Shown here piece after piece: positions 1 to 64,000 of a stretch of 64,000 nt of DNA (the first letter of the stretch is position 1; the number at the start of each line of letters is the position of its first letter). The position numbers and the translations under genes are program-made. Origin of the DNA: Chloroflexota bacterium (GTDB taxonomy: Bacteria; Chloroflexota; Ktedonobacteria; Ktedonobacterales; JADMIN01); contig JAKAIY010000001.1 in assembly GCA_021814145.1 (NCBI GenBank), positions 18,094 to 82,093 of the forward strand, in the 5' to 3' direction. The notes beneath the pieces are model-generated. The model made no database searches. It saw only the letters and a list, made by a program, of their open reading frames with translations, and was not told the origin of the DNA.

Positions 1-949
1 GATCTTCCCGGAAACGGCCCTCGTCTACAGCCTGGCGTAGATTGCGGTTGGTCGCCGCCATCACGCGCACATCCACTTTAACGGGCTCCGTGCCGCCGAC
101 GCGTTCGAATTGCTGGTCCTGTAGCACGCGCAGCAGCTTCGCCTGGAGGTGTGGGCTCATCTCCCCAATCTCATCCAGCAGGATCGCGCCGCGATGCGCG
201 ACTTCGAAATAGCCCTTGTGCTGGGACAGCGCGCCCGTGAACGCGCCTTTTTCATGGCCAAAGAGCAGGCTTTCGAGCAGCGATTCCGGCTGGGCGGCGC
301 AGTTGATCTTGATGAGCGGATTCGAGCGCCGGTCGGAGCGGGCATGGATCTCCTCAGCGATCATCTCTTTGCCCACGCCGGTTTCGCCGGTGATGACGAT
401 CGTCGTGGTGGTCCGCGCGACCAGCCCCACCAGCTTGAAGACCTCGATCATCTGGGGGGAGACGCCGACGATCCGCTCCGAGCGGTCCACGCTCTTGGTC
501 AGGAATTCCACCACGCTCTCGCCGCGCTTGAGCTGGGCATACTCGAATTCGTGGCGGATGGCGCTTACTACCGTTTCCACATCGTCGAAAGGCTTGCCCA
601 GATAGTTCGCCGCGCCACCCTGAATGGCTTGCGTGGCCATCTCGCCATTCGCCACGCCGGTCATCATGATGACTGGCGCTTCTATACCTTTGTCCTTGAG
701 CTGACGCAGCACGCTCAAGCCATCCACATCCATCCGGTAGTCAAGTAAAATGACATCAGGCCGCCTGGGACCCGATGCGGTCGCGCGCGCGATAGTCTCA
801 GCGCCACTGCTCGCTTCAGTGACGGTGAAGCCGGTATCTTCGAGCGAATCCCGCAACGATGCGCGCAGATCACAATCGTCATCAGCGATGAGCACATGGA
901 GCGCATTTCCATCTAACCCACCGGCTTCGACGCTAAATCCTGACCCCAT
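1..949 (-). CDS. sigma-54-dependent response regulator (NtrC family); 3' end runs off the window
   Basis: Absent from the ORF track because it is open at the window edge. Reverse-strand translation from ATG 949 gives [41 protein letters not shown] (receiver). It continues with the AAA+ motifs [10 protein letters not shown] (Walker A), [10 protein letters not shown] (GAFTGA sigma-54 contact loop) and [31 protein letters not shown] (Walker B region). The + ORF 149..748 is its antisense shadow. Confidence 0.85.
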
Positions 950-1235
950 CTTCCTAAAGCCCCTCCCTAACGGTAGAGTCTCCCTGACCCCGTCATTAGC
1001 GTGTCTCCACGAGCGTATCTCCACGCCACCACTGAGCGTGGTTTCACTTTTACGCGCGCGAAGGCGATGGCGCCGTCAAAGCAGCGACAATGTTCCTTGC
1101 CAGGTTCTCCGTGCGTGTTCTGGCGATACCTCTTGCTTGCGCGTCAATTTATCACCAGACAAGGTGATTGTATATCTCTCCACTCCGCAATTCGCAAGCG
1201 AGGAAAGGCCGATGCGCTATCCGCTGAATGGCGTA

Positions 1236-2519
1236 TCAGGCGGATGGATGGGGTAGATGAGCTGGCAGTCGCAGAGTAAAAATCGCTCCTTGCGCTCGCG
1301 CCGCTTTCCGGTTGCGCACGAGTAACTCGCCGCCGTGCGCCTCAGCGATGCCGCAGGTGATGAACAGCCCTAGCCCGCTGCCCGAGACATCGCTCGCATT
1401 CGTCTCCAGCCGGATGAAAGGCTCCGTGATGCGGCGCATCTGGTCCTCCGGAATGCCCGCGCCATAGTCGCCGATGCTGATGAAGACCTCATCGCGCTCG
1501 CGCCAGATTCGCGCCTCAATAGCGCCATCGGGCGCGGAGTATTTCACCGCGTTGTCCAGCAGATTGCGTGTCGCCTGCTGGACGCGGTCGCTATCCACGG
1601 CGATGACAACCGGGTCGTCAGGGCGTTCCAGCGTGAATGCGCGTTCCTTGACAATCGCCCGGAAATCCGCGACGAGATCCGCGACAAGCTGCGCGACATC
1701 GCATAGCTCGACGCGCAGCGTGAACTGGCCCGCGCTCAGCCTTGTCGCTGTTTGCAGGTCGCCCACCAGCCGGTTCAGCCGCTGCGCGTTCTCGATGACA
1801 CTATCCATGAATTCATCGCGTTTGCTCGCATCGAGTGTGGGCCGCTTGGCGAGTTGCGCATAGTTGATGATAGGGTTGAGGGGACCGCGCATCTCATGGG
1901 CGACCATCTGAATGAATCGCTGGTGCTGTTCCTGGGTGTCGCGGAGGCGCTGGTTGGCCTCCTCCAGCTGGCGCACTTTGCGCTCAAGCTCCGCTGTGGC
2001 GTCGGCGACCTGCCGCCGCAGCGTCTCATTGACGCGCGTCAACTCGGCATGCGCGGCTTGCAGCTCGGTGACGCGCGCATCCAGATCACGCTGGAGCTGG
2101 CGTCGTTCCAGCGCGCCACGCATGGTCAGGCTGAGCTCCTCGGCGTCCACCGGCTTCATGAGATAGTTATACGCGCCAGCGCGCAAGGCCAGCAGCGCCG
2201 AATCAAGCGCGGTATAGGTGGCGAGCGCGATGCGCGTCGCGTCTGGCGCCAGCCGCGCGGCTTCCGCCAGGGCTGTCGCTCCGCCCACAGTGAGTTGCGT
2301 ATCAGCCAGAACAAGATCGAAGGCGCGCTCGCTCAGCAGGCGGGTAACCGTCTCGCTATCTGACGCTAGCGCCACCTGAAGCCCTTCGCGCCGCAAGAGC
2401 GCTCCCAGTGTGCGCAGTGTCGCGGTATCCGCGTCGGCGATCAGCGCATGTGGAACCTGGCCAGGCCAGGAACTGGCCGCCGGCGCTCCACTGATTCGCC
2501 GTGATGAACCTGCTGGCAT
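1236..2519 (-). CDS. hybrid receiver/histidine kinase (REC - coiled coil - HisKA - HATPase_c), with no TM or obvious sensor domain
   Basis: 427-aa ORF. N-terminal receiver-like region (HALIADADTATLRTL...FDLVLADTQL), H-box FIQMVAHEMRGPLNPI, and ATPase boxes GDYGAGIPED and GSGLGLFITCGIAEAHGG. It lies immediately upstream of the NtrC-like gene on the same strand. Confidence 0.85.
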   Translation of the reverse strand: MPAGSSRRISGAPAASSWPGQVPHALIADADTATLRTLGALLRREGLQVALASDSETVTRLLSERAFDLVLADTQLTVGGATALAEAARLAPDATRIALATYTALDSALLALRAGAYNYLMKPVDAEELSLTMRGALERRQLQRDLDARVTELQAAHAELTRVNETLRRQVADATAELERKVRQLEEANQRLRDTQEQHQRFIQMVAHEMRGPLNPIINYAQLAKRPTLDASKRDEFMDSVIENAQRLNRLVGDLQTATRLSAGQFTLRVELCDVAQLVADLVADFRAIVKERAFTLERPDDPVVIAVDSDRVQQATRNLLDNAVKYSAPDGAIEARIWRERDEVFISIGDYGAGIPEDQMRRITEPFIRLETNASDVSGSGLGLFITCGIAEAHGGELLVRNRKAARAQGAIFTLRLPAHLPHPSA

Positions 2520-2713
2520 CTAGGCCTCGCTTTGCATGGCGCGCGGGCGATGTGACGAGACTGTCGTGCGCGTGAGAACCGCCGGTCTCCGCCGGGCGCG
2601 CCCTGAATTTCTACCTAATAGTGTCCCATATTCTCTCAAGGCGCCTGCAAGGACTAGTACCAACGCCGTTCGGCGCTCACCCCGCGTGAGCGCCGGTCGC
2701 GCGCGGGGTCGCG

Positions 2714-2745
2714 TGCTATAATCGGGCGTTGGCGGCTCTTTGCCA
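2714..2745 (+). promoter_or_regulatory. candidate promoter elements upstream of the acyl-CoA dehydrogenase gene
   Basis: Extended -10-like TGcTATAAT at 2714..2722. It is followed at 2730..2744 by TGGCGG-CTCT-TTGCC, which resembles a sigma-54 -24/-12 element but has a spacer one nt shorter than TGGCAC-N5-TTGC. Sequence match only. Confidence 0.25.
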
Positions 2746-2858
2746 CGCCATGACAGGCCGGGTTACGATGGGGTGATCAGGTCATGAAGCGATAGGCTGG
2801 TTGAGGCGGGGCCACGCTAGCCCGTGGTTGTTCCCCCGCCAGCGGGAGATGCACCGAT

Positions 2859-4010
2859 ATGGACTTCACGCTCAACGATGAGCAGACAATGATCCGCGAC
2901 ATGTGCCGTGAATTCGCTGAAGAAGAGATCAAGCCGCGCGCCGAAGAGATGGACCGCACGGCTGAATTTCCCTATGAGATCGTGCGCAAGATGGGTGGCC
3001 TGGGGCTGCTGGGGCTGCCGTTCCCTGAAGAGGAAGGCGGCGCGGGCGCGGACTTTCTCTCGTACTGCGTCGCGCTTGAGGAGATCGGGCGCGGCGACGC
3101 TTCCGTCGGCATTACGATGGAGGCCCACATCTCTCTCGGCGCGACGCCATTTCATCTCTTCGGCTCCGAGGAGCAGAAGCGGCGCTACCTCATCCCACTG
3201 GCGCGTGGTGAGAAACTCTGGTCGTTTGGACTGACTGAGCCGAACGCCGGATCGGATTCTGGTGGCACGGAAACCCACGCCGAGCGTGAAGGAGATCAGT
3301 GGCGCATCAATGGCTCGAAGTCGTTTATCACGAACGCCGGCACCGAGATGAGCGGCGGCGTCACGATTACCGCCGTGACCGGATGGGAGGCGAATGGCCA
3401 TAAACAGATCACGAACTTCATCGTGCCACGCGGGACACCGGGCTATGAGATTGGCGCCGCCTATCACAAGATGGGCTGGCGGGCCTCTGATACACGCCCG
3501 CTGTCATTCCAGGATTGTCTGGTGGCCGACGAGCAGCGGCTGGGCGAGCCAGGGGACGGCTTCCACCAGTTCATGACGATTCTCGACGCGGGGCGGGTAG
3601 CGATCTCGGCGCTCAATGTTGGCCTGGCGCAAGCCTGTTTTGAGGAGTCATTGAAGTATTCGCGCGAGCGCAAGCAGTTTGGCCGTCCCATCTCCGCGTT
3701 CCAGGCGATTCAGTTCAAGCTAGCCGATATGGCTATGGAAATTGAGCTATCGCGTTTAATGTATTACAAGGCCGCTTGGCTTCATATGCGGAATCTGCCA
3801 TATGGACGCGAAGCCTCGATGGCGAAGCTCTACTCATCCGAGACGGCCAAGCGGTGCGCCGACCAGGCGGTGCAGATTCACGGTGGGTATGGCTTTATGG
3901 ACGAATATCCAGTCTCGCGCTTCTGGCGCAATGTCAAGGTGCATGAGATTGGCGAAGGCACCAGCGAAGTGCAGCGCTCACTGATCGCGAAGAGCCTGCT
4001 GCGTTCCTGA
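2859..4010 (+). CDS. acyl-CoA dehydrogenase (short/medium-chain type)
   Basis: 383-aa ORF with GGGAGA upstream of the ATG. Family-typical stretches: FGLTEPNAGSD, ITNFIVPRGTPGYEIG and QIHGGYGFMDEYPVSRFWRNVKVHEIGEGTSEVQR. Confidence 0.9.
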   Translation: MDFTLNDEQTMIRDMCREFAEEEIKPRAEEMDRTAEFPYEIVRKMGGLGLLGLPFPEEEGGAGADFLSYCVALEEIGRGDASVGITMEAHISLGATPFHLFGSEEQKRRYLIPLARGEKLWSFGLTEPNAGSDSGGTETHAEREGDQWRINGSKSFITNAGTEMSGGVTITAVTGWEANGHKQITNFIVPRGTPGYEIGAAYHKMGWRASDTRPLSFQDCLVADEQRLGEPGDGFHQFMTILDAGRVAISALNVGLAQACFEESLKYSRERKQFGRPISAFQAIQFKLADMAMEIELSRLMYYKAAWLHMRNLPYGREASMAKLYSSETAKRCADQAVQIHGGYGFMDEYPVSRFWRNVKVHEIGEGTSEVQRSLIAKSLLRS

Positions 4011-4063
4011 GTGGTGCGATTAACGAGCGCGGGCGTCAGACGCGCCAGCGTTGGCCTTGTGGG

Positions 4064-5032
4064 GTGGACGTTATGCGAACCATCACGCGAACTGGTGTGA
4101 CGTTGGGCGTCGTCGCCGCGCTCGCTCTCTATGGCGTACAACTTGTGGCCGCGCTGGACGCCGCGCTGGGCCTCATCCTGACGGGCGTTCTGGCCGGACT
4201 GAGCGTCGCGAAGTGGCTGCAGCGCGACTGGTACGGACGCCAGTTTGAAGCGGGCGCCCGCGCGGGCGTTATCGCCTGTGGAGTGAGCGGGTTGAGCGCG
4301 CTGCTGTACCTCCTGGGACAAGGGCCGCGCTCGCTGCCTGAGCTTGCCGCTCGCTCCCAACTGGCTGGCGTGGACCTCACGCCGCTGATCCTCCCACTTG
4401 GAGAATTAGGCTGGGCTGGGGTGGATATGGTCGTCATCTTTGGGGCGGCTGTTCTGGGTGTGGTGTGCTCCGCTCTGATCGCGCAGATCGTGGGATGGAG
4501 CAAGAGCGGGCGCGCGGCGCGTGTGGTCGCGCAGGCCCGGCTTGCCGCGCAGGCGCTCCAGCGCGTGGATGCGCGTGGAGTGACCGCTGGTCCGCGCTCC
4601 AGCACGGCAGGCCCCCAGTTGTACGCCTCTGGCGCGCCTATCACGTCGGCCTCGCGCGTGGCGAGTGATTGGGACGGGCTAGGTCTCCCAGACGCATCGT
4701 CCCCAGCGGCGCCGCGCTCGTGGCGTTCAGCCGCTCCCGCGCCGCAATCCGCTCCTGCTCCCCGTCCCGACGCAATCCACCGCCCCTCGGATGCGCGCTC
4801 AGCCAACGAGACGCTGAGCGATGAGGCGCGCGCCGCGCTCAGCAGTTGGGAAGAAGAGCTTGACGAGTCTGACGGGTTTGAAGGGCTGAGCGGGTTTGAT
4901 GATGGCGACGCCGACAAGGCGGAGACGGAGAAAGCGCGCACGCCTACCCCGTCAGGGTTTCTTACCTCTCCACCGCCTGTCAAGCCCAGCAACAGGCGCA
5001 AGCGCCAGGACACGAACGACTGGCTCTGTTAG
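4064..5032 (+). CDS. hypothetical membrane protein with a Pro/Ala-rich and acidic C-terminal tail
   Basis: 322-aa ORF. The N-terminal half has several hydrophobic helices (GVTLGVVAALALYGVQLVAAL, VVIFGAAVLGVVCSALIAQIV). The C-terminal half is low-complexity. No family recognised. The competing antisense ORF 4129..5013 is R/S/A-rich and judged spurious. Confidence 0.5.
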   Translation: MDVMRTITRTGVTLGVVAALALYGVQLVAALDAALGLILTGVLAGLSVAKWLQRDWYGRQFEAGARAGVIACGVSGLSALLYLLGQGPRSLPELAARSQLAGVDLTPLILPLGELGWAGVDMVVIFGAAVLGVVCSALIAQIVGWSKSGRAARVVAQARLAAQALQRVDARGVTAGPRSSTAGPQLYASGAPITSASRVASDWDGLGLPDASSPAAPRSWRSAAPAPQSAPAPRPDAIHRPSDARSANETLSDEARAALSSWEEELDESDGFEGLSGFDDGDADKAETEKARTPTPSGFLTSPPPVKPSNRRKRQDTNDWLC

Positions 5033-5070
5033 CCTGGCGTCCGCGCGGGCGCCGCGCGCCTGATCGCTGA

Positions 5071-5871
5071 CTACGAACCGGCGCCCGGCTGTGGTGTCCC
5101 TATCCGCGGCGTTCCCGGCTGCGGTGTCCCTGAGACGCGCGGGCCGAACGGAAGCAGATCGAGGTTAATCCACTGATTCTGGTAATACGCCTCCAGATGC
5201 ATGACAGGCGCGATAGCCCAGGTGGTGGAGCGGTTGGGGCCGACGAGCGGTGACGGCTCCTGGTAATAGAGCAGATATCCTGAGACGCGCACAATTTGCC
5301 CGACGATACGGCGCATCGTGTAGTCCGTCCATCCGGGGCGCTGCGCGATCATCTGGGGTGTGATGAGGACGACAAGCGTGGTGTTAATCGCGTCGCCCGC
5401 GCTTGTGCCAACCCACAGCGCCCAATCGCGGTTTGTGGCGGAATCGCAGTTCGCCGGATCTGGCCCGAGACGCCGCGACGCGACAATCCATCCCGTCGTG
5501 CGAATCGCCGCTCCTTCGTACAGTCCAATTCGCTTCGCCTCATCCGCCGTCCAGGCGCTGCGGGGTTTGTTTTCAGCCTGGGGCGTCGTGGGAGTAGCCA
5601 TGACCGTGGCGATATCGGTTTGCCGGTAGCCTCCGGGAGGCGCGTCATCGGTGCGGTTGAGCAGCGTATTCATCGCCGGATCACCGCCCTGGCCTTGGGG
5701 CGGGCAGTTCTGGAAAGCTTGCGCGATGGGCGTTGCGCGCGCCATGTCGGGCGGCAAATAGTTCGTGTTGGATCCGCCAATCGTGTTGAGGACGCCACAC
5801 CCTGAAAGTGTTACGGTGAGGGTCGAGCCGAGCGCGAGCAGAATGAGAGGGGCAAGAAACCGGGTTCGCAT
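5071..5871 (-). CDS. hypothetical lipoprotein
   Basis: From ATG 5871 the product starts MRTRFLAPLILLALGSTLTVTLSGC (signal peptide plus lipobox). The longest ORF would start at 6003, but that extension lacks a signal peptide. No family recognised. Same strand, downstream of the ABC transporter genes. Confidence 0.6.
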   Translation of the reverse strand: MRTRFLAPLILLALGSTLTVTLSGCGVLNTIGGSNTNYLPPDMARATPIAQAFQNCPPQGQGGDPAMNTLLNRTDDAPPGGYRQTDIATVMATPTTPQAENKPRSAWTADEAKRIGLYEGAAIRTTGWIVASRRLGPDPANCDSATNRDWALWVGTSAGDAINTTLVVLITPQMIAQRPGWTDYTMRRIVGQIVRVSGYLLYYQEPSPLVGPNRSTTWAIAPVMHLEAYYQNQWINLDLLPFGPRVSGTPQPGTPRIGTPQPGAGS

Positions 5872-6128
5872 GAGAGAACGCCTAACTTTCGCGACATCCG
5901 CTATGAAGGGCCAGTATGGATCGGGCGCCCCGCGAAGAGCGAGCCAGACCCAACCGCCAGACATGCCGGAAGGTCTCTCTGTGCGCACTGGCGGTGGCGT
6001 CACCCCGACGCTAGGGACAATGCCACAGGCGGCGGCGGGCCGTCAACTCGGTAGCCTTCGCGTGTCGCCATACTGACCTGAGGTCTTCCTGAGATCGCCC
6101 TTGGGGGCAATTCGCGTGTAACACGCTC

Positions 6129-7004
6129 TTACCGCTCCCGCGCGGCGTCTTGTCGCGGCCCGGCCAATACCCCAACTGGCCAGAGCTCCACATGATCTGC
6201 CGCCACATGCACACGCGCGCGCCCATCGAACGGGATCGTGTCTAGTGCGGAGCGGGGAATCTGCAGCCGTCCCACGCCGTCAATAATGACTGTTTCCTCG
6301 GTTGTCTCGGCATGGCGCACTTCGGTGCTTGTCCGCCCGTCGCGGATGGCGACAGAGCGATCCATCGCCTCGGCGACATGGAGATCGTGCGTCACGACGA
6401 TGGTCGTCAGCCCCAGCTCCGCGTTAAGCCGTCGCAGCAGCTTGAGCACTTCGCCCGCGGTGACACTATCAAGTTCGCCCGTTGGCTCATCCGCGAGCAG
6501 AAGAGGAGGCTCGTTCGCCAGCGCCACGGCCAGCGCGCCGCGCTGCTGCTCGCCGCCGGAGAGCCGCACGGGCTTATGGTCGAGCCGGTCGCCCAGGCCA
6601 ACGAGCCCCAGCAGCTCTTTCGCGCGATTGCGGCGGCGTCCGGCTGGATAGCCAGCCAGCATCATAGGCGTGATTACATTGTCGAGGAGGGTCATGTCAC
6701 TGAGCAGATTCCGGCTCGTTTGCTGCCAGACATGGCCGACGATGCGCCGCCGGTAGAGCAGCCGCTCGCGCCGTGTCAGCCGGGTGAGGTCCACGCCTGC
6801 CACTTCGCAGCGGCCCGCGCTGGGCTCGTCCAGCCCGCCCAGGATGTTGAGCAGTGTGCTTTTGCCCGCGCCAGATGGCCCGACCAGCGCCAGCATCTCC
6901 CCGCGCGGCACGCGCAGATCGAGTCCCTGAAGGGCCACGACCTCAAGGTCATTCGCCTTGTAGATTTTTACCAGGTTGTGGCTCTCGACGAGTATTTCCG
7001 CCAC
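6129..7004 (-). CDS. ABC transporter ATP-binding protein (MacB/LolD/FtsE-like)
   Basis: Walker A GPSGAGKSTLLN, signature LSGGEQQR, Walker B LLLADEPTGELD, H-loop VVTHD. GTG start at 7004. About 65 aa of C-terminal extension. Confidence 0.9.
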   Translation of the reverse strand: MAEILVESHNLVKIYKANDLEVVALQGLDLRVPRGEMLALVGPSGAGKSTLLNILGGLDEPSAGRCEVAGVDLTRLTRRERLLYRRRIVGHVWQQTSRNLLSDMTLLDNVITPMMLAGYPAGRRRNRAKELLGLVGLGDRLDHKPVRLSGGEQQRGALAVALANEPPLLLADEPTGELDSVTAGEVLKLLRRLNAELGLTTIVVTHDLHVAEAMDRSVAIRDGRTSTEVRHAETTEETVIIDGVGRLQIPRSALDTIPFDGRARVHVAADHVELWPVGVLAGPRQDAARER

Positions 7005-7061
7005 GCTATCGCCGTCCCCTCTCAGGTCTATTCGTTTATCATCGCAAATAGCGTCACTGGC

Positions 7062-10000
7062 TTAGTCCTCACCCAGGCGGAGCGCGCTACCCAGACCGAC
7101 CCTCGCCGCATAGCGCGCCGCGATGAGCAGCGCCACCGCGAACGCTACGAGCAGTGAGCCGTAGAAGATCGCCAGCCCGCCCGGATTTGTGATGAGCGTA
7201 TAAGGTGGCGTTCCGAGCAGGGAGGGATCTACTGGCCGGTCGCTGAACTGGAGGAAGGGCAAGGTGGCGGTTACGAGCAGCGCGCCCAAGGCTGTGCCGC
7301 CAATCAGCCCAAACAGGTAAATAATCGTCTGCTCGCTCAGCAGAATCTTGATCAACTGGCTGTTTCCGACCCCGAGTGTCCGCAGGACAGCGAACTGGGT
7401 GGACCGCTGGCGCGCGGCCAGGCCTGATTGTACAAGCGCTCCCAGGATCGCGAGCGCCGCCGCCATGATCGCGCCGACCAGGAGAAGCCCGCGCATTCCT
7501 GAGCTGACAGGATTCGTGCTTGCGGCCGCCAGGGTGTCGCGCAAGCTCACGATGCTCTTGTTATCCAGCAGGCCGCTTTGTTGGGCGACGTACTGCTTTA
7601 GCGCGCCCTCATGCGCGGCGGAGCCATCTGTGCGCAGCCAGAACTCGTTAGGGCCGACCGGCTGGTTAGAGCCCGCGTTTCCAGTGGTGACGGCGCGAGT
7701 GAAATCCGCGTCGTTGATAATCGCGAAGCCTGCCGGATACTGGTTCGGGTAGAGCGTGGGGAAGTCGCGCACGATCGCCCCGACCACAAAGCTGGTCGAG
7801 CCGAAGAAGCTCTCTTCCAGCGATAGTGAGAAGTGATCGCCTACTTTCAGCGCGTACTGCTGCGCGAAGCTCTGGCTGACCAGCGCCCAGACAGGCGTTC
7901 CAGCGCCGGACGTTGGGGTTGAATTGGTCCTCAGCCCGGACATAAGGGCGCTGAAAGACTGGTCGGCGTAATCAGAGCGCCAGGAGGTCGAGCCCACTAC
8001 CTGCGCGAAGGTGGTGGGGTCAATCGCGAGAAGCGCCAGCGATTCTGAGCCCTGGTCGGGCGTTGTGCTGGCTACTGTGCGATAGACCGGAGAGACTCCC
8101 GTAACGCCTGGCTGGCTGCTATAGGCGGCCTCAATACGTGTAGCGAGGGCCTGTGGTTCAGGGAAGTTCTGGATCATGCGCACGTCCGCGCCCGCGCTGT
8201 ACGCGGACGTGTCGTAGACGTTGCGCGCCAGCGAGGCGTTGAACGAAATGGCGAAGATGCCAAGGCCCACGGCGAGTGTCAGCAGGAGCGTCATGCGCAG
8301 GTATTTCGTTGGTGTGCGTTCGACCTGCGCGAACGCCAGCATGGCGCTGATTCCACGTCCACGCGACGCCAGCCGCTCGCCTAGCGAGGCCACAAATGGC
8401 GCGACGCGCAGGATGAGCAGCGCTCCACCCAGCAGCAGGAGCGCAGGTGACAGCAGGAGCAGAGGGCTTGACGAGCCCCCTGGCAATTGCGCACGGACGC
8501 TTGTGTCGCCAAACTGCCCCAGCTCGACATAGCCAATCGCGCAGAGGGCGACCAGCACGAGGTCGAGATAATATCGCGCCCAGAGAGGCTGGCGTCTTTG
8601 CCGTCCCTGCTCACGCCGGAACGCCAGGACATCCAGTCGCGCCATCTGTATGGCGGAAAAGATGATCGCCCCGAGTCCGAGGAGCGCGCCAATCAACGCG
8701 GGCACAGTGACCGTTGACGGTGAGGCGAGGCGGGCCAGGTAGGATGGGTTGACGAGGAGCGAGCCTAGCGTGCTGGCGGGAATGAACGCTTTCACCAGGA
8801 AAATCGCCAGCGCGGCGGCCAGAATTGCGCCCAGGACAGCGGAGAGCGCGCCAAGTATGACTCCCTGGGTGATAAAGATCCCAAGCAGCTGGGTTCCACT
8901 CGCTCCGCGACTCTTCAGTGTCGCGATCTCCTGGTTTTGTCCTTCGATGAGCAGGCCCGCCATGGCGAAGACGAACAGCAGCGCCAGCCCGACGACCTGG
9001 CTGACGACGACGTAGAGCGGCAGCGCGAGAAGGCTTTGCTGCCCCTGAAGGCCACTGATGATCGTGTCGAGCCGGCTAATGACGCCTACTCCAGTGATCG
9101 CGGATGACGCCTGAAGGTCGCCGCTGAGCTGTGAGCGGAATTGCGCCAGATCGCTCCCATAGGCGTCCATATTATCGCTATTGATCGCAGCGGGCGATGT
9201 GTAGTAAATCCAGTTCTGCGTCAATCCAAGCTGCGGAAACGGATCCAGAACACGATAGAAGTCGCTCTGCGTGACGAGAACTGGATAGATCTTGGGGGCG
9301 CTCTGCGAGCCTCCAGCGTTGAAGGTGATGTCGTTCCAGAATGGATCGGTGGGATTCTTGGGTTGCCACACACCGACGACCGTTGCGAACACCTGATTCT
9401 GGTGTGCGCCGAATTGCCAGAAGGTAAGCGGCGAGCCAATCTTGAGGTTGTCGTCTCCCGCGAATTCGGCGGTGACGATGACCTGGATCGTTGAGCCAGA
9501 GCCACTCTGTGGCGGCCCGCCCGCCAGGAATTTCATATGCGGCAGGATGCGGCTATAGTCCCACGCCTGGAGCGTCACCTCAGGAGGCGGCGACGCGCTC
9601 CCACCGCTAAGCGGGTTCGCGGGATTGAACTTAGACGCGCCCGCCTGTCGCAAGATCAGCGCGTCGCTGACGGCGAACGCGGTGGGTGTACTGCTGGTGA
9701 ATCCACTGAGATACTGCTGCGCGAGCCGCGGCACGTGCGATTGCGCGTCCTGGCGGGCGGATTCGGAGACAAAGCTGTTGGCATAGACCTGCACGTTGCG
9801 GTCGGCGGGATCACCAGTATTGATCGCCTGTTGAAGCTGCGTGTCAATGATAAGGGCGTTGAAGAGCGGCACGGCGCAGATCAGGGTTACCGCGACCAGC
9901 ATCCCCAATCCGACCGCTGCCAGAAGCGCGCGCCCATGTGACAGCCGCGCGATGGCGAGACGCGCCGAGGGCCATACACTTGCCCGATCACTGCGCCAGG

Positions 10001-10088
10001 GGCTTCCCGGCGTCTGGCCGCCCGATCCTCCAGTCCGGACGGCTGCCGTGCGGGGCAGCGTATGCTGGTTCGCCTCATCCAGACGCAT
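7062..10088 (-). CDS. ABC transporter permease with two FtsX-type modules
   Basis: Very long ORF with two blocks of FtsX-like TM helices separated by large extracytoplasmic regions. It sits directly upstream of the ATPase gene. Start placed at ATG 10088 (AGGAGG 8 nt upstream). The longest ORF begins with TTG at 10139. Confidence 0.85.
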   Translation of the reverse strand: MRLDEANQHTLPRTAAVRTGGSGGQTPGSPWRSDRASVWPSARLAIARLSHGRALLAAVGLGMLVAVTLICAVPLFNALIIDTQLQQAINTGDPADRNVQVYANSFVSESARQDAQSHVPRLAQQYLSGFTSSTPTAFAVSDALILRQAGASKFNPANPLSGGSASPPPEVTLQAWDYSRILPHMKFLAGGPPQSGSGSTIQVIVTAEFAGDDNLKIGSPLTFWQFGAHQNQVFATVVGVWQPKNPTDPFWNDITFNAGGSQSAPKIYPVLVTQSDFYRVLDPFPQLGLTQNWIYYTSPAAINSDNMDAYGSDLAQFRSQLSGDLQASSAITGVGVISRLDTIISGLQGQQSLLALPLYVVVSQVVGLALLFVFAMAGLLIEGQNQEIATLKSRGASGTQLLGIFITQGVILGALSAVLGAILAAALAIFLVKAFIPASTLGSLLVNPSYLARLASPSTVTVPALIGALLGLGAIIFSAIQMARLDVLAFRREQGRQRRQPLWARYYLDLVLVALCAIGYVELGQFGDTSVRAQLPGGSSSPLLLLSPALLLLGGALLILRVAPFVASLGERLASRGRGISAMLAFAQVERTPTKYLRMTLLLTLAVGLGIFAISFNASLARNVYDTSAYSAGADVRMIQNFPEPQALATRIEAAYSSQPGVTGVSPVYRTVASTTPDQGSESLALLAIDPTTFAQVVGSTSWRSDYADQSFSALMSGLRTNSTPTSGAGTPVWALVSQSFAQQYALKVGDHFSLSLEESFFGSTSFVVGAIVRDFPTLYPNQYPAGFAIINDADFTRAVTTGNAGSNQPVGPNEFWLRTDGSAAHEGALKQYVAQQSGLLDNKSIVSLRDTLAAASTNPVSSGMRGLLLVGAIMAAALAILGALVQSGLAARQRSTQFAVLRTLGVGNSQLIKILLSEQTIIYLFGLIGGTALGALLVTATLPFLQFSDRPVDPSLLGTPPYTLITNPGGLAIFYGSLLVAFAVALLIAARYAARVGLGSALRLGED

Positions 10089-10610
10089 GAATGGGTCCTC
10101 CTGAATATTTTGCGCCGGCGTCATGCGGCGGCGCGGCAAACGCTGATTCAGCCCAGTAGCGCTCCCCGCGCGGCGGATGGCGGGGAAAGACGCGCGACAG
10201 TTCCCGTACAGGATACGACGTGAACAGGCCCATAATCATGACGAGGAAGCGGCGCGAAAGTTTTCTCCCAGCTTCATCGCTCTCCGCGTGGACGCTTTTC
10301 CGTCCAGCGCGCGCCGCTTTCTCACTCACACTATAGACGCTGGGCGCGCGATTCTCACCATATCCTGCCCAAACCGTACTTCCCAGTTCTCCCCCTCCAG
10401 ACGCCATGACGGTATCGTGAGCGCATCCTGCGACTATCAGAGCGCCGCCTTCCGGTATTCGTGTGCGGCGCATGGAGGAGCTACGGACCCTCATCGGGCC
10501 AGCGCTTGCCAGCGAATCGCGCGCGCCCTTTTTTCTCCCATATACCCATGCGTGTCGGGCATGGCGCGTGGAAGCTCATGGTTTTTGGCCCAGATTGGGG
10601 CATATATGGC

Positions 10611-10649
10611 GTGTGGCTGGCGGAAGATGATGACTTCCGCCAGCCACAC
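10611..10649 (-). terminator. perfect 16-bp hairpin downstream of the XRE-TPR gene (candidate U-tract-less terminator)
   Basis: GTGTGGCTGGCGGAAG-atgatga-CTTCCGCCAGCCACAC, 47 nt past the stop at 10696. No U-run follows on either strand. Confidence 0.4.
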
Positions 10650-10695
10650 ATCTGGGCTGAATGTGGGGTGACTCGGTAACGCTATCGGGGTTGAC

Positions 10696-12069
10696 TCAGA
10701 CGGACGCGCCTTCGCGGATATTCCACGCCTTCTTCAGCACCTCCAGGGCGCGCTGGCTTTGGCCACGCGCCTCCAGGAAGGTGGAGAAGGCCGCGTAGGC
10801 GTCCCCCAGATGCTGGCGCGCGCCAGTTTGCTCCAGCAGGGTGATGGCCTGCTCGAAGCTGGCCTCGGCCTGCTTCGACTGCCCCTGCGCGTCCTGCACC
10901 TGCGCCATCGCCAGCTGCGACTCCGCCAGCAGAATGTCATCCCCGATGGACTGCGCCAGATCGAGCGCCTTCTGCGCGGCTGTCTTAGCCTCTCCCAGCC
11001 GCTTCTGGCTGACGAAGACGGCGGCGAGGCTGCGCTGCACTTCGGCCTGGCCGCGCATGTCGCGCTCGCGCTCGGTCATGGTCTGCGCCTGGTCCAGGAA
11101 GCTGAGCGCCTCGTCAATCTGGTTCGCCTGCGCTGTCGCGCGGCCCAGCCGGGTGTAGGCGCGCGCGGTCAGGCGGCGGTTCTCAGCCAGCGCGTAGGTC
11201 GCTAGCGCCTGCTGGGCGTAGAGCCTGGCCCGTCGCATGTCCCCTTGCGCGGCGTAGGCGGCGCTCAGTCCCCAGAGCGCGTCACCGAACCGCTCGGGAT
11301 TGTTGAGATCGTCGGTCAGCTCGACCGCCTCGCGCAGATAGCCAATGGCGTCGCTGGTCTGGTTGAGCAGCCAGTACGTGGTGCCGAGATTGTAGAGCAC
11401 ACTGAGCCGGAAAGCGGGGTCCTTGACAATCTCGCGCGTCGCCGCCTCATGCGCCAGGCGGTACTGCTCCAGCGCCAGCTGGGTCTTGCGCTCGAGTAGA
11501 TAGGCGTTGCCAAGCTCATTGCGCAGCCGCGCGCGCATCTCATCATCGCCGGTCCGCTCAGAGAGGGCGATGCCTTCCAGCGCCTCACGGCGCGCCTCTT
11601 CGGGCTGTTCGAGCTCATTGTAGCAGGACGCCAGCAGCCGGCGCAGCTCCAGCGCAGTGGAGCCTGTCAAATGTGTCGGGCTGACCATGCGCAGCGTGTC
11701 CAGCGCCTCGTTGAGCTTGCCCTGATGGATCTGGACCTGCGCCAGACGCATCTTCGCCTCAGCTTCCTCCAGGCGGCGCTCGGCGATAGCCTCACGCCCG
11801 CCCGGCGCCATCTCAGAGATGCGCTCATCGCTCACCAGGTCGGCCAGCGGCACCTCGAGGCGCTGAGACAATTGTTCTAGCGCGCCCAGGCTTGGTCTGA
11901 TCTGACCTCTTTCCACGGCGCTGATATACGAGACGCTAAACTGATCGCCCGCCACCTCGGATTGGGTCATGTTGAGGCGGAGCCGGGCTTCGCGAAGCCG
12001 CTTGCCCATGCGCTGGGCGGGTGAGAGCTCTGTTGGTGGCGCTACGCGCGGTGTTCTATCCCTTGGCAT
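10696..12069 (-). CDS. XRE-family HTH transcriptional regulator with a TPR-repeat domain
   Basis: HTH region LNMTQSEVAGDQFSVSYISAVERGQIRPSLGALEQLSQRLEV, followed by about 350 aa of TPR-like repeats. Confidence 0.85.
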   Translation of the reverse strand: MPRDRTPRVAPPTELSPAQRMGKRLREARLRLNMTQSEVAGDQFSVSYISAVERGQIRPSLGALEQLSQRLEVPLADLVSDERISEMAPGGREAIAERRLEEAEAKMRLAQVQIHQGKLNEALDTLRMVSPTHLTGSTALELRRLLASCYNELEQPEEARREALEGIALSERTGDDEMRARLRNELGNAYLLERKTQLALEQYRLAHEAATREIVKDPAFRLSVLYNLGTTYWLLNQTSDAIGYLREAVELTDDLNNPERFGDALWGLSAAYAAQGDMRRARLYAQQALATYALAENRRLTARAYTRLGRATAQANQIDEALSFLDQAQTMTERERDMRGQAEVQRSLAAVFVSQKRLGEAKTAAQKALDLAQSIGDDILLAESQLAMAQVQDAQGQSKQAEASFEQAITLLEQTGARQHLGDAYAAFSTFLEARGQSQRALEVLKKAWNIREGASV

Positions 12070-12784
12070 AAGGTTGCTCGCCTCTTTCGTCGTGCATTGG
12101 ATTCTTGTCGCCGTTCACGAATTGAAATTGACGAGGTTGCCTGCTCATGTGCGCGAGACGCTATTCGCTTGGTTCGGTGAATGACTGGATTTACCCAACA
12201 CGCCTATAGCGTAAGAGCGTCAGTCAGCGTGTCCCGGGCATTCTAGCGAAATGCCTACATTCCGCGATACGCTAACTGAGGCTCTGACACCTTGATGGTT
12301 CCCCGAAACCCCCAAGCGGTGTTGAGTTTTAATCAATTCTGAACCGTCCATGAGAGGCGAGCGCGCGATCTTGTTCGCCCTACCGCGAAAATTTCAATTC
12401 CAGTGTTCCTAGTATAACAGATTATAGTATCCGCAACAAGCCAGTAGGCGTGTGGTACGCATTTTTCACGATTGTCATGGCAATTCTCACTGGCGTAAGC
12501 CGTGATCGTTACTGTGGGATCAGGTAGCTTCGCAGGCGTTGAAATCAGGCTGGCGGGCGCGCGACAAATGGAGTATGAAAATCTGTTAAGAGTCAGGGAT
12601 ACGATAGTGTGATTGTGTAACATATGGCGCTGCGCGGTATGAGCGCCGGCGCCGGCCTCTCACTTCGTCGCGTTCTATTCGCTCCACCACGATGAAGGCG
12701 CTATAGTTTATGGAGAACCTTCCATCCCGCCGGGAGGTTCTCCGAAGCCGTCGCTCACGGCGCAACCTGGAGGAGAGAAAGACC

Positions 12785-14941
12785 ATGGGGTGGCGGCAAG
12801 CGGGCGATGAGCGCCCAGGACATCTGAATCGGCTTGCTTACGAGAATAGCCCGTATCTGCTTCAGCACGCGGAAAACCCGGTGGATTGGTTCCCGTGGGG
12901 CGAAGAAGCCTTCGAGCGCGCGCGCGCGGAAGATAAACCCGTGCTTTTGAGCATTGGGTACGCGAGCTGCCACTGGTGCCATGTGATGGAGCGCGAATCT
13001 TTCGCGAACGAAGCCATCGCAGCCATTATGAACAGGGAATTTGTCTGCGTCAAAGTGGATCGCGAGGAGCGGCCGGATGTGGACGCCATTTATATGGAAG
13101 CGACGGTTCGCATGACCAGTGGCGGCGGCTGGCCGATGACCGTCTTCCTGACTCCGGATGGCGCGCCTTTCTTCGCTGGCACGTATTTCCCGCCAGAGGA
13201 CCGCTACGGCGCGCCAGGTTTTCCCCGCCTGCTGGAGGCAATCGCGGGGTGGTATCGCGACCGCCGGGAGGATGTGGAGGCGCAGGCGCAGGCGATGCGT
13301 GACATCTACCAGGCGAATGAGAACCTGCGCCTGGAAGTCCCGCCCGGTTTGCTGGACGGCTCGGAGCGGCTGGATCCCGCGATACTGGCTCGCGCGGCGA
13401 ACAGCGATCTCGCTCACTTCGACCGCGAGACCGGAGGGTTGCGCGGCGCGCCTAAATTCCCGCATGCGCTCGGACTGGAATTCCTGTTGCGCATGGAGCG
13501 GCGGCGGCAGGCGGCAGGTGGAGTGGATGATCCCGCCACGCAGGGCCTCAGCGCGGACTTGCTGCCGCTTGTGACACTGACACTCGATCACATGGCCGCG
13601 GGCGGCATCCATGACCAGATCGGCGGCGGCTTCCATCGCTACGCTACCGACGCGATCTGGCTGACGCCGCACTTTGAGAAAATGCTCTATGACAATGCGC
13701 TGCTGGCGCTGGTCTATCTGCGCGCATGGCAGGTAACCGGCGAGCCGCGTTATCGCCTCGTCTGCGAGCGCGCCCTGGATTACATTCTTCGTGAGATGAC
13801 CGATCCCAGCGGCGCCTTCTATTCCTCTCAGGACGCCGATAGCGAGGGCGAGGAGGGCCGCTTCTATGTCTGGACGGCGGCCGAGTTGCGGGCGGCGCTC
13901 AGCGAGAGCGACGCGGCTGTAGCCATGCTCGCCTGGGGTGTATCGGAACAGGGAAATTTCGAAGGCCGGAATATCCTGCATGCCGCGCGCGATATCGAGG
14001 ATGTAGCGGCGAGCCTGGGGATCACCGCTGACGCGGCGCATGCGGCGATGGAGCGCGCCCGCGAGCGGCTCTACGCGGTTCGCGCGGGCCGGGTCTGGCC
14101 CGCGCGCGACGACAAGGCCATCACCTCCTGGAATGCGCTCGCATTGCGCGCGCTGGCGGAAGCGGCGCAGGCGCTGGACCGCGACGAGTATCGCCAGGCG
14201 GCTGTCAAGAGCGCGGAGTTTCTGATGGGCGCCATGATGCGCGATGGGCGCTTGCTGCGCTCGTGGCGTCTGGGCGTCGCCAGGCTTGACGCCTATCTGG
14301 AAGACTATGCCGGACTCGCGAACGCGCTCATCAGCGTCTACGAACTGACTGGCGACCCGCGATACGTGACGCATGCGCGCACGCTGGCGGATTCCATTGT
14401 GACCCGCTTCTGGGATGAGGAAATCGCGGGATTTTTCGATACCGCCTCTGACCATGCGCGACTGATCAGCAGGCCGCGCGAGCTGACCGATAATGTGACT
14501 CCCAGCGGAACCAGCCTGGCCTGCGAGGCGCTGTTACGGCTCTCCGCGCTGACTGGCGAAGCGCGCTACCATGAGCTCGCGGCGCGCGCCCTGCTCTCGC
14601 TCGCGCCGCTGGCGCTGCGCTCTCCATCTGGTTTTGGGCGTACTCTCTGCGCGCTCGATGACCTCATCGGGCCATTCCATGAGGTGGCGCTCGTGGGGCT
14701 CCAGGACGATGCGCGGCTGCGCGCGTTGCGAGAGGAGGTGACGCGGCAGTGGCGTCCGCGCATGGTTCTCGCCACCGCCGCGCCTGATGATATGGCCGCC
14801 GTGGCCGCCGTTCCGTTGCTTGCGGAGCGTCCACTGGTCAATGGGGCGCCGGCGGCCTATGTCTGTCAGGGCTTTGTGTGCCAGCGGCCCGTGACGGACC
14901 CCGCCGCGCTCGCCGCGCTGCTTGACAGCGGGGCCGGCTGA
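12785..14941 (+). CDS. thioredoxin-domain protein (DUF255 / YyaL-like) with an (alpha/alpha)6 barrel body
   Basis: [59 protein letters not shown] is the hallmark DUF255 N-terminus. Start placed at ATG 12785 (GGAGGAGAG upstream). The longest ORF starts at 12710. Confidence 0.9.
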
Positions 14942-14958
14942 CGCTGGCGCGCGGAAGT

Positions 14959-15657
14959 TTACCCTTGCTGCCGGGCCACCAGCGCGTCGCGCGCCTCCCA
15001 GAGCTCAGGGAATAGGAGATCGAAGAGCGTGCGTTCGAGCGCTGCCATCGGCGTGCCTCCGGTTCCCTGGCTTCGCAGGCCCAAATGACGCTGCGCCAGT
15101 TTCAGGTGCGCGGCGCGGAAGAGGTTGAAACGCTCGTCGAAGTCAGTGAGCGCCTCGGCGCAGGCATAGAGCGCAGGCCGCTCGCGTGGCTCCGCGTAGA
15201 GATCAACCAGGCTCATTCCCGCGCGCTCTGTCGCCCCCGCGAACGCTTCCCATAGCGCGGGCGCGCGGCGCAGGATCGCGTGGAATCCGGGCGAGTCACC
15301 GCCATTTCCATCTTCCAGACCGGCGCGAATCACGAGAAAGTCGGCGGGTGGCAACAACTCAAGCTGCCGCATCGCCGCGCCAGGCACTTCCTGCGCTGCG
15401 ACCGCGCGACTGATCGCCTGCGCCGCGTCCGCGAGGTGATCTTCGCGCAGCAGCGCCGTCGCGCGGTCCATCAACTCCGCCGTGAGCTTCCACCACAGCT
15501 CAAACGTCTGATGGGTGATCTGGAAAAGCAGCTCATCGGGGTGCAGCCGCTCGGCGGGAGGTTTCTGGAGCGCGAGCAGGTCATCGGTACGGATGTAACG
15601 CTCGTAGGTTGTCGCGGCGCCGTTACCTGCCGCGGCAGAGGTCGGATTGCGTGACAT
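14959..15657 (-). CDS. kynA: tryptophan 2,3-dioxygenase
   Basis: TYERYIRTDDLLALQKPPAERLHPDELLFQITHQTFELWWKL matches the TDO helix B/haem-pocket region. Start uncertain: ATG 15657 chosen, and the longest ORF reaches 15825. Confidence 0.8.
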   Translation of the reverse strand: MSRNPTSAAAGNGAATTYERYIRTDDLLALQKPPAERLHPDELLFQITHQTFELWWKLTAELMDRATALLREDHLADAAQAISRAVAAQEVPGAAMRQLELLPPADFLVIRAGLEDGNGGDSPGFHAILRRAPALWEAFAGATERAGMSLVDLYAEPRERPALYACAEALTDFDERFNLFRAAHLKLAQRHLGLRSQGTGGTPMAALERTLFDLLFPELWEARDALVARQQG

Positions 15658-15882
15658 CGCGGTTCTGGCCTCCATCTGCTTTGATGTTGCGCGCGACATC
15701 GCGCGCTGGCTCGCCAGTCGCACACAAGGAGAGCCGTCCTTCATGATATCAAAGAATGACGGCGAAGAATAGCGAAAGCTGGCGCCGCCGGCGCCTATGC
15801 TATACTCCAGTACACGCTTCCCCACGTATCTCTGGCGTTGGGCGCCGCGTCGCGAGGGAGCGTATAAGGAGCAGGCGGTGGT

Positions 15883-16398
15883 ATGCGGTGTCCCTATTGT
15901 GGGAATTTCGATTCCAAGGTGATTGATTCACGCGACAACGGCGAGACGGTGCAGCGCCGCCGCCGGTGTGAGCGTTGCAACGAGCGTTTCACGACAGTGG
16001 AGCGCATCGTGTTGAATGAACTGATGGTGGTCAAGCGGGACGGACGGCGCGAGCCGTTTAGCCGTGAGAAACTGGAAACCGGTCTGCGGCACGCCTGCCA
16101 GAAGCGCCCCATCGCCGTTGGACAGCTCGAGGCGATCGTTCAGGAGATCGAAAACGAGCTGTACAAAATGGGGAAAGCGGAGATCGAGACTTCGGTCATT
16201 GGCGAGATGGTCATGGAGCGGCTGCGCAAGCTTGACCCCATCGCGTATATTCGCTTCGCGAGTGTCTATCATTCGTACCCCAACCTGCAGGCCATGCGGC
16301 AGGAGATGGACCAGCTGCTGGCCGACGCGGCCGGGGCGAATAGGGATGGCGCGCCGCGCTCGAAAGCGCGTGGAGAAAAAGCGGATCCGGCGCGGTGA
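15883..16398 (+). CDS. nrdR: transcriptional repressor NrdR
   Basis: MRCPYCGNFDSKVIDSRDNGETVQRRRRCERCNERFTTVERI (zinc ribbon) followed by an ATP-cone. AAGGAG RBS upstream. Confidence 0.95.
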   Translation: MRCPYCGNFDSKVIDSRDNGETVQRRRRCERCNERFTTVERIVLNELMVVKRDGRREPFSREKLETGLRHACQKRPIAVGQLEAIVQEIENELYKMGKAEIETSVIGEMVMERLRKLDPIAYIRFASVYHSYPNLQAMRQEMDQLLADAAGANRDGAPRSKARGEKADPAR

Positions 16399-16486
16399 CC
16401 ATAAAGCGGATGGCCAAGCGACCAGCCAGTTTATGGGCCGCGCCGGACGGTGAGCGCAAATCGCGCGGATGACGCTGGACGCGCGG

Positions 16487-16909
16487 CTATTGCTGCTGGC
16501 GCTCGATAGCGCGCAGGCGCTGGCTTAGCACACCCAGCAACTTGATGCTGATCTCGGGCGCCTCACGAAGCGCGGCGCGGAAGTCCCACACGGGGATAAC
16601 CAGGGCGCGCGTATCTTCCGTGGCGATGGCGGTCGCGGTACGGGGCATGTCATCCAGCAGCGACATCTCGCCGAGCACAGCCCCCCGCCCGAAATCGCCC
16701 AAATCTCGTGCGTTGCCATCAGGCGCCGTCTGGGTAACATGGACCGAGCCCGCGGTAATGATGAAGAGCCCGACGCCCGTTTCCCCCTGCCGCAAGAGAA
16801 TCGCCCCGGCGGGATAGTCACGCTCACGGCAGTTGACACTCAAGACCTGAAGCTCGCGCCGGGAAAGGCCCTGAAAGAGCGGCACCTGGGCCAGCATGTC
16901 TTCATACAT
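16487..16909 (-). CDS. cyclic-nucleotide-binding domain protein (stand-alone cNMP domain)
   Basis: 140 aa. FGRGAVLGEMSLLDDMPRTATAIATEDTRALV is the phosphate-binding-cassette region of cNMP domains. Confidence 0.85.
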   Translation of the reverse strand: MYEDMLAQVPLFQGLSRRELQVLSVNCRERDYPAGAILLRQGETGVGLFIITAGSVHVTQTAPDGNARDLGDFGRGAVLGEMSLLDDMPRTATAIATEDTRALVIPVWDFRAALREAPEISIKLLGVLSQRLRAIERQQQ

Positions 16910-17029
16910 GGAGATTTATCCTTTTCTTGCCGATTGCTTGTGATCGGGATTCAGCATAAGCCGAAGATGGTCTGCGGTCAAGCGCGCGCATGGCGCTTGA
17001 CCGCCGCGTGCGCGCCAGGCGCAGAGCGC

Positions 17030-18940
17030 CTAGCGCAAGCCATCACCACGCTCAGTCAGCCAGTCGGGGAGCGAAGTGTTGGCCTGCCCGGTATTGGGTC
17101 CACTGCGCTGCCCGTCGGCGCGCGGGCCTGAGAGGGGACCGCGGACGCCACGCGTCCGGCCTGAAGGGGGCGCGGCGTCTCGCTGATTTCCACCCATCAT
17201 GCCTGGCGCTCCGGCCCCTGGGAAGTCAGGAAGCGGTGGCATGGGCGCGCCATAGTCAGCGTCCTGGCGGCCTTCACCGCCGAATGACATCCGGCCAGCG
17301 AACCCGCCCATATCCATCGGCCCTCCTAATGGGGGCAACTGACCATTGGTCCCGATGGGGCCGGTGCCACCCATCTGACCGCCGCCGTTCGGGAAATTCA
17401 TGCCGTTCATCTGACCGCTGGGGCGCATCCTGCCTGAGTCCGGTCTGTTCATGGCCGGCGCGCCCATCGGGCCACCCATCATGCCCGCCGGGAGCGCGCC
17501 ACTGAGGGATGCCGCCGTATCCGGCATGCGTCCCATGTTGCCGCCACCCATGCGCATGCCGCGATCGCCAGGAATGCCCATTTGCCCGGAGCTTTGCTGG
17601 CCCATCTGTCCAGTGGCTGGCCATCCTCCCATCTGGCCCATGCCGCCCATCTGGCCTGTGGCTGGCTGCGACATAGGAATCGCGCCTGCTCCGGCGAGCA
17701 TCGCTTCGCTTGGGAAGTCCCCCACATCCATAGTCTGGGGGGGCGCCTGGCGGACCGTGCGCACACCGACGATGCGCTGCAATCCGTCTACCGCCTCGTC
17801 CAGCTGGTGAGCGCTTTCCGTCGCTTGCTGGGACCCGCTGGATACCTGGCCAGCGATCTCCATCACGGCTTGCATCGCGCCTGTCATGCGTTCATATTGC
17901 TGCGCTTCCTGCCGGCTGGCGGCGCTGATGTCGCGCACGGAGCGGGTGATGTACGCCAGGATGGTGTCTATCTGCTGCGGGGTGATATCAACGCGGCGGC
18001 GGACTACCTGGTCACCCATCTGCGCCAGCTGATCGGTGCGATGCGAAATATCCCGCGTCGTTTCAGCGAAGTTCTGCAGCGCCTTGTTGATCGAGCCGAC
18101 CGCCCATACCTGCTGTTCGGCGCCGCTTACCTGCTGAGCGGCGATCGCGCTGATGCGCTGGGAAGCGAAGCTCACTTGCCGCGCCACATTCTGCAAGGTA
18201 GAGACAATTGAAGACGCGAACAGGAGCGCGAAAATGATTCCCGCGATCATCACAATCAGGCCCAGCAACAGCAGCTGAATGGTTGTTGTCTGCTGGAAGG
18301 CGGTGACGGTGTCGAGCGGCACGCCGACAGCCAGTACGCCAATGACCTGCTGCTGCGGGTTAAGCAACGGAGTGTAATCAGCGTAATACTGCCGCCCCTC
18401 ATAGGCCACTTCGCCAAGGAATGGTTTCGGTGAGCCGCTGTTAAGCGCCATGGCGCTGGCAGGCGCGGATTCCATGAGAACGCCAGTGTCGCGGGTGTTG
18501 AGCGCGGTAGAGCTTGCCTCGCTAGTCGCCGCGAGAAGCGTTGTTGAGACGCGGGTGCAAGGAACAAGCTTGTTATTTGGATTGGCGCATTGATAGATAC
18601 TGACAAAGCCACCGATAAGCCGCTGGACCTCATCCACGTAGTCCACATCATTGTTCAGCGCATACTTGCCGTATGTGCTCAAATAATTGTTGGACGTAGG
18701 CGAGTCCGCGACAAGCTGACCATTGGAAGAAATCGAGACGTTCTGTCCATATTGCGTCTGGAGCACAAGCAAGGCGATGGCCATGTTTTGCTGCTCTTGC
18801 GTGTGCGCCTGCTGAAGGGCGTATTGCTGAATGGCGTTATTGGCGATGAAAAGGGTCGCCACTGTACTGAGCACTGCGCTGAGCAACACTACCAGAGTCA
18901 GTTGTGTTCGGATTCCCAGGCGAAACCGACGTTGACGCAT
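17030..18940 (-). CDS. membrane sensor: extracytoplasmic Cache-like domain, TM helix, MCP-signalling-like coiled coil, and a Gly/Met/Pro-rich tail of about 238 aa
   Basis: TM1 LTLVVLLSAVLSTVATLFIA. About 190-aa periplasmic region. TM2 IQLLLLGLIVMIAGIIFALLFA. Q/A/S-rich coiled-coil typical of methyl-accepting proteins. Then a low-complexity tail (GQMGGMGQMGGWPATGQMGQQSSGQMG...). Confidence 0.75.
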   Translation of the reverse strand: MRQRRFRLGIRTQLTLVVLLSAVLSTVATLFIANNAIQQYALQQAHTQEQQNMAIALLVLQTQYGQNVSISSNGQLVADSPTSNNYLSTYGKYALNNDVDYVDEVQRLIGGFVSIYQCANPNNKLVPCTRVSTTLLAATSEASSTALNTRDTGVLMESAPASAMALNSGSPKPFLGEVAYEGRQYYADYTPLLNPQQQVIGVLAVGVPLDTVTAFQQTTTIQLLLLGLIVMIAGIIFALLFASSIVSTLQNVARQVSFASQRISAIAAQQVSGAEQQVWAVGSINKALQNFAETTRDISHRTDQLAQMGDQVVRRRVDITPQQIDTILAYITRSVRDISAASRQEAQQYERMTGAMQAVMEIAGQVSSGSQQATESAHQLDEAVDGLQRIVGVRTVRQAPPQTMDVGDFPSEAMLAGAGAIPMSQPATGQMGGMGQMGGWPATGQMGQQSSGQMGIPGDRGMRMGGGNMGRMPDTAASLSGALPAGMMGGPMGAPAMNRPDSGRMRPSGQMNGMNFPNGGGQMGGTGPIGTNGQLPPLGGPMDMGGFAGRMSFGGEGRQDADYGAPMPPLPDFPGAGAPGMMGGNQRDAAPPSGRTRGVRGPLSGPRADGQRSGPNTGQANTSLPDWLTERGDGLR

Positions 18941-19198
18941 GAAATTTCGTCCTCCTGCGCTCGTCTGGGGCGAATAGACCCAAGCGATCAGTGCGTGTTA
19001 TGAGTCAGAAATGCCGGGTGAATTAAGTGGCGTTGCTTCCATCCGAGACGCGCCAGGCCGCCGCGCGTTTGAAAGCGACGTCGCATCCATCGGAACCCGC
19101 CCCCGGCTTTTCGCGGAAAGGCGAAACTTGTGGGCGGGATGCGCCTGGATGCGTTCCTGGACCACACTATTGTAACGTATCGAGCGCCACAGAGGCGC

Positions 19199-19963
19199 CT
19201 AAATCGTCACGAGTCCCAGTATCCTCAAATGATTGAGCACCGCGTAGAGATCTCCCTCATTCCTTCGGGTCAGACGGACGAGGTCCATGACCGTGCGCTG
19301 CCCGTCTACCAGCAGTAAGACCATCCGCTCCCTGCGGTCGAGTGGAAGCTGGTCAACGTTCATGGAAGGGGTCGTACGCCGTGGGCGCGCGGCAAGCTGC
19401 TCTGGACGCAGTGGCGTCGTCGCCGTGGCAGGAGCGCCTGAATAAGGAGTCTGCTGATCAGGCGGGAGAACATCGGGCTGGCCGTAGGCGCCGTAGAGCG
19501 AGGACATGGGGGCCGATGGATTGGTTACGTAGGAGTTGAGAGAGTCGCTTGGGTTGGAAGAACCGAAATCTGATGGCGCGGGAGAAAAGCCGTTAAGTGA
19601 GGAGGTGGAGGGGTATCCATAGGATGGCCAGGACGACTCGGTCCCCGCTGGCGGTATGGGAGATGGCGGCGCGGGCATGGGTTGCGTGGGATCGAAGGTG
19701 GACATGTCCATGTCGCTCTCGCTCTCATCGAATGCGTACATACATTCGCCCCAGACGTTGAGCGCGTTGAGCGCGGCGCCGCCAGTGAGCGAGCCGAGCA
19801 GAGCGGATACAGGCTCACCTTGGATGAAGCGTATCTGCCCCATTTCCCGCAAGCCATTCTGGCTACGGGTCGCGCGGAGGATGCCTGTCTGTCTGGAGAT
19901 CGTCACCATCTGAATGATGTTACTGAGCCGGGTTGTTCCGGCGAATCGTGCTGCCATCCTCAT
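19199..19963 (-). CDS. DUF4388 (PATAN-like) domain protein
   Basis: N-terminus GTTRLSNIIQMVTISRQTGILRATRSQNGLREMGQIRFIQGEPVSA is typical of DUF4388. It has a Pro/Ser-rich linker and a conserved-looking C-terminus MVLLLVDGQRTVMDLVRLT. Confidence 0.75.
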   Translation of the reverse strand: MRMAARFAGTTRLSNIIQMVTISRQTGILRATRSQNGLREMGQIRFIQGEPVSALLGSLTGGAALNALNVWGECMYAFDESESDMDMSTFDPTQPMPAPPSPIPPAGTESSWPSYGYPSTSSLNGFSPAPSDFGSSNPSDSLNSYVTNPSAPMSSLYGAYGQPDVLPPDQQTPYSGAPATATTPLRPEQLAARPRRTTPSMNVDQLPLDRRERMVLLLVDGQRTVMDLVRLTRRNEGDLYAVLNHLRILGLVTI

Positions 19964-20396
19964 TCTCCTCGCTGGCGCTTTCGGCGGCGATTGTACTGAG
20001 GCGTCCGGCGCCTATCCTCTCAGTCTGGATAACGCCCGACACGTTAAACCAGGATGTTTCACCTGATTTCTGAGAGTTTGTGAACTCTGGATGGACGCTT
20101 CAGATATCACCTCGCCCGGCCCGCAACGGCTAAAACCCACTTTAGGGGGAAGCCGTCACGCTCAGACGAGAGGCGCTACGGCCATCGTGTCGCGACAAAC
20201 TGGCACGAACGTTAGCGCGTTCTACGCTGGCCAATCGCTTGAGGCTTCATCGCCTCATGTTGGGATCCCTGGCCTTCCATTCGCCCGATCCACAATGACA
20301 CCATAACACGCGTCAGATCACAATTCACTGTCTGGTTCAGCGTTTAACAACAATACCATACACCCACACGTCAAGCTCCACAGTTTCGCTCAGGCC

Positions 20397-20627
20397 CTAG
20401 CGCGCGGCGGGAGCTTCCGCCGCGGATTCTTCCCGCTCGATCTCCGCGAGCCGCTCACGCAGTTGATCGGCCAGCCGCTTATATTCGACCGCGCGTTGCT
20501 CGTCCCACTTGGGCATCACCGCTTCGTGCGCTCCAGCCGTGACTGCCCGGTCAATCAGCCCGGCGTAAAACTCATACGCCTGAATCTGGAGCTTGAGCAA
20601 CTCTTTCTCGTTGGGTTGCTGCGCCAT
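20397..20627 (-). CDS. hypothetical small helical protein (76 aa)
   Basis: GAGAGGA RBS about 10 nt upstream of the ATG. Charged, coiled-coil-like composition. No family recognised. Confidence 0.5.
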   Translation of the reverse strand: MAQQPNEKELLKLQIQAYEFYAGLIDRAVTAGAHEAVMPKWDEQRAVEYKRLADQLRERLAEIEREESAAEAPAAR

Positions 20628-20806
20628 ATCTGGAATATCCTCTCGTCGGCGTGAGGGAGCGGCTGATAGTCCACTTCCCCGCGTGATTGATGTGGCAATG
20701 CTGAGCGCATGTTACGGCGTAGGGTAGCACAGCGACAAGCGCTGGTCAAGTAGCGTGGCGTCAGGAAACATCGGGAATTTTCCGTAAATTCGCGCGCACG
20801 CCTCAC

Positions 20807-23176
20807 TCATAGGCGCTCCAGCCGCGCATAGGCGACGTCGAGCGTCTTGCGGCCCGCCGTATCGAACAGCACATCCACCGTGGTCGTTCCGCCCGCTGCG
20901 CTCACTTTGAGCACTAGCCCGCGCCCGAAGAGGCGGTGCATCACCTTGTCGCCTGGCTCCAGGTTCTGCGCGGGCGCAGGCGCGGCGGGAACCTCAAGTC
21001 GCGCGGGCGCGTCAGACCCAGAAGGCGGAAGGGCGGACATGGCCGGGCGCGGCGCGGGCGCGGCGGTACGTGCGCTCCAGGCGGGTGGCTCCCCTCGCGG
21101 GCGCGTCTCGCCGGTCGTCGTGGAGACACCGTCTCTTGGCGGGCGCTCATGGGTGACGCGCAACAGCTCAGCCGGGATCTCATCGAGGAAGCGCGAGGCT
21201 TCCTGGATGCTAGCGCCGCCATAGAACGTGCGCCGGTAGGCCCGCACCAGGTAGAGCCGGCGCATGGCCCGCGTGATGCCCACATACGCCAGCCGCCGCT
21301 CCTCCTCCAGCTCGTCCTGGCGCTCCAGCGAGCGCGCGTGCGGCAGGATGCCCTCTTCCATCCCGACCAGAAAGACCACCGGGAACTCCAGCCCCTTGGC
21401 GGCGTGCAGCGTGATGAGAGTCACCGCGTTGGGGTCCCGCTCCTGCGCGAGCGGGCCATCTTCGCCCGCCTGGGTCGTGTCGGCGCCACCCACCAGCGCC
21501 ATCTGCTCCAGGAAGAGCGCCAGCGCCGTCTCCGGCTCGATCTGGGCGAAGTCTTCGGCCACGCGCCGCAGCTCCAGCACGTTGCGCCAGCGCTCCTCGC
21601 CCTCCTCGGTCCCGTCGCGCAGGGCCGCCGCGTAGCCGCTCTGCGCCAGCAGGAAATCAATCAGGCTGGGCAAGGGCTGCTCCTTCGCCAGCGCGCGCAG
21701 GTTGGCCATCAGCGCGGCGAAGGAAGCCAGCGCGCGCTTGCCCGCCGTCGCCAGCGTCGGATGCTCCTCGATGCGCGCCAGCGCGTCAAAGGGCGCCAGA
21801 TCGTTGGCGCGCGCCCAAGAGAGGAACTCCGCAAGCGTCTTCGGCCCGATCTTGCGGTTGGGGACGTTGATGACGCGCTCCAGGGCGGCCTGGTCAAGCG
21901 GGTTGTAGAGCAGGCGCAGATAGGCGAGCACATCGCGGATCTCTTTGCGGTCATAGAACTTGCGGCTGCCGACTACGACATACGGCACCTTCGCGCGCAT
22001 GAACTGCTCTTCCAGCGCGCGGGACTGGGCGTTGGTGCGGTACATCACCGCGACATCGCGCGGTTGCGCCTCACTACGTCCTTCCAGCCGCCGGACTTCA
22101 TGCACGACGTAGCTGGCTTCCTCTTCCTCGTTGTAGGCCTCGTGCAGCGTGATCTTCTCGCCACCAGCGCGTTGTGTCCAGAGCGTCTTGTCAGCGCGCT
22201 TCGTGTTGCGCCGCACGACCTGGCTGGCGGCGTCGAGGATGACCTGCGTCGAGCGGTAGTTCTGCTCCAGCAGCACCGTGCGGGTTGTGGGAAAGTCAGT
22301 CTGGAAGTCGCGCACGACCAGAGGGATGGCGCCGCGCCAGCCATAGATACTTTGATCGTCATCCCCCACCACACAGATATTGCCGTGGCCTGGTGTCTCC
22401 GGTGTCCCTTGCGCCAGTAGGCGCACGAGCTCATATTGCGCCTTATTCGTGTCCTGGAACTCATCCACGTGCAGGTACTTGTACCGCCGCTGGTAGGCTT
22501 TGAGGATGTCAGGGCTGCGCCGCCAGAGCTGGTAGGTGAGCAGGATCAGATCGTCGAAGTCCACCGCGTCACGCTCGCGCAGCGCCTGATCGTAGCGCTT
22601 GAAGACCCGCGCGGCGATCTCCTCGGTGTAGCGGTTGACCTGCTCGGCGAACTGGAGCGGCCCCATCAGCGCGTTCTTGGCGCGGGAGATGGAGCCGTGG
22701 ATCATGCGCGGGCTGAACTGCTTCTTGTCAAGGTTCATCTCGTCGAGGATCTGGCCGACGAGCTTGATCTGGTCATCGTCGTCATAGATGCTGAACGCGC
22801 CGCTGATCCCCAGCGCGTCGCGCTGGGCCTCGCGCCGGAGCACGCGCGAGCAGATTGAGTGGAAGGTGCCGAGCGCCAGATCCTTCGATTTGTCGCCGAT
22901 GAGTTTTTCCATCCGGTCGCGCATCTCGCGCGCGGCCTTGTTGGTGAAGGTGACAGCCAGGATATTCCACGGCAGGACGTGGCGCTCCTGGACGAGATAC
23001 GCGATGCGGTGGGTGATGACGCGCGTCTTGCCGCTGCCAGGGCCGGCCAGCACAAGCAGCGGTCCCTCGGTTGTCGTGACCGCGTCACGCTGCTCTTCGT
23101 TCAGGCCCGCCAGCAGGTCTGGAGTATCAGCTTGCGCGTCGTTGATGGTCATCGCTTCCCGTCTTGCCTCTTCCAA
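20807..23176 (-). CDS. pcrA: ATP-dependent DNA helicase PcrA/UvrD
   Basis: LLAGLNEEQRDAVTTTEGPLLVLAGPGSGKTRVITHRIAYL, LHVDEFQDTN, VVGDDDQSIYGWRGA and ITLHAAKGLEFPVVFLVGMEEG are SF1 UvrD/PcrA motifs. Confidence 0.95.
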   Translation of the reverse strand: MEEARREAMTINDAQADTPDLLAGLNEEQRDAVTTTEGPLLVLAGPGSGKTRVITHRIAYLVQERHVLPWNILAVTFTNKAAREMRDRMEKLIGDKSKDLALGTFHSICSRVLRREAQRDALGISGAFSIYDDDDQIKLVGQILDEMNLDKKQFSPRMIHGSISRAKNALMGPLQFAEQVNRYTEEIAARVFKRYDQALRERDAVDFDDLILLTYQLWRRSPDILKAYQRRYKYLHVDEFQDTNKAQYELVRLLAQGTPETPGHGNICVVGDDDQSIYGWRGAIPLVVRDFQTDFPTTRTVLLEQNYRSTQVILDAASQVVRRNTKRADKTLWTQRAGGEKITLHEAYNEEEEASYVVHEVRRLEGRSEAQPRDVAVMYRTNAQSRALEEQFMRAKVPYVVVGSRKFYDRKEIRDVLAYLRLLYNPLDQAALERVINVPNRKIGPKTLAEFLSWARANDLAPFDALARIEEHPTLATAGKRALASFAALMANLRALAKEQPLPSLIDFLLAQSGYAAALRDGTEEGEERWRNVLELRRVAEDFAQIEPETALALFLEQMALVGGADTTQAGEDGPLAQERDPNAVTLITLHAAKGLEFPVVFLVGMEEGILPHARSLERQDELEEERRLAYVGITRAMRRLYLVRAYRRTFYGGASIQEASRFLDEIPAELLRVTHERPPRDGVSTTTGETRPRGEPPAWSARTAAPAPRPAMSALPPSGSDAPARLEVPAAPAPAQNLEPGDKVMHRLFGRGLVLKVSAAGGTTTVDVLFDTAGRKTLDVAYARLERL

Positions 23177-23527
23177 CCTGACAGCGCCTCAGTCTGTTCG
23201 CCGCCCCGCGCGATTGGGCGCGGCTCTGGCATTGTACACCACCGGCGCGCAAAGGCGCGGCCCGTTTGCTGTGCCCGCGTGGGGCGCGGGGGAAAACGGC
23301 GCTGCGAGCGCGTTTGCGGAGATTCGTGGATTCGTGGGCCCGCATCTATGCGCGCTGTGATACACTATAGTCTGATGCGGCCTGTTCGCCAGCATGTGTG
23401 GTGAGGCGTCGCCTCACGCCCGCTGTGTGGCGCCTGGTCGCTGATATGGTGTGGTTGTAGCGTCCGCAGAAAGGAGCGCGCGGCCTGGAGGTGGCGCGGA
23501 GAGCCATGGGCCGCGAAACGTTGAGCT

Positions 23528-23734
23528 GTGAGTGAGGTCATCATCAAAGAGGGCGACTCATTTGAGGTTGCCCTGAAGAAGTTCACGCGCCGGGTGCAGC
23601 AGGACGGCCTGCTGTCGGAGGCCAAGCGCCGTCAGCATTATGAGCCACCCAGTGTGAAGCGCAAGCGCAAGGCTGACGCCCGCGAGCGCAAGGCCCGCAA
23701 GGCCCGCCTCAAGGCAGCCGCCCAGGGCTACTAG
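23528..23734 (+). CDS. rpsU: 30S ribosomal protein S21
   Basis: (GTG)SEVIIKEGDSFEVALKKFTRRVQQDGLLSEAKRRQHYEPPSVKRKRK matches bS21. Confidence 0.9.
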   Translation: MSEVIIKEGDSFEVALKKFTRRVQQDGLLSEAKRRQHYEPPSVKRKRKADARERKARKARLKAAAQGY

Positions 23735-23835
23735 GAACACGCGAAGGCGGCGACAACCCACCGGATACGACCAGCCGGGCGTGCGGCGACAGGCGCGCCT
23801 ACCCGGCTGGCTCGGCGTGTCTTTTTGCACGCGCC

Positions 23836-24900
23836 TCACATCCTGAATTCATGGATGAATCCCGTCAGGCGCTCGAGCTGGGCGGCGTCAGTCTCGGGAA
23901 GTATGCCGTGCCCCAGGTTGAAGATGTGACCTGGCCGGCCCGCCGCCTGTCGAAGGACGGTTTCCGCTTCCGCGCGCACGGTTTCCCATGACGTCATGAG
24001 CGTCACGGGGTCCAGATTCCCTTGGACTGATACGCGCTCCGGCCCGCCGAGCCGCGCCCATGCCTCATCAAGATTGACGCGCCAGTCAAGGCCGATAACA
24101 TCACCGCCCGCCTCCGCCATCAGCTCCAGCAGCGTGCCTGTCCCGGTGCCGAAATGAATCCGCGGGACCTCCGGGACGCTGGGGGCGCGCAGGCCGTCAA
24201 AGAGACGGCGCATATGCGGCTGGACGAAACGGGCGTATTCACGCGGACCGAGCGCGCCAATCCAGCTATCGAAGATTTGGATCGCCTGCGCGCCCGCCGC
24301 GATCTGCCCCCGCCCAAAGTCCAGGACTATCTCGGTCAGTCGCCGCATCAGGCCGTCCCAAAGCTCTGGCTCGTCGAACATCATGCGCTTCGTGCGCACG
24401 AAATCGCGTGAGGGCTTCCCTTCCACCAGATAGCCCGCCAGGGTGAATGGCGCGCCGACGAAGCCGATGAGCGCGGTGTCCGTGGGGGCCAGCGCCTCGC
24501 GCAGCATGCCGATCGCTTCGCGCACGCTGGACATATCACGCTCCGGGTCAAGCGGGCGCAGCGCCTCGAGGTCAGCGCGCTCACGGATGGGGCGCGCGGT
24601 GACGGGGCCAGTTCCCTCTACGAGCTGGATGTCCAGACCAATCGCGACGAGTGGCGCGACGATATCCGAGAACAGGATCGCGGCGTCTACCCCTAGCCGC
24701 CGCACTGGTTGCAGCGTCACCTCCGCGCAAAGCGCCGGCGTGCTGGCGACCTCGAAAAAGGAATGGCGCTTGCGCACCTCTCGAAACTCAGGCAGCGAGC
24801 GCCCCGCCTGGCGCATGTACCAGACCGGCGTCCGGTCGGTGGGCAGGCGCAGGCAGGCGCGCAAAAATCGGTTCGCCGGCTCGGTCTGGGGGCTCTTCAC
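23836..24900 (-). CDS. hemE: uroporphyrinogen decarboxylase
   Basis: RFLRACLRLPTDRTPVWYMRQAGRSLPEFREVR and IQIFDSW are hallmark HemE motifs. Confidence 0.95.
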   Translation of the reverse strand: MKSPQTEPANRFLRACLRLPTDRTPVWYMRQAGRSLPEFREVRKRHSFFEVASTPALCAEVTLQPVRRLGVDAAILFSDIVAPLVAIGLDIQLVEGTGPVTARPIRERADLEALRPLDPERDMSSVREAIGMLREALAPTDTALIGFVGAPFTLAGYLVEGKPSRDFVRTKRMMFDEPELWDGLMRRLTEIVLDFGRGQIAAGAQAIQIFDSWIGALGPREYARFVQPHMRRLFDGLRAPSVPEVPRIHFGTGTGTLLELMAEAGGDVIGLDWRVNLDEAWARLGGPERVSVQGNLDPVTLMTSWETVRAEAETVLRQAAGRPGHIFNLGHGILPETDAAQLERLTGFIHEFRM

Positions 24901-25122
24901 GCTATCCTCACAAACTACACACGTCCAGTTTTAAGATCATGGCTTGTCGCGCCCGTCGCGCGCTACACCGATTATAGGGCATCGCATGATCGTCGCGGCT
25001 TGCGCGGAAGCGGGCGTCCAAGCGCCCGCAGGTCCATGACCGCTTGACGCCAGCGCGCGCGCGCCCCAACAATACCTCAGGCGCGCCCGGAAGAGCGCCC
25101 GGTATATCCGTTCGGCTGACCT

Positions 25123-27273
25123 TTGATGAGGAGCGTGCGACGCATGATCGCCCAGCAGACCCAACCGGCTCGTCACCAAGGCGCCTTTCGCCGCTTGTGG
25201 GGCTGGATTATCCGGCATGAGGCGGCGGGGGAGCCGTATGACATGGGCCTGGGTGGCCGCGTCGCGCTTGAGATAACGCTCTTCATGGCGATAGGGTACG
25301 CGATCGTCCTGAGCCTCTACATGATTGGCCGCAACGCCACGTTCGCGACACACGCCGAAGACCTGGGCATCATGGATCAGGTGTTGTGGAACACGATCCA
25401 CGGTCATTTCATGATCGAGACAATCTGTAATCCGGTCACTGATGTGAACTGTCTCGGTGGGTCCTCGCCCCTCGCCACCTCACGTTTCGCCATCCACTTC
25501 GAGCCCATCCTCATTCCGCTGAGCCTGCTGTATCTCGTCTGGCCAAGCGTCAACGCGCTGCTGACGCTTCAGGCTGTGGTGGTCGCGTCAGGCGCTATTC
25601 CGATCTGGATGCTGGCGGCACGGCGGCTGCGGAATCCCTGGTGGGGCGTGGCGTTCGCGGGGCTATTTCTGGCGTATCCCCCGATCATCGCGGCGCTGAT
25701 TGATGATTTTCACCCGGAGACGCTGGCCGCCACCATTCTGCTCTGGGCGTTCTACTTCCTGACGGCACGGAAGTACCGGGCGCTGGTGATCTGTTTAGGG
25801 CTGGCGCTCCTCTGCAAAGAGACGATGACACTCGATGTGATGGCCATCGGTCTCTTCGTGGCGCTGATTCACCGCCGCTGGCGTCTTGGCCTGGGCATTA
25901 CCGCCGCTGGCGCGCTGACGCTGCTGCTGGCGCTCGCCCTGATGCGGATATTCAGCCCGCTTGGTCACTCGCCTGTGTCAGGACGTATAACATACCTGCT
26001 TCCCGCCCTGCTGAACAATCCAGTCTCCACAGTGGCGAGCCTGTGGCATGATCCCTTGCGCCGCTCGTATCTAGTCAAGCTGCTCGCGCCGTATGGGTTT
26101 CTGCCGCTGCTTGCCCCGTGGATAGCCGCGCTCGCGCTCCCATCGGTCGCGCTCAACTTTCTGAGTAGCGATCCGCTCATGCATAGCGGCGGGTATCAAT
26201 ACAACACCGATATCGCGGCGGTCCTGATTGTGGCCTCGATTGACGCGATGGCGTGGATCGCGCCACTGGTGTCGGGGTGGTTCGGTGTGGCGCGGACCCG
26301 GCTGTCACGCAGGGGCGCGCCGCGCTGGCTGGCCGGCCTCGCGCGTCCGCAGATCGTGCTGGCGGTTGCGCTCGTTCCGGCGCTAATTGCTGGCCTGACC
26401 CCACAGACGACCCGCATTTATCAGCAGCTTACCGTGCGCCACGGCTGGCCAACTGTGACCGCTCATGACCAGCTCGGCGAAGCCATCGCCGCCCGGATTC
26501 CGGCTGGCGCTTCGGTCAGCGCGCAATCCACGCTGGCGCCGCATGTGAGCCAGCGGGCCGCCATCTACCAGTTTCCCTCTGGCGCGTCAAGCGCTGAATA
26601 CGTGTTCCTGGATGTTAGCGGTGGGGACTACTACCCGTTTACCAGTCCGGCGGGCTATGTCAGCGCGGTGGTCAAAACGGTGATGTCAGGCGATTTCCAG
26701 GTCGTGACGGCTAATGATGGCTATCTGCTCTTGCGGCGTGATCCAGGCGCGGGCGCGTTGCGGCTGCCGCAATCGTTCTATTCTTTCGCCTACGCCACCT
26801 CGCTGGCGGGTGCGCAGCCTGTGGATGTGCGTTTCGCTGGTGGCTTGCGGCTTGTTGGGTATTCGGTGAATCCTCCGCGTGTCTCGGTGACGCAGGCGGA
26901 GTTGACCGTGACGACGTACTGGCGTGTCGCGCGCCCCATCACCGCGCCACAGACCGTGGTGGTATCGCTGACGCCGCCCAATGGCGGTAGCCGCATAGTG
27001 ATTGACGAGTCGCTCACACAGGACTGGCTGCCGCCGGTGGACTGGCTGCCAGGCCAGACCATCGTGGCGCAGACGTGGCCGATCTACCTTGACCCGACAA
27101 AGCCTGGAAATTACATCTTTGGCGTTGAAGTGCGCGATGGCGCGCCAGATCAGCATCCACCCGTCACCCAGTCGGTGAGCGCCACAGTTGTGACGCCGCC
27201 CGGAGCGAGCGGCTTGCCAGAGGTGAATCCCAAGGGCCCAGGCGCGTGGCTGGCGATTGTGCCACTTCAGTGA
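25123..27273 (+). CDS. DUF2079-family polytopic membrane protein
   Basis: HAEDLGIMDQVLWNTIHGHF followed by more than 10 TM helices and a large C-terminal soluble domain. Start codon uncertain (TTG 25123 or ATG 25126). Confidence 0.75.
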   Translation: MMRSVRRMIAQQTQPARHQGAFRRLWGWIIRHEAAGEPYDMGLGGRVALEITLFMAIGYAIVLSLYMIGRNATFATHAEDLGIMDQVLWNTIHGHFMIETICNPVTDVNCLGGSSPLATSRFAIHFEPILIPLSLLYLVWPSVNALLTLQAVVVASGAIPIWMLAARRLRNPWWGVAFAGLFLAYPPIIAALIDDFHPETLAATILLWAFYFLTARKYRALVICLGLALLCKETMTLDVMAIGLFVALIHRRWRLGLGITAAGALTLLLALALMRIFSPLGHSPVSGRITYLLPALLNNPVSTVASLWHDPLRRSYLVKLLAPYGFLPLLAPWIAALALPSVALNFLSSDPLMHSGGYQYNTDIAAVLIVASIDAMAWIAPLVSGWFGVARTRLSRRGAPRWLAGLARPQIVLAVALVPALIAGLTPQTTRIYQQLTVRHGWPTVTAHDQLGEAIAARIPAGASVSAQSTLAPHVSQRAAIYQFPSGASSAEYVFLDVSGGDYYPFTSPAGYVSAVVKTVMSGDFQVVTANDGYLLLRRDPGAGALRLPQSFYSFAYATSLAGAQPVDVRFAGGLRLVGYSVNPPRVSVTQAELTVTTYWRVARPITAPQTVVVSLTPPNGGSRIVIDESLTQDWLPPVDWLPGQTIVAQTWPIYLDPTKPGNYIFGVEVRDGAPDQHPPVTQSVSATVVTPPGASGLPEVNPKGPGAWLAIVPLQ

Positions 27274-27289
27274 GTTGGCGGGCGCAGGC

Positions 27290-28876
27290 TCAACAGAACC
27301 AGGCGTTCTCGCCCGCGCCCAGCCCGCTCGCCACGACGTAGGGCGCGCGCGCCTCCAGACAGGATGCGCTCGCCGGGAAAATTTTGTCAGGATTGAAGAG
27401 CTCGCGCGGGTCAAAAGCCAGCCGCAGCCGCGCCATCGCCGCCAGATCGCGCGCGCTGAAGACATAGGGCATGGCGTCGCGCTTCTCCAGCCCGATGCCG
27501 TGCTCGCCAGAGACGATGCCGCCGAGGTCCACGCAGGCCCGCAGCAAGTCATTTCCCGCGCGGATCACACGCTCGATATCGCCTGGCTTGCGACGGTCGA
27601 AGCACATATTGGGGTGAAGATTGCCATCGCCCGCATGAAACACATTCGGAATGAGCAGTGAGTACTCCTGTCCAATCTCCTCAATCCGTTCCATGATGCG
27701 CGGCAGACGCGAGCGCGGCACGACGGCGTCTTGCAGGTAGAAGCTGGTGGTGATCTGGCCGAGGGCGGCGGCGGCTCCTTTGCGCCCAGCCCAGAGCGCC
27801 GCTCGCTCTGCCTCCGAGCGCGCCACCTGCGCCTCGCGCGCGCCCCCCGCCGCGCAGAGGGCGGCGATGCGCTCGCTTTGCGCTTCAACCTGCTCACGCG
27901 CGCCGTCAACTTCGATCAGCAGCACACTGCCCGCGTCTTCGGGGTAGCCAGCGTGGAACGCGCGCTCGATTGCCTGGCAGATGACACGGTCCATCATTTC
28001 CAGCGCGCTTGGGACGATTCCAGCGCCAATGATCGCTGAAACTGTGTTCGAGCCTGTGGCGATATCAGGAAAGATGGCCAGCAGGGTGCGAACGCTCTCC
28101 GGCAAGGGGAGCAGGCGGACCGCGATCTGTGTGACGATCCCCAGAGTTCCTTCTGAGCCAATGATCGCGCCGAGCAGGTCCAGCCCCACTGTCCCAGTGG
28201 CGCCATCTTCCGCGCCGAGCCACACCAGCTCACCACCGGGCAGCGCGACCTGCGCGGCCAGCACGTGATTCGCCGTGACTCCTGAGGCCAGGCAGTGTGG
28301 CCCGCCCGCGTTGGTGGCGACATTGCCGCCTATGGTCGAGATACGCTGGCTGGCCGGGTCGGGCGCGTAGTAGAGTCCGTAAGGCCGGGCCGCCTCAGAG
28401 AGCGCCAGATTGATGACTCCCGGATCGACGACCGCGCGCCGGTTCAAGGGATCTATCAGACGGACGCGGTTCATGCGCGCGGTGGAGATAACCACGCCGC
28501 CACGGGTCGGAATCGCCGCGCCGCAAAGGCCTGTGCCTGATCCACGCGCTACTACCGGCGCTCCCGCCTCCATCGCAAGCCGCACGGCGGTGGCGACCGC
28601 TTCGGGTGTTGCGGGTAACACGACCAGGTCCGGCGCGCCCTCTAGCGGACTGGCGTCATATCCATAGCTCAGCAGATCAGTAGCGTCAGAAAGAACGCAT
28701 TCAGCCCCCAGCGCGGCGCGCAGCCGGCTGGCGAGCCGCTCGCGCGCATGCGCGTCCAGGCTTTCAGCGATAGGCGCCTGTGGAGCCGCGACTGTCTGAA
28801 GCGCCAACGACGCCTCACGCTCAGCGCCCATTTTCGACGCCGCGTCAGGCGTCCTCGCTGGCGAAAAATCGGCCAT
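27290..28876 (-). CDS. FAD-linked oxidase (GlcD-like glycolate/D-lactate oxidase subunit)
   Basis: PCMH-type FAD-binding region PDLVVLPATPEAVATAVRLAMEAGAPVVARGSGTGLCGAAIP, and a C-terminal GGIVSGEHGIGLEK. Start placed at ATG 28876 (AGGAAGGA upstream). The longest ORF starts at 28987. Confidence 0.9.
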   Translation of the reverse strand: MADFSPARTPDAASKMGAEREASLALQTVAAPQAPIAESLDAHARERLASRLRAALGAECVLSDATDLLSYGYDASPLEGAPDLVVLPATPEAVATAVRLAMEAGAPVVARGSGTGLCGAAIPTRGGVVISTARMNRVRLIDPLNRRAVVDPGVINLALSEAARPYGLYYAPDPASQRISTIGGNVATNAGGPHCLASGVTANHVLAAQVALPGGELVWLGAEDGATGTVGLDLLGAIIGSEGTLGIVTQIAVRLLPLPESVRTLLAIFPDIATGSNTVSAIIGAGIVPSALEMMDRVICQAIERAFHAGYPEDAGSVLLIEVDGAREQVEAQSERIAALCAAGGAREAQVARSEAERAALWAGRKGAAAALGQITTSFYLQDAVVPRSRLPRIMERIEEIGQEYSLLIPNVFHAGDGNLHPNMCFDRRKPGDIERVIRAGNDLLRACVDLGGIVSGEHGIGLEKRDAMPYVFSARDLAAMARLRLAFDPRELFNPDKIFPASASCLEARAPYVVASGLGAGENAWFC

Positions 28877-29035
28877 GACGCCTATCCTTCCTGGTTTTAT
28901 GCGCTTTGGCGGCGCAATGCCCTGGTCCAATCCGCTCTGGACGTACCTCACATTCTCATGGTACACTACCCTCACACACACAAACAAACAGAAGGCGCTC
29001 CGGTCAGAAAAGACATCTCATAAGGAGGCCCCCTG

Positions 29036-29116
29036 ATGCGAATTCGCACGGAAAACACACGAGTCTTGCCACGGTGGGCGCGTGTCCGTGCGCGCATCGT
29101 AAAGCTGAGGCGCTGA
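29036..29116 (+). CDS. candidate 25-aa Arg-rich micro-ORF (MRIRTENTRVLPRWARVRARIVKLRR)
   Basis: Consensus RBS TAAGGAGG 7 nt upstream of the ATG. The stop codon is embedded in the strong intrinsic terminator 29108..29146. Too short to appear in the ORF track. No homology assessed. Confidence 0.3.
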   Translation: MRIRTENTRVLPRWARVRARIVKLRR

Positions 29117-29146
29117 GACGGCTTTCGTCTACAGCGCCTTTTGTCT
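29108..29146 (+). terminator. Rho-independent terminator
   Basis: AGGCGCTG-AGACG-gcttt-CGTCT-a-CAGCGCCT (13 bp in total with one bulge), followed by TTTGTCT. Confidence 0.6.
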
Positions 29147-29428
29147 ATTCCAATGGCTAGCGGACTGGTGATCATGTCCGCGCCGCTTCAGCGCAGGACA
29201 ATCGGGCGCGCCCAATCCAGCGACGTTGTCTAGGCGAGATCCAGCAAGGAACCTGGCGACACCAGGTTCGATCACGAAACGACAGAGCGCGTCAGAGCGC
29301 GGACGGTTCAGGGGGAGACGGGGCGGTGGCCGGACGCCCTACTCAGTACACCGTCTTCAGCGCCACTCAGCTTCACCATCCAACGCCGGTCGCTTAAAGG
29401 CTTTTCAACGAAACAGGAGCGACAACCA

Positions 29429-29707
29429 ATGTACTCCTCAAGCATGATTGGCAAGATAGCCAAAGCCAAGCAGTACGCCCTGGAGCCTGAGCGCATCCAG
29501 TTCAGCCAGTTCGAGGCGTCCTTCCAGGGTGAGAATGATACGCACACGATCCACTACGATCACGGCACATGGTCGTGTGATTGCCGTTTCTTCGCCGATC
29601 ATGGGGCGTGCAGCCATACCATGGCGGCGGAGCGGGTGCTTGGCGCTTCAACCCATGCTCAGCATGCGCTCGATAGCGCGGTAAATGACCAGCCCACTGC
29701 GCGCTAA
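29429..29707 (+). CDS. small SWIM zinc-finger protein (92 aa)
   Basis: WSCDCRFFADHGACSH fits the SWIM signature CxCx(n)CxH. AGGAG upstream of the ATG. Confidence 0.7.
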   Translation: MYSSSMIGKIAKAKQYALEPERIQFSQFEASFQGENDTHTIHYDHGTWSCDCRFFADHGACSHTMAAERVLGASTHAQHALDSAVNDQPTAR

Positions 29708-29743
29708 CTTCCGGCGCGCTTTGCGAGAGAGCGCGTTCCGCCT

Positions 29744-29796
29744 ATAAAAAAACAGTGAGTCCGCCAGCGCCTGAGAAAGGAAACTGGCGGACTCAC
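29744..29796 (-). terminator. Rho-independent terminator of the RRM gene
   Basis: 13-bp stem GTGAGTCCGCCAG/CTGGCGGACTCAC. On the minus strand it is followed by TGTTTTTTTA. Confidence 0.7.
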
Positions 29797-29830
29797 CATT
29801 TATGCGTGGCGCGGAAAGCCGCGCCTGGCG

Positions 29831-30670
29831 CTACTCGTTGTCATCCTCATCGAAAGAGGTGGCGTCGGTAAACGAGCGGTAATGACGCTCGTCGCGCCGT
29901 GGGCGTCGCCCACGCTCGCCGGCGTCTCCACGCTCGCCAAAGCCTTGCCGCTCGCGACGAGGCGGGTGCTCGCCATACTCGCGGCGAGGCGGGCGCTCAC
30001 CATACTCGCGACGCTGTGGACGCTCACCATATTCCCGACGAGGCGGGCGCTCGCCATACTCGCGCTTTGGCGGGCGCTCCTCGTATTCCCGACGCGGCGG
30101 ACGCTCGCCATACTCGCGACGCGGTGGGCGCTCGCCATACTCGCGGCGAGGCGGGCGCTCCTCGTATTCGCGACGCGGTGGACGCTCACCATACTCGCGA
30201 CGAGGCGGGCGCTCCTCGTATTCGCGACGCGGTGGACGCTCGCCGTACTCGCGACGAGGCGGGCGCTCCTCGTATTCGCGACGAGGCGGGCGCTCACCAT
30301 ACTCACGGCGAGGCGGGCGCTCCTCGTATTCGCGACGAGGCGGGCGCTCACCATACTCACGGCGAGGCGGGCGCTCCTCGTATTCCCGACGCGGCGGACG
30401 CTCGGCGAATTCGCGCTTTGGCGCGCGCTCCTCCGCCTCATTCACATGAATTGTCCGCCCACTCATCATCGTGCCGTTAAGGGACAAAATCGCTTGATGC
30501 GCGGCTTCCGCGTCGGGCATCTGAACGAACCCGAAGCCTTTGCTCAACCCCGAGGAGCGATCGCGCATTACCGCCGCCTCAGTTACTTCTCCATACACCT
30601 GGAACAACTCGCGGAGCTGCTCATCACTTGCAGAGTAGGGCAGATTCCCCACATACACGCGCGTCGCCAC
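29831..30670 (-). CDS. RRM-type RNA-binding protein with a long ERPPRREY[GE] tandem-repeat tail
   Basis: RNP motifs RVYVGNLPY (RNP2) and KGFGFVQM (RNP1). GTG start at 30670 with AAGGAG 5 nt upstream (the longest ORF reaches 30706). The C-terminal two-thirds is about 18 nonapeptide repeats. Confidence 0.9.
   Translation of the reverse strand: MATRVYVGNLPYSASDEQLRELFQVYGEVTEAAVMRDRSSGLSKGFGFVQMPDAEAAHQAILSLNGTMMSGRTIHVNEAEERAPKREFAERPPRREYEERPPRREYGERPPRREYEERPPRREYGERPPRREYEERPPRREYGERPPRREYEERPPRREYGERPPRREYEERPPRREYGERPPRREYGERPPRREYEERPPKREYGERPPRREYGERPQRREYGERPPRREYGEHPPRRERQGFGERGDAGERGRRPRRDERHYRSFTDATSFDEDDNE
29945..30435 (-). repeat. in-frame tandem repeat, 27-bp unit (54-bp super-unit), about 18 copies
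   Basis: Near-identical units cgctc[ga]cc[ag]tactcgcg[ag]cg[ac]gg[ct]gggcg read directly in the sequence. They encode ERPPRREY[GE] on the minus strand and generate long open frames in several other frames. Confidence 0.9.
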
Positions 30671-30964
30671 ACTGGCTCCTTCAATCACCTGCGAACACCA
30701 ATCCAATCGCTTTTGAGCTGGGCGCGACCCACATGCCGCCTACCCAATCTCTCTTCATCATCATTCCCGACTAACTCGGGAGCCCCGCTCTCACGGGGAT
30801 CGCGCACATCGCGCGTCACAACGCCACCGGTGTGAATCAACCCTACAGTCCAAAGGGCAAGACGCGCTTACCAACCTTCAGAAGAAGCAAAGCTCGCAAT
30901 TCGGGGGCGCTCAACGTTCTAGTTTACCACATTGGGCCGCTCCCATGCCGAACGGAATGAGGTG

Positions 30965-31371
30965 ATGTCGCGACTTCACGACGAGGTTTGTATTCCTTCT
31001 TCCTTCCTCTCATACGACCCACGCCCATCCGGCTGCGCGATGTGAAAGCGTGTAAGCGTATAATGGAGGATGTGTTTGCACACCGCGCTGACATCATCTA
31101 TCTCGAAGATTTACGGATCGCCACCATGGTACGGAACCGGCGCCTAGCCAAGAGCATCAGTGATGCGGGCTGGGCGCAATTCCGTTCCATCCTCGAAGCC
31201 AAGGCAGTATGCGCCGGGCATCGGGTTGTCGCTGTACCCGCCCAGTACACCAGCCAGGATTGTAGCGGCTGTGGAACGCGCATTCCCAAATCTTTGAGCG
31301 TAGGCGCCCATGTCTGTCCCTCATGTGAGCTGGTCTTGGACCGCGACGAGAACGCGGCGCGCAACATCTAA
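30965..31371 (+). pseudogene. tnpB: TnpB (IS200/IS605-family OrfB) C-terminal remnant
   Basis: ADIIYLEDLRIATMVRNRRLAKSISDAGWAQFRSILEAKA...AQYTSQDCSGCGTRIPKSLSVGAHVCPSCELVLDRDENAARNI contains the RuvC-II/III and zinc-ribbon region of TnpB. The N-terminal part of the protein (very roughly 250 aa) is missing, and the sequence upstream of about 31050 is degenerate or frameshifted. Confidence 0.8.
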
Positions 31372-31466
31372 TGGGCCGGGCAGGCCCTTCGGGGAGTCGT
31401 GGCGTAGGCTACGGCGTCGAACCGAGAATCCGCCGGGCTTCAGCCCGTGCGGAGTGTCAACAACTT
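31372..31466 (+). mobile_element. IS605/IS1341-type right end (omega-RNA scaffold 3' portion)
   Basis: Hairpins GGGCC-gggca-GGCCC and CCGCCGGGC-ttca-GCCCGTGCGG, followed by AGTGTCAAC. The ...GAATCCnCCGGG..CCCG..GGAG.GTCAAC pattern resembles right ends of TnpB elements as I recall them. The exact terminus is uncertain. Confidence 0.55.
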
Positions 31467-31484
31467 GGTCCGTCATCTATCCGC

Positions 31485-32435
31485 ATGTTCACCTTACAGG
31501 AGTCACTTGTGACCAACCACACCACGCTGCCAGAACTGGGCGAGGCGCTCGCGCCTGAGCGTTGCTTCATGCATCTGGACGCTGAATACACCGACTTTGA
31601 CACGGCGCGGGTCGTTATCGCCTCGGTCCCGTTCGATGGCACGACCTGCTACCAGCCCGGCACGCGCGAGGGGCCGCGGGCCATCATTGACGCCTCGCGT
31701 AATCTGGAAGTTTACGACACTGAGCTCCGGCGCTCGCCCTATCGTGTTGGCATCCATACCCTGCGCGCGGTGGAGATTGTCAATGGCGACGCGGAAGCGA
31801 TGGCCAATCGCACGGAGCTTGTAACCGGGGCGCTGCTTGACCGGGGAAAGTTCGTCGTGACGCTTGGCGGTGATCACATGATCTCGATAGGCGTCATCCG
31901 CGCGTTCGCCCGCCGCTATTCCGGCATGAGCGTCCTGCAGTTCGACGCCCACGCTGACTTGCGCAACGAGTATGAGGGAGCGACGCATGGCGCGGCCACT
32001 ATCATGCGACGCGTCCTGGATGTCTGCCCGCGTACCGCGCAGGTTGGCATCCGCAGTTTCAGCGAGCCTGAGGCGGAGCTTGTGGCGGAGCGCAATTTGC
32101 CCATGTGGCTCGCCGCGGACATTCACGGGCGCCAGACACGCGGCGACCGGGGATGGATCGCGGAGGTGGTCAACGCGCTCTCAGACGAGGTCTATGTCAC
32201 CTTCGATGTTGACGCCTTCGATCCATCGCTGCTCCCCGGCACAGGCACGCCTGAGCCCGGTGGGCTTGGCTGGTATGACGCCATGGACCTGCTGACGGAG
32301 GTCGCGCGCAGCAAGACGATCATTGGCTGTGATGTCGTTGAGCTTTCGCCACTCCAGGAAAGCCACACGAGCCCGGTGATCGCCGCGAAGCTGGTCTATA
32401 AGCTCATCGGCCTGGCGACTCAAGAGCGCTCCTGA
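31485..32435 (+). CDS. speB: agmatinase (arginase/ureohydrolase family)
   Basis: GGDHMISIGVIRAF, LQFDAHADLRNEY and VYVTFDVDAFDPSLLPGTGTPEPGGL are Mn-binding ureohydrolase motifs. Start placed at ATG 31485. The track ORF from 31371 reads through the IS right end. Confidence 0.9.
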   Translation: MFTLQESLVTNHTTLPELGEALAPERCFMHLDAEYTDFDTARVVIASVPFDGTTCYQPGTREGPRAIIDASRNLEVYDTELRRSPYRVGIHTLRAVEIVNGDAEAMANRTELVTGALLDRGKFVVTLGGDHMISIGVIRAFARRYSGMSVLQFDAHADLRNEYEGATHGAATIMRRVLDVCPRTAQVGIRSFSEPEAELVAERNLPMWLAADIHGRQTRGDRGWIAEVVNALSDEVYVTFDVDAFDPSLLPGTGTPEPGGLGWYDAMDLLTEVARSKTIIGCDVVELSPLQESHTSPVIAAKLVYKLIGLATQERS

Positions 32436-33196
32436 GCCGTCTCACGCGGAGAGCCATCCTCCCGCGCTGGCGCTGGGCCTGATTCCCTGGGCGGTTGGGG
32501 CGCCGCGCGTCGCTGTCTCGCGGCGCGGTGGCGCCCAGTCGCGCTGGGTGAGCGTGTCTGCCTGAGGTCCACAAAGACGGCGCTTACCAGAGCCGCGTCA
32601 ATCAGCGCATAGAGCATCAGGGGCACCAGCCACGCGGCGGGCATGGAAAGCTCATTCGCCAGCGGAGCCGCGACCAGCGCGCCAATCACCATCAGCGCCA
32701 GCGCTGTCACGCTAAAGACCGCGCCGGGCAGGACGAACAACCGCCCCCAGCCCCGGCCAAACAGGCCCGCCATTAGTGTGATCAGCGCGAAGATTAGCGC
32801 TAGATAGTCTATGGCGAGAAAGCCCGCGCGCGCGGCGGTATCCAGCGCGCCCAGGAGCGCTGGTGTCGCCGGGCTGCTCAGCGCCTGTCCGGCCTGTATC
32901 AGCATGACCAGCCGCGCCAGGGAGACGAGCGCCGATCCCGACGCCCAGAGAGCGGCGAGTAGCGCCGCCACGGGCGCGATCGCCAGAACAAGGAACAAGG
33001 CGTATGTGATGATTGGCGCCGCGATCACTATCACCTGGCGCACAAAGGTGATCGCCAGGACGCGCGTAGCCAGAGCGGTTCGTGGCGCTGACGCGGGCCA
33101 CTGCCCCGAATCCGCTTCTTCTGGGCGGACGGAAGCTGCAGGGGGTAAGGCGGGCGAGGGATCAGGCGCGCGTTCATGACCGCTCATGCCAGCCAT
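32420..33196 (-). CDS. hypothetical polytopic membrane protein
   Basis: AAGGAGA RBS upstream of the ATG. About 6 hydrophobic helices. The 3' end overlaps the speB 3' end by 16 nt (convergent). Confidence 0.7.
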   Translation of the reverse strand: MAGMSGHERAPDPSPALPPAASVRPEEADSGQWPASAPRTALATRVLAITFVRQVIVIAAPIITYALFLVLAIAPVAALLAALWASGSALVSLARLVMLIQAGQALSSPATPALLGALDTAARAGFLAIDYLALIFALITLMAGLFGRGWGRLFVLPGAVFSVTALALMVIGALVAAPLANELSMPAAWLVPLMLYALIDAALVSAVFVDLRQTRSPSATGRHRAARQRRAAPQPPRESGPAPAREDGSPRETAQERS

Positions 33197-33444
33197 CGCG
33201 TATTCTCCTTATGAGCGCGCTCGCGCATGCGGACGGCCTGGCGGAACGCGGCTCAGCGCCGTGGCTGCCGGCTCCTTGCCGGCGTTTTCTCATGTGAGGC
33301 CACTACGCGCATCCAGTCCACCTGGCCCCACAAAGTGTGCTAGCATATTTAACAAGATAGACGCTCAAAACGCCGTTTGTGTTTCATGGCATCTGCCGTC
33401 TGGTGAAACGCGGCGTTCATGCGGGTCAACGAGGACACTGTTCT

Positions 33445-34821
33445 ATGAGCGCATCCCATACACCATCCACTTCATCCAATAGCGCTTCACGCGTCGCCAG
33501 GTCCGCCCGAGAGCGCGACGGGGCCTCGGAGCCTGAGGCTGCCACACCCACCGGCGCTGTCCCATCCGATGAGGCGGGCGCGGAGGATATGCGCGCGCCA
33601 ACGATTCAGGATGTCTGGCGCGCCCAGGACATCGTGCGGCCGCACGTGTATCACACGCCGCTGCTCCATTCGCGCACGCTCAGCGCGATGACTGGCGCGA
33701 CGGTCTATCTCAAGGCCGAGAATCTTCAACGCGCCGGCTCGTACAAAGTGCGTGGCGCGACGTACAAGCTCTCGCGGCTCACCGCCGAGGAGAGAGCGCG
33801 CGGCGTTATCGCGGCATCAGCGGGCAACCATGCGCAAGGTGTCGCCATCGCCGCCCGCGCGCTGGGCATCTCGTGCGCGATTGTTATGCCCACGACCGCG
33901 CCGCTGGCCAAGATCACCGCTACGGAGAGCTATGGCGCGAATGTAATCCTGGCAGGCGCGACATATAACGACGCCTACGAACGGGCCCGCGAGATTCAGG
34001 CCGAGACTGGCGCGATCTATATCCATGCCTTCGATGATCCTGACATCATCGCCGGACAGGGAACCGTGGGGCTGGAGATCCTCACCGACCTGCCGGATGT
34101 TGAGGCGATTGTGGCCCCAATTGGTGGCGGCGGGCTGATTTCTGGCATCGCGATAGCGGTCAAGGCGCTGAAGCCTGATGTGCGCATCATTGGCGTGGAA
34201 GCGGCGGGCGCGGCGGCCATGCGCGACTCGCTGGCGGCGGGCCATCTCATCAAGCTGGAAACACTCTCGACAGTCGCTGACGGTATCGCCGTCAAGGCGC
34301 CAGGCGAGCGCACATTCGCCATCGCCCGCAAGCTGGTGGATGCGGTGGTCACCGTCGAGGATGATGACATCATCCGCACGGTGCTGCTGCTGATGGAGCG
34401 CGGCAAGCTGGTGGTGGAAGGCGCTGGCGCGGCCGCCGCGGCTGCGCTGCTCTCCGGCGCGATCGCGCTTCCGGGGATGCGCACGGCGGTCGTGTTGAGC
34501 GGCGGCAATATAGACATGAACCTCGTAGGCCGCTTCATCGCTCACGGACTCGCCATCCAGGGACGCTACCTGGCGCTGCGCACACTCCTGATAGACCGTC
34601 CAGGGGAACTGCTGCGGCTGCTCTCCATCATCGCTGAGCAGAACACCAATGTGCTTGATGTCGCCCACCATCGCGCCGCGCCGCACGCTCCAATCCAGCA
34701 TGTGGAGGTATCGCTGACGCTGGAGACGCGCAACCGCGAGCATTGCGACCAACTCATCCAGTCGCTGCGCGATCAGGGCTTTTCTGTGGTGGAAGAGACA
34801 TCAGTATTCGCTCATCCCTAG
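33445..34821 (+). CDS. ilvA: threonine ammonia-lyase (threonine dehydratase) with a C-terminal ACT-like domain
   Basis: HTPLLHSRTLSAMTGATVYLKAENLQRAGSYKVRGATYKL (PLP lysine), and SAGNHAQGVA. Start placed at ATG 33445 (GAGGA upstream). The longest ORF starts at 33379. Confidence 0.9.
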   Translation: MSASHTPSTSSNSASRVARSARERDGASEPEAATPTGAVPSDEAGAEDMRAPTIQDVWRAQDIVRPHVYHTPLLHSRTLSAMTGATVYLKAENLQRAGSYKVRGATYKLSRLTAEERARGVIAASAGNHAQGVAIAARALGISCAIVMPTTAPLAKITATESYGANVILAGATYNDAYERAREIQAETGAIYIHAFDDPDIIAGQGTVGLEILTDLPDVEAIVAPIGGGGLISGIAIAVKALKPDVRIIGVEAAGAAAMRDSLAAGHLIKLETLSTVADGIAVKAPGERTFAIARKLVDAVVTVEDDDIIRTVLLLMERGKLVVEGAGAAAAAALLSGAIALPGMRTAVVLSGGNIDMNLVGRFIAHGLAIQGRYLALRTLLIDRPGELLRLLSIIAEQNTNVLDVAHHRAAPHAPIQHVEVSLTLETRNREHCDQLIQSLRDQGFSVVEETSVFAHP

Positions 34822-34828
34822 CAGGATG

Positions 34829-35398
34829 TCATGGCGTGGCGACCCGCGCCGTGGCGTCAAGCGCATGCCGTAGCTCCCACGCCCAGGCGTCGGCCTCGGT
34901 CTGGCTCATCGTTCCGGCATGCGCTTCAGCCTCCGCCAGTGGCCTGAGGTTCCCCTGAAGGCGAGCGTAGCCGGAGAAGCCGCGTGTGGCGGGCGTCTCG
35001 CAGATCAGGCGGATAATCATCCAGTAGAGCGCGGCGCAGCCGCGAATGTCCCCACTGTTGTAGCGTGGCGCGCCTACATTGATGGTATCGCCGATCAGGT
35101 CCGCGACATCCTGAAAGGACGAGAAGCCGGTGATCTCGGGCAGCTCCGCTAGCAGCGCCAGCCGCCAGCGCGCCTGATCGGCGCCGCCCAGCGCGTCTAT
35201 GGGGAGCCGGGCGCCCTGGTTAGCCAGCGTCAGCGCCACCCGCTCCCAGGCGCGTGGCTGGTCACTCTCCGCCAGCGCCAGCCGGAGGCTGACCAGCGCG
35301 ACTTCGTGGACAGCGGTCTGGGCCGCGGAGCCTGCGCTGAACGCGCGCCCCCGTGTGTCAGCCTCCATCGCGATCTGGCGTAATGTCGAATGACGCAT
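34829..35398 (-). CDS. hypothetical protein (189 aa)
   Basis: GGAGGA RBS upstream of ATG 35398. The longest ORF reaches 35530. No family recognised. Confidence 0.5.
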   Translation of the reverse strand: MRHSTLRQIAMEADTRGRAFSAGSAAQTAVHEVALVSLRLALAESDQPRAWERVALTLANQGARLPIDALGGADQARWRLALLAELPEITGFSSFQDVADLIGDTINVGAPRYNSGDIRGCAALYWMIIRLICETPATRGFSGYARLQGNLRPLAEAEAHAGTMSQTEADAWAWELRHALDATARVATP

Positions 35399-35820
35399 GA
35401 ATGGCTTCCTCCAAGGGTATTTCTTTCTCTGGAGGCTATTTGTCCAAGCCATCCAGAGCATATGGCGTCGCCAGTATCTGTCTATAACCGGACCGCTATA
35501 ATCATGATACTTTGAACAAACCATGAACAAGATATGGGATCATTTTCTCTTTCGCGTCTATCAGCGCCGGTTTTCGCTGGACCATAAGCTAGATGTCGTT
35601 CTTTGACGTCCGGCTTGTCGCGCTACGGGGCGCATGCCATCGCGCCATACTCCCTGGCTTTTCAGGCGGGGGGAACGTGAGAACGGAGAGGCGTTTTTAT
35701 GCGCTGTTTTTGCACAGACAGCCTCATGCAGTGTACACTAGCCATTGTGCCTTATAGCCCAGACTGCGCGCTGAGCAGGCGATTCGCGGCGTAACGAGCA
35801 TCATATGGAGAAATTGAAAA

Positions 35821-36942
35821 ATGGCATCAGGGCGTTTGTTGCAGCCAAAACCTATACCTGCGGAGTTAAGTGTCGCCGATCTGGTAGATCAATTTTTCTT
35901 CGCCTACAACGCCGCGCGCTTGAGTGAAGCCTGCCAGCTCATGACCCAGAAGGTGCTGCGTCCCAATGTAACCGTGGGCTTGACCCTCTCGGGCGCGCTC
36001 ACGCCCGCCGGGCTGGGCTACGCGGCGATTGTGCCCCTCATCGAGGCGGGCTTTGTTGACTGGATCGTCTCCACGGGCGCGAATCTCTATCATGATATGC
36101 ACCGCTCACTTGGGCATCAGCTCTATCAGGCCGGCCCCGTCTTTGACGATCTGGCGCTGCATCGCGAGAAAGTGGTGCGCATCTATGACATCGTGTTTGA
36201 TTACGATGTGCTGCTCCAGACAGACGCCTTCCTGTATCGCTGCCTCGAGTCGCCTGAATTCCAGCGGCGTATGAGCACCTCGGAACTGCACTACCGGCTG
36301 GGCGCCTACACCCTGGAGCGGGAGCGGGCGCTGGGCCTACCATACCGCTCAGTGCTCTCCGCCGCGCACCTCGCGGACGTGCCCGTCTATACATCAAGTC
36401 CGGGGGACTCGACGATTGGCATGAACATCGCCGCGTTGCGCGCCAACGGGTATGAGGTGGGCTGTGACACCGAGGCGGATGTCATTGAGACCACCGCGAT
36501 CGTTTATAACGCCAAGCGTGATGGCGGCGAAAGCGCGGTCATCGTCTTTGGCGGCGGCAGCCCCAAGAACTTCGCCCTCCAGACTGAGCCGCAGCTTCAG
36601 GAGGTGCTGGGCGTCGAGGAGAAAGGGCACGACTACTTCGTGCAATTCACCGACGCCCGACCGGATACAGGTGGCCTTTCGGGCGCCACACCTAGCGAGG
36701 CGGTGACGTGGGGTAAGGTTGACCCGGAGATGCTGCCCAATGCCGTCGTCGCCTACGTTGATAGCACCATCGCGCTGCCTATCATGACTTCCTACGTGCT
36801 CGCCCGCTGCGAGAAGCGCACGCCCAAGCGGCTCTATCAGCGGCGCGCGGATCTGGTAGAGTCGCTGCTGAGCGTCTACCGGGCGAAGTGGGCTGAAGTG
36901 AAGCCACGCGAACAGCCCAAGAAGTCGCACAATCCCCTGTAG
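35821..36942 (+). CDS. deoxyhypusine synthase-like protein (possible homospermidine synthase)
   Basis: [23 protein letters not shown] and [24 protein letters not shown] resemble the DHS family NAD/spermidine-site regions. Confidence 0.8.
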
Positions 36943-37009
36943 CGCGAGCGTTGCCCGTGGCGATGCGGCGCTGTTGATGCGGCGGCGCTGAATACGGCGC
37001 CGCGCCCCA

Positions 37010-37477
37010 TCACGCCTCACTCACAGGCAGAGCGATGGATGCGCCAGTCGCGGCGCTAGCTTCCAGAGGCTCCGGCGCCGCTGGCCATTCGCCCGCGCGC
37101 TGGTAGAGCCTGTCCTCAGCGGCCTGCACTGCCGCAAGGAGCGACAGGATCGAGTGAGGCAATGGCAGGATCACAGCGTCAAGGGCCACCGCGCTGGCGG
37201 TGAGGGCGCTGGCGTCCTGGGGCGAAGAAGCGATGAGCACATAAGCGCGCTGTGACAGAAGCGTGTCGCCGCCCGCCCGATCATGGATAGCATTGGCGGC
37301 CAGGAAGCCGAACCGCTCATCCAGGATCGCCACTAACGGCCTTTCCACTGTCCTGAGTGCGGCCAGCGCGAGCGCGTCATCAGCGGTTGTGACAACGGAG
37401 TGGCCCCCCTTACGCAGCGGCGCGGCCAGCGCATCGCGGGTCGGAGTTTCAGTACTGGCAATGAGAACGTGGGCCAT
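37010..37477 (-). CDS. receiver-like (possibly pseudo-receiver) domain protein
   Basis: AGGAGG RBS upstream of ATG 37477. MAHVLIASTETPTRDALAAPLRKGGHSVVTTADDALALAALRTVERPLVAILDERF has a CheY-like pattern but lacks the N-terminal acidic DD pair. Confidence 0.5.
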   Translation of the reverse strand: MAHVLIASTETPTRDALAAPLRKGGHSVVTTADDALALAALRTVERPLVAILDERFGFLAANAIHDRAGGDTLLSQRAYVLIASSPQDASALTASAVALDAVILPLPHSILSLLAAVQAAEDRLYQRAGEWPAAPEPLEASAATGASIALPVSEA

Positions 37478-37906
37478 GGGACGCCTCCTGTCCATTTTCC
37501 TCACATCTCCCCCACTTCCGCTGGCCCGATCCTGCGCCAAGCAGGCCTGGTTGGTTTTTCTACGCCTGCTCCATGGGCCGAGATTCCTGAATGGAGAGAG
37601 GATAGCCCGCCTGTATCACTGGATTGTCACAGCGCGGAGCGGTTGACGCACATCGGTATCACATTCGCGTCACTGGCGCCAGACTGCACAAGCCAGGCAG
37701 ACGGCGAGCGATGTGGGCTTCAGAGCGACCGCAAGATGGGGCCTCGAGCATTCCTGGCCGGGAAGCCCGTGACAGTGGCGTGAGGCCAATGCCGGTCGCT
37801 GTGATGTCCTGGTGATGCGGACTGGATATTTTTTCGCATAGCAGTATTGAGCGCCCTGGAGGGACGAAAGACGCGGGTATGGCAGATGACGAGAAGGAGG
37901 CCGGAC

Positions 37907-38170
37907 ATGTTGCCCTGGGAGCGAATGGCGCGGGAACGCCGGGAGCGGGAACGGATGTTGCGGGCGGCAGCCATAGAGGAGCAGTTCACGCCGGAGATAC
38001 TTGCGAAGCTCACGGCGTTACGCGCGCGTTTCTGCGGCCACCCGGAATGGATCGAGTTTACGCTGGAGGAGCGGCGTCTGGTCTTTGCCCGCTGGTTGGT
38101 AGAGCAGGGCCGGCTGAGCGATGATATAAAGGTGGGGAATGGAGAGGAAAAGCGTTCCCGCCCTCGTTAG
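37907..38170 (+). CDS. hypothetical small protein (87 aa)
   Basis: AAGGAGG 6 nt upstream of ATG 37907. Arg/Glu-rich N-terminus. No family recognised. Confidence 0.5.
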   Translation: MLPWERMARERRERERMLRAAAIEEQFTPEILAKLTALRARFCGHPEWIEFTLEERRLVFARWLVEQGRLSDDIKVGNGEEKRSRPR

Positions 38171-38350
38171 AGCAAATCTGCAAAAGGTTGAGCAGACGTA
38201 CTGTGGTCGATAGCTCGCCAGAGCATGCCTGATCGCCAGCTGTATGCTACACCTTTCTGCACTTTGCTGTAGCGGCGTAGCGATGGCCAGCCGATGGAAC
38301 CGGAGATACCCGGCGCCAGCGGCTGGCCCCATCCGTCGCTTCGTTAAAAC

Positions 38351-39229
38351 TCAGCTCTCTTCATCCCGTCCCGCAAGCGCTTTTTGCCGGCGCTTGCTTC
38401 CGCCACGCATGTAATCGTAGCCGAAACGGCCCTTGACGCAGAGGAAGCCATGCGTCACCGAATTCTCGCGAGGCGAGGACACCTTGACGATCTGGTTGTC
38501 CTGCACATGCAGGTCCAGCTCACACCCCACACCGCAGTAGGAGCAGATTGTAACGACCTCCTTCTGCCGCGATTCGTCCCAGGTTCCATCACGGCGCATC
38601 TCGAACTCGGTGCGGCCCAGCAGCGCGCCTGTGGGGCAGACCGCCACGCAGTTGCCGCAATAGACGCACGGTGACTCTCCTAGCGGGACGTCGAATCCGG
38701 TGTCAATGTGCGCGCCGAAGCCGCGACCGGCGGCCGTGAGCGCGAACGTATGCTGCACATCCGAGCCGCACGCCTCGACGCATTTGTAGCAGAGGATGCA
38801 CCGCGCATAGTCGCGCACATAGAGCCAGTTGTCCGAATCCCGCGGTGGCTGCTCGACGGTAGCGCCTCCGTAGCGGTCCGGCTGGGCGTCGTAACGCGGC
38901 GCGAATTTCCCGATAGTCGCCGCCAGGCTGGTATCCACTGACGACTGGAGAAGCTCGATCACGCCCTTGCGCGCCCGACGCACCCGTGGCGAATCCGTGA
39001 GCACCTCCATGCCATTCTCCGCGGCGCGCGAGCACGAAGGGGTCAATACGCGGCTTCCCTTCAGCTCCACCACACAGACCCGGCATGCGCTAGGCTGGGT
39101 GAGGCTGGGATCAAAGCAGAGCGTCGGCGTCTCGATACCCAACGCTGTGATGGCGTCCAGCAAGGTCGCTCCAGATGGAACCGTGACTTGCTGGCCATCA
39201 ACCGTCAACGTTACCTGCTCAGGCATCAT
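38351..39229 (-). CDS. formate dehydrogenase alpha subunit, N-terminal Fe-S module only (NuoG-like 2Fe-2S and 4Fe-4S domains plus the molybdopterin-type 4Fe-4S domain)
   Basis: VTLTVDGQQVTVPSGATLLDAI...CRVCVVEL (2Fe-2S), CILCYKCVEAC and CVYCGNCVAVCPTGAL (4Fe-4S), and TICSYCGVGCELDLHV...LCVKGRFGYDYM (Mo-bisPGD N-terminal cluster). The ORF then stops after a 17-aa basic tail. Confidence 0.85.
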   Translation of the reverse strand: MMPEQVTLTVDGQQVTVPSGATLLDAITALGIETPTLCFDPSLTQPSACRVCVVELKGSRVLTPSCSRAAENGMEVLTDSPRVRRARKGVIELLQSSVDTSLAATIGKFAPRYDAQPDRYGGATVEQPPRDSDNWLYVRDYARCILCYKCVEACGSDVQHTFALTAAGRGFGAHIDTGFDVPLGESPCVYCGNCVAVCPTGALLGRTEFEMRRDGTWDESRQKEVVTICSYCGVGCELDLHVQDNQIVKVSSPRENSVTHGFLCVKGRFGYDYMRGGSKRRQKALAGRDEES

Positions 39230-40472
39230 GACCTCCCACGCCCGCTGGCAGCGGGAATGTGTTGAGGGCGCTCAGGACGGCGCTCGATGCGGTCTGCCCC
39301 AATCCACAGATTGAAGCGTCTGTCATTACCGCTCCAAGTTCCCGCAGCAGCGCGACATCGCCAGGGCGGCTTTCACCCGCCGTCATGCGCTCCAGAATCT
39401 CCATTTGCCGTTGGGTGCCAACACGGCACGGCACGCACTGGCCGCACGACTCCTCGGCGAAGAACTCGGCGAGTTGCCGTGTGACATTCCACATGTCAAC
39501 GGTCTCATTGAACACGACCACTGAGCCTGCGCCGATCGTCAGCCCCAGTGGCGCCAGCGTCTCTGGCAGCAGCGGTATATCTAGGTGGCTGGACGTCATG
39601 AACGCGCCCGCCGCGCCGCCGACCAGCGCCGCTTGCAGCGAGTGGCCGCCCGCTACACCGCCTGCCAGATCAAGGAGATCACGCAGCGTGCCGCCTGTCG
39701 CCACCTCATACACACCTGGACGGGCGATATGCCCGCTCAGCGAGAAGAGCTTCGGCCCGGTGAACGCCGGGGCGCCGATCTGGGCGTAGGCGTCACCACC
39801 CATGCGCACGATATGCGGCACGTTCGCCATGGTTTCCACGTTGTTGATGACCGTGGGCAGGTAGAACGCCCCGGATGTGACCGGGAACGGGGGTTTCATG
39901 CGTGGCTCGCCGCGCCGGCCTTCCAGTGAGTTGAACAGCGCCGTCTCTTCGCCGCAGATATAGGCGCCGCCACCCCGTCGCACCTCAATATCGAATGGCT
40001 GCCCTGAGCCCAGCACACTCGCGCCGAGATAGCCGCGAGCGCGCGCCGCTTCTACCGCCGCCTGGAAGCGGCGCGCCGCGAGCGCGTATTCGCCTCTGAT
40101 ATAGGCGTAGCCCTGCGCGCTGCCGATCGCCAGCCCCGCGATGGCCATCGCTTCCACCAGCGCGAAAGGATCCTCTTCGAGCAGTTTGCGGTCTTTGAAC
40201 GCGCCCGGCTCGCTTTCGTCCGCGTTGAGCACGACATATTTCCGGGCGCCCGGAGCGGCGCGCACCGTCGCCCATTTGCGCCCCATCGGGAAAAGCGCGC
40301 CGCCACGTCCCAGCAGCCGTGAGCGCGTCACCTGGTCTATCGTCCACTCGGGGCCAGCTTCCACCGCATGGCGGAGCGCCGTGAAGCCGTCCCGCGCCTC
40401 GTAGTCTGTGATACTGTCGGGATCCACCACACCGCAGCGGGCGAGCAGCAAATTAAGCGTCTGCGCGGCCAT
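39219..40472 (-). CDS. NADH dehydrogenase subunit F-like (FdsB-type NAD/FMN-binding subunit)
   Basis: GRGGALFPMGRKW, GGGAYICGEETALFNSLEGRRGEPR and ESCGQCVPCRVGT are NuoF motifs. It overlaps both neighbouring genes by 11 to 20 nt. Confidence 0.9.
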   Translation of the reverse strand: MAAQTLNLLLARCGVVDPDSITDYEARDGFTALRHAVEAGPEWTIDQVTRSRLLGRGGALFPMGRKWATVRAAPGARKYVVLNADESEPGAFKDRKLLEEDPFALVEAMAIAGLAIGSAQGYAYIRGEYALAARRFQAAVEAARARGYLGASVLGSGQPFDIEVRRGGGAYICGEETALFNSLEGRRGEPRMKPPFPVTSGAFYLPTVINNVETMANVPHIVRMGGDAYAQIGAPAFTGPKLFSLSGHIARPGVYEVATGGTLRDLLDLAGGVAGGHSLQAALVGGAAGAFMTSSHLDIPLLPETLAPLGLTIGAGSVVVFNETVDMWNVTRQLAEFFAEESCGQCVPCRVGTQRQMEILERMTAGESRPGDVALLRELGAVMTDASICGLGQTASSAVLSALNTFPLPAGVGGHDA

Positions 40473-41025
40473 GCGCCGCCTCCTTCACGATGGATTCCAG
40501 CCGCTCAGGCGTTACATCGCGCGCCGCCTCTTCCCCAACCAGCAGCGCTGGCGCGTGATCGCACTGGCCGAGGCAGGCGAACCACTCCCATTTCACCTGG
40601 CCATCCGCCGCGGGCTCTCCCGGTCCAGCGCCCGTGAGCTCCGTCATCCGCTGTCCCAGCTCTTTCGCGCCTTGCAGTTGGCACACTACACCCCGGCAGA
40701 CGCGAATCATCCCACGGGTTGCGGGCTGGGTCGAGAGCAGGGCATAGAATGTCATGACCCCATACAGGTCAGCGTAGGGAATGTGGAGCCGCTGGCTGAG
40801 GTAACGGGTCATCTCTTTCGAGAGCCAGCCAGTTTCCGCCTGGACATCGCGCAACAACGGGAGTAGTTGATCTCGCGAGAAGCGCGGATAGCGTGGATAC
40901 CGTGACAACACAAGGTCAGCGGCCCGCCGTTCTTCCTCTGACGGCTGCGCCAGGGGAACCTCAGGCAAGCCAAGATCGGCGCGTGCATGGCCGTTTCCAT
41001 GTAGCAGGTTATCCGAAGCGCTCAT
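40453..41025 (-). CDS. NADH dehydrogenase subunit E-like 2Fe-2S protein (FdsG-type)
   Basis: LLPLLRDVQAETGWLSKEM, IRVCRGVVCQLQG and CLGQCDHAPALLV are NuoE-family motifs. Confidence 0.9.
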   Translation of the reverse strand: MSASDNLLHGNGHARADLGLPEVPLAQPSEEERRAADLVLSRYPRYPRFSRDQLLPLLRDVQAETGWLSKEMTRYLSQRLHIPYADLYGVMTFYALLSTQPATRGMIRVCRGVVCQLQGAKELGQRMTELTGAGPGEPAADGQVKWEWFACLGQCDHAPALLVGEEAARDVTPERLESIVKEAAHGRADA

Positions 41026-41084
41026 GAGCGTCTACACCCCTTCCTGGCGGCGCACGCGCACGCGCGCCGCCAGCGGTTCTTTAT

Positions 41085-43016
41085 TTAGTGAGCTCCTGAC
41101 ACGGCGCCACCCGTACGAACCAGCTCAATATTGATCGCCGCGGCTTTGAATTCCGCTGTGCCTGACAGCGGGTCAACCGCATGGATTGTCAACGCGTTGG
41201 TCGTTGCCTGGTCGGGGAAGTGGAACGTCAGGAACGCCAGCCCGCGATACAGGCCCTGGTTCAGGTGCGCCCGCAGCGTCACTGACCCGCGTCGCGAAGA
41301 AACGCGAACCAGCGCGCCTTCTCCAATGCCACGCTCCGCGGCGTCTTCGGGGTTGATCTCGATGAACTCCTCCTGTGGTCGCGCTGAATCATAGAGGCCT
41401 GACTGTACGCCAGTGTTAAAGAACTCCAGACGGCGCCCGGTGGTAAGGGTGATAGGGTACGCGCTATCCACCGGCTCTACCGGCGGCTCATACTCCGTGG
41501 GCTTGAACGGAGCCGGCGCTCCAATCAACGGGTCTTCCCATAGCCGCGAGTACATAAACCGCTCGCCTGGATGCTGCTCATCATAGCAGGGCCACTGCAA
41601 GCCGTGGCTCTCTTCCAGACGCTTGTAGCTCATGCCCGCGTGGATCGGCGAGAGAGAGCGCAGCTCGTCCCAGATCTGCTCGGCAGATGTATAGTTCCAG
41701 CGCGCGCCCATGTGGTTCGCGAGATCCTGGAGAATTTGCCAGTCGTCGCGCGCCTCGCCGGGAGGATCCAGCGCCTTGCGGCAAAGCTGCACACGGCGCT
41801 CGCTGCTGGTGACTGTGCCTTCCGTCTCAGCCCAGGAGGCCGCCCCGGGAAGAACGACATCCGCCAGCTCGGCGGTTTGCTGCATCAGGATGTCCTGGAC
41901 CACGATGAAGTCCAGACCCCGCAGCAGCCGCTCCAGGTGGTTCGCGTCAGCGTCGGAGGCGAGTGGGTTCTCGCCAAGGACGTACAGCGCGCGCATCTCC
42001 CCGCGTTCCATCGCCGCGAGCATGGCGGACTGGTTCCAGCCGCGCTTGGGGGGGATGGTCACACCCCACGCGCGCTCGAACTTGCCGCGTAATTCGTCGT
42101 TCTCGACGTGCTGGAAGCCCGGCAGCCGGTCGGGCAGCGCGCCCATGTCACCGCCGCCCTGCACGTTGTTCTGGCCGCGCAGCGGATTGAGACCACAGCC
42201 AGGGCGTCCAACTTTACCGGTTAGCAGCCCCAGATTGATCAGCGCCAGGACGTTATCTGTGGCGTTGTGATGCTCCGTGATGCCCAGTGTCCAGCAGATT
42301 ATTCCGGTGCGCGCGCGAGCGAAGTCCCGCGCCACCGAGCGGATCTTGGCGGCTGGTATGCCGGTGATTTCCTCAGCGTATTCCGGCGTATAGCGCGCTA
42401 CGACGCGCTTGTAGTCCTCGAACCCCGTCGTCGCGTGTTCGATGAACCAGGACTGATGCAAGCCCTCCTCGATGATGACGTGACCCATCGCGTTCGCGAG
42501 CGCGATATCCGCGCCCACACGAATCTGAAGCCAATCGTGAGCGGCTTCAACCGAGAGTGTCCTGCGGGGATCAACGACGACCATGCGGGCGCCATTCTCG
42601 ATGCCCTTGAGCATATGCAGGAACATGACCGGATGGGTTTCGCGCGCGTTCGATCCCCAGAGGAGGAGGTAATCTGTCTCCTCCATGTCAGTGTAAGAAC
42701 TGGTGCCACCACCGCTGCCGAAGACTGCCGCCAGACCGGCGACGCTGGGAGCGTGTCAGGTACGGTTACAGCTATCAATGTTGTTGCTCGACAACACCGA
42801 CCGCATGAACTTCTCCGCGACAAAGTTGGTTTCATTTGTCGCCTTGGAGCAACTGAAGAAGCCAATCGCCGAGCCGCCATATTGCGCCTTGATACTGCCA
42901 AGACGCTCAGCGACGACGCTGAGGGCTTCGTCCCAGCTTGCGGGCTGAAGCTGTCCGTCCTTACGAACCAGAGGCGTCGTGAGCCGGGCGGCGCGCTGCG
43001 CTACCTGCGTTGCCAC
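41085..43016 (-). CDS. fdhA: formate dehydrogenase alpha subunit, molybdopterin catalytic body, selenocysteine-containing (in-frame UGA at 42756..42758)
   Basis: The track ORFs 42756..43016 and 41085..42686 are one reading frame joined through TGA: ...NNIDSCNRT-U-HAPSVAGLAAVFGSGGGTSSYTDMEETDYLLLWGSNARETHPV... This is the Sec/Cys-His active-site signature of formate dehydrogenases. GTG start at 43016 with GGAGAGGAG upstream. Confidence 0.85.
42727..42758 (-). promoter_or_regulatory. UGA(Sec) codon plus SECIS-like hairpin
   Basis: UGA CACGCUCCCAGC GUCGCC-GGUCU-GGCGGC. A 6-bp stem (one G-U pair) with a GGUCU loop starts 12 nt after the UGA. Confidence 0.6.
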
Positions 43017-43354
43017 GAGAATCGCTCCTCTCCATCAACAAGCGTCTTCGTTGCGGTCACATCCAGTGGCCTCGTTCTGGGAAGCGTGTCCAGCCAACCG
43101 CTGTGATGGTCTGGAGCGCTCGCTCCCCGCTGTTCGTGTATTACGCCGTGGGCGTAAAGCAAGTGAGCGCACTACCAGATACTCAAGAGGAAACTGTAAA
43201 TATCATATCACGATATCTCGCGTTCGCGCATCGTGTATCTTGCGGAAGATCAGGCGGTGAGACGCGCGTTTTTTCCCACAAGAATTCAGTCCAAGATATA
43301 CTGTCGTCACGGCGTTCATGGCAGGCATGCGCTGGCATGAAGAAAGGGACTCAA

Positions 43355-43774
43355 ATGGCGACTGACGACGAGCGGCAGGCGTACATTGACGCGATGGCGC
43401 GCGCGCGCGGCTATGTGCTCGACTACCACAAGGTGATGGCCAAGGCCGATTTTGAGACGCTCATGGCGGCCAACGCGCTGATTGAGAGCGTCTATTTGCG
43501 CCAGCGCGCGCTTGACCGGCGGACGAAAGAGCTGATCTTTATCACGACCCTGACAGTGATGCGCGCGGGCAAAGGACACATCCAGAGCCATATTCGCGCG
43601 GCGCTTGATCTGGGTGTGACACCTCAGGAAATTCTGGAAGCGATTGAAATCACCCTGCCAGAGGCGGGAGTGGTCGCGTTCCAGGTTGGTTTCGAGGCCT
43701 GGCGGGAGATCGTGGGGGCTGAGGGCATCGAGCCGACCGTCACGGTGTTCGAGGGCGGCTCGGGCGTGAGCTAG
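43355..43774 (+). CDS. carboxymuconolactone decarboxylase (AhpD-like) family protein
   Basis: LDYHKVMAKADFETLMAANALIESVYLRQRALDRRTKELIFITTLTVMRAGKGHIQSHIRAALDLGVTPQEILEAIEI is typical of the CMD family. Start at ATG 43355 or 43337. The longer track ORF from 43010 is spurious. Confidence 0.8.
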   Translation: MATDDERQAYIDAMARARGYVLDYHKVMAKADFETLMAANALIESVYLRQRALDRRTKELIFITTLTVMRAGKGHIQSHIRAALDLGVTPQEILEAIEITLPEAGVVAFQVGFEAWREIVGAEGIEPTVTVFEGGSGVS

Positions 43775-44093
43775 CGCGCCCAGGCGCTCGCCGCGTCCGC
43801 GCGATGAGCGCTCTTCATCAGACGGGCATGACTTCCGCATTCAGGCTATAAAACAGAACGCGGAAGCTTCCGGCCAGCGGAAGCCTCCGCGTAATCCAGG
43901 GAGATGGCCCGTCATCGTGTACGCATATGGGTCTGCGCTGCCCGTCACGCGCATTCCCGCCTGGCCCGTAATGGGCGTGATAAGGGCGCCTGCATGAGAG
44001 CGGGGCGTATGGCAACCCCTGGTCCAGGAATGGATGCGCCCGCGTGAGCGCCGCCGGCTTTTGCATGCGGACGCTACACCTGCGGCGGACGCG

Positions 44094-44447
44094 CTATTCG
44101 CCGTCGTTGTCAGGGGTATATGGCGTCAAGCCTAGCATCTGGCGGTCGGCGTCGCTGGCCTGGCCTTCGATCAGCGCGTCGAGCGCGCGCGCCAGCTCCG
44201 GATCATTACCCCGCTGCGCCGCCGGGCCAATCCGCGTTACCCACGCCAGCAACTCGTGCCGGCCACGAAACGACCCTTGCACCTCGTCCAGGGCAAAGCT
44301 GCCGGGGAGCTTGTAGCTTCCCGACGCCGAAGCCTCCGCCTCCTCATCACGCCATTCCTTCGCCTCACTCGCGAGCACCGCCAGCGCTTCTTCCATGGCG
44401 GCTCGCCAGCCCCGCATGAACGCCTCGCGCTCCTGTTGTGTCGCCAT
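44094..44447 (-). CDS. hypothetical protein (117 aa)
   Basis: Plausible RBS (GGAGCG) upstream. Acidic, helical composition. No family recognised. Confidence 0.5.
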   Translation of the reverse strand: MATQQEREAFMRGWRAAMEEALAVLASEAKEWRDEEAEASASGSYKLPGSFALDEVQGSFRGRHELLAWVTRIGPAAQRGNDPELARALDALIEGQASDADRQMLGLTPYTPDNDGE

Positions 44448-44665
44448 ACCGTCTATCGCTCCGCTTCTCGCTTGTCCTCAAAGAGCCATTCGTCCAGAAG
44501 CCGCGCAGCCATCTGAAGCGCGGCCCCAGCGCCTTTTAAAAGTAACACAGATCAGTCCTGTCCGCTTGCCCTGCGCTGTTTCGCCACGCCCGGATTGCGC
44601 CCCGTCGCGTAGAATGTGCCCAGGAGGCCACGAGCGCGTGGAAGCAATCGCGGCGCCCAGAGCGT

Positions 44666-46171
44666 ATGGGCGCGTATTGGGGAGGGCGAATGATGCGAGA
44701 GCCAGCGGAGGCGGGATCAGCGCTGGATGGGAGCGCGCGCGCTCAGCCAAGCCACGCCATTATCCTGGGATGGCGCGGACGCGACCTGACTGTTACCCCA
44801 CCCGCCGACCTGCTCCCGCTCGATGACGCCGCCCTGGCGGACGCGCTCTTCGGTCCGCGCGCCATGTCGCTGGCGCCTCGCCTGCTGCGCGACCGTCGCG
44901 GGCGCTTCTTTCGCGCGCGTCCCATGGACTATGAAGCGCTGCGGGGCGCGCTGCTCGCCCAGGCCGCCGCGCCACTACAGACAGCTTTCGACCCACGCCC
45001 CGCGCTGCCATTCACGCCGCGCCCCACGCTGGAGCCACGCCCTTACCAGACCGAGGCGCTGACCGCCTGGCGCGCCGGGGGTGGGCGTGGTGTGGTGACG
45101 CTTCCCACTGGCGCGGGCAAGACCTACCTCGGCGCGCTGGCCATCGCTGATACGGGCTTGTGGACGCTGGTTGTCGCGCCAACGATTGACCTGCTCGGCC
45201 AGTGGAAACGCGCGATGGCGGAGGCGCTGGCCGCGCCGCCGGAGATGGTTGGCGTCTACGGTGGCGGCGCGCGTGAGATCGCTCCAATCACCATCATCAC
45301 CTACGATTCGGCGCTGCTGCGGCCTGAATTGCTCTGGCGCTTCGGCCTGCTGATCTTTGACGAGTGTCACCACCTGCCCGCGCAGACCTATCGCCAGATC
45401 GCCGAAGGCGCGTTCACGCCGCTGCGCCTGGGACTCAGCGCCACGCCGGAGCGCGCAGACCTGCTGCACATTGATCTGGACCAGCTCATCGGCCCTGAGG
45501 TCTACCGCGCTGATCCTGAATCGCTCTCCGCTGACCACTATCTTGCCGGATTCCAGGTTGAGCGCGTCACCGTCACGCTCACACCCGACGAGCGCGCCCG
45601 CTACGACGCCGCCCGCGAGACGTACCGCGACTTCGTGCGCCGCCGTCATCTCACCATCGCTTCGCCCGCCGACTTCCAGCGCAAGATTCTCTGGGCCAGC
45701 GCCCGCGATCCCGAAGCCAGAGCGGCGATGCTCGCCTGGCGTGAAGCCCGCGCGCTCGCGCTGGACGCGACCGCCAAACTGGCGCTGCTGGAGGATATTC
45801 TCACCCGCCATCACGACGAGCGGGTGCTGATCTTCAGCGAGTACAATGCGCTCGTCACGGAGATCAGCCAGCGCTTCGTGATGCCCAGCGTCACCTATCT
45901 CACGCCCGCTTCCGAGCGCCGCGCGATCCTGGAGGGATTCCGCGCGGGCCGCTTTACCAAGCTCGTTTCCGGGCGTGTGCTCAATGAAGGCGTGGATATC
46001 CCTGATTGCGGGGTCGCGGTCATCGTCAGCGGCAACGCCACGCCTCGCGAGTATATCCAGCGCCTGGGGCGTATCCTGCGTCCCAAGGCCACCAGCGCCA
46101 CGCTCTATGAACTGGTCACCGAAGACACTACCGAGGAGCGCGCGTCCACCCAGCGCAGGAGGCGAGGTTAA
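44666..46171 (+). CDS. XPB/Ssl2 (ERCC3)-like SF2 DNA helicase/translocase
   Basis: PRPYQTEALTAW, TLPTGAGKTYLG (motif I), LLIFDECHHLPA (II) and LGLSATPERADLLHIDLDQLIGPEVYRA. The last stretch aligns with my recollection of human XPB [28 protein letters not shown]. Also RLGRILRPK (VI). Confidence 0.88.
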   Translation: MGAYWGGRMMREPAEAGSALDGSARAQPSHAIILGWRGRDLTVTPPADLLPLDDAALADALFGPRAMSLAPRLLRDRRGRFFRARPMDYEALRGALLAQAAAPLQTAFDPRPALPFTPRPTLEPRPYQTEALTAWRAGGGRGVVTLPTGAGKTYLGALAIADTGLWTLVVAPTIDLLGQWKRAMAEALAAPPEMVGVYGGGAREIAPITIITYDSALLRPELLWRFGLLIFDECHHLPAQTYRQIAEGAFTPLRLGLSATPERADLLHIDLDQLIGPEVYRADPESLSADHYLAGFQVERVTVTLTPDERARYDAARETYRDFVRRRHLTIASPADFQRKILWASARDPEARAAMLAWREARALALDATAKLALLEDILTRHHDERVLIFSEYNALVTEISQRFVMPSVTYLTPASERRAILEGFRAGRFTKLVSGRVLNEGVDIPDCGVAVIVSGNATPREYIQRLGRILRPKATSATLYELVTEDTTEERASTQRRRRG

Positions 46172-46172
46172 G

Positions 46173-48242
46173 ATGCGGCTTGCGCTCGCTGATATTCCCA
46201 AGCGATTTACCCGGCGCGATGGATTGGTCAGCGTCACGCCGCGGCTGCTGCGCCCCCGCGAGGCGCGCGACGCGCTGGCGGCGCTCATCGGCCTGTACGA
46301 GGCGTCACAGGGCCTCGCCCGCGCGGATTTTCCCGACGACCGGCCTGCCCAGATCACGGGTGATATCCGTATGGCCCGCTGCCTGAGCGCTTGCCTGGGC
46401 GACTGGTATCAGTGGACCAGCGAGCCGTGGCCACAACCAGCCACGCCCGGCGAAGCGGCGGCGCTGGCGCTCCATGGAATAGACAGCCCCGGCGCGCTGC
46501 GGCTCGCGCTCTACGACCACGTCAACGCCGCGCACGGCGGCTTTCTCAGCGCCGCCACGCGCGAGTCCACCCTTGGAGCTTTCGCCGCCAGCCTGAGCCT
46601 TTCGCGCGCTACCTTTGACGCCCTGCTCGCCCATGACGATCCGCGCGCCGCCCGGCTCATCCGCCTGAGCGCCGCGCCGCCCACGCCCGCTGAGCTGGCC
46701 GCGCGCTACAATCAGCGCGCCGTTGAGGCCCTGCTGGCCAGCGCGTCTGAGGTCAGCTGGCGGATCGCGCCGCGCGATGGCGTAAGCCTCGGCGCGACCG
46801 TCAAGCGTGTCTGCTTCCTGGCCCGCCGGATGGGGGTGAGCTACGAGGTCACATGTGATGACGCCGGGCGCCCAGACGCGCGCATGGTCGCCGAGCGCGT
46901 TGGACAGTATGCCGCCCCGACCACGCTGGAGCGTGCGCGGCTGCCTGTGGTTATCACACTGCACGGCCCGCGCGAGATGATGGGCGCCGCTAACCAGTAT
47001 GGCGACCGGCTGGCGCGCCTCTGCCGCGCTCTGCTCGGCTACCGCCGTGATCTTCCCAGCGCGGCGGCGCTCGGTGATGTCGTGGCGCTCTCCGGCGTAG
47101 CGACCATCCATTTCCACGGGCGCCCATGTCTGTTCGCGCTCGATGAGCGGCTGGCCCGGCTGCTCCGCGTGAAAGCCGGGGAGGGCGCCGCAAACCAGGA
47201 CGACTCAGACGCCGTCGCGTTCGATTCCGCGCTAGAGCGGCGGCTGCACGCTGACTTCGCCGCGCTGGAGCGTGCGGGCGAGACAGCGGGCTGGCGGCTG
47301 GAACGTGAGCCAGAGCCGATCATCCTTGGCGACACGATTCTTGTGCCCGATTTTGCCCTGACGCGCGAAAACCGCCGCGTCTACCTGGAAGTGGCCGGAT
47401 TTTGGCGTCCTGACTATCGCGCGCGCAAGGCGCGCAAGCTCGCCATGCTGCGCGGCGCGGTCGCGCTGGTCGTCGCCGCGCCCGAAGAGGCCCGATCCGA
47501 GTTCGTGGGTCTCGACGCAGGCTATCCTTTCCTCTGGTATCGGGGTGACGCCATCAGCGCGCCAGCCCTGGTCGGCGCCATCGAGCGCGCCTATGATGAT
47601 TTCCCCGAACGCCTCGCCGCGCTCGACTTCCCGCGCCTGCTGGCTGAAGTCGAGCGCCGCGGCGTCATCCCAACCACCGAGGCCGCGGCCGCCCTGCGCG
47701 GCTACACCCGCGCCGAGCTCTCCCGCGCCGTCCAGGCGCTCGCTGACTACGCCGCCAGCCAGGGCGCCGCCGCGCCGGAATGGCTGGATAGCCTCGGCCT
47801 CTGCGCGCCGGCTACGCTCGAACGCCTCGCGGTGGCAGCCCGCGCAAGCGTGATGGATGCGGGTGGCAGGCTTGCGATGAGCGCGCTGGCCGCGCTGCTG
47901 GCGGCGTCGCAGGCGCCCCTGAGCGAGGCGGCGGTCGAGACGCTGGCCCAGCGTGCGGGGATGTGTATCGAGCGCGCGTCGCTCTTCTCCGCCGAGGTGG
48001 TCATACCCGGCGAAGCGCGCTCCGAGAGCGCGGAAGCAGGCGCACAGCCTGATCCGGCCATCCATGACCTGCCCCGAAAAGCGCAACCGCGCAAGCTGGT
48101 GCGGCGTACACACACTGGCGCCAAGTGGAGGTGGAGCGCGGAAACACTGTTTCCCGCTGAATCCCCCTCCGCTGGAAACGGATCTGGGCCGGACGCCTCA
48201 CCACCCCCTCCGCGTGGCGAAACCTGCCATCAGACCAAGTAG
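46173..48242 (+). CDS. Bax1-like DUF790 endonuclease with a long C-terminal extension
   Basis: ATG at 46173 lies 1 nt after the XPB stop, with AGGAGG upstream. ILVPDFALTRENRRVYLEVAGFWRPDYRARKARKL matches the PD-(D/E)xK core I recall for DUF790/Bax1 (..PDF....Y.E..GFW...Y..K). Family call is from memory of the motif only. Confidence 0.72.
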   Translation: MRLALADIPKRFTRRDGLVSVTPRLLRPREARDALAALIGLYEASQGLARADFPDDRPAQITGDIRMARCLSACLGDWYQWTSEPWPQPATPGEAAALALHGIDSPGALRLALYDHVNAAHGGFLSAATRESTLGAFAASLSLSRATFDALLAHDDPRAARLIRLSAAPPTPAELAARYNQRAVEALLASASEVSWRIAPRDGVSLGATVKRVCFLARRMGVSYEVTCDDAGRPDARMVAERVGQYAAPTTLERARLPVVITLHGPREMMGAANQYGDRLARLCRALLGYRRDLPSAAALGDVVALSGVATIHFHGRPCLFALDERLARLLRVKAGEGAANQDDSDAVAFDSALERRLHADFAALERAGETAGWRLEREPEPIILGDTILVPDFALTRENRRVYLEVAGFWRPDYRARKARKLAMLRGAVALVVAAPEEARSEFVGLDAGYPFLWYRGDAISAPALVGAIERAYDDFPERLAALDFPRLLAEVERRGVIPTTEAAAALRGYTRAELSRAVQALADYAASQGAAAPEWLDSLGLCAPATLERLAVAARASVMDAGGRLAMSALAALLAASQAPLSEAAVETLAQRAGMCIERASLFSAEVVIPGEARSESAEAGAQPDPAIHDLPRKAQPRKLVRRTHTGAKWRWSAETLFPAESPSAGNGSGPDASPPPPRGETCHQTK

Positions 48243-48279
48243 CATTCCCCATAGTTATTCCCAGTTCGGGAGGCATGTC

Positions 48280-49971
48280 ATGGCCGATGACGATGAGCGA
48301 AACAACGGCGATGGCGCGACACCATCGCAAGAACCCGTTGATCTGAGCTCTCGACGGCAGCAACGTCAGCGCGAGCGCGCTGGAGACGATTTCGGAAGCG
48401 CCTCCCACGCCAGATGGAGTGGCGAAGATTACTGGAGCGACAGCGCTGACGAACTGGAGGAGCAGGCGCGTGAGATGGTGCGCGCCATTCGCGAGAACGC
48501 TGGCGAGCTGGGCGAGCGTGTGCGGCAGGCTGTCGCGCATGCGCGCGAATTGTGGGAAGAATCCGCGGGCGTGGACAAGCCAATCTTCGATGACCCCCAT
48601 CCCGATGAGCCACGCGCCCGCGCGTTGATGCGCCGTTGGGTCAAGCGCGACTTCCTGGTGGACCCCGACCTGCCCACTTCGATGTCGGTCATCGCCTTGC
48701 GCGATTCGGAAGTCTGGCGTGTCGAGTTGCGCGAGCGCGGCGAGACCCGCTCGCTCGCCGAATCCATTGACCCCTACACCGGCGTTCGCCCGCCAGAGCC
48801 TGGGCCTATTCTGCCCCTCTGGGATTACTCCTTCCCCGCCGCGCCCGACATCGAGGCCGGCGAGCGCCGTGAGCGGCTCGCCGGTGGCGCTATGCTCGGA
48901 ACCTGTGAGCGCTGTCATGGATCTGGCAGGCGCGCGTGTCCCCATTGCGCGGGCAAGGGCTTTGTCACCTGCCCGGAGTGCCGTGGCCGGGGCCGCAAAA
49001 TATGCCCGCGCTGCCGTGGCCGGGGCCGCATCGCCGACGCCGCCGCCGAGCGCCGCGCCCGCGCCGCCAAGAGTTACTTCCAGGTCCATGCCGAGCGGCT
49101 GGCGCAGAACGCTGTTGAGCGCCTCGCCGACCTCTCCGAGCGGCTCCGCCAGGACTACGGCGCGCCGCTTCCGCCTTCCGCGCAATGGGCGCCCACCGCT
49201 CCCGCCTCAGGTGAGACCATCCCGTGCCCTGACTGTAAGGAGGGAACCATCGCCTGCTCCTGTAATCAGGGGAAGCTTACCTGCCCGGTATGTCATGGAA
49301 CTGAGCTCGACACCTGCCCGGTGTGTCATGGCGCGGGCAAAGTCATCCGCTATCAGGAGATCGCGCGCCGCTTTGACACGCGCATCCGCACCCGCCTCGC
49401 GCCGCCTTCAGATCCAGCCGAAATCGTCGGGATCACCGAGAACATGTTGCGCAGCGTGGCTGGTGAAACCGTTTGGGAAGGTCCCGCCAGCGACCTGGAA
49501 GGCCCTCCGCCAGAAGGCGCGCCGTCCCATGTCTGGCAGGCCGCTCTGGAATTGAAGCGGATTGATGACGAGGAAAGCGCGCGCGCGCAGGCTACCCCCA
49601 GCCCCGCGGGCGAGCGGCGCGCGCTCTGGCGCCGCGCCACCCTCATGCGCGCGCCCATTACGCGCCTCGAATACGCCTATGCTGGCCGCGCCTACGAGGT
49701 CATCGCGATTGGCCGCAGCGGTGAGGAACGATTCTGGGCGGAGTCCTTCCCGCCGCGCTGGCACCGCGTCACGCGCTTCTTCCAGGCTGTCGCGCGCGAT
49801 CTCAATGGTGACGCCTTTCAGCGCCCGCGCGCCCGCTACACTGAGGAGCGCCCAACAATCGCGCGCATTCCGATAGAGACGGGCGACCAGGAGACGGACG
49901 CCCAGGCCCCAAGCGCCGTAAATGGCGCGGACGGCGTGAACCCGGCTTCAAGTGAGCGAGACCAGGAATAA
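48280..49971 (+). CDS. hypothetical protein with two DnaJ-CR-like zinc-finger modules (4 CxxC motifs each)
   Basis: CERCHGSGRRACPHCAGKGFVTCPECRGRGRKICPRCRGRG and CPDCKEGTIACSCNQGKLTCPVCHGTELDTCPVCHGAG. Acidic N-terminus. Start placed at ATG 48280 (GGGAGG upstream). The track ORF from 47953 overlaps the Bax1-like gene. Confidence 0.75.
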   Translation: MADDDERNNGDGATPSQEPVDLSSRRQQRQRERAGDDFGSASHARWSGEDYWSDSADELEEQAREMVRAIRENAGELGERVRQAVAHARELWEESAGVDKPIFDDPHPDEPRARALMRRWVKRDFLVDPDLPTSMSVIALRDSEVWRVELRERGETRSLAESIDPYTGVRPPEPGPILPLWDYSFPAAPDIEAGERRERLAGGAMLGTCERCHGSGRRACPHCAGKGFVTCPECRGRGRKICPRCRGRGRIADAAAERRARAAKSYFQVHAERLAQNAVERLADLSERLRQDYGAPLPPSAQWAPTAPASGETIPCPDCKEGTIACSCNQGKLTCPVCHGTELDTCPVCHGAGKVIRYQEIARRFDTRIRTRLAPPSDPAEIVGITENMLRSVAGETVWEGPASDLEGPPPEGAPSHVWQAALELKRIDDEESARAQATPSPAGERRALWRRATLMRAPITRLEYAYAGRAYEVIAIGRSGEERFWAESFPPRWHRVTRFFQAVARDLNGDAFQRPRARYTEERPTIARIPIETGDQETDAQAPSAVNGADGVNPASSERDQE

Positions 49972-50003
49972 GGGCGGCGAACCCTTCGTGGCTGGCCCAC
50001 CAC

Positions 50004-51152
50004 GTGATACACTGCCCCCGCGCTCCCAGCGTCGCGATCTCTGGGGCGCCAGCCGGGAACGGGGCGAAAGCATTGACAGCGGCCAGCCATGAGAACGAGT
50101 TGACGGACCGGCGCGCTATCGCCTGGCGCCTGCTGCTGGACTGGTACGCCCGCGAGGGACGCTCCAGCCTGCCGTGGCGCCAGACGCGCGATCCCTATGC
50201 CATTCTCGTCTCCGAGGTCATGCTCCAGCAGACGCAGGTCGAGCGCGTTATCCCCAAATACCACGCTTTCCTGGAGCGTTTCCCGACCCTGGCGGCGCTC
50301 GCTGAGGCGCCTACCGCCGATGTCATCCGCGCCTGGGCCGGTCTGGGCTATAATATGCGCGCCGTCCGGCTGCAACGGGTCGCGCGGCAGGCTGTGAGCG
50401 GCTATGGTGGCGCCTTGCCCGCCAGTTTGGCTGATCTGCTCACGCTCACTGGCATAGGCCGCTATACTGCGGGAGCGGTGGCCTGTTTCGCCTATGGCCA
50501 GCAGATAGCCACTGTAGACACGAATATCCGGCGCACGCTCTGGCGGCTTTTTCGCGGCGTCGAGCCTGCCGAATGGCCCGCCCGGGCCAGCCGCGAGGCG
50601 CTGACGCTCGCGGAGTGGGCGCTGCCGGAGGGCCAGGCCTACGACTGGCAGCAGGCGCTGATGGATCTTGGCGCCACCATCTGTGTCGCGCGCCGTCCCG
50701 CATGCGAGCGCTGCCCGCTGACCAGCGCCTGCGCCGCCTGGAACGAGGCGGGCGCTGTGGCGCTTTTCCCGTCAGGCGAGGCTATCGCTCGCCTGCGCGA
50801 TGAACGTGGGCGGAGCGCCCGCGCGCTGTCCGCATCCCCACCGGGCGCGGTCGCTGAATCATCCGCGCCGTATGATGCGCGGCCTGCGCGTCCGCGCCGC
50901 GCGCCACGCCCATTCGCTGGCGGGACGCGCTACTATCGGGGGCGCATCGTCCATGCGCTGCGCGAGGCGCCGACAGAGGCGCCACTCACCTTGCCAGAAC
51001 TTGGCGCGCGTGTAAAAAATACGTACACTGAGTCCGATGAGCCATGGCTGCGCGCGCTGGTGGAGGGTCTGGCGCGTGATGGCCTGGCCCGCATCATTCC
51101 ACCCGACGGCGCCATCCCGCCAGCGAACGCGACGCGAGTGACGCTGCCCTGA
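50004..51152 (+). CDS. mutY: A/G-specific adenine DNA glycosylase
   Basis: LPWRQTRDPYAILVSEVMLQQTQVERV, AGLGYNMRA, LTGIGRYTAGAV (HhH-GPD) and the Fe-S loop CVARRPACERCPLTSAC. Start codon uncertain. Confidence 0.9.
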   Translation: MIHCPRAPSVAISGAPAGNGAKALTAASHENELTDRRAIAWRLLLDWYAREGRSSLPWRQTRDPYAILVSEVMLQQTQVERVIPKYHAFLERFPTLAALAEAPTADVIRAWAGLGYNMRAVRLQRVARQAVSGYGGALPASLADLLTLTGIGRYTAGAVACFAYGQQIATVDTNIRRTLWRLFRGVEPAEWPARASREALTLAEWALPEGQAYDWQQALMDLGATICVARRPACERCPLTSACAAWNEAGAVALFPSGEAIARLRDERGRSARALSASPPGAVAESSAPYDARPARPRRAPRPFAGGTRYYRGRIVHALREAPTEAPLTLPELGARVKNTYTESDEPWLRALVEGLARDGLARIIPPDGAIPPANATRVTLP

Positions 51153-51201
51153 GCGTTCACGCGCCTGAGATGTGGCTCTGCGGCCAGGGAAATATCATAT
51201 C

Positions 51202-51594
51202 ATGACAGATACGCCGGGCAACCCGGGTGAGAATGAGCCGCCACCCGATATGGCGGATATGACGCTAGCCAGCGCCCAACGCGCGGTGGGCGACTCGATC
51301 ATGGCGCTCGGCGGCTACTGGCCGCCGCTGTCCAATCTCGCCCGGCTCTTTGAGGAGTGCGGCGAGCTGGCCCGCGTTATCAACCAGACCCACGGCCCCA
51401 AGCGCGTCAAGCCGGACGAGCGGCGAAGTGAGCTGGAGGAGGAACTAGGTGACGCGCTCTATACCTTGCTGGTTCTTGCCAATAGCCTCGATGTGGACGC
51501 CAGCGCCGCTTTGCGCCGGGCGCTGGCGAAGACGGCGGGACGCGCCCAGCCACCCGTCATATTTCCTGGCGCGCCCGCTGAGACTGATCTCTGA
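51202..51594 (+). CDS. MazG-like nucleotide pyrophosphohydrolase
   Basis: LFEECGELARVI...ELEEELGDALYTLLVLANSLDVD contains the EExxE...D MazG motif pattern. Confidence 0.75.
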   Translation: MTDTPGNPGENEPPPDMADMTLASAQRAVGDSIMALGGYWPPLSNLARLFEECGELARVINQTHGPKRVKPDERRSELEEELGDALYTLLVLANSLDVDASAALRRALAKTAGRAQPPVIFPGAPAETDL

Positions 51595-51636
51595 ACGCCT
51601 CAGCGAGCTTGCGATACCTGGAGGGAACACATCTGT

Positions 51637-52155
51637 ATGACAGAGCCGCAGCCACCCGCATCCCCACCCGATGGGGCCGATGAGCGCATGCTGAACGACC
51701 GCAGCGGCTACCAGGCCTGCTTCGGCTGCGGCGCCCGCAATCCCGATGGCCTCCAGCTGCATTTCCACCGGACAGGCGAGGAGATTTGGGCCGAGCACAC
51801 CCCAGACGAGCGTTTCCAGGGCTTTCCTGGCGTTCTGCATGGCGGCGTCATCGCTACCATGCTCGATGAAACGCTCAGCCGGGCCGCCGTCTTTGCGGGC
51901 AAGTGGATGATGACCGCGCGGCTGGAGATACGCTATCGCCGGGCCGCGCCGGTTGGCCGTCCGCTGCGTGTCTCCGCGCGTCCTACCCGGGTGCGGGCGC
52001 GCATGGTGTCGGCGCGCGGCGAGGTGCGTCTGGCCGATGAGCCAGACGAGGTGCTGGCCGAGGCCGAGGGGGTTTTCCTCCCTGTCACGGCGGAGTATGA
52101 GCGCGAGATGACCAGTCAGCGGCCCGATCTGGCTGGATTCTTCGAGCGCGAGTGA
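51637..52155 (+). CDS. PaaI-family hotdog-fold thioesterase
   Basis: GFPGVLHGGVIATMLDETLSRA is typical of the PaaI/4HBT family. Confidence 0.8.
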   Translation: MTEPQPPASPPDGADERMLNDRSGYQACFGCGARNPDGLQLHFHRTGEEIWAEHTPDERFQGFPGVLHGGVIATMLDETLSRAAVFAGKWMMTARLEIRYRRAAPVGRPLRVSARPTRVRARMVSARGEVRLADEPDEVLAEAEGVFLPVTAEYEREMTSQRPDLAGFFERE

Positions 52156-52189
52156 GTGTCACGCGACTACAGAGCGGCAAGAGAGGTAC

Positions 52190-53023
52190 ATGAGACCGAT
52201 GGCGACTGACAATCTTCCCCACAGCGCGCCCCCATCCATCGAGCGCGTCGAGATCGGCGCCCACAACGTTCCCGCATTGTTTGTCAGGCCACGCGATGTG
52301 GCGCCTGGGGATGGGGCGCCCGCCGTATTGATCCAACATGGCTACGGCGCCGAGAAGGCTGACCTGCTGCCCCTGGCCAGCCTGCTCGTCTCCTACGGTT
52401 TTATCGCTCTGCTGCCTGACGCCTGGGGGCATGGGGAGCGATTCCCCGCCACTGGTCCTAACTGGATGACCCAGATTTCAGCGGACTACTTTATCGAGGT
52501 CGTCCGGAACACCGTGGATGACATGCGCGACGCGCTCACCTGGCTGACGGCGGCCCCAGGCGCCCGCGCCGACCAGCTCGTTGTCGGCGGCTTCTCGATG
52601 GGCGCCATCGCGTCGCTCGTTGTCGGCTCTGAGGACGAGCGGGTCGCCGGCCTGATCGCCGCCTCCGGGGCGCCGCTGCCCGACCTGCTTCCCGTGCGCC
52701 TCTTTGGCTCAACACCTCCCAGCGAAGAGTCGGCGGCCTGGGCGTTCGCGCACGACGCCGCCGCCAATATTGGCCGTCTGGCGCCCAGGCCGCTGCTCAT
52801 CCAGCACGGGCGCGCGGATGACATGGTGCCGGTCTCTGGCGCGCTCCGGCTCTACGAAGCCGCCCAGCCGCACTACGCCGAAAATCCTGACAACCTCAAG
52901 CTCATGCTCTATTCCCACACCCATCTCGTCTCCGAGCAGCAGATGCATGACGCGGTCGCGTGGAGTGTCGCGCGCTTCCACGGGGGCTATCCAGCGGAGG
53001 ATGTGGAAGAGCAGGCGTCGTAG
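52190..53023 (+). CDS. alpha/beta hydrolase (dienelactone hydrolase / peptidase S9-like)
   Basis: Nucleophile elbow GGFSMGA, HG oxyanion motif VLIQHGYG, and C-terminal GRADDMVP ... HTH. Confidence 0.8.
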   Translation: MRPMATDNLPHSAPPSIERVEIGAHNVPALFVRPRDVAPGDGAPAVLIQHGYGAEKADLLPLASLLVSYGFIALLPDAWGHGERFPATGPNWMTQISADYFIEVVRNTVDDMRDALTWLTAAPGARADQLVVGGFSMGAIASLVVGSEDERVAGLIAASGAPLPDLLPVRLFGSTPPSEESAAWAFAHDAAANIGRLAPRPLLIQHGRADDMVPVSGALRLYEAAQPHYAENPDNLKLMLYSHTHLVSEQQMHDAVAWSVARFHGGYPAEDVEEQAS

Positions 53024-53133
53024 CCGTCACGTCCAGTCCGCGTTATCCCCGTCCGCGCCACGCCGTTGTACACTGCGGCGAGGCGTCAATTCCTGACGCC
53101 TCGCGGTAGACGAATCTCAGGAGGACGATTCCG

Positions 53134-54186
53134 GTGGCGATGACGGCTGAGGCGCGCGTCATGGTGGCGACCGACCAGCGCCAGTGGAACGACGCGGTCA
53201 ACGCCGCGCCCCGCGCGGACTTGCTGCAAAGCTGGGAGTGGGGCGAGTTCAAGCGCCTGGGCGGGTGGTCGCCGCTGCGGCTGATTGTGGCCGATGGCGA
53301 TACGCCGGTGGCTGGCGCGCAGCTGCTCTCGCGGCGGGTCATGGGCGCGCCCTCGCTTTACGCCCCGCGCGGTCCCTGGTGGCATGATGATGAGCGCGGG
53401 CTGGTCGGGCTGGAGACGCTCATCGCCTGGCTTCGCCGTGAGCGTCCATCTGGCGCGCCATTCTTGCGCGCCGATCCGCTGATCGTTGATCAGGAGCCGC
53501 TGGCCGCGCTGGGATTCCGTCCCGCTCCCCGCCAGATTCAGCCGCGCGCGACTATCGTCATAGACCTCACGCCGGACGACGAGGCGATTCTGGCCGCCTT
53601 CAATTCGCGCGTGCGCTACAATGTTCGCCATGCGCAGAAGAAAGGCGTCGAAGTCAGCGAGGGCGGCGTTGAGGACGCGCGCCCGTTTTGGGAGTTGCTC
53701 AACGCCACGGCTGCGCGCAAGGGCTTTGTCGAGCGCGACCTCAACTACTTTACCCAGCTCATGGAGATTTTCGCTGAGAACGCCCGCATCTTCCTCGCAC
53801 GCTACGAGGGGAAGATTGTCTATGGCGCGCTGATCGTCGTCTCTGGCCGGAACGCCTACTATCTTTATGGCGGCTCCGGCGGCGACCGCACGGTCAAGCC
53901 CTCCGAGTTGGGGCAGTATCGCGCGATGCTCTGGGCCAGGCGACGCGGCGCGAGACGCTATGATATGTGGGGCATTCCGTTCACGCCAGAGCCAGACAAT
54001 CCGCTCTATACTGTCTATACATTCAAGAGCGGCTTTGGTGGGCAAGAGGTCCGTTACGCTGGAGCGCTGGATCTGCCACTTGCCCCGATCATTGGCGCCC
54101 AGGCTCCCGCGCTCGAGGCGCTGGCGCTCAAGTCGCTCTCCTTCGCCAGGGGGCGCGGCTTCCGCATCGAAGATCACCTGGCCTGA
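53134..54186 (+). CDS. FemAB-family aminoacyl-tRNA-dependent peptidyltransferase-like protein
   Basis: DLLQSWEWGEFKRLGGWSPLRL, FNSRVRYNVRHAQKKGV and YYLYGGS...KPSELGQYRAMLWARRRGARRYDMWG fit the FemAB family pattern. The antisense ORF 53086..54177 is rejected. Confidence 0.8.
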   Translation: MAMTAEARVMVATDQRQWNDAVNAAPRADLLQSWEWGEFKRLGGWSPLRLIVADGDTPVAGAQLLSRRVMGAPSLYAPRGPWWHDDERGLVGLETLIAWLRRERPSGAPFLRADPLIVDQEPLAALGFRPAPRQIQPRATIVIDLTPDDEAILAAFNSRVRYNVRHAQKKGVEVSEGGVEDARPFWELLNATAARKGFVERDLNYFTQLMEIFAENARIFLARYEGKIVYGALIVVSGRNAYYLYGGSGGDRTVKPSELGQYRAMLWARRRGARRYDMWGIPFTPEPDNPLYTVYTFKSGFGGQEVRYAGALDLPLAPIIGAQAPALEALALKSLSFARGRGFRIEDHLA

Positions 54187-54307
54187 ACCAGCCGCCTATC
54201 GCCGTTACCGCGCCCAACATGCGCGCGTTTGCCACAAATAAAGGGCCTGTGGGTCATTTGTGCGCACAACCTGCCTGAATGAGAGGCCGCGCGGTGGGAG
54301 AGACCCA

Positions 54308-55468
54308 GTGACACATATCGCGATCAATGCTCAGCTCGTCTCGTTCGCCAGCTCCTACCGCAACGCCGGCGTCAGCCGTTACACCTACACGTTGCTCGAA
54401 GCCCTGAGCCGTGTAGATGATGATCTGACCTGCACTGCCTTTATCAACGCCCAGGAAGCGATCCCCGCCGCCGCCAGCCAGCTTGGCAAGAGCCCGCGCA
54501 TACGCCTTGTTCCCTCGCGCTGGTCCACGTCCAGCGCCGCGCGCCGCATCCTGTGGGAGCAGCTCGATCTGCCCGGGCAGGCGCGCAGGTCGGGCGCGCA
54601 AGTGTTTCACGCGCCGGTCAATGTGCTGCCAGAGCGGATGTCACTTCCTTCCATCGTCACCATTCACGATCTGGCGTTTGTACGCTACCCTGAATTTTTC
54701 AAACCCTCACGCCGCATATACCAGCGCATCTTTACCGAGCGCAGCGCGCGTCGCGCTGCGGCTATCATCGCAGACTCCGAGGCGACACGCCAGGACATCA
54801 TCTCCACGTTCCACATTTCGCCCAATCGCGTGCGCGTGATTTATCCAAGCGTCAGCCCTGATTTCCGGCCAGAGCCTGATCCTGCCCGGCTTGCCGCTTT
54901 CCGCGCGCGCCACAATCTGCCGCCGCGCTACCTGCTCTACATGGGCACCCTGGAGCCGCGCAAAAACCTCGTCACCCTGGTTGAGGCATACGCCCAGATG
55001 CTTTCTGGGGACCCCTCTACTCCGCCACTGATCCTGGCCGGCGCGAAAGGCTGGTACTACCAGCCGCTCTACGAGCGCGTGCGCGCTCTTGGCCTGGAGC
55101 GGAATGTGACCTTTGCGGGATATGTATCGCGTGAAGAGCAGGCGCTGTGGTACGCTGGCGCTGCGCTGTTCCTGTATCCGTCGCTCTACGAAGGGTTTGG
55201 GCTGCCGGTTGTTGAGGCGCTGGCCTGCGGTATCCCCACGATCACCTCAACTGTCTCCAGCCTGCCGGAGGCGGGCGGCCCAGTCGCGCTTCAGACGCCG
55301 CCTGATGACGCGCGCGCGCTGGCACGAGCGATGCGAGACGCGATAGCCGACCCTGCGCTTCCAGACCGCGTCCGCGTCGAGGGACCACGATGGACGCGAC
55401 GCTTCTCGCCGGAGCAGATGGCCTGGCAATACGTCAATATGTACGCGGCGGTGGCAGGCGGCGCATGA
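54308..55468 (+). CDS. glycosyltransferase family 4
   Basis: GTLEPRKN...LFLYPSLYEGFGLPVVEALACGIPTITS is the GT4 EX7E region. GTG start at 54308 with GGGAGAG upstream. Confidence 0.85.
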   Translation: MTHIAINAQLVSFASSYRNAGVSRYTYTLLEALSRVDDDLTCTAFINAQEAIPAAASQLGKSPRIRLVPSRWSTSSAARRILWEQLDLPGQARRSGAQVFHAPVNVLPERMSLPSIVTIHDLAFVRYPEFFKPSRRIYQRIFTERSARRAAAIIADSEATRQDIISTFHISPNRVRVIYPSVSPDFRPEPDPARLAAFRARHNLPPRYLLYMGTLEPRKNLVTLVEAYAQMLSGDPSTPPLILAGAKGWYYQPLYERVRALGLERNVTFAGYVSREEQALWYAGAALFLYPSLYEGFGLPVVEALACGIPTITSTVSSLPEAGGPVALQTPPDDARALARAMRDAIADPALPDRVRVEGPRWTRRFSPEQMAWQYVNMYAAVAGGA

Positions 55469-55581
55469 ATCGCGAGCGCCGGCTTCCCGCGCGGGGTGGC
55501 CAGCTCCATCGGGACACCCGGTTGGGCTGCCCGAATGAACGAACAAACGAATGATAGTAGCAATATTCAGGAGAGTGTGTA

Positions 55582-57159
55582 ATGGATGTCGGTGAGCAGC
55601 GTGTCGGGGGGAAATACGCGCACGCGCAGACAGCTTCGCCCGTGACATCCAGCCATGCCTGGCCCGTTCCCGCCGCCCAGCCCGTCCTGCCTATTTACAG
55701 CGTGGACGAGCGGCTCCGTCGCCGCAAAATACGCTCGCTGATGGGCCGGGGATCGCTGTTCCTGCTCGATGCCGCCGCCATCAACGCTTCTTTTTACATC
55801 GCGTATTACTTCCGTTTCGTGTTCCTCAATGATGTGCGCTTTACCACACCATTCCTGTATCAACCGTTCACCAATTTCCTCTGGATTGAGATCATTGGCA
55901 CTATTGGGCTTTTGCTGGCCTTCGCGCTGAAAGGATTGTACCGTCTTCGCACCGCCGGGACCTGGTTTCGCCAGGCGTGGATCATCACATCCGCGACGAC
56001 GATCTCTTTCGCCGTATTCACCGCGTATGAATATACCTTCCAGCGAACTGATATCTTCGTCGAGAACGCGCGCGCGCTGGTGACACTGACCTGGATAGCG
56101 GTCATTGCGGTGGTGGGGCTATTGCGATTGCTGGTCGCGGGCATGCTCGTCCTGCTGTACCGGCGCGGCATCAACCTTACCCCGGTGCTGGTGGTTGGCT
56201 CCAGCAAGCTCGGAAAGCTGATGATGCAGCAGGTGGCCGCCTCGCCCACTCTCGGCTATCACATCGTCGGGTTCGTCTGTGATGAGAATGATCCCCCCGA
56301 AGATTTCGGGCGTTTCCCCTGCCTTGGCGACATGCGTGATCTCGACGCGGCGCTGCGCGAGAATCACATTGAGCAGGTTATTATCGCTCTCCCGTCGCAC
56401 CAGCATGAGCGGATACTGAGCGCGGTCAACGTCTGCGAGCGCGCGGGCGCCGATTTCCGTCTTGTGCCTGACCTGTATGAGCTGAGCCTCTCGCGCATTG
56501 ACGTGGACGCGCTCGAAGGCATTCCGCTCATCGGCTTGCGCCGCAGCCTCACCAACTCGATCCAGTACCGCATCAAGCGCCTCATAGATGTTACGGGCGC
56601 GCTCGTCATTTTACTTCTCGGCCTGCCCATCTGGCTGTTGATCGCACTGGCGATCAAGCTCGACTCCCCCGGCCCTGTGTTCTATACCCAAACGCGCCTT
56701 GGCTATCGCGGCCAGCCATTCTCCTTTCTCAAATTCCGCTCGATGCGTGTGAACGCTGACCAATTGCTCAGTCAGGTGCTCACCAACGAAAAGGGTGAGG
56801 ATAAAGGCAAGGTGAAGGCGAAGGATGACCCGCGCCGCACGCGCGTAGGCAAGCTCATTCGCCGGACCAGCCTGGATGAAATCCCCCAGTTGATCAACGT
56901 ACTGCGCGGTGATATGAGCCTGATCGGTCCGCGTCCGATGCCTGCCCGCATTGAGAACTACGAGGACTGGGAGCGGGCGCGCTTCGAGATGCTGCCCGGC
57001 ATGACCGGCCTCTGGCAGGTGCGCGGTCGCAGCGATCTCGACTACGACGAAATGGTGCTCATGGACATCTACTATATCGAGAACTGGAGCCTGAATCTCG
57101 ATCTGCAGATCGCCTTGCGCACGCTTCCCGCTGTTCTTGGCAGCCAGGGCGCGTATTAG
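55582..57159 (+). CDS. polyprenyl-phosphate glycosyl-1-phosphate transferase (WbaP/exopolysaccharide priming enzyme)
   Basis: [57 protein letters not shown]...[21 protein letters not shown] is the bacterial sugar transferase domain, preceded by 4 to 5 TM helices. Confidence 0.9.
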
Positions 57160-57222
57160 CGATCCGGGACCCACGTTCGCGGGCTCAGCCTACCCCGCCC
57201 AGCGTCAGGAGAGTGACATACC

Positions 57223-58359
57223 ATGCGAGTCGCGCTTGTCCAGGACTGGCTTAATCAGATGGGAGGCGCGGAGAAGACCCTGCTCGTGATGGCGCGGGTC
57301 TTTCCCGGCGCGCCTATCTATACCAGCATCTACGCGCCATCGCGCCTGGACAAGGCGTTTCGCTCGCTGGACATACGCGCCAGTTTCATGCAGCGCCTGC
57401 CGTTCGTGACCCGGCGCCATCAGCAATATCTCCCGTTCTATCCGTTCGCGATGGAGAGCTTTGATCTGAGCGAATACGACGTGGTGGTGAGTGGGAGCAG
57501 CGCTTTCGCCAAGGGTGTCGTGACACGGCCCGAAACGCTGCACGTGTGCTACTGCTATACGCCAATGCGCTGGGCGTGGAGCTTCGAAGACTACATTCAG
57601 CGCGAGCGGGTGGGAAAGCTCACCCGTCTGGCGCTCTCACCATTCATCCACTGGTTGCGCCTCTGGGACTACGCCACCGCCGCGCGGGTAGACGCGTTCA
57701 TCGCGATCTCGCCTGTCGTCGCCGCGCGGATTGCCAAATACTACCGTCGCGACTCAGTGATCATTCCTCCTCCGGTAGATGTGAAGCGGTTCGCGGTTTC
57801 GACGCGCCGCGAAAACTATTTCCTGATTGTCTCGCGGCTCATTCCCTATAAGCGGATTGACCTCGCGGTGCGCGCCTGTTCCAAGCTGGGGTTGCCGCTG
57901 CGCATCGTCGGGAGCGGGCGCGATGAACAAAGCTTGCGCGCGCTGGCTGGCCCCACCGTCCAATTCCTCGGACGCCTGAGCGATGAGCAGGTGCGTGAGC
58001 AGCTCGCCGGATGCCGGGCGTTCATTTTCCCAGGCGAAGAAGACTTCGGCATCGCCCCCGTGGAAGCGCAGGCCTGTGGCAAACCGGTTATCGCCTATGC
58101 CGGTGGCGGCGCCCTCTCTACCGTGGTTGAAGGGGTAACCGGCCTCTTTTTCCGCGCGCAGACTGTGGAGTCGCTCGAAGACGCGCTTATGCGATTCCGC
58201 GATGAGATGTTTGATCCCTACACCATACGGCGCCATGCTGAGCAGTTCGATACCGCGCTCTTCGCCGAGCGGCTGGCGAGCTTTGTTTCCTCGCGCTACA
58301 ACGCTGGGCAGGCTGACGCGCGCGCTCCACAGTCAGGCGTTGGAGCGCGCCCCATGTAG
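57223..58359 (+). CDS. glycosyltransferase family 4
   Basis: AFIFPGEEDFGIAPVEAQACGKPVIAY (EX7E). AGGAGA RBS. Confidence 0.85.
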   Translation: MRVALVQDWLNQMGGAEKTLLVMARVFPGAPIYTSIYAPSRLDKAFRSLDIRASFMQRLPFVTRRHQQYLPFYPFAMESFDLSEYDVVVSGSSAFAKGVVTRPETLHVCYCYTPMRWAWSFEDYIQRERVGKLTRLALSPFIHWLRLWDYATAARVDAFIAISPVVAARIAKYYRRDSVIIPPPVDVKRFAVSTRRENYFLIVSRLIPYKRIDLAVRACSKLGLPLRIVGSGRDEQSLRALAGPTVQFLGRLSDEQVREQLAGCRAFIFPGEEDFGIAPVEAQACGKPVIAYAGGGALSTVVEGVTGLFFRAQTVESLEDALMRFRDEMFDPYTIRRHAEQFDTALFAERLASFVSSRYNAGQADARAPQSGVGARPM

Positions 58360-58608
58360 GGAACCCGCGCATGCGAACGCCTCAAAGCCAGTGGGAATGC
58401 CAGCCATCCCTGGGGCGATATGGTCCCGGCTGAACAGGCTATTGCCCGGGAAATATATTTGTCTCATGGGCTCCATGCGATACCATTGAGCGGTTCGGTC
58501 CTGATGAGGCGTGGTAGAATCGTGTATCATGCGCCACGGTGGAGTTGACCCGCTCCAGATGAAGGCTATCCGAATTCGGTATTCGAACGAATGCCGCACA
58601 GTACATGA

Positions 58609-59649
<1,041 letters not shown>

Positions 59650-59819
59650 CGCGGCGCGCTTCCCCGCATCCGTGGCGCCTGGCGCGCGCCTGAGCGCAGC
59701 CGCGCCGCAGCCGTTGAGGAGGATGTGAAGCCCGCGCCACCGCGCGCATCCCGGATGGCCGTGAGACGCATTGAGCGCGTTCGCCGCGCCCCGGTGGTGG
59801 AGCAAGAGAGCGATATACT

Positions 59820-60860
59820 ATGAACCAGGACCCACAGCGCATCTTGATCACAGGATACAAGGGATTTGTGTCTCCCTATCTCGTGGAGCAATGCGCGCGT
59901 CGCTTTCCGTCGGCCCAGCGGTTTGGCCTTGCGCATGCCGCCTCACAGCGTCCGGTAGCGGATCAGCCACGTCTGAGCGCGCCAGTGGCCCTACCTTCTG
60001 TCACGGAGATTGAGGGCGATATTACTGATGGCGAAAGAATGCGGCAGGTCATCCAGGAAACGCGGCCTGATCTCATCTTTCATCTGGCTGCGGCTTCGTC
60101 CGGCGCCGCTTCGTGGAAAGATCCCGCCGCGGCGCTGATGGTTAACGCCACTGGGCTTGTCCGCCTCATTGAGGCGATACGCGCGGAGCGGCTTACGCCG
60201 CGCATTCTCGTTATTGGTTCTGGAGAGCAGTATGGATTCGTGAGCCCAGGGGAGAATCCAATCACGGAAGAAACACCCTTCCATCCAGCAAATCCTTACG
60301 CGGTTTCGAAAGTCGCCCAGGACCAGCTTGCTTTTATGTTTCACAAGGCGTATGGCCTGGATATCGTGCGCGCCCGCCCATTCAACCACTTTGGCCCGGG
60401 GCAGAGCGCCGAGTTTGTCATCGCCAGCTTTGCGCGGCAAATCGCGCTGATGGAAGCGGGGCGGATTGCGCCCACGATATTTGTCGGGGACCTGAGCTCG
60501 CGTCGCGATTTTCTGCCTGTCGAATCGGTCGCGCGGGCCTATGTCGCGCTGGCGGAGCGCGGGCTAGCGGGCGAGGCCTATAATATTGGCTCCGGCGTCG
60601 CGCGTTCGATCAATTCCATTCTGCAGACCTTGCTGGAGATGGCGGAGATCACCATCCAGACACAGGTTGATCCTGAACGGATCCGGCCAGTGGATGCGCC
60701 AGAACTCTGCGCGGACACCAGAAAAGCGCAGCGTGATACCGGCTGGCGCCCTGATGAGGATATATCTCCAGCGCTCCGCGCCACGCTGGATTATTGGCGC
60801 GCTTCCGTTCGCGCGGATGCTTCCGTTGCGGAGCGTCAGCCGCTCACTCCTGAGCGGTGA
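59820..60860 (+). CDS. rmd: GDP-4-dehydro-6-deoxy-D-mannose reductase-like SDR
   Basis: ILITGYKGFV, NPYAVSKVAQD and ARPFNHFGPGQSAEFVIASFARQIA...GDLSSRRDFLPV resemble Rmd as I recall it from Pseudomonas. Located directly after gmd. Confidence 0.8.
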   Translation: MNQDPQRILITGYKGFVSPYLVEQCARRFPSAQRFGLAHAASQRPVADQPRLSAPVALPSVTEIEGDITDGERMRQVIQETRPDLIFHLAAASSGAASWKDPAAALMVNATGLVRLIEAIRAERLTPRILVIGSGEQYGFVSPGENPITEETPFHPANPYAVSKVAQDQLAFMFHKAYGLDIVRARPFNHFGPGQSAEFVIASFARQIALMEAGRIAPTIFVGDLSSRRDFLPVESVARAYVALAERGLAGEAYNIGSGVARSINSILQTLLEMAEITIQTQVDPERIRPVDAPELCADTRKAQRDTGWRPDEDISPALRATLDYWRASVRADASVAERQPLTPER

Positions 60861-61041
60861 GAGCCTCCAGGCGCTGGTGGCGCCAAACGCGCACAATCCC
60901 AGTTCCCCGCGCGACCGTTGAGTCCGCTCCATGCGCGTCTGGACAACGATTCGACGCGAGTACGCCTGTCCAGCGCATGCGCCGGGCAGGCGTACTCGCG
61001 TCTACTAGCGTACAAGCGGCGTTGCCTGGCGCGCCGCCAGG

Positions 61042-61227
61042 CTATTGGCGGATCAGCGAGAAGTCAATCACGGGCTGGTTGGGACGCACCACTCGTGTCA
61101 CCATGCGCCGCGCAGCAGTGATACGCTCGCTGTTTACCTGGAAGGCGATGAGCGAGCCGAGCGCCACGCCAGCCAGGCTGCCCAGCAGCACTCCCTCAAG
61201 AAAAAACCGATTGCGCAACGTCGCCAT
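61042..61227 (-). CDS. hypothetical small membrane protein (YtxH-like?)
   Basis: GGAGAAAGG RBS upstream. MATLRNRFFLEGVLLGSLAGVALGSLIAF gives one TM helix. Downstream of rsfS on the same strand. Confidence 0.45.
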   Translation of the reverse strand: MATLRNRFFLEGVLLGSLAGVALGSLIAFQVNSERITAARRMVTRVVRPNQPVIDFSLIRQ

Positions 61228-61290
61228 CGCCGTTACCTTTCTCCGCGAACAACCAGCGTCATCTCACGCGGTCCCGTCGCCCACGTGGGA

Positions 61291-61668
61291 CTACTGAAGA
61301 TACACCACCGTAGGAGCCGCGCTCCACAAGCGTTCCAGACGATAAAACTCGCGCTCCATGGGACCGAAGATATGCGCAATGACATCACCGCAGTCTAGCA
61401 GCATCCAGCCGTTTTCCGCTGAGCCTTCGAAGCCGCGTGTCACGACCCCCAGCTCGCTCAGCTTATCCTCGATCGCGTTCGCGATCGCCTGGATCTGCCG
61501 CGGGTTTGCGCCCGTGCAGATAACGAAATAGTCAGCGATGACAGATTGCTCGCGAATATCCAGCGCAACCACATCCGTGGCTTTTTTGTCTATGGCGACA
61601 TCCGCGATAATCTTCGCAACCTCTGCTGAGTCCAGACTGCTGCCCCCTTGAATCGCTACAAGCGCCAG
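61291..61668 (-). CDS. rsfS: ribosome silencing factor RsfS (iojap)
   Basis: DVVALDIREQSVIADYFVICTGANPRQIQAIANAIEDKL...GWMLLDCGDVIAHIFGPMEREFYRLERLW. Homology-like sequence (LDSAEVAKIIADVAIDKKA) continues upstream of the first canonical start (GTG 61572). The 5' end is therefore provisionally placed at CTG 61668. Confidence 0.8.
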   Translation of the reverse strand: MALVAIQGGSSLDSAEVAKIIADVAIDKKATDVVALDIREQSVIADYFVICTGANPRQIQAIANAIEDKLSELGVVTRGFEGSAENGWMLLDCGDVIAHIFGPMEREFYRLERLWSAAPTVVYLQ

Positions 61669-61998
61669 GATTTCAACACCCCTCCCAGACGCATGCGCAG
61701 TGGTGTTGAGACCACTATACCACGGGCGCCTGAGTCGCCGCCCGCATGTTTCAGAAGTGGGTGGCTCTGTTCATCTGTCATGATATACGCATGAACGTCT
61801 ATGCGCGTCTCACAATTGGCGCAATCTGTCTGCTCGGCGCCATTCGGGCAAGCTCAAAAGTCCCGGCGTGATGTCCTGCCTCTCATGCTCGCGATTCGGG
61901 CGCGTTTCATACACCCCACTTGGGGCGCCTCTTGAAGGTGTGAGGTGTATACTGGCAAGCAGTGGCGGCAGGGGCCGTCAGGCGGAGAGTGGAGCGTC

Positions 61999-62868
61999 AT
62001 GCGATATGTGATTCTGGCCGACATCCACGGCAACTATGAGGCGCTCATCGCTGTGTTGCGCGACATCGAGGCGTTTGTCAGCGAGCAGCGCACGACCATT
62101 GATCAAATCTGGTGCCTGGGCGATATTGTCGGCTACGGACCGCAGCCATCCGAATGCGTGCGCACCGTCAGCGAGCTGTGCGCCATCGTCATTGCGGGCA
62201 ACCATGATTGGGCGGCGATCGGCAAGCTCGACCTGGACGAGTTTACCGGGGTAGCGGCTAACTCCGCTGAATGGACCGGCGAGCAGCTTACTCCGAAGGA
62301 GCGCATCTATCTCCGCCAGCTTCCTGAGCGCGAGCGCTCAGGTGATGTGACACTGGCGCATGGCAGCCCGCTCAACCCCATCTGGGAGTATCTCACCTCG
62401 CCTGTTGGGGCGACTCCCAACTTTTCCGCTTTTGGCACCACGTTTTGCCTGGTTGGCCACACTCACGTCCCATCCATCTTCCTCATGCCCGCTGACGCGC
62501 CGCTGCCGCCATCAGCCCCTCTGACGCCCCGCGCGCTCACGGCGGGTGGTATTAACCCTGGCGATAGCGACCTGATGGTTTTCCCCGACTTGCCGGAGCT
62601 AGCCCCGCTTGCCACTGGCCCGCTCTGCGAACAGATCACACCAACCCAGGCGCTCTGGGTGTTGCCTGAGCGCCATCGGGTGATTATCAATCCCGGCAGC
62701 GTTGGTCAGCCGCGCGATGGTGATCCACGCGCGGCGTATCTGATCTATGATACCGACGTCGGCTTCGAGTTTCGCCGGGTCGAATATAATATTGCCGCCA
62801 CCCAGCGGCGGATGGCCGAGCTAGGGCTCTCGCCACGCATGGCCGCCCGCCTGACGCATGGCGTCTGA
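61999..62868 (+). CDS. metallophosphoesterase (calcineurin-like)
   Basis: MRYVILADIHGNYEAL, CLGDIVGYGP, GNHD, and GHTH motifs. Confidence 0.85.
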   Translation: MRYVILADIHGNYEALIAVLRDIEAFVSEQRTTIDQIWCLGDIVGYGPQPSECVRTVSELCAIVIAGNHDWAAIGKLDLDEFTGVAANSAEWTGEQLTPKERIYLRQLPERERSGDVTLAHGSPLNPIWEYLTSPVGATPNFSAFGTTFCLVGHTHVPSIFLMPADAPLPPSAPLTPRALTAGGINPGDSDLMVFPDLPELAPLATGPLCEQITPTQALWVLPERHRVIINPGSVGQPRDGDPRAAYLIYDTDVGFEFRRVEYNIAATQRRMAELGLSPRMAARLTHGV

Positions 62869-62881
62869 GGCCGCCGCACTC

Positions 62882-63133
62882 TCAGCGTCCCCGGTCGCGA
62901 TAGAACGGTTCGGTGTCCCGCTCCTGCGCGCTCATCATGACCTCGATGAAACTGATGCGGGTGAGAGGAAACATAAACCGGAACGCGCCGTTCGTGACCC
63001 ACTGGACATGCTTGCCCTCACGTGTCCGGGGATTCGTGAGCATCAGATAGGTCGCGCCAGGCGGTGGCAGCTCCTCCATCTCGGCGGTGAATGGCTCATC
63101 ATTCAAGAGATGAATGACCACTTGTACGGCCAT
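62882..63133 (-). CDS. hypothetical small protein (83 aa)
   Basis: Start placed at ATG 63133 (AAAGGA upstream). The longest ORF reaches 63286 and would overlap the FHA gene. No family recognised. Confidence 0.45.
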   Translation of the reverse strand: MAVQVVIHLLNDEPFTAEMEELPPPGATYLMLTNPRTREGKHVQWVTNGAFRFMFPLTRISFIEVMMSAQERDTEPFYRDRGR

Positions 63134-63216
63134 GGGTATGGGGGTCCTTTCGTCCAGCGACGCGTACCGCCGCGAATTGAGTCGCCCGGCGCGGACGCGC
63201 GCCGCTCGAATCACAT

Positions 63217-63768
63217 CTACTGAAATTCCACGGTCAGGACAATTCCACCCAGGCGGATCTCGTCTCCGTCCTTCAGCGGATACCACTGACGCTCCATCAG
63301 CCGGAAGTTATTATGAATGGTCTCGTTACGGCTGCCCATGTCTTCTATAAAGACACCTTCCTGCCGCACATGGATCATCACGTGCTCCCGTGAGACGCCC
63401 ACCTCATACCCATACCACTGCGCCAGATCAACGTCTGGCCGCTCGCGCCCCAAGCCGATCCGCCCAATTGTGTAATCCGGCTTGCCCCGCAGCGTGAACC
63501 GCTGCCCTGTAGCAAGCCGCAGCACAATCACACTGGGCGCGCGTTCCGCCTCAGGGGACGCTGGCGCTGCCGCCGCGTTTGGGAAGACAGGCTGTGCGGT
63601 CTGACCAGATGATTGGACGCTGGCGCTTAACTCGCGCCCACAGAAGTCACAGAAAATCGCGCCATTGTCCATTTCCGCCAGGCAGTGTTGACACTTGATC
63701 ACAGCAGCCCCGCCCCCTACCCCAATGGTGAACTTGGGGAACCCGTCCAGCACGCCCATGACGCGCAT
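63217..63768 (-). CDS. FHA-domain protein with an N-terminal zinc ribbon
   Basis: CQHCLAEMDNGAIFCDFCG (zinc ribbon). YTIGRIGLGRERPDVDL...VSREHVMIHVRQEGVFIEDMGSRNETIHNNFRL (FHA). Confidence 0.85.
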   Translation of the reverse strand: MRVMGVLDGFPKFTIGVGGGAAVIKCQHCLAEMDNGAIFCDFCGRELSASVQSSGQTAQPVFPNAAAAPASPEAERAPSVIVLRLATGQRFTLRGKPDYTIGRIGLGRERPDVDLAQWYGYEVGVSREHVMIHVRQEGVFIEDMGSRNETIHNNFRLMERQWYPLKDGDEIRLGGIVLTVEFQ

Positions 63769-63906
63769 GATAGCCAGCCAGGTGTTCCTGTGTCAAGCGG
63801 TTGAGCGCTCTATGGCAGAGCCGGCGTCTGGCGTCTCCTGGCGGCCTCAATCCTCCGCGCGGGCCGGCATCGGGACACTTCACGGGTCCCGCGCTCCATG
63901 GGTCTG

Positions 63907-64000
63907 TCAGGCGGTTATGTTCTGCGCCAGCCGCGCGCGTTTCCAGTCTTGCGCGCGTGTCAGCAGGTCGCGCGCGTTCGCCCGCGACGCGCTCGTGCTG
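63907..64000 (-). CDS. 3' end of an unidentified gene that starts beyond the window
   Basis: The reverse-strand frame reads ...SRANARDLLTRAQDWKRARLAQNITA, then TGA (63907..63909). G/C dominates the third codon positions in this frame. Only 30 codons are visible. Confidence 0.3.
   Translation of the reverse strand, partial: STSASRANARDLLTRAQDWKRARLAQNITA

Follow-up and report, generated by a model that had tools for sequence, protein, structure and literature searches.

The DNA analysed here comes from a Chloroflexota bacterium (Ktedonobacterales, JADMIN01; assembly GCA_021814145.1, contig JAKAIY010000001.1), and by the window we mean the whole stretch of 64,000 nt. On its minus strand, from 43016 to 38351, the open reading frames and their translations define four genes, which encode in this order a catalytic body, a NuoE-like subunit, a NuoF-like subunit and an Fe-S protein. 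The features of the locus are as follows.

43025..43033, minus strand: Shine-Dalgarno-like GGAGAGGAG (inspection of the sequence upstream of the C-piece)
41085..43016, minus strand: catalytic body, the C-piece of the formate dehydrogenase alpha subunit (ORF, translation, Pfam, TIGR01591, FdsA alignment)
42756..42758, minus strand: in-frame TGA, codon 87, read as selenocysteine (codon in the translation; alignment of related loci)
42727..42743, minus strand: SECIS-like hairpin GUCGCC-GGUCU-GGCGGC (conservation and consensus fold)
40453..41025, minus strand: NuoE/FdsG-like subunit, 190 aa (PF01257; nuoE_fam; formate dehydrogenase subunit gamma)
39219..40472, minus strand: NuoF/FdsB-like subunit, 417 aa (PF01512, SLBB, PF10589; nuoF_fam; PDB matches)
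38351..39229, minus strand: Fe-S piece of alpha, the N-piece, 292 aa (domain and profile matches, FdsA alignment, motif positions)

Judged from its sequence, the locus is an intact four-gene operon for a Sec-containing, NAD-linked formate dehydrogenase whose alpha subunit is naturally split and whose gene order is swapped. The C-piece starts with GTG, with GGAGAGGAG lying 8 nt 5′ of it, and its reading frame is closed upstream by an in-frame TGA (43037..43035) seven codons away. There is a 20-nt overlap between the NuoF-like start and the NuoE-like stop, and the ATG of the N-piece (39229) overlaps the NuoF-like stop (39221..39219), such that start and stop codons overlap across the last three genes in the window. 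An earlier note on this DNA had described the GTG start with its upstream element, the in-frame stop and the overlapping ATG, and all of these are present in the sequence.

The C-piece is 643 aa long, counting Sec, with a mass of 70 kDa, and its Pfam matches are restricted to the Mo/W-bisPGD domains Molybdopterin (PF00384) and Molydop_binding (PF01568); the same search found no Molybdop_Fe4S4 (PF04879) on it. The FS0 domain is thus not on the chain that carries the bisPGD domains but on the 292-aa protein. The C-piece scores 698.5 bits against TIGR01591 (Fdh-alpha), an equivalog model in which membership is defined by a whole-protein score above the curated cut-off of 666.25, and its residues 2–630 cover model positions 44–672. 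The metal ligand and the conserved arginine of the class I "U/C-H ... R-G-Q" pattern are present as Sec87-His88 and Arg280-Gly-Gln; the motif classes of formate dehydrogenases have been described (PMC8808070). FdhF-type enzymes score higher against the C-piece (563–504 bits) than FdsA does (460–465 bits).

The N-piece, a 32-kDa protein, contains, by Pfam, Fer2_4, a 2x[4Fe-4S] ferredoxin domain and Molybdop_Fe4S4 (aa 223–274), and its residues 227–276 cover TIGR01591 model positions 1–50. It has exactly 16 cysteines and therefore four clusters: a [2Fe-2S] cluster (C38, 49, 52 and 66), two ferredoxin-type [4Fe-4S] clusters (C144, 147, 150 and 154; C188, 191, 194 and 198), and, in the Molybdop_Fe4S4 domain, the FS0 [4Fe-4S] cluster (C229, 232, 236 and 264) with K266 alongside. 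By alignment, K266 corresponds to the electron-relay lysine K295 of FdsA, and all 16 cysteines together with K266 are invariant in 77 homologues. The best-scoring match of the N-piece is FdsA, but it also matches the N-termini of HoxU, HydA and NuoG (HoxU model, 1.8e-38). The His-ligated cluster A4 is absent from the N-piece by Pfam (no PF10588 match): the alignment is gapped over the FdsA ligands His117 and Cys121, 124 and 130, the stretch between residues 66 and 144 contains neither Cys nor His, and in the 77-sequence alignment no Cys or His of the A4 region is invariant or close to it. When modelled alone with AlphaFold2, the N-piece reached a moderate mean pLDDT of 70, with the ferredoxin domain below 50.

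We used Rhodobacter capsulatus FdsA (6tg9_A) as the reference for how the two pieces fit together. N-piece residues 6–274 align to FdsA residues 25–303 and C-piece residues 10–630 to FdsA residues 307–931, so the pieces abut (303/307) with neither loss nor overlap. The alignment, the domains and the profiles agree with the earlier proposal that alpha is split at the Fe-S/molybdopterin junction and permuted around the NuoE- and NuoF-like genes. The break itself is conserved, since 77/77 aligned N-pieces end 0–40 non-conserved residues past KGRFG[YWF]x[FY][VM]. In the related loci, the N-pieces stop right after the Fe4S4 domain, the C-piece frames are closed or unrelated upstream, and all cofactor ligands are invariant. 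The non-conserved C-terminal tail of our N-piece measures 18 aa after ...GYDYM, which corrects the 17 aa given previously.

The in-frame TGA of the C-piece lies in the motif "CNRT-U-HAPSV". Of 66 related loci, 58 have TGA as the aligned catalytic codon; the remaining eight, all from actinomycetes, have TGC or TGT, and Nonomuraea, Herbidospora cretacea and Streptomyces cavernae are examples of such Cys-type carriers. The hairpin downstream, whose 6-bp stem closes a 5-nt GGUCU loop, starts 12 nt past the UGA and resembles the SECIS of fdhF; it is kept in every TGA locus (58/58) and degraded in every Cys locus (8/8), and two of the six pairs in its consensus fold have compensatory changes. A catalytic in-frame UGA with Cys orthologues and a SECIS hairpin downstream of it are the marks of a bacterial selenoprotein, and the C-piece, having both, is predicted to be one. 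We found no fdhD, sel genes or tRNA-Sec, and indeed no tRNA of any kind, within the 64-kb window; hence maturation and Sec decoding depend on loci beyond it.

The NuoE-like protein has its [2Fe-2S] ligands at Cys110, 115, 151 and 155, and the NuoF-like protein, the NAD(H) and FMN subunit (443.7 bits against nuoF_fam), has those of a single [4Fe-4S] cluster at Cys343, 346, 349 and 389. As in the FdsABG type, alpha is thus encoded together with a [2Fe-2S] subunit and an FMN/NAD(H) subunit that has a single [4Fe-4S] cluster. The NuoF-like protein contains only Complex1_51K (PF01512), SLBB and NADH_4Fe-4S (PF10589), with six cysteines in all and no additional Fe-S domain, and this domain set is that of the non-bifurcating FdsB and Nqo1. 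The BfuB subunit of Bfu enzymes is defined by the added clusters B2–B5, which non-bifurcating NuoF-like subunits lack (PMC9304861). Since the NuoF-like protein is without such extra clusters, we expect the enzyme to be a formate:NAD+ oxidoreductase that does not bifurcate.

We compared the locus with 82 related loci, including L001, L002 and 80 genome loci, scoring gene order where the flank sufficed. The order of body, NuoE, NuoF and Fe-S piece holds in every related locus with enough flank, where the four genes invariably sit side by side in the same orientation; the earlier note had called for this comparison, and related genomes gave a single answer. The carriers, more than 60 genomes in all, belong to at least eight phyla, and the taxa include Chloroflexota, Eremiobacterota, Acidobacteriota, Actinomycetota, Gemmatimonadota, Planctomycetota, Dormibacterota and Binatia, with complete chromosomes (OY970335.1 and NZ_CP191982.1) and cultured Nonomuraea, Herbidospora and Streptomyces. 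Recurrence of the architecture is far beyond chance. In a rough neighbour-joining tree, built from a biased sample and carrying no support values, the split bodies fall into a single clade surrounded by single-chain proteins. Their closest single-chain relative in the sample has 45% identity and keeps PF10588 (cluster A4), and Molybdop_Fe4S4 and the catalytic domain share one chain in all full-length relatives sampled. The gene fdhD, which encodes a sulfurtransferase/chaperone, adjoins the operon in 35/82 loci and directly follows the Fe-S piece in 28/82.

The carriers are mostly aerobic soil lineages. The wide distribution, the missing A4 and the higher FdhF-type score of the body are points that the earlier note did not contain.

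We consider it probable (about 0.8) that the products of the four genes together make up one soluble, non-bifurcating formate:NAD+ oxidoreductase of the FdsABG type, with alpha made as two polypeptides, and that the fission is old and fixed. Gene callers split the C-piece into fragments of 86 and 533 aa, with the Fe-S module apart, which at first sight looks like damage to a single-chain fdhA that was recently disrupted, is decaying into a pseudogene or was assembled as a chimera. However, this fragmentation arises because of the Sec UGA, with its conserved SECIS hairpin, and independent assemblies of the identical sequence agree. The order and the break are shared by the many genomes described above, complete chromosomes included, all ligands are invariant, and the pieces abut without loss. 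We therefore regard damage or misassembly as scarcely credible, and the conserved break in 77 N-pieces, the constant order, the agreeing assemblies and the invariant ligands bear out the earlier suggestion of a stable fission. It is also very unlikely that the two pieces belong to different enzymes, with NuoE, NuoF and the Fe-S protein forming a HoxEFU-like diaphorase for another partner while the body uses a different protein. In favour of this reading, Fe-S subunits like HoxU do work with other catalytic modules, the N-termini of HoxU, HydA and NuoG are among the matches of the N-piece, and FdhF-type subunits, which the body alone resembles, have other partners. But the body is without an FS0 domain of its own and there is no second one in the window; the sole Molybdop_Fe4S4 domain and the relay lysine, both invariant, are on the N-piece, and the four genes always travel side by side in one orientation, the last three overlapping in the window.

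An electron-bifurcating enzyme of the Bfu/HylABC-FdhF2 type that also needs ferredoxin would share the separation of the pterin subunit from a NuoG-like BfuA, which is seen in Bfu Fdh types 2 and 3 (PMC9304861). The 417-aa NuoF-like subunit, with three standard domains, six cysteines and none of the BfuB clusters B2–B5, argues against bifurcation, as do the mainly aerobic soil lineages of the carriers, and we hold it to be very improbable. The split form could instead be ancestral, with single-chain FdsA derived from it by fusion: FdsA plainly consists of HoxU-like and FdhF-like modules joined together (PMC7171172), and the body is nearer by score to FdhF-type enzymes than to FdsA. Yet Molybdop_Fe4S4 travels with the catalytic chain in all full-length relatives sampled, so a pre-fusion state would break before this domain, and the break here falls after it. 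FdhF-type PDB chains likewise have about 60 residues ahead of the matched region. In addition, the split bodies are a single derived clade among single-chain proteins, and the split family has lost the A4 cluster that its nearest sampled single-chain relative retains. An ancestral split is accordingly very improbable, and we favour an old fission of alpha.

The closest known system is FdsABG(D) of Rhodobacter capsulatus and Cupriavidus necator (6tg9/6tga, 6vw7), an NAD+-dependent Mo enzyme with which the present one has in common the NuoE- and NuoF-like diaphorase subunits, the chain of bisPGD, FS0, two [4Fe-4S], [2Fe-2S], [4Fe-4S] and FMN, and the relay lysine; in both, fdhD or fdsC often follows the gene encoding the Fe-S clusters. 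There, however, a single FdsA chain comprises the HoxU-like module, FS0 and bisPGD, whereas here alpha is cut between the Fe4S4 and Mo domains and its two genes enclose the nuoE-like and nuoF-like genes. The order G, B, A becomes body (C-part of A), G, B, Fe-S piece (N-part of A). The present enzyme has no His/Cys3-ligated A4 (PF10588), which in FdsA lies at the dimer interface, so that the N-piece lacks the His-ligated cluster carried in the HoxU-like N-terminal part of FdsA. FdsA uses Cys where most split-family members use Sec, and FdsB (500 aa) has an N-terminal ferredoxin-like domain that the 417-aa NuoF-like protein does not. No FdsD was noticed among the products of the operon.

HylABC-FdhF2 of Gottschalkia acidurici and the type 2/3 Fdh-Bfu enzymes resemble the present system in having separate pterin and NuoG-like chains, NuoE/NuoF-like partners and Sec (PMC9304861), but their BfuB has extra clusters and they use ferredoxin, while the NuoF-like protein here has no such clusters. 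The FdhF-type chains of T. kivui (7qv7_S) and E. coli (1aa6) have about 60 N-terminal residues ahead of the region that matches the body, a segment which in E. coli FdhH is the Fe4S4 domain; the sole FS0 domain of the present system is on the Fe-S subunit. HoxEFU, the diaphorase of NAD+-reducing [NiFe] hydrogenases (5xf9), likewise places a small separate NuoG-N-terminal-like protein, HoxU, between the NuoF/NuoE-like and catalytic modules, but the N-piece adds a Molybdop_Fe4S4 domain and serves a bisPGD enzyme. A precedent for a Mo/W-bisPGD catalytic chain divided over two genes is FwdB/FwdD of formylmethanofuran dehydrogenase. That split detaches the C-terminal domain (FwdD), whereas the present one detaches the N-terminal Fe4S4 domain and joins it to the electron-transfer subunit.

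We infer complex formation, the electron path, NAD+ specificity and the physiological direction of the enzyme. The 643-aa body would oxidise formate at its Sec-ligated Mo/W-bisPGD site, and the 292-aa Fe-S protein would dock onto this body in trans via its own C-terminal Molybdop_Fe4S4 domain carrying Lys266 and FS0. From the pterin, electrons would reach FS0, the proximal [4Fe-4S] cluster and counterpart of A1, by way of Lys266, and then pass through the two ferredoxin-type [4Fe-4S] clusters and the [2Fe-2S] cluster of the N-piece to the NuoF-like [4Fe-4S] cluster, FMN and NAD+. Like those of FdsG and Nqo2, the NuoE-like [2Fe-2S] cluster would lie off pathway. For RcFDH, the route of the electrons has been described, with A4 off pathway at the dimer interface (PMC7171172). 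Because the FS0 cysteines and K266 are on the Fe-S piece, the earlier reasoning that electrons cross a protein–protein interface is sound.

As to origin, the position of the break after the Fe4S4 domain rather than before it indicates that the fission arose in a single-chain FdsA-like ancestor. By score, the body favours FdhF-type enzymes and the N-piece favours FdsA, and the two pieces may therefore lack a simple common FdsA ancestry. An origin by tandem duplication of fdsGBA and later terminal deletions would fit the arrangement and the place of fdhD after the Fe-S piece, which parallels that of fdsC after fdsA in the canonical order fdsGBACD; a translocation of the 3′ part of fdsA would account for both as well. 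Full-text searches of the literature found no description of a split alpha arrangement, and the split, permuted alpha, which many phyla of soil bacteria share in conserved form, appears to be undescribed. The split and the permuted order would have spread together across these phyla after the fission had occurred.

The formate dehydrogenase alpha subunit of the window is encoded as two separate pieces in a minus-strand operon, with the catalytic body first, the NuoE- and NuoF-like genes in the middle and the Fe-S part last:

43016..38351, minus strand, operon of four tightly packed genes
43016..41085, minus strand, catalytic body with a GTG start; 643 aa including a TGA codon
42758..42756, minus strand, in-frame TGA within the body, in the context NNIDSCNRT-U-HAPSVAGL
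41025..40453, minus strand, NuoE/FdsG-like gene; PF01257, four Cys
40472..39219, minus strand, NuoF/FdsB-like gene; Complex1_51K, SLBB and NADH_4Fe-4S
39229..38351, minus strand, Fe-S piece of 292 aa; Fer2_4 (aa 4–80), 2x[4Fe-4S] ferredoxin (aa 138–203) and Molybdop_Fe4S4 (aa 223–274)

GGAGAGGAG lies 8 nt before the GTG of the body, a TGA closes the same frame seven codons upstream, and the ATG of the Fe-S piece overlaps the NuoF-like stop. The body contains only the Pfam domains Molybdopterin and Molydop_binding, and a Pfam search found no Molybdop_Fe4S4 domain in it. Against TIGR01591 (formate dehydrogenase alpha; cut-off 666.25 bits) it scores 698.5 bits over model positions 44–672 only, and model positions 1–50 match aa 227–276 of the Fe-S piece. 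The catalytic motif of the body is U87-H88 together with R280-G-Q, a U-H plus RGQ pattern that marks class I (PMC8808070). The Fe-S piece has exactly 16 Cys, sufficient for one [2Fe-2S] and three [4Fe-4S] clusters; its AlphaFold2 model, built on a 77-sequence alignment, has a mean pLDDT of 70, with values below 50 in the ferredoxin domain.

When aligned to FdsA, the single-chain alpha subunit of Rhodobacter capsulatus FdsABG (6tg9_A), aa 6–274 of the Fe-S piece correspond to residues 25–303 and aa 10–630 of the body to residues 307–931. The alignment bears out the claim of an earlier note that the alpha subunit is split into two pieces that abut, with no essential segment absent or duplicated. 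That note gave the tail after GYDYM as 17 residues; it has 18. The tail following the Fe4S4 domain is not conserved and ranges from 0 to about 40 residues among homologues, and the frames of the Fe-S piece end directly after KGRFG[YWF]x[FY][VM]. Because the tails are this short and unconserved, we rejected a split intein with protein trans-splicing. The long tails computed for some high-GC actinomycetes proved to be artefacts; at the Nonomuraea locus L065, for example, the gene ends in ...GRFGYGYV* and overlaps fdhD. K266 in the FLCVKGRFG stretch of the Fe-S piece aligns with FdsA K295; in the FdhH structure the equivalent lysine has the pterin on one side and the proximal cluster on the other. 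By this alignment, the pterin-relay lysine comes from the Fe-S piece and not from the body.

Such an arrangement could reflect gene damage or a misassembly, and both are contradicted by the agreement of independent assemblies and by the recurrence of the gene order in related loci, in line with the stable fission that the earlier note inferred. The identical Fe-S piece occurs on seven contigs and the identical post-Sec part of the body on five, with like neighbours, and identical copies come from independent assemblies (ENA ERZ27237538, NCBI GCA_027399275.1 and Logan SRR13241953). A protein search with the Fe-S piece returned at least 120 clusters at 58–100% identity; all except two are 270–325 aa long, nearly all have the same domain set, and none contains a Molybdopterin domain. 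We mapped two metagenome loci and at least 80 loci from GTDB species genomes by tblastn. At every locus with sufficient flank (82 mapped), the four genes share a strand and run from the body through NuoE and NuoF to the Fe-S piece, and the best genome match to the window among those listed has 65% identity. Carriers belong to Eremiobacterota/Vulcanimicrobiota, Chloroflexota, Actinomycetota, Gemmatimonadota, Planctomycetota, Dormibacterota, Binatia and Acidobacteriota (Terriglobia, Bryobacterales, Thermoanaerobaculia and Vicinamibacterales), and they include the complete chromosomes OY970335.1 and NZ_CP191982.1 as well as cultured strains (several Nonomuraea, Herbidospora cretacea NBRC 15474 and Streptomyces cavernae). 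A search of the 64-kb window for a further FdhA-like or NuoG-like sequence found none. At one metagenome locus (L001, 4388–7958) the operon is cut into many short gene calls by frameshifts, probably long-read assembly errors, and its frames are recognisable in tblastn.

At the codon corresponding to position 87, 58 of 66 loci have TGA, and the other eight, all from Streptosporangiales or Streptomyces, have TGC or TGT. Twelve nucleotides after the UGA, the element GUCG[YC]C-GGUCU-G[RG]CG[RA]C is kept in 58/58 TGA loci. Its consensus fold is a SECIS-like hairpin of six pairs, of which two show compensatory changes, and it is similar to the apical portion of the SECIS in E. coli fdhF. The hairpin is apparent only by comparative analysis, and the minimum free energy fold of the 67 nt after the UGA in the single sequence is non-significant (z = -1.0). 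The Cys loci encode a near-identical peptide through other codons. Neither sel genes nor a tRNA-Sec were found within the 64-kb window. The cultured actinomycete carriers (L065, L027, L029, L045, L067 and L075–L077) have a catalytic Cys for Sec and have lost the hairpin, and their fdhD begins inside the final codons of the Fe-S piece or right behind them; at L065 (4211–7696, Nonomuraea sp. CA-141351) a single fusion protein of 597 aa combines NuoE and NuoF.

The Fe-S piece lacks A4, the His-ligated cluster of FdsA, a trait shared across the family. The FdsA alignment has a gap exactly at His117 and Cys121, 124 and 130, PF10588 was not matched by the Fe-S piece in Pfam, and residues 66 to 144 contain no Cys or His. 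Among 77 aligned homologues, this region has no Cys or His that is invariant or nearly so. In the R. capsulatus enzyme (RcFDH), A4 is located where the two FdsA chains of the dimer meet and is not part of the route from bisMGD to FMN (PMC7171172), and the main electron path is therefore intact without it; the enzyme of the operon probably has neither the FdsA-type dimer contact nor an electronic link between its protomers. By homology with RcFDH, formate would be oxidised at the Sec-Mo/W-bisPGD site of the body, and electrons would pass from the bisPGD to K266 and the proximal [4Fe-4S] cluster (FS0) of the Fe-S piece in trans. From FS0 they would then run through two [4Fe-4S] clusters, the [2Fe-2S] cluster, the NuoF [4Fe-4S] cluster and FMN to NAD+, with the NuoE [2Fe-2S] cluster off the path. 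The NuoF-like protein has the motifs GRGGALF and CGQCVPC...C and six Cys in total, and neither the domain search nor the Cys count revealed an additional Fe-S domain. Extra clusters in this subunit define the bifurcating Bfu enzymes (PMC9304861), so a simple formate:NAD+ oxidoreductase is predicted; complex formation, specificity and direction are what we infer.

Functionally, FdsABG(D) is the system closest to the operon, which lacks its single FdsA chain, its cluster A4 and its G-B-A gene order. The type 2/3 Bfu formate dehydrogenase (HylABC-FdhF2) also has a separate pterin subunit, but its BfuB is cluster-rich, unlike the NuoF-like protein of the operon. The FdhF-type chains inspected (T. 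kivui 7qv7_S and E. coli 1aa6) have about 60 N-terminal residues ahead of the region matching the body. FwdB/FwdD likewise has a split bisPGD chain, cut at the opposite end. None of the PDB structures matched by the operon proteins has the split form, no NCBIfam model was found for the Fe-S piece, to which sources give generic names ('2Fe-2S iron-sulfur cluster-binding protein' or 'YjgC'), and no description of the alpha split was found in the open-access full-text literature. The arrangement is widespread and structurally unusual, and the chemistry and the overall FdsABG-type logic are unchanged.

The Molybdop_Fe4S4 domain is on the catalytic chain in every full-length single-chain relative sampled. 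Since the break falls after this domain, the split form derives from a fused ancestor and does not represent a pre-fusion state. In a neighbour-joining tree (613 columns, a biased sample, no support values), the 21 split bodies form one clade, in which the window is placed with the metagenome locus L002 and a Chloroflexota MAG (L034). Of the single-chain proteins sampled, the nearest is P0243 (911 aa, 45% identity), which retains PF10588 and adjoins a GltD-like partner. In a noisy search with the 86-aa pre-Sec segment, where gene-call starts vary, identity to single-chain relatives of the Sec and Cys types reaches no more than about 53%. Alignment of the body to FdhF-type structures gives higher scores (7qv7_S, 563 bits; 1aa6, 512 bits) than alignment to FdsA (460–465 bits), whereas the best score of the Fe-S piece is to FdsA, a discrepancy that could stem from unequal rates or from a mosaic origin. 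The gene fdhD lies directly 3' of the Fe-S piece on the same strand in 28/82 loci, is convergent downstream in six, and in L002 is divergent upstream with an FmdE-like gene; it was not found near the operon in the window. In the canonical order fdsGBACD, fdsC follows fdsA, and the like position of fdhD fits duplication plus deletion as well as a translocation that moved the 3' part of fdsA.

We rejected P0249 as a colinear-split intermediate, as it is a NuoG-type protein and not a formate dehydrogenase. On its JGI metagenome contig a complex-I-type NuoG is apparently split at the same junction in colinear order: nuoF, a 277-aa Fe-S module ending in Molybdop_Fe4S4, a 4-nt overlap, and a 561-aa protein with Molybdopterin/Molydop_binding and without a Cys/Sec-His or RGQ motif. 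This split is seen on a single contig and could be a frameshift. Six other relatives are larger fusions (P0129, P0169 and P0230, about 1400 aa; P0147, P0189 and P0228, about 815–845 aa and ending at the Sec position), in which the FdhA-like region begins at about residue 270 or about 770 and more modules lie upstream of Fe4S4.

The surroundings are ordinary chromosomal genes (arginase, threonine dehydratase-like, deoxyhypusine synthase-like, UvrD, URO-D, NrdR and a divergent CMD-family gene), GC is even at about 0.61–0.70, and promoter and terminator scans gave nothing above shuffled expectation. Five neighbouring features are:

31371-32435, plus strand, arginase-family gene
35821-36942, plus strand, deoxyhypusine-synthase-family gene, a few kb from the former
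44666-46171, plus strand, XPB/ERCC3-like helicase; ResIII, Helicase_C, ERCC3_RAD25_C
46173-48242, plus strand, DUF790 protein following the helicase
47953-49971, plus strand, 672-aa ORF with a run of CxxCxGxG-type Cys motifs resembling DnaJ zinc fingers; no Pfam match found at 1e-4

The first two may serve polyamine or homospermidine metabolism, and the XPB-like and DUF790 genes resemble the archaeal-type XPB-Bax1 helicase-nuclease pair.

To our knowledge, Mo/W bisPGD enzymes generally bind the proximal [4Fe-4S] cluster with the N-terminus of the catalytic chain itself. A large natural clade is an exception, with the FS0 domain and the predicted pterin-relay lysine on an electron-transfer subunit, so that the first electron-transfer step would cross a protein-protein interface. 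The break point tolerated by evolution (FdsA residues 303/307) is a possible guide for the modular engineering of CO2-reducing formate dehydrogenases and diaphorase modules, and through the Cys-type cultured carriers (Nonomuraea, Herbidospora, Streptomyces cavernae) the enzyme is within reach without Sec machinery. Gene callers truncate the body at the Sec codon, and the enzyme is probably under-counted or misnamed when soil phyla are surveyed by metagenomics. It is conceivable, with a probability of roughly one in seven, that in aerobic soil bacteria (Acidobacteriota, Chloroflexota, Eremiobacterota, Actinomycetota and others) the main NAD+-linked formate dehydrogenase is this split Sec enzyme with FS0 in trans, so far overlooked, and that the fission is itself functional. 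If so, the pterin/Sec subunit would mature apart and then dock reversibly onto a ready-made diaphorase via the FS0 domain, and regulated assembly would be possible, for example for O2 protection or exchange of the catalytic module.
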